Assembly: GCA_024704765.1 (NCBI GenBank)
Contig: JAKMXF010000171.1
Location: 1-9,405, forward strand
DNA from: Oopsacas minuta
Taxonomy: Eukaryota > Animalia > Porifera
Reading direction: 5' to 3'
DNA: 9,405 bases
Shown: positions 1 through 9,405 of the stretch, one piece after another
Layout: every line of letters starts with the position of its first letter
Numbering within the stretch: the first letter of the stretch is position 1
Position numbers and translations under genes: made by a program
Notes under the pieces: model-generated
Told to the model about the DNA's origin: nothing
The model's database searches: none
The model's input: only the letters and a program-made list of their open reading frames with translations

Positions 1-1
1 A

Positions 2-157
2 CGATCTGTAGATATTCTCCGTAATGTGAGTCTACTGAGACAAGACAGAGGGGGACTAATACAGACACGAGAACAGTATCACTTTCTTTACAAAACTATA
101 TGTGCATATGCTAGATATCTCAATAAGCGAGGAGAGGAAATGAATGATGTTATGTAA
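2..157 (+). CDS. Final coding exon (5'-partial) of an upstream protein tyrosine phosphatase: Q-loop and C-terminal helix, R7/STEP-like
   Basis: Frame 2 reads RSVDILRNVSLLRQDRGGLIQTREQYHFLYKTICAYARYLNKRGEEMNDVM*, with stop TAA at 155-157. It contains the classical PTP motif-10 pattern LRxxRxxxIQTxEQYxF. Not in the ORF track. Confidence 0.92.
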   Translation, partial: RSVDILRNVSLLRQDRGGLIQTREQYHFLYKTICAYARYLNKRGEEMNDVM

Positions 158-1080
158 AGCTGACTGAATTTTCTATAATTTTTATTTATTTCAATAATTC
201 TTATTGTTAATCTAATCTAGTCTTATGACTCTTATCTCTAATCAAGAACGTTTCGACAGCTACTTTGCACTAGGTAGACAACGGGAACACACACTCGCAT
301 GAATTATTTAAGATATTTGATAATATTAATATTATTCCCCAAGCTTTGCTTATTTTGCATCAATCTAGACTTAGATAATGTTCTTACATTACAGTCTCTG
401 ATATTTATGATTCTATCTGACTATTTCAGAAATTATCATTACGAGCACTATATATCTATATATCATTAGTCTACACGAATTACACAGACATTATGATATT
501 TCTGCTACCTGCAACTACAAGGGGTACACATGTTACTTGATTTAGCTATAACTCCCTCTGTTATAATATTATATTCTCCCATTCTACCTTAATTAATTCT
601 GGTGTACTACATACTGCATTTTGTGACATATACATAGTACTGGTCCATGTGGTAACACTGAAGGTGATTATCAGGATATTTGTGATATTAAAAGATAGAT
701 AATTAGGTCAATACACATTTGAGACCATTCATCACCTTTGTTTCTTGATGTAAATGGATTGTCCTTGTTCTTCTACTCCGGCAGCTTACCCTCATTCAAG
801 CAGGATTTTGGGTGGAGAGCCAGTTTCAATAAATTTTGACACACCAAACATTCCTAAAAGTATAATGTAATGAGTATTGGTAAATATAGGGAAGAGTTTA
901 GCTTGTATTCCAGTAATCGTTATTGTTTTGATGAAATCTACTTGATTCCAAATGGCTAAACACTTACGGATATTACAAATTACTGATTAAACAAGTAGGG
1001 TGAGATCAACAATGAAATAGGCATAGTGAAGTAAATATAAAAATGTTTGTTTAGGAAAAGTTATCATTTCTAAAAATACC

Positions 1081-1565
1081 ATGGCAAATGTATTCGTGTA
1101 TTTGAAACTTTGGTTGCTAACTATATTAGTCGGAGGGATATGGATAGTATCCAACGCTCAATTAAGTGGGAATATCAAGAATACTGAACGGGTCAATATT
1201 AATAATTTGACTAGTTCTACTGCTTCTCTTAATTCTACGACTGATTATGCTCCATCTTCTGTGTCTTCCATACACAGAGATCAAACATCTCTATATACAC
1301 CCCAGGCGTCTATTCCTACACATAGTTATGCATCCACTTCAATATCTGTTACTAATACCACTAGTATTAGCAATGTGACTAGTTCTTCTGCTTCTCTTAA
1401 TTCTGCCACTGATTATGCTCCATCTTCTGTGTCTCCCATACACAGAGATCAAACATCTCTATATACACCCCAGGCGTCTATTCCTACACATAGTTATGCA
1501 TCCACTTCAATATCTGTTACTAATACCACTAGTATTAGCAATGTGACTAGTTCTTCTGCTTCTCT
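1081..1565 (+). CDS. Receptor PTP exon 1, part before the gap: signal peptide plus Ser/Thr-rich mucin-like tandem repeats
   Basis: ATG at 1081. Hydrophobic N-terminus (LWLLTILVGGIWIV) with a probable SNA|Q cleavage near residue 26, then S/T-rich repeats up to the N at 1566. Linkage to the downstream exons crosses a gap and is inferred. Confidence 0.75.
1204..1565 (+). repeat. Coding tandem repeat, 168-bp (56-aa) unit, about 2.15 near-identical copies, truncated by the N
   Basis: Units start at 1204, 1372 and 1540 (exact 168-bp period): N(L/V)TSS(T/S)ASLNS(T/A)TDYAPSSVS(S/P)IHRDQTSLYTPQASIPTHSYASTSISVTNTTSIS. Only a few substitutions between copies. Confidence 0.97.
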
Positions 1566-1566
1566 N
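1566..1566. other. Single N, probably an assembly gap placeholder
   Basis: The N falls inside the third repeat unit. The reading frame changes across it, and the downstream sequence starts mid-NIDO domain. Confidence 0.8.
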
Positions 1567-1932
1567 AGTCTGGAAATGATGCAGTCCATGATTCAGTGAT
1601 AGAGGAGGCTACACAGCTGTCTATTTCACACGCTAATGCTGATACTAACTTCAAAGCTCTTGCTGTTATTGTAGCTACGTGGTCAGAAGTAGTACCCTGG
1701 GGGCATCAGAGGGTATATGCAGGAATAAACACATTCCAAGCTGCCATAGTTACAGATTACAAAGACAGTTATGTTCTCTACGGCTACAATTGTGGGGATA
1801 TGTCATGGTCCAGTAGTGCTACATATCCTACCTCCCCTGTAATTGGTTTTACCGCTAGAGGAACCCTTTACGACAATCATTACCTATCTTATAACAAAAA
1901 TTCTCACAGCATTAGTTGTGTGCTGCAGAAAG
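1567..1932 (+). CDS. Receptor PTP exon, part after the gap: NIDO domain, C-terminal portion
   Basis: Frame from 1569 reads SGNDAVHDSVIEEATQL...VIVATWSEV...NTFQAAIVTDYKDSYVLYGYNCGDMSW...VIGF. These match the NIDO motifs ATW, NTFQ-x-x-x-x-TD and W...GF. Donor G|GTAAGT at 1933, phase 1. Confidence 0.88.
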
Positions 1933-2124
1933 GTAAGTAAGTATAAATTTTCCAATGTGCAATTTTACTAACATTTTCAATTCAACTAATCACTCAGTTG
2001 TTATGTATGGACAGTGTTACCTGCACAAACGAGCTGTCAGAGACGCCGAAAAAGGCTATCCCGTTTCCCTCTTTCTAACAAATTCCCCGTTTGTGGAGGT
2101 TTCACTGTATTCTCTCTTCTCTAG

Positions 2125-2389
2125 ATGGTCTTGCTGTTATTGGGTACAAGATATCTCTTTCAACAGCTGAATCAGATGAAATGTGTATCAAATGGCTGGC
2201 GGATGACATCAATATACAGAGTAACTTACCCTCCTTAGCAATTAGGGCAGATCCCTGTCCATGTAATTTATTCCAAGCTAGAAGAGACTCCAGATTTAGA
2301 TTTGACTATGTTACTTATATTACATCAACATATCAAGAAGATGTTATATGTTATGTGTCAAGATTTGATACTGAGGGTCTTTATCAGAG
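2125..2389 (+). CDS. Receptor PTP exon: end of NIDO and start of AMOP domain
   Basis: Acceptor ttctctcttctctAG ends at 2124. Reads DGLAVIGYKIS...CIKW...PCPCNLFQARRDSRF...QR, matching the AMOP signature CPC-x-x-x-QA-x-x-D-x-RF. Donor AG|GTTTGT at 2390, phase 2. Confidence 0.85.
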
Positions 2390-2511
2390 GTTTGTATGTT
2401 GAAAAATTATATCTTATTAATCGCCAAATGAGTATAAATTTGACTGTCCGTCTTTTGTTTGTCTTACGATAGTCCACTGTATCGAGTCCATATAAATACT
2501 GTATCGTGTAG

Positions 2512-2840
2512 ATGCTGTTATGATGTGAATTCAGATTCTGCGTTTGCTATATTTCTATCTTCTTCACAACTCACTCCATTGACTACTTCCGGCAATCAGA
2601 GAGGTTCTATCCTCTCTAGTAACCCCGTATTTTATCCCAGTGAGAGCCATCAGCAATACACAGAGAGAGATGAAGAAGGGTATGTACAGTGTTGTTTGTT
2701 GTCTAACAAGTGTGAAGTGTTCTATAGCAGGAGACCTAGTAGAGATTGTACTGACTATGAATTCTTACCTTTCACTTGGGGGTTTGGTGATCCACATGTT
2801 ATTTCAATGGATGGATTTGTGTATACTTTCAATGGAATTG
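2512..2840 (+). CDS. Receptor PTP exon: AMOP domain and start of VWD domain (GDPH)
   Basis: Splicing restores QRCCYD. Reads CCLLSNKCEVFYSRRPSRDCTDY...FGDPHVISMDGFVYTFNGIG. Donor G|GTGAGT at 2841, phase 1. Confidence 0.92.
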
Positions 2841-2903
2841 GTGAGTTATAATTATATGCAAATTTGTTGTTCAATTAATATATTTACTCAATACTTTGTA
2901 TAG

Positions 2904-3169
2904 GAGAGTACTGGTATTTGTTCCCAGTGGAACAATGTGACTTCCAAGTACAAACTCGTACACAACCAATCAGAGATACAGAAGCAACTGTATTCACTTC
3001 TATAGCAGTTAGAATCAATAACTGTTCTACTGTGTTTGTGTCTCTGTTGGGCAGAGATGATCTGTCTCTATTTGTAGACCAACAGAATCGGACAGATGAT
3101 ATTCATTCAAGTAAGGAAATCATGGATGATTGTGTTAATATTGAGTATACAGAGCCTAATTCTACACAG
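2904..3169 (+). CDS. Receptor PTP exon: VWD domain
   Basis: A 63-bp intron (2841-2903) joins to give the VWD motif TFNGIGEYWYL, followed by FQVQTRT. Donor CAG|GTCAGT at 3170, phase 0. Confidence 0.9.
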
Positions 3170-3223
3170 GTCAGTATGATATAATTTATAGATTATTATA
3201 TTTAAATTTTAATGCATTTTTAG

Positions 3224-3510
3224 AAATCAGAAATTAGTGTAGCGTATAGAAATGGAGCTTTCATAAATCTAAGAGCAGACAATGACTTGATTGCTATATC
3301 TGTATCTCTCCCTGACAGCTGTAGAGACAGAACTAGTGGACTTATAGGTCAGTGGGATGGAGACATGAGTAATGACCTGTTGATGAGGAATGGTACTCTC
3401 CTGTCTCAGAATGTGACTGATAGAGAGAAGGAAGAGTTTGCTGATTCTTGGAGGATAACACAAGATGAGAGCTTTATGATGTATGAGACAGGAAACTATT
3501 CTACTTACAA
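3224..3510 (+). CDS. Receptor PTP exon: VWD C-terminal part
   Basis: 54-bp intron (3170-3223). Reads KSEISVAYRNG...RTSGLIGQWDGDMSNDL...FADSWRI, matching the VWD GLxG and F-x-x-SW motifs. Donor AA|GTAAGT at 3511, phase 2. Confidence 0.9.
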
Positions 3511-3577
3511 GTAAGTTAATATGTTGAGTGTATCTCTAAATATTCATAGTTGAATTGTTCTTATTACTGTATTATAG

Positions 3578-4257
3578 CCCAGACTATACACCTTCTATCT
3601 ACTTGGACGAATTTCTACAGAATGCTAATATAACTACAGAAATACAAGCATTGTGTAATGGCAATCAAATCTGTCTCTTTGACGCTGTCGTGACTAATGA
3701 CACTTCTGTTGCCATGGGAACCATATTCATATCTGAAGAATCTGAGGAGACAGTGAGAGTAGGTAACAACATCCCTCCTCTCATTCAGACACCTCTCCTA
3801 CTGTTCCTATCTCTGGACAACCTGACCACTTTTGAATTTAACGTGACTGATGAAGACGAATTCTCAGTTAACTACGCTCTCTCTCCTCAGTCTGTGTTTA
3901 CTGATATTCTGCTACACAACCTGACACAGTCTGTGTTTGAGTTACAGCTGAGATTGATTCATATACCTGACTCTATGAATATGACAATAATTGCAAATGA
4001 TTCTATCGGAGTGAGTCTAGTTAGTGTGTATGTGGTTGTGTGCCATTGTGAGAATGGAGGTTACTGTTCAGATAATCCATCTGGTACAGATAGTGTAGGA
4101 GACAGCGGTTATATCAGATCATCTTGTCAGTGTCCTCTAGGCTATGAGGGTGTGTATTGTTCTGATATTATTCTAGATCCATGTTTGCAATCAGTTTGTG
4201 AAGTTGAAACTTGTCCAGCTGGTACTGAGAAGAATGACAATTCGTTGAGATGTGAAG
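3578..4257 (+). CDS. Receptor PTP exon: post-VWD Cys region, probable beta-sandwich (Ig/cadherin-like) linker, EGF domain and a partial EGF
   Basis: 67-bp intron (3511-3577). Reads CNGNQICLFDAVVT (typical post-VWD segment), NIPP...FNVTDED...ANDSIG, and CHCENGGYC...CQCPLGYEGVYC. Donor G|GTGAGT at 4258, phase 1. Confidence 0.88.
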
Positions 4258-4337
4258 GTGAGTGTATGTGTCAATAATATTTATTATGAATCTTCCAAAT
4301 TTACTTATTTAATACGTACCAAGTCACAATGTACTTC

Positions 4338-4383
4338 GCATTAGAGAGAAAATGGTTTATATTTTGCTTCTACTCTCTAATGC
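4338..4383. repeat. Perfect 11-bp inverted repeat with 24-nt spacer in intron 4258-4539
   Basis: GCATTAGAGAG (4338-4348) and CTCTCTAATGC (4373-4383). Confidence 0.8.
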
Positions 4384-4539
4384 AACATTAAACTATTATT
4401 GCTTTAGTTACAGGCTGCCAATTTGAGTTGTTGGCGGTTTTACATAGCATATATTGATGTATACGTACACTTTTTCCTGTGAATATGAACAAACTATTTC
4501 ACTATCTGTAATTTGATAGTTTAATGTTTATCTATCTAG

Positions 4540-4716
4540 ATATTGACGAGTGTGCTCTACTTTGTAATCAAACACACCAAATTTGTGTTAACACATATTC
4601 TAGTTACTTATGTACTTGTGAGGCTGGTTATGAAATTATTGATGACGTATGTGTAGATGTTGATGAGTGTAGTATGACTATCTCTCCTTGTCAACATACT
4701 TGTACCAACACTATTG
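4540..4716 (+). CDS. Receptor PTP exon: calcium-binding EGF domains
   Basis: Acceptor tctatctAG at 4539. Reads DIDEC...[10 protein letters not shown] and DVDEC...CTNTIG, the cbEGF consensus D-x-D-E-C and C-x-N-x4-Y-x-C. Donor G|GTTCGT at 4717. Confidence 0.9.
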
Positions 4717-4776
4717 GTTCGTATTATATGATTTGGAATAGTTAGATGTTATTAATGTTACGTATCGTTTCTATAG

Positions 4777-5090
4777 GTTCTTACAACTGTAGCTGTGATA
4801 TGTATTACAGTTTAGAACCAGATATGACAACTTGTAGAGGAGTTAATGTAATTGATTGTGGTACAACACCTCCTGACAACTGTGGGGTTGATTCCTGCAT
4901 TTTAGTAGAAACAGAGTTAGTTTGTGCATATTGTGAGAGAGGAACAGAATTGAGCAGTAGTGGGAGATATTGTATTGATTTAGATGAATGTGCATTACAA
5001 CCTGATATTTGTCCTGTAAGCTCAGAATGTATCAACGAATATGCTTCATACTACTGTGTATGTAATCAGGGATATGTTCAGGATAATAAG
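4777..5090 (+). CDS. Receptor PTP exon: EGF and cbEGF domains
   Basis: 60-bp intron (4717-4776). Reads GSYNCSC...DLDECALQPDIC...CINEYASYYCVCNQGY. Donor AAG|GTAGGA at 5091, phase 0. Confidence 0.9.
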
Positions 5091-5106
5091 GTAGGACTAC
5101 TCTATA

Positions 5107-5239
5107 CAGTCAACTCCCGTTATAGCGAAATCTGAAATTTTATAAGTGTAGTCCCATACCGTAAAAGTAACATATTTAATCGGGTATATCTAAGTAGTTA
5201 TCGCGGTCCCTTGAGCTTCGATATAACGGATGTTGATTG
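5107..5239. mobile_element. 133-bp MITE, Tc1/mariner superfamily (pogo/Tigger-like), in intron 5091-5280
   Basis: TIRs are CAGTCAACTCCCGTTATAGCGAA (5107-5129) and the reverse complement of 5217-5239, CAATCAACATCCGTTATATCGAA, matching at 19/23. TA flanks both sides (5105-6, 5240-1). Removing the element plus one TA leaves a 55-bp intron, the typical size in this gene. Confidence 0.85.
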
Positions 5240-5280
5240 TAGTTTATAATAAAACATTAGAATACTGAGTTTATATTTAG

Positions 5281-5428
5281 AGTATCTGTGTTGATGTTGA
5301 TGAGTGTATTGATGTTATTCCAGTTTGTGAGCCCTCTCAGATATGCTTCAACACAGAGGGTAGCTTCATATGTGCTGGATACTGTTACCTACCTAATTAC
5401 TACATACTTCCTAATGGAATATGTGGAG
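5281..5428 (+). CDS. Receptor PTP exon: last cbEGF domain (frame not shown in the ORF track)
   Basis: Reads SICVDVDECIDVIPVCEPSQICFNTEGSFICAGYCYLPNYYILPNGICG. Acceptor tatttAG at 5280; donor G|GTAATT at 5429, phase 1. Confidence 0.9.
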
Positions 5429-5492
5429 GTAATTATAATTATGAATAAAGTAATTATTCTGTTGTTAATATTTATTATATACCGCTATGTAG

Positions 5493-5819
5493 TTGGTGTT
5501 GGTAATGTGACAAGAGTTCCAGATGAGACTGAGCAATTAACAATTACGTTTACGTTGAGTATTGATGAGTTGGAGGAACGCTTGGATACAACTGGACTAT
5601 CACTCTCTACTCTCTTCTCAACTCTCAATGACTCTCTATTCACTCCCTTACAAGATATACAATTCTCATATTCTCAGACTACAGACGGTAGACTAAAGCT
5701 GATACTGATTTCAGATAGTTTCCAAGTAGACCCATTTCTTGTGACTGAAACTCTAAAAACCAGTCTTATCTCTGATTGGGCACCTTATGCTGCTTACGTC
5801 ACTCAAGTCTCTGCTGCAA
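5493..5819 (+). CDS. Receptor PTP exon: about 109-aa Cys-free membrane-proximal extracellular domain of unknown fold
   Basis: 64-bp intron (5429-5492). Open frame VGVGNVTRVPDETEQLTITFTL...VTQVSAA. Donor A|GTAAGT at 5820, phase 1. Confidence 0.8.
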
Positions 5820-6163
5820 GTAAGTTGGTATACTCATATTATCATACATAACTAATTACACGTAAGGTCTACGATAATGCATAAATTATGTGAAAAGTGT
5901 TTTGTTTACCAAGTAAATTCAATTCTCTTTTATGTAATATATCTAATGTGGGTGTGTTTAGATTGAATACTATAGAATTCTAATGATAATTATTGAATTC
6001 TCTTTTGACCTCTGTTATGTATAATTATAATATAATATATATTACTATGGAATTATTTCATAATTATCTAATTTCTTTGAATATTATTCACACAAAAGTT
6101 TGAAGTTTGTCTTCACAATTTTTCCTCTATAGTTTTATTATGTTTTCTGATTAGTTATACCAG

Positions 6164-6344
6164 TGGTTACACCTACAGACTCCCTCTCTCTATCTACATT
6201 TCTTGTTATTGCTCTATGTTGTGGAGGATTTATAGTTCTCTTATTACTCGGGCTATCTTGTGTATGGGCATTCTCTGCTAGCAGAATTACTTGGAGGAAG
6301 AAAGAGAAGGATGATTCTATTCATGAAGAATTGCTCAGCGAATT
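6164..6344 (+). CDS. Receptor PTP exon: transmembrane helix and stop-transfer sequence
   Basis: Acceptor tataccAG at 6163. Hydrophobic FLVIALCCGGFIVLLLLGLSCVWAF (about 6199-6273) is followed by RITWRKK. Donor TT|GTGAGT at 6345, phase 2. Confidence 0.88.
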
Positions 6345-6445
6345 GTGAGTAATATAACAAATACATATAGTAATACTACTATAGCTATCTCCCGTATCAC
6401 TGATTACCTTCTTGATTGGAACTTAGGAATTTCTGGTATTATATA

Positions 6446-6514
6446 CAGGGGTGGTACCAATATGCAGCATTGCTGTTATCAGCTAACGATAGAAACTGCC
6501 ATTAGCTATCCCTG
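6446..6514. mobile_element. Possible degenerate 69-bp hAT-type MITE in intron 6345-6682
   Basis: Termini are CAGGGGTGG and CTATCCCTG (reverse complement CAGGGATAG, 7/9 match). Flanking 8-mers ATTATATA (6438-6445) and ATTATACA (6515-6522) match at 7/8, like a TSD. The AT-rich background weakens this. Confidence 0.35.
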
Positions 6515-6682
6515 ATTATACATATACGTCATTTAATACTCATTGGTAGTAGCTACTGAAATAGAGCATTTGGTAACACTTGAGCTAATTTGATTAAGAA
6601 ATTCAAATAGAAAGTTTTAACAATTCTAACAATTTTTATCGTTAGATATGAATCTATGTTTGATTTCAATTCTTGTATTTAG

Positions 6683-6879
6683 GAAAAAATTGAAAGATAC
6701 ACGAGCCATAGTTTCACGTCCTGAAAAGGATACAGCAGCCTCCAATTTCCCCAATTGGCCTAAAGGAATTATCAAATCAAATCGCCTCAGCTGTTACCCT
6801 CTCTCCTACCTCCTGGCTGAAGATCCTCCAATTAGGATATATGAAGAATTCGATAGTGTTCCTATGCATTTAGCTACAG
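6683..6879 (+). CDS. Receptor PTP exon: juxtamembrane region and first helix of the PTP domain
   Basis: Acceptor gtatttAG at 6682. Ends IYEEFDSVPMHLAT, matching the EF-x-x-(I/V)P helix that precedes KNRY in PTPs. Donor G|GTAGAA at 6880, phase 1. Confidence 0.82.
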
Positions 6880-6947
6880 GTAGAATTCATCAACATACTA
6901 TTATTATTATTGTTATTGTATTATCTGACTATATCGCTTATTTGTAG

Positions 6948-7164
6948 TTGAAGATATTCCTCCTGCTTGTGAGCTGAAAAATCGTTTCACGAATATCTTA
7001 CCTCCTCCCCACTCCAGGGTACCTCTCTTCCTCAAGTATGGACTTCCTAACTCTGACTACATTAACGCTAACTTTATTCGGGGCTACAACATGGTACCTA
7101 GAGTGTATATCGCTACACAGGCACCTATGTTCTCTACAGAGCAGGACTTCTGGAGAATGGTATG
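6948..7164 (+). CDS. Receptor PTP exon: PTP motifs 1-5 (frame not shown in the ORF track)
   Basis: Reads [73 protein letters not shown], containing KNR(F), DYINA, YIATQ(A)P and DFWRMVW. Donor TG|GTGAGT at 7165, phase 2. Confidence 0.95.
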
Positions 7165-7212
7165 GTGAGTTCTGCTGGCATCTTAGAATTTATGTGATTA
7201 GTGAAAATCATA

Positions 7213-7392
7213 CAGTGGCGTCTGCCTCTATCAGCAATTCGTCTAATAGCGAAATCCGCATATTTGCAACTTTTTTCATAGACAAATAGTGCACTTTTGT
7301 ATGTTAAATAGGATGAATAATGGCAAATTCGTGAACATACTAGCTTAGGAAATTCATGCAAAATATGATTTGCTAATAGGCGAACTCAATTG
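7213..7392. mobile_element. Degenerate 180-bp pogo/Tigger-like MITE in intron 7165-7506
   Basis: TA|CAGTGG...CAATTG|TA termini with imperfect inverted repeats. Left TTCGTCTAATAGCGAAATC pairs with right GATTTGCTAATAGGCGAA. It shares the 11-mer ATAGCGAAATC (7246-7256) with the first MITE (5122-5132). Confidence 0.5.
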
Positions 7393-7506
7393 TATCTAAT
7401 TATGTTTAGAGTTTGTTTACTTTTCGAATTGTATTTCCTCATTTTGTAATATTTACTAATCAAATTACTATATTCTTCTTTCATTATCTAATGGATAATT
7501 CCCTAG

Positions 7507-7696
7507 GGAGCAGAATACAAAGGTAATCATTATGTTGACAGAAATGGTAGAACGCTCCAGAGAGAAATGTGTTCCCTACTGGCCTGACAAAGATATTCTA
7601 ACTTCTATTCGCTTCGGCGACATTGAAATAATCTCTAAGAATAAAATTGTGAGAGAAGATTATCAAATAAATGAATTTATCTTGAAACATTTGCAT
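7507..7696 (+). CDS. Receptor PTP exon: PTP motifs 6-7
   Basis: Reads WEQNTKVIIMLT...EKCVPYWP...FGDIEI...LKHLH, containing IxMLT and KCxxYWP. Donor CAT|GTGAGT at 7697, phase 0. Confidence 0.95.
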
Positions 7697-7889
7697 GTGA
7701 GTTCATCAGCATGTTATTACATACTTATTGAACTGTATTCCTTATTATATATTTAAACAAATATTTGGAAATTTATCCTATTCCCAATTGTCCTTTAATC
7801 TGACTATGGTAATATTAACACACGATTTGCACACAAGAAAATATATGCAGCTATACATCCTATTATAAAGATATATTCATTACTGCTAG

Positions 7890-9071
7890 TTAGAAGATAT
7901 AACACATATCCTCTCCTAAACAAGCGAGAGTTACTTCCCCATTCTTATTGACGGAAATCCCTCCTAGAAATGGAACAGAAGGGCCACAAGGTATTTGGTG
8001 AATAGGATTTCCCTGAGGATCATATATGTGGATACAGCGAGTATTTTGATTGCATATAAGAATATTTCCGTTTCTGTCCACTGTGAAGAATTGTGGTGAT
8101 ATATTCCCAACGTTAGGAATCAAGCTCTTTAACAAGTTTCCGCCTCTGTCGAATACTTTAACTAGTATTTCATCACAATCCAATACATATATATTACTGC
8201 CAACTACTTTCACATCTTGCGGAGACTTCAGGGATTCTCTAATCTCTCCTTTAGGATAGAATGACTCGAATATGTGTACTTTCTTCTGACCTGTATCAGC
8301 TATAAACATTCTACCTTGTTTATCCACATCAATTCCTGCTGGTTTGGCTGTAGCTAGTCTTGGATCTGTTCTTCTGTTGTCTAGCATTCTACTCTGTTGT
8401 AGCTCTCCTTTCTTATTGAAAACGGATACACGACCATTCTCCGGCTCTGTCACATACACAATTCCTTTATTCGCCTTTACTCCCCATGGTTGTGATATCT
8501 TTCCTACCCCTATGGGTTCTAGAGGCTGTCCACTCTGTTTATTAAATACACATACTTGATTATTGATACAGTCAGCCATATATATCTTGTTATCACTTGA
8601 ATCACAACCACATACCATACCCTCTTGTCCCCGACCGATTTTACGTATCGGAGTAACTTTCTTAGCATAATCTGTCAGAGTTACATATTTAACTTCAAAG
8701 AAATTGGTTAAACTCGTGAATATAGATTGGTTGTATTTAACCTTAGCTCTCACAGTCTCTTTTCTATTTTGTAATTCAGTTAATTGTAGGTTAGCCATCG
8801 TCATCATTCCTCTCTGACAGAACCTCACATTTCTTGCATTACATTTGTATGCGTCTCTCAAATGTCCCCGTACTCCCTGTAGATCTTCCAATTCTCGTAA
8901 ATGAGCCTGTTCAATCTCCACGTAACTCCTTTTGTACTCTTTCATCGCTAAGTCAAAAGCAGTTTTCTCATTTAATATTGTAGCATATACACTTTCTAAA
9001 TATCTTTCAAATTCTAATCGTTTCTCTCTGATATCTTCATCAATGTTGAAATTGTTTGAAGGATAAGACAT
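7890..9071 (-). CDS. Intronless coiled-coil + NHL-repeat beta-propeller protein (TRIM-NHL-like, no RING/B-box), 393 aa, nested in a PTP intron
   Basis: ATG at 9071 to TAA at 7890. The N-terminal ~125 aa are helical and charged. The C-terminus has NHL blades: IYMADCINNQVCVF, PWGVKANKGIVYVTEPENGRVSVF, PAGIDVDKQGRMFIAD, PQDVKV..NIYVLD, PQFFTVDRNGNILIC. Confidence 0.9.
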   Translation of the reverse strand: MSYPSNNFNIDEDIREKRLEFERYLESVYATILNEKTAFDLAMKEYKRSYVEIEQAHLRELEDLQGVRGHLRDAYKCNARNVRFCQRGMMTMANLQLTELQNRKETVRAKVKYNQSIFTSLTNFFEVKYVTLTDYAKKVTPIRKIGRGQEGMVCGCDSSDNKIYMADCINNQVCVFNKQSGQPLEPIGVGKISQPWGVKANKGIVYVTEPENGRVSVFNKKGELQQSRMLDNRRTDPRLATAKPAGIDVDKQGRMFIADTGQKKVHIFESFYPKGEIRESLKSPQDVKVVGSNIYVLDCDEILVKVFDRGGNLLKSLIPNVGNISPQFFTVDRNGNILICNQNTRCIHIYDPQGNPIHQIPCGPSVPFLGGISVNKNGEVTLACLGEDMCYIF

Positions 9072-9313
9072 GGTGTTTGTGTCGTGTTAGAGTTCCCAAA
9101 AATATCTTATATTTATATGAAATATGATAATTTGATGTTACGTTATATTACTCAAAATTATTGGAGATAAACAGCGTATTTTTGTGAGTAATATTTGATC
9201 AATAATACACAATTTCTGCCACATAAATATGTTTACTGCAGATTTAGTTAAATTTCCCGGTTGAGGACAATTAAATCTCTCAACCATTTCTATTGCTGAA
9301 TTAATAAATTTAG

Positions 9314-9405
9314 ATCGATGAAGTTCACGAGGTGTCTCACTACTGGTACAGGAAGTGGCCTGAATACGGGGTCCCTGACAATCCCAACTCACTCGTTACC
9401 TTGTT
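9314..9405 (+). CDS. Receptor PTP exon (3'-partial): general-acid loop, WPE variant of WPD
   Basis: Acceptor aatttAG at 9313, phase 0, matching the 7697 donor. Reads IDEVHEVSHYWYRKWPEYGVPDNPNSLVTL, with WPEYGVP at 9356-9376. Confidence 0.92.
   Translation, partial: MDEVHEVSHYWYRKWPEYGVPDNPNSLVTL

Follow-up and report, generated by a model that had tools for sequence, protein, structure and literature searches.

Can a single gene join the ectodomain of a membrane mucin to a receptor protein tyrosine phosphatase (PTP)? This question is raised by a 9,405-nt stretch of the Oopsacas minuta genome (assembly GCA_024704765.1, contig JAKMXF010000171.1, positions 1 to 9,405, forward strand; hereafter the window), in which a sequence-only reading had proposed a mucin-phosphatase chimera. 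Our results suggest that the window very probably contains most of one expressed gene, encoding a single-pass type I receptor PTP with an ectodomain of the MUC4/mucin-like protein (MLP) family. The structural claim itself, that is, the gene structure and domain content of a mucin-type receptor PTP, we regard as highly probable.

One open frame across 15 exons

As had been read from the letters, the introns after the assembly gap are all GT..AG (14/14), and the 15 exons are joined into a single open frame (Table 1), with 0 stops vs 75 and 152 in the two other frames. The frame had been put at about 1340 aa with a TM exon at 6164-6344. The frame stands, but its length is 1347 aa and exon 11 starts three codons further upstream with the frame kept, since the 12-nt RNA overhang found after 5819, TTATACCAGTGG, matches the window only at 6155-6166.

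On the 5' side, the region 1081..1565 is 44% S+T, contains 6 N-glycosylation sequons and runs into the gap. The tandem repeat array also stops there, the copies counted being its visible part. Note that the presumed link from the mucin-repeat ORF to the NIDO exon crosses this gap; the NIDO match begins at profile position 57, and L001, one of three other glass-sponge-type assemblies compared (L001, L002 and L003, all of which are closest, among proteins with a name, to Oopsacas minuta), has 31 more aligned-frame residues upstream.

Table 1. Features of the window, with positions counted from its first letter.
Feature	Positions	Strand	Evidence or detail
Upstream neighbour, 3' end: last exon of a paralogous PTP gene	1..157	+	Frame-2 translation
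Exon 1, 5' part: ATG, signal peptide, S/T-rich repeats	1081..1565	+	ORF and composition
168-bp (56-aa) tandem repeat, 2.2 copies, 96% identity	1197..1565	+	Tandem Repeats Finder, score 689
Assembly gap, single N	1566..1566	.	Hides remaining repeat array and first third of NIDO
NIDO exon, post-gap part	1567..1932	+	Pfam NIDO 9e-14, 52.3 bits; GT donor
Exon 2, AMOP-type first half (C..W, PCPC, C.Y)	2125..2389	+	Pfam AMOP positions 2-46
Exon 3, AMOP-type second half (CC, CC..S..C, RP...C..Y) and VWD start	2512..2840	+	
GDPH motif (exon 3, VWD start)	2786-2797	+	
Exons 4 (2904-3169) and 5 (3224-3510), VWD	2904..3510	+	Pfam VWD 1.3e-5, 26 bits, exon 5
Exon 6, C8-3_MUC4, Ig-like (He_PIG-like) module, first EGF	3578..4257	+	Pfam; RNA joints both sides
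Exons 7 (4540-4716), 8 (4777-5090), 9 (5281-5428), calcium-binding EGF array	4540..5428	+	Pfam; RNA joints
Exon 10, juxtamembrane extracellular domain	5493..5819	+	Predicted ferredoxin-like b-a-a-b-b-a-b fold
Exon 11, TM helix (6190-6273), then basic stop-transfer residues	6155..6344	+	RNA-supported acceptor 6154/6155
Exon 12, cytoplasmic juxtamembrane segment	6683..6879	+	RNA joint 6344->6683; 16-nt overhang into exon 13
Exon 13, PTP start; KNRF (6977-6988), ATQAP (7112-7126)	6948..7164	+	Pfam Y_phosphatase 8e-19
Exon 14, PTP middle	7507..7696	+	Pfam Y_phosphatase 8e-10; RNA joints both sides
Exon 15, cut by window end; WPE loop WPEYGVP (9356-9376)	9314..9405	+	Pfam 3e-4
Intronless 393-aa coiled-coil and NHL-repeat gene, nested in PTP intron 14	7890..9071	-	ORF; Pfam NHL 3.9e-14

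RNA-like contigs place the mucin and phosphatase parts in one gene

The X4 contigs, which come from the same sample, behave like RNA, the introns having zero depth. They contain the splice joints of introns 5-9, 11, 13 and 14, including 3510->3578, 7164->7507, 7696->9314 and those of introns 6-9 around the EGF array, while introns 10 and 12 are backed by overhangs of 12 and 16 nt, respectively; of the ten introns covered, nine count as seen. One 765-nt contig spans exons 8-9-10. Depth is even over the EGF, TM and PTP exons, and the contigs are correctly spliced with 0 mismatches to the window. Introns 1-4 are placed by their splice signals, by the frame staying open and by positions conserved in the relatives, the RNA-like support covering introns 5-14.

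The TM exon, at which the sequence-only reading had proposed a check by RNA, has RNA-like support on both sides, and therefore NIDO, VWD with its GDPH motif, one TM helix and PTP belong to one gene, as claimed. We give almost no credence to the opposite reading, in which two adjacent genes, a MUC4-like short-tailed mucin and a cytoplasmic PTP, were joined by eye or by assembly error. Long intron-like gaps (5820-6154 and 6345-6682) do flank the TM exon, and the intron 10 joint consists of the 12-nt overhang only. However, the joint 6344->6683 is GT..AG with a short side of 65 nt, the frame offers neither an in-frame stop nor an ATG-led start for a separate PTP, the phases fit, DNA contigs from two runs cover 5761-6966 unbroken, and the order is identical in the three other assemblies. 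The RNA-like joints, open frame, DNA contigs and order in relatives largely refute a two-gene arrangement.

Depth rises to 2-4x at 3622-4265, 6833-7429 and 9221-9405, revealing near-identical paralogs, so some RNA-like contigs could derive from a sister copy. These recent paralogs also raise the idea that the window carries a pseudogene, a duplicate in decay whose functional counterpart is another member of the family; an in-frame stop in the Q-loop of L001 copy A, an odd joined form without 7171-9306 present in the DNA runs and the position of the 3' end outside the window would agree with it. We nevertheless consider decay very improbable, since 1347 codons are open, expression depth is even, splicing is correct with the contigs identical to the window, and dN/dS against relatives is < 1.

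Two further genes lie in the window. The upstream paralog ends with the Q-loop QTREQYHF and a stop at 155-157 (Pfam Y_phosphatase positions 210-232 of 234), with 76-78% nt identity to gene ends in L002 and L003. The NHL gene, covered by an unspliced RNA-like contig (7819-9079) and nested in the same way in L002, is not part of the receptor.

Domain content of the receptor

From its N-terminus, the receptor consists of a signal peptide, S/T-rich repeats, NIDO, an AMOP-type domain, VWD with the GDPH autocleavage motif, C8-3, an Ig-like module and ~6 EGF/cbEGF modules. A small ferredoxin-like domain follows next to the membrane, and one TM helix leads to the only PTP domain, which is of the classical kind. 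Pfam was run on single exons, and AMOP on exon 2 reached 19.1 bits, below the cutoff of 25. The AMOP-type assignment, already made in the sequence-only reading, was confirmed by a transitive profile search: jackhmmer connects this region with the AMOP domain that Pfam defines in P0163, and with the linker between NIDO and VWD in bat mucin-4. In addition, model aa ~20-500 form one alignment envelope with MUC4-like proteins, C8-3_MUC4 matches exon 6 (2.8e-9, 37 bits), and He_PIG occupies the place of the Ig-like module in P0005. About seven EGF modules had been counted; the EGF/cbEGF array is there, with EGF_CA on exons 7, 8 and 9 (3.5e-9, 4.9e-10 and 9.3e-9), and the count drops by about one.

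Exon 10 has no Pfam match. Its predicted structure (AF2 pLDDT 75) matches generic ferredoxin-like folds only (TM-score 0.4-0.5), and the modelled domain would resemble SEA in topology only. On the cytoplasmic side, exon 12 is conserved in L001 and L002.

A PTP domain with altered motifs

The three PTP exons score 69, 39 and 21 bits with Y_phosphatase, and exon 13 has 89% aa identity to L001. The window carries the first ~60% of the domain, up to the WPE loop, and CX5R with the catalytic Cys lies beyond. In the relatives the domain continues with a VHCASGTGRTG loop and QTxxQYHF, followed by a stop ~25 aa later, giving a single PTP domain. Among PDB structures, classical PTPs match best: PTPRE, PTPRA, PTPRS and LAR lead by summed score, and PTPRR, PTPN7 and PTPN5 by single-domain score. 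WPEYGVP, KNRF and ATQAP, conserved in 5/5 copies examined, depart from the canonical motifs at WPE, KNRF and QAP. The relatives retain both Cys and Arg, whereas Glu replaces Asp as the general acid (WPE); we therefore think that the enzyme probably works, though with lowered or shifted activity. The three variants lead us to assign no single kind of output, which may be that of a full pTyr, a weak or a lipid phosphatase.

Concerning only this output, the cytoplasmic domain could instead be a PTPRQ-like phosphoinositide phosphatase, or a weak substrate-holding domain of the RPTP alpha/epsilon membrane-distal type, and the receptor would then signal via lipids or scaffolding. The conservation of the variant motifs in all five copies, under strong purifying selection, would fit this. 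WPE also stands at the aligned position of PTPRE and PTPRA D2, and in PTPRQ the change from WPD to WPE makes inositol phosphate the substrate in place of phosphotyrosine (PMC5336234). However, the relatives' Cys, Arg and Q-loop are intact, proton donation is still possible with Glu, and PTPRQ (4ikc) ranks only 38th among the 60 matches listed for exon 13. We take this alternative seriously, while leaning against it.

A family conserved in glass sponges

The same gene family occurs, often in tandem, in the three other assemblies, and exon order and intron positions are common to L001 (two tandem copies), L002 and L003. dN/dS is 0.15-0.29 for the ectodomain, 0.28-0.38 for the juxtamembrane domain and 0.05-0.19 for the PTP domain, the ectodomain evolving at 2-4 times the rate of the PTP domain. 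Judged from these sequences, several glass-sponge-type genomes share the mucin-type receptor PTP as a family that has duplicated in tandem and is conserved under purifying selection. The join behind the word chimera holds, but it is not a one-off.

Could the gene be one cassette in a sponge receptor family that serves recognition (immune, symbiont or self/non-self), is large and quickly diversifying, and has shuffled ectodomains? The PTP tail would then be a common signalling module, and the MUC4-type module would offer a surface for binding rather than sense the glycocalyx or force. Tandem copies in the window and L001, the faster ectodomain, and L001 copy B, in which Ig and FN3-like exons stand at the place of the mucin repeats, speak for it. 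However, ectodomain dN/dS is well below 1 and hypervariable exons were not found in the sequences compared, and we think this reading less likely than not.

In agreement with the earlier statement that no characterised example was known, we found no described or annotated protein with a MUC4-type ectodomain and a PTP in the searched proteins and literature: the PTP domain occurs in 0 of 72 + 94 MUC4-like proteins from other animals, and the literature search gave no paper linking AMOP with tyrosine phosphatase. The combination is a new domain architecture inside the known receptor PTPs, conserved in glass sponges.

A tentative mechanism

To judge from MUC4, the mucin-type receptor PTP would probably be cut at GD/PH in its ectodomain, yielding a heavily glycosylated outer subunit non-covalently held on the membrane subunit. 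A bound ligand, crowding or the shedding of the outer subunit might then shift the phosphatase or alter its clustering, which would change local phosphotyrosine (or phosphoinositide) levels. The glycocalyx or adhesion sensing put forward in the sequence-only reading would likewise be a putative role. We propose this mechanism of cleavage and phosphatase positioning tentatively, and as worded it has somewhat less than an even chance of being right.

Comparison with known systems

The gene shares with MUC4/MLP proteins the S/T-rich repeats, NIDO, an AMOP-type linker with the same Cys pattern, a GDPH-led VWD, C8-3_MUC4, the Ig-like module, the cbEGF array and one TM helix; over the NIDO-to-VWD block, a single alignment envelope takes in this gene and the MLPs of frog, amphioxus, starfish and sponge, with about 25-34% identity. 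In contrast to the short, non-catalytic tail of MUC4, however, the sponge tail is ~290 aa long with a classical PTP domain.

With classical receptor PTPs it shares type I topology and the order of pTyr loop, QGP-type motif, WPD-type loop, CX5R and Q-loop, and the single PTP domain is as in the R3/R7/R8 types. It differs in the motifs KNRF, ATQAP, WPE and HCASGTGR, and the domain has no clear affiliation to a single vertebrate subtype. As the sequence-only reading held, the ectodomain falls outside the vertebrate R1-R8 scheme, with none of its FN3, Ig, MAM or carbonic-anhydrase-like parts. PTPRQ, a receptor PTP of the R3 type, is alike in WPE for WPD, single PTP domain and receptor topology, but its ectodomain is FN3 only and it is outside the best sequence matches.

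A NIDO-type ectodomain is also tied to phosphotyrosine signalling in a further early-branching animal, by the predicted Hydractinia protein P0165 (six NIDO domains and a tyrosine kinase), which however has a kinase rather than a phosphatase and no VWD, C8-3 or EGF match.

Finally, a mucin-like part on a receptor PTP is not new as a concept, the N-terminal region of CD45 being O-glycosylated. CD45, which has two PTP domains, and CD148 are the receptor PTPs to which the kinetic-segregation model applies, both bulky and heavily glycosylated. Their ectodomains lack NIDO, AMOP, VWD and GDPH and are unrelated in sequence to that of the sponge gene. The common plan, in which a phosphatase carries a large extracellular part that is partly mucin-like and glycosylated (as predicted for the sponge protein), suggests that the sponge receptor may work through positioning that depends on size or on the glycocalyx.

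One spliced gene joins a mucin-type ectodomain to a phosphatase

When the gene model was rebuilt, the region after the gap gave 15 exons; every intron is GT..AG, and the joined frame of 1347 aa contains no stops, compared with 75 and 152 in the two remaining frames of this exon concatenate. With a GC content of 31-39% in 500-base windows, the window is AT-rich eukaryotic DNA. We mapped transcript and DNA contigs from four runs over 3450-9405. Run X4, which shares its sample with two DNA-like runs, had zero depth in introns and a depth of 580-860 in most exon bins, and thus behaves as RNA. Its contigs cross the GT..AG joints listed in the table. Moreover, a single X4 contig covered exons 8, 9 and 10 and carried 12 extra letters at its end, which occur once in the window, at 6155-6166, right behind an AG. 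This unique overhang places the start of exon 11 at 6155 and adds three in-frame codons. The sequence-only reading had set the transmembrane (TM) exon at 6164-6344; its end is confirmed by the joint that leaves 6344, and its start has to be moved. Together, the overhang and this joint link the TM exon on both flanks, so that the RNA check advised for this exon turned out positive: X4 contigs connect exons 8-9-10 to 11, and 11 to 12. Exon 12 is in turn tied to exon 13 by a 16-letter X4 overhang. Since DNA contigs in two runs covered 5761-6966, this region is not an assembly chimera. Thus, the proposal of one spliced gene running from the ectodomain to the PTP domain was confirmed, by the stop-free GT..AG frame and by RNA joints on both sides of the TM exon, with one exon boundary corrected.

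Note that 7170 is joined to 9307 (7141-7170 with 9307-9405) in contigs of X1 and X5, both DNA-like runs, and 7165 to 9313 in the RNA-like run X4, in each case with one side of just 30 nt. These joints could represent a paralog or allele without exon 14 and the NHL gene nested behind it, or a unitig branch; we treated them as unitig branches toward a paralog, not as isoforms.

Features located in the window (an empty cell means that nothing was recorded)
Feature	Position (nt)	Strand	Evidence or remark
3' end of a same-family PTP gene	1-157	+	RSVDILR..QTREQYHF..stop; 920 bp upstream of the ATG
ATG of the 161-aa ORF	1081		upstream of the gap
Gap (single N)	1566
GDPH	2786-2797		at the start of VWD
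GT..AG joint	3510->3578		X4 RNA-like contigs
GT..AG joint	4257->4540		X4 RNA-like contigs
GT..AG joint	4716->4777		X4 RNA-like contigs
GT..AG joint	5090->5281		X4 RNA-like contigs
137-bp element	5105-5241		intron 8
GT..AG joint	5428->5493		X4 RNA-like contigs
TM helix	6190-6273		exon 11, followed by basic residues
GT..AG joint	6344->6683		X4 RNA-like contigs
GT..AG joint	7164->7507		X4 RNA-like contigs
GT..AG joint	7696->9314		X4 RNA-like contigs
NHL gene	7890-9071	-	nested in PTP intron 14

The ectodomain is of the MUC4 type

In an exon-by-exon Pfam scan, NIDO matched PF06119 with 52.3 bits (cutoff 25; profile positions 57-164), the first third of the domain being hidden by the gap. VWD was found on exon 5 (26 bits, cutoff 22.9), C8-3_MUC4 scored 36.6 bits (PF23263), and EGF_CA matched exons 7, 8 and 9 with 35.8-39.9 bits. 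The EGFs are separated from C8-3 by an Ig-like (He_PIG-like) module, an arrangement also seen in a Ptychodera mucin-like protein. The AMOP region remained below the Pfam threshold (19.1 bits, positions 2-46), and a partial sub-threshold match was also seen in L001, a contig of another assembly that carries relatives of this gene. A three-round jackhmmer search with the linker (model aa 116-300) recovered residues 573-755 of the protein P0163 (9.5e-25), a stretch that contains its Pfam-defined AMOP (576-689), and residues 1837-1976 of bat mucin-4 (4.6e-9), between the NIDO and VWD of that protein. MUC4-like proteins share the Cys pattern of the linker, and the region from NIDO through the end of VWD forms one alignment envelope with many of them. 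Because of this single envelope, the Cys pattern and the transitive jackhmmer match, we accepted an AMOP between NIDO and VWD. The MUC4-type order read earlier from the DNA (NIDO, AMOP, VWD with GDPH, EGF array, TM) therefore stood, on Pfam matches and, for AMOP, on jackhmmer. The Pfam AMOP profile, PF03782, did not match mammalian mucin-4 (bat P0162) at E <= 0.1, nor the frog relatives P0014 and P0016 at E <= 0.001. Being blind to MUC4-type AMOP, this profile causes architecture searches that lean on it to miss such domains.

Upstream of the gap, the 161-aa ORF encodes a typical signal peptide and, behind it, 2.2 copies (96% identical) of an S/T-rich unit of 56 aa. Since this array reaches the N, the gap is probably a collapsed repeat array. 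The S+T content is 44%; the 56-aa repeats stop at the gap and are joined to the NIDO exon only in the inferred model.

The domain encoded by exon 10, just before the TM helix, matched no Pfam family, SEA included. Aligned with four relatives, it was modelled by AF2 (pLDDT 75) as a ferredoxin-like b-a-a-b-b-a-b fold, for which Foldseek returned generic ferredoxin-like matches only (PDB and Swiss-Prot AFDB), with no SEA chain among the top matches. The GSVVV cleavage motif is also absent from this domain. A SEA label was not adopted, given the lack of a Pfam SEA match and the generic folds.

The phosphatase domain and its WPE loop

Y_phosphatase (PF00102) matched exons 13, 14 and 15 with 68.6, 39.1 and 21 bits, respectively, covering profile positions 4-156 of 234. 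The domain sits cytoplasmic to the single TM helix, whose exon is spliced to the PTP exons in RNA. Our results show that the gene is expressed and encodes a type I receptor whose ectodomain is of the MUC4 type and whose PTP domain is classical. Its subtype was left unassigned because summed and single-domain PDB scores favour different ones.

The gene and all its relatives have WPE and KNRF instead of WPD and KNRY, and KNRF, ATQAP and WPE are common to all copies; WPE and KNRF are conservative variants, not losses. The HCX5R loop and the Q-loop lie beyond the window end and read VHCASGTGRTG and QTxxQYHF in L001 (twice) and in L002 and L003, contigs of two further assemblies. In these relatives the last exon runs WPEYGVP ... 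VHCASGTGRTG ... QTxxQYHF and reaches a stop about 25 aa after; they therefore have just one PTP domain, in which Cys and Arg are both intact. In PTPRQ, the change of WPD to WPE shifts the substrate from phosphotyrosine to inositol phosphate (PMC5336234), and the WPE loop found here points to reduced pTyr activity or lipid substrates as possible properties.

Relatives, tandem copies and selection

A search with exon 6 against 1.84 billion representatives retrieved 72 proteins, the three closest being exon-sized ORFs from ENA/Logan assemblies. L001 carries two tandem copies, of which copy B spans NIDO to the PTP stop; L002 carries the 3' half of the gene together with the same nested NHL gene; and L003 carries a compact one that extends from exon 4 as far as the stop. 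Their intron positions coincide with those of the window gene. Compared with these relatives, dN/dS was 0.15-0.29 for the ectodomain, 0.28-0.38 for the juxtamembrane domain and 0.05-0.19 for the PTP domain. One neighbouring gene on L001 has its closest named match in an Oopsacas minuta protein (57% identity), with no other named protein exceeding 40%.

Bases 1-157 of the window belong to the end of another such PTP gene and include its Q-loop, so that a tandem pair lies inside the window. In L001, the Q-loop of copy A contains an in-frame stop (QT*DQYHF, 4713-4721); this copy is truncated or in decay. Ahead of its NIDO exon, copy B has exons (5689-6875) that encode a pair of Ig domains (Ig_3, 1e-11) and give a weak match to FN3; these exons occupy the place of the window gene's mucin repeats, which suggests that N-terminal cassettes are swapped within the family. 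The tandem copies and this replacement of mucin repeats by Ig/FN3-like exons speak for an alternative reading, in which the gene would encode a diversifying recognition receptor.

DNA-run depth was 2-4x at 3622-4265, 6833-7429 and 9221-9405, and RNA overhangs at 3510 and 3622 include alternatives that do not match the window; one or more near-identical paralogs are expressed. L002 also contains, at 8975-12326, a second, partial and rearranged copy with AMOP, VWD and exon-6-like pieces, in which an exon-6-like ORF leads into a fragment resembling the last part of exon 14, with a second NHL gene (+) behind it; this copy is apparently left over from a duplication. Further along (13554-20498), an ORF extends without interruption for at least 2702 aa and runs off the locus, with no Pfam match on record.

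The introns of the window gene also hold other elements. The nested NHL gene is intronless, encodes 393 aa with a coiled coil and NHL repeats, and is expressed: one RNA contig covers 7819-9079 without splicing. The introns that correspond to its host intron are short and empty in L001 and L003. Homologues 51-56% identical occur in about six ENA assemblies, and nested genes are common in glass sponges (PMC10282587). The intron 8 element has 25-nt terminal inverted repeats (84% complementary) and, in the DNA runs, a depth of about 6000 vs about 100 in the flanking DNA, as well as numerous loose ends, and probably represents a high-copy MITE-like repeat. Intron 13 also has loose ends, at 7350, and may contain a piece that looks related.

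Search for precedents

Among the full-length relatives found with exon 6 (from vertebrates, amphioxus, Ptychodera, starfish, Lingula, an anemone and the sponge Sycon), none had a PTP domain; all were MUC4-like or 'mucin-like' proteins. In a second search, a profile of MUC4-like proteins and the sponge exons was run against 5.8 billion clusters, and the 8000 candidates sharing most words were scored. This gave at least 94 proteins, including members from Trichoplax, coral and Corticium, and PF00102 was present in 0 of the 94 among the matches listed, neither search being exhaustive. In one predicted protein of Hydractinia symbiolongicarpus, P0165, a tyrosine kinase domain comes after six NIDO domains; this would be a receptor kinase whose ectodomain is of the NIDO type. 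A non-exhaustive literature search returned no paper pairing AMOP, NIDO or VWD with a tyrosine phosphatase or a sponge; the glass-sponge genome papers PMC10280926 and PMC10282587 mention neither phosphatases nor mucins, and the glass-sponge literature searched contained nothing on receptor PTPs. In agreement with the sequence-only reading, which knew of no characterised example, both protein searches yielded 0 PTP fusions and the literature searched yielded none. These results support a domain architecture that is new among receptor PTPs and that glass-sponge-type genomes have conserved.

Possible function and meaning

Receptor PTPs are classed by their ectodomains, and how the ectodomain controls the phosphatase is poorly understood. 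By analogy with the families involved, cleavage at GDPH would produce two associated subunits, the ectodomain would be heavily glycosylated, and the phosphatase might be controlled by binding, crowding or shedding. Glass sponges are syncytial animals without many standard signalling pathways. It is conceivable, if improbable, that in these animals the self-cleaving MUC4 module became the sensor of a force- or shedding-gated WPE-type PTP unparalleled in other animals. Contact, flow or microbes would then cause the GDPH-cut, glycosylated outer subunit to be shed or torn away, and its loss would be read out directly by the WPE-type PTP, possibly on phosphoinositides.

A complete MUC4-type module, autocleavage motif included, is coupled here to a PTP and is under selection in several sponge genomes. 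This widens the repertoire of receptor PTP architectures beyond the R1-R8 scheme of vertebrate subtypes, indicates that an enzyme-linked receptor can use the MUC4 module as its input, and is a further sign of a large, shuffled receptor PTP set in glass sponges. It also offers a simple system in which to ask whether mucin shedding or glycocalyx crowding regulates a phosphatase.

Comparison with known architectures

As had been anticipated, the ectodomain falls outside the R1-R8 types: no exon of the gene had a Pfam match to FN3, Ig, MAM, carbonic-anhydrase-like or RDGS modules, its sole Ig-like part being the He_PIG-like module common to mucin-like proteins (MLPs). With the MUC4/MLP family it shares NIDO, AMOP, a GDPH-led VWD, C8-3_MUC4, the EGF array and one TM. 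However, members of the MUC4 family have a short non-catalytic cytoplasmic tail, whereas exons 12-15 of this gene, joined in RNA, run into a PTP domain. Classical receptor PTPs, in contrast, carry the general-acid Asp of WPD together with KNRY, where this gene has WPE and KNRF; a WPE loop is also a feature of the PTPRQ-type phosphoinositide phosphatase.

Follow-up and report, generated by a model that had tools for sequence, protein, structure and literature searches.

Structure of the locus

The window analyzed here is the whole of O. minuta contig JAKMXF010000171.1 (assembly GCA_024704765.1; 9405 bp), and it covers the larger part of the only catalytic domain in a receptor tyrosine phosphatase from a glass sponge. 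The receptor combines NIDO, MUC4-type and EGF regions on the outside with one transmembrane helix and one protein tyrosine phosphatase (PTP) domain, followed by the stop; the second, membrane-distal PTP domain of a tandem pair is absent. A forward-strand reading frame at 6163-6348, taken from the ORF list and given with ORF rather than exon limits, contains the transmembrane helix FLVIALCCGGFIVLLLLGLSCVWAF, a hydrophobic stretch read directly, together with a basic stop-transfer stretch. Ahead of the PTP domain lies a forward-strand juxtamembrane exon (6680-6879, start approximate, donor gt at 6880) encoding ...KDTRAIVS...LSYLLAEDPPIRIYEEFDSVPMHLAT, and this stretch is conserved in the related loci L008 and L009.

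Three exons of the PTP domain follow on the same strand, all with open frames and GT-AG borders (canonical splice sites, tag before and gtgagt after the exon). Exon E1 (6948-7164) encodes KNRF (6977-6988) and YIATQAP (7106-7126; Ala codon GCA, 7121-7123), and its translation includes YIATQAPM...DFWRMVW. Exon E2 (7507-7696; EQNTKVIIMLTEMVERSREKCVPYWPD...) is canonical at its conserved residues and keeps the Glu-x5-Cys motif. Of the last PTP exon, E3, the contig holds the initial 92 nt (9314-9405), which encode IDEVHEVSHYWYRKWPEYGVPDNPNSLVTL, with WPEYGVP at 9356-9376 and the Glu codon GAA at 9362-9364. The Pfam profile PF00102 matches the three exons in the expected order, at profile positions 4-62 (E1, E-value 8e-19), 64-124 (E2, 8e-10) and 130-156 (E3, 3e-4) of 234. 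The contig is cut within E3, 29 nt past WPEYGVP, and the Cys loop of the O. minuta copy thus falls outside the assembly piece. The break lies inside a repeated exon, and the public annotation gives a truncated gene model with an incorrect 3' end.

An intronless gene for an NHL-repeat protein of 393 amino acids, separate from the phosphatase, is nested on the reverse strand (7890-9071) in the intron between E2 and E3. At the opposite end of the window, tblastn with the last exon of L009 and translation identified the end of a last coding exon on the forward strand (2-157), belonging to another, neighbouring or paralogous, copy of the same type of PTP gene. It encodes ...SVDILRNVSLLRQDRGGLIQTREQY...NDVM with the stop codon at 155-157, includes the Q loop QTREQY and shows 76% nucleotide identity with the end of the last exon of L010. 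For that copy the translation therefore gives a canonical Q loop and a protein that stops just past the domain. In L008, L009 and L010, as at window 155-157, the stop codon lies within about 10-20 codons of the domain end.

Conservation of the altered residues

The sequence-only reading had reported KNRF, YIATQAP and WPEYGVP in place of the canonical KNRY, QGP and WPD motifs, and direct reading of three exons of a real PTP domain bears this out. A Logan contig of run X1 spans 9307-9405 with zero differences and is the only contig over 9362-9364; since X1 is probably the source sample of the assembly, this agreement is not independent support. A contig of X6, from a related organism, covers E1 (6953-7170) with 9 differences and ends at 9338, ahead of WPE, and among the listed contig pieces of X5, likewise from a related organism, none reaches E1 or E3. 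Independent support for the motif residues is the cross-species comparison.

Syntenic orthologues (L008, L009 and L010) are found in three other assemblies from ENA, which from synteny and divergence we take for other glass sponges. The nested NHL gene, also present in all three, marks orthology. A tandem paralogue, gene 2, is found at L009 and L011. A word search with E1 alone returned short ORF fragments leading to loci L001, L003, L005 and L006, which are more distant PTPs, mostly canonical.

Protein identity of E1 to the copies at L008-L011 is 92-96%, and E3 of the O. minuta copy is 81-90% identical to that of its relatives. Phe, Ala and Glu occupy the three sites in all six gene copies from the four assemblies, while their codons vary synonymously (TTC/TTT, GCA/GCT and GAA/GAG). 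The general-acid Asp of WPD is accordingly absent from every copy, its place being taken by Glu encoded by GAA or GAG. Between orthologues dN/dS is 0.03-0.065, with dS from 0.46 to over 1, and purifying selection is very strong across the whole domain. At the level of sequence, these comparisons show the pocket differences Tyr to Phe in the phosphotyrosine (pTyr) loop, Gly to Ala in QGP and Asp to Glu at the general acid to be held by selection.

The Cys loop and Q loop in related genes

Five relatives have a complete E3, and all five carry the HCX5R(S/T) signature, complete with its nucleophile Cys and its Arg, beyond the point where the O. minuta contig ends. The loop reads VHCASGTGRTG in four of them and VHCSSGTGRTG in the fifth (L008), and the Q loop is QTREQY in four and RTREQY in the L011 paralogue. 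These are the two elements that the sequence-only reading had proposed to look for, as HCSAGxGR and Q loop, in the next exons. By these relatives, the Cys loop of the O. minuta copy is probably of the VHC(A/S)SGTGRTG type. The relatives retain Cys as nucleophile, Arg and Ser/Thr (Thr222) for phosphate binding and Gln for positioning the water, while two polar swaps, Ala217 to Ser and Ile219 to Thr (PTP1B numbering), line the pocket for the phenyl ring. WPE together with Ser at the loop Ala position (HCASG or HCSSG), the signature of HD-PTP, is present in all five. Further E3-type ORFs on other contigs carry WPE with HCASGTGRTG, and one fragment carries HCASGTDRTG. The HCASG loop was absent from all 193 nearest PTP domains.

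Association of the motifs with loss of the general acid

Among the 150 nearest representatives, QAP accompanies non-Asp loops (12 of 15, against 30 of 127; P = 3e-5, with shared ancestry ignored). Of the domains with Ser217 and an identifiable WPD-type loop in the same set, four of six have WPE and one has WPD, a further four being without a loop found. Thr219 occurs only in non-Asp domains, again with shared ancestry ignored.

The pTyr loop behaves differently from what had been proposed. Counting KNRF among the signs of altered activity did not hold up, as 14 of the 22 xNRF domains in the set of nearest representatives have canonical motifs elsewhere and a short-stretch search of the PDB found the sponge pTyr-loop stretch, KNRFTNILP, identical in Drosophila PTP10D. 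This protein is an active R3 receptor PTP with canonical WPD and Cys loops, and KNRF alone is therefore not diagnostic. PTPRQ, which the sequence-only reading had credited with KNRF, was not listed by the search with this stretch.

PTP1B loses activity about 1000-fold when its Asp is replaced by Glu, and inactive D2 domains typically carry WPE (PMC2638020); PTPRK activity is strongly lowered by the same change. HD-PTP was reported to be inactive in vitro because of its loop Ser, and a Ser-to-Ala change restores activity (PMC2661844). WPE is nevertheless a poor single predictor, since Glu-to-Asp alone failed to restore HD-PTP or PTPRU. The HD-PTP-type Ser and PTPRU-type Thr in the Cys loop of the relatives lend strength to the earlier suggestion that the sponge protein may be a low-activity enzyme or a pseudophosphatase.

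Phylogenetic placement

Careful trees were built for E1 and E3 separately (33 rows); a 198-row E3 tree in a quick version served as a guide only. The sponge genes group with single-domain PTPs (clade support 100/100 for E1 and 100/99 for E3). Their clade-mates are two Oscarella domains with WPD (P0028 and P0145), a Pycnogonum domain with WPS (P0109) and a Branchiostoma domain with WPV (P0144), the sea-spider and amphioxus sequences combining QAP and WPS or WPV with HCSPGTGRTG. The D2 WPE domains form a separate clade (100/99). Origin of the sponge domain from a D2 domain is rejected, as both exon trees put the sponge genes outside that clade.

Among solved single-domain PTPs, PTPN5 scores best with E1 (63.4 bits) and PTPRR with E3 (94 bits), and PTPRR is also best for the Oscarella clade-mate P0028 (216 bits). 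The R7-like scaffold proposed from sequence alone is thus consistent with the nearest solved structures of E1, E3 and the clade-mate, which are the R7 phosphatases PTPRR, PTPN7 and PTPN5. The lead of R7 over R4 is modest, however, and E2 dissents, scoring better with R4, R3 and SHP2. In four species a conserved basic-hydrophobic stretch, K-D/N-K/T-R-A-V/I-V-S, was spotted by eye; it is at most a candidate for the kinase interaction motif (KIM). No human WPE protein ranks with the solved chains most similar to the sponge exons. PTPRQ (4ikc) scores 54.5 bits with E1, against 63.4 for PTPN5, and is absent from the best 60 for E3.

The proposal that the altered loops arose convergently also stands, in that both exon trees make the Glu independent of D2-type WPE domains. 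Because the altered site arose inside an otherwise canonical single-domain (R7/R4-like) clade, it is convergent with D2 pseudophosphatase domains, PTPN21, PTPN23, PTPRQ and PTPRU. Taken together, the residues, the R7 likeness and the independent Glu of the sequence-only reading were retained, and KNRF as an activity sign was not.

Comparison with known phosphatases

The pair of Phe and Glu is shared with PTPN21 (PTPD1), in which WPE occurs with F927 stacking on the pTyr ring; it keeps an intact Cys loop, Arg and Q loop, and its activity is weak but measurable (PMC10901363). PTPN21 differs in being a cytosolic FERM protein, in having Ala (A1110) and Val at the positions of the sponge Ser and Thr, and in ranking outside the solved chains nearest to the sponge exons. 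HD-PTP (PTPN23) has WPE with the loop Ser, its HCSSG being that of L008. Unlike the sponge gene, it is a cytosolic Bro1/His-domain protein of a different subfamily, with a KNRH loop and an incomplete Q loop, whereas the sponge Q loop is canonical. In PTPRU D1, WPE is found with Thr between the loop glycines (HCSAGTGR, compared with HC(A/S)SGTGR in the sponges). This domain is a redox-sensitive pseudophosphatase that binds substrates; PTPRU, however, is an R2B tandem receptor whose GSRQ loop is disordered, while the KNRF loop of the sponges is well conserved.

PTPRQ resembles the sponge protein in being a receptor with one PTP domain and in having WPE in that sole catalytic domain. It differs in its R3-type fibronectin ectodomain and its experimentally shown specificity for phosphatidylinositol phosphates (PIPs), and it is less similar to the sponge exons than R7 or R4 PTPs are. 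The D2 domains of tandem receptors (LAR, PTPsigma, PTPalpha, PTPepsilon) share WPE and a non-Tyr pTyr loop, alignments showing GWPEIGIP and DWPEQGVP. In a Hydra LAR-like D2 the triple KNRF, QAP and WPE recurs exactly, and an Opisthorchis D2 has QAP, WPE and HCSSGTGRTG. In contrast to D2 domains, the sponge domain is the sole PTP domain, membrane-proximal, with the stop directly after it. The R7 PTPs (PTPRR, STEP/PTPN5 and HePTP/PTPN7), finally, have a single PTP domain and the top scores for E1 and E3 among solved single domains, but they carry canonical KNRY, QGP, WPD and HCSAG and are defined by the KIM docking motif.

Functional interpretation

On the combined sequence evidence, we lean towards an attenuated or non-catalytic, phosphotyrosine-binding receptor domain, that is, a sponge receptor phosphatase for which slow removal, or mere retention, of phosphate tags is probable. 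Binding of phosphorylated substrates would be retained, and formation of the cysteinyl-phosphate is probable. A Glu acid combined with the loop Ser would reduce phosphotyrosine turnover by orders of magnitude or abolish it, and the main role of the receptor may be that of a slow phosphatase or of a scaffold, possibly redox-sensitive, that holds phosphotyrosine.

The strong selection, with every nucleophile and transition-state residue retained, is also compatible with a fully functional enzyme in which other changes compensate for Glu. Five co-adapted changes would in that case let Glu serve as general acid in a phosphotyrosine phosphatase of normal activity, consistent with the very low dN/dS throughout the domain, the retained Cys, Arg, Thr222, Q loop and E2 Glu-x5-Cys motif, the compatibility of KNRF with activity in PTP10D and the measurable activity of PTPN21 despite WPE and Phe. 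We nevertheless regard normal activity as rather unlikely, given that every tested Asp-to-Glu change in active PTPs strongly cut activity, that the loop Ser alone inactivates HD-PTP, and that QAP, Ser217 and Thr219 track loss of the Asp across animals. RTREQY in the L011 paralogue, where the first Gln of the Q loop is lost, and the HCASGTDRTG fragment, moreover, suggest a relaxed need for turnover.

With much the same reserve, we consider that the genes may form a lineage-specific family of glass-sponge single-domain receptor PTPs in which Phe46, Ala86, Glu181, Ala/Ser216, Ser217 and Thr219 (PTP1B numbering) were rebuilt together, held by selection and spread among tandem paralogues by exon-wise gene conversion. 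The result would be a pocket dedicated to reading phosphotyrosine or one for a new substrate class (phosphoinositides or some other phospho-ester), and not a crippled phosphotyrosine site. If so, the sea-spider and amphioxus clade-mates would be remnants of an old, unrecognized group of atypical receptor PTPs.

Doubtful in a higher degree is a PTPRQ-like phosphatase of phosphoinositides or other non-protein substrates, in which Glu and the polar Ser/Thr would adapt the site to an inositol head group. PIPs are the preferred substrates of PTPRQ, itself a WPE protein, and a Glu-to-Asp change swaps its preference to phosphotyrosine; by analogy, the more polar sponge pocket (Ser217, Thr219), the position of the domain next to the membrane and the strong selection on Cys, Arg and Q loop could be read in the same way. 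The sponge exons nevertheless show no special relation to PTPRQ in the E1 and E3 scores given above, HD-PTP and PTPRU, both with WPE, were inactive on lipids when tested, and the aromatic cage for phosphotyrosine is retained in the Phe of KNRF and the Tyr of WPEY.

An artefact, be it an error at three codons or a decaying pseudogene at the contig edge, is very improbable and in effect refuted: the contig is short and broken within a repeated exon, the public model is wrong at its 3' end and coverage comes from contigs only, yet conservation of the residues in six copies with synonymous changes, together with open frames, canonical splice sites and low dN/dS, shows that the codons are not misread and that the gene is not decaying.

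A literature search on glass-sponge PTPs found nothing relevant. Pseudophosphatases and low-activity phosphatases are known mostly from bilaterians (D2 domains, PTPN14, PTPN21, PTPN23 and PTPRU). In the sponge PTP the same changes, Asp to Glu, QGP to QAP and polar Cys-loop residues, turn up independently in the sole catalytic domain of a receptor from an early-branching animal. As an independent set of changes held by selection, the sponge receptor offers a natural test of which pocket changes co-evolve once a PTP gives up fast turnover, and it bears on the question whether WPE receptors besides PTPRQ act on lipids.

Sequence searches and comparisons

The first (E1) of the three PTP-domain exons in the window (E1, E2 and E3, the last cut by the contig end) was used as query for an exhaustive profile search, while a word search was used for E3-type fragments. 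Contigs L008, L009, L010 and L011, which carry related PTP genes and are the source contigs of the two best E1 matches and of the E3-type fragments, were drawn from ENA assemblies ERZ25766962, ERZ25072730 and ERZ25071281. dN/dS was calculated from Nei-Gojobori counts, summed over exons. Motifs were scored in 193 PTP domains from the 150 nearest representatives, 142 of which were scorable for all three motifs. Solved structures were compared by per-domain score, exon by exon, and careful maximum-likelihood trees were constructed for E1 and E3 each alone, with the exons unjoined.

Gene layout and contig ends

The + strand of the window carries a receptor-type tyrosine phosphatase gene. Domain matches of ORF pieces locate a NIDO domain at 1596-1940, a MUC4-type C8-3 domain at 3555-4277 and calcium-binding EGF domains at 4524-5135, and the ORF list contains a hydrophobic transmembrane stretch within 6163-6348, all on the + strand. 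PTP exons E1 (6948-7164), E2 (7507-7696) and E3 (9314 to the window end), likewise on +, match Pfam PF00102 colinearly, match solved PTP domains too, and have acceptors ending in tag and donors beginning with gtgagt. Direct reading and translation place KNRF (6977-6988) and YIATQAP (7106-7126) in E1 and WPEYGVP (9356-9376, Glu codon GAA at 9362-9364) in E3, exactly as the sequence-only reading had claimed. The deposited gene model (1551-7756, 1342 aa) continues past the E2 donor into intron sequence and has no E3, which leaves the annotated protein truncated in its PTP domain.

An intronless NHL-repeat gene on the - strand (7890-9071) is nested in the E2-E3 intron, and it occupies the same place in four genomes (L008 11039-12244, L009 5032-6240, L010 8108-9289). 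Upstream of the PTP domain lies a conserved basic-hydrophobic stretch, K-D/N-K/T-R-A-V/I-V-S (window ~6690-6720, L008 9922-9960, L009 3890-3930), where R7 phosphatases have their kinase-interaction motif.

A look-up with the NHL protein led to a single record, JAKMXF010000171.1 of GCA_024704765.1 (9405 bp), whose sequence is identical to the window; the window is thus an entire contig. The Cys loop of the O. minuta copy cannot be read because the contig ends 29 nt past WPEYGVP. The first 157 nt (2-157, + strand) are the end of the same last-exon type, ...QDRGGLIQTREQY..., followed by a stop at 155-157, with a Q loop (QTREQY) from another PTP gene copy. Both ends of the contig thus lie in copies of a single repeated exon, the probable cause of the assembly break at this place; the gap between the two ends is about 43 codons, which carry the Cys loop in all relatives. 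Contig depth in sequencing run X1 is raised for E1 (766 vs ~100-130) and E3 (226 vs 132), consistent with such repeated-exon copies. Logan contigs of runs X1, X5 and X6 link 7170 to 9307 with unknown letters between. One end of this joint is 6 nt inside the intron, the other 7 nt short of the E3 acceptor. It is not a splice and may reflect a paralogue or a link in the assembly graph that joins repeated exons. Two intronic stretches (~5076-5272 and ~7243-7439), rich in contig joints and loose ends, have, in all four runs, a contig depth of 20,000-50,000 vs ~100 for the rest. These repeats of very high copy number may be small transposable elements.

Conservation of the altered residues

The E1 profile search returned two ORF fragments 93-94% identical to the query, the next best match being a canonical Oscarella receptor PTP (69%). 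L008, L009 and L010 share the gene order NIDO, C8-3_MUC4, EGF_CA, PTP E1, E2, minus-strand NHL gene, PTP E3, and their genes are orthologues. A second PTP gene lies directly downstream in L009 and L011, ahead of ORMDL. KNRF, TQAP and WPEYGVP are present in all six copies (the window gene and its relatives in L008-L011), with synonymous codon differences at all three sites (TTC/TTT, GCA/GCT, GAA/GAG). dN/dS amounts to 0.030 between O. minuta and L008 (dS 2.73), 0.054 between O. minuta and L010 (dS 0.84), 0.065 between O. minuta and L009 gene 1 (dS 1.21) and 0.057 between L008 and L009 gene 1 (dS 0.46). Given the same residues in six copies, the synonymous variation and the low dN/dS, the Phe, Ala and Glu residues are real, old and under selection. 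An artefact is therefore very improbable, the Glu codon, for which verification in reads had been advised, recurring as GAA or GAG in other genomes and agreeing with an X1 contig (X1 is probably the source sample) that spans 9307-9405 with zero differences.

In the five relatives with a complete E3, the last exon reads ...WPEYGVPSNP...HPVVVHCASGTGRTGVV...GGLIQTREQY..., with a stop about 10-20 codons past the domain. The HCSAGxGR and Q-loop sequences to be sought in the next exons thus take the form VHC(A/S)SGTGRTG and QTREQY in relatives, the Cys loop being VHCASGTGRTG in four copies and VHCSSGTGRTG in L008; that of the window copy lies past the contig end. E3 fragments on further contigs combine WPE with HCASGTGRTG. 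In L011 gene 2 (9983-10318) QTREQY is replaced by RTREQY, and a fragment of E3 (P0167, on a 6.4-kb contig) has HCASGTDRTG with one residue missing, signs that some copies tolerate more catalytic-residue loss.

In PTP1B numbering, Cys215, Arg221, Thr222 and the Q-loop residues Gln262 and Gln266 are retained, as is the E2 Glu six residues ahead of that exon's conserved Cys (EKCVPYWP). The substitutions are Tyr46 to Phe, Gly86 to Ala, Asp181 to Glu, Ala217 to Ser and Ile219 to Thr, with Ser216 to Ala additionally in four copies. Ala217 and Ile219 line the phenyl-ring pocket together with Tyr46; their PTPN21 equivalents F927, A1110 and V1112 pack the pTyr ring (PMC10901363).

E1 and E3 of gene 1 and gene 2 group by species, with a dS of 0.05-0.08 within L009 (4138-6806, 10286-11176; also L008, L011), whereas E2 is deeply diverged and groups by gene (dN 0.42). 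This pattern suggests that E1 and E3, the exons with the motifs, have undergone exon-wise gene conversion.

Diagnostic value of the motifs and placement among PTPs

KNRF did not hold up as a mark of altered activity. xNRF occurs in 22 domains, 14 of them otherwise canonical (WPD, HCSAGxGR), and showed no association with Asp loss (7/22 vs 35/120, p 0.8); the identical stretch KNRFTNILP is found in Drosophila PTP10D, an R3 phosphatase that is active and for which structures have been solved. QAP is strongly tied to non-Asp loops (12/15 vs 30/127, Fisher p 3e-5, shared ancestry ignored), and all five domains with Thr219 among the 193 are non-Asp. Of ten Ser217 domains, six yielded a WPD-type loop (four WPE, one WPQ, one WPD) and in four none was found; an HCAS loop occurred in 0 of the 193. 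The exact triple of KNRF, QAP and WPE was found once in the set, in D2 of a Hydra LAR-like receptor, and QAP and WPE accompany HCSSGTGRTG in an Opisthorchis D2. By these counts, the sponge domain carries the set of correlated changes seen in pseudophosphatase domains, arrived at along a separate branch.

The proposed R7-like scaffold was supported in part. R7 phosphatases score highest for E1 (PTPN5 63 bits vs 48-54 for LAR and PTPsigma domains) and E3 (PTPRR 94, PTPN7 85 and PTPN5 76 vs 67 for PTPepsilon D1), and an Oscarella clade-mate matches PTPRR best (216 bits), followed by STEP and HePTP and, with 201 bits, PTPepsilon D1; E2, however, favours R4, R3 and SHP2. The sponge genes form one clade with the single-domain proteins P0145, P0028, P0109 and P0144, with support of 100/100 (E1) and 100/99 (E3) for the clade as a whole. 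P0145 and P0028 (Oscarella) have WPD, QGP and HCSAGIGR. P0109 (Pycnogonum litorale) and P0144 (Branchiostoma belcheri) combine QAP and HCSPGTGRTG with WPS and WPV, respectively; these two single-domain receptor PTPs may represent an unrecognised atypical RPTP group.

A D2-type origin was rejected, as D2-type WPE domains form their own clade elsewhere (100/99). Because of this separation the Glu arose independently of D2 domains, and the similarity ranking makes it independent of PTPRQ, PTPN21, PTPN23 and PTPRU as well, which bears out the suggested convergence. A small PTP gene of another organism, in L005 (7511-9090; ENA ERZ25072740), has KNRY, YIATQAPM, FWPEQGVPE, HCSAGIGRTG and QTREQY, so that a canonical Cys loop accompanies QAP and WPE.

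Predicted catalytic consequence

In PTP1B, replacing Asp by Glu cuts activity by a factor of about 1000, and D2 domains with negligible activity typically have WPE (PMC2638020). PTPRK activity, too, drops strongly upon this substitution. HD-PTP, which like the sponge relatives has Ser at the loop Ala position, is inactive owing to this residue and regains activity when the Ser is changed to Ala (PMC2661844). The loop Thr of the relatives is shared with PTPRU, where it blocks the pocket; adding or removing Thr alone left activity unswitched. PTPN21, which resembles the sponge domain in its WPE and Phe, retains weak activity, and its loop can close over phosphate (PMC10901363).

Set beside the Asp to Glu effects in PTP1B and PTPRK, a compensated, normally active enzyme seems unlikely. 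PTPRQ uses WPE for phosphoinositides, but the sponge Glu is independent of PTPRQ by similarity ranking, and a lipid or other non-protein phosphatase is more doubtful still. From its residues, the sponge domain would bind phosphorylated ligands and may form the thiophosphate, with phosphotyrosine turnover predicted to be slow or absent. We consider it reasonably probable that it acts as a slow phosphatase or else as a receptor endodomain that holds its substrates and is possibly redox-sensitive.
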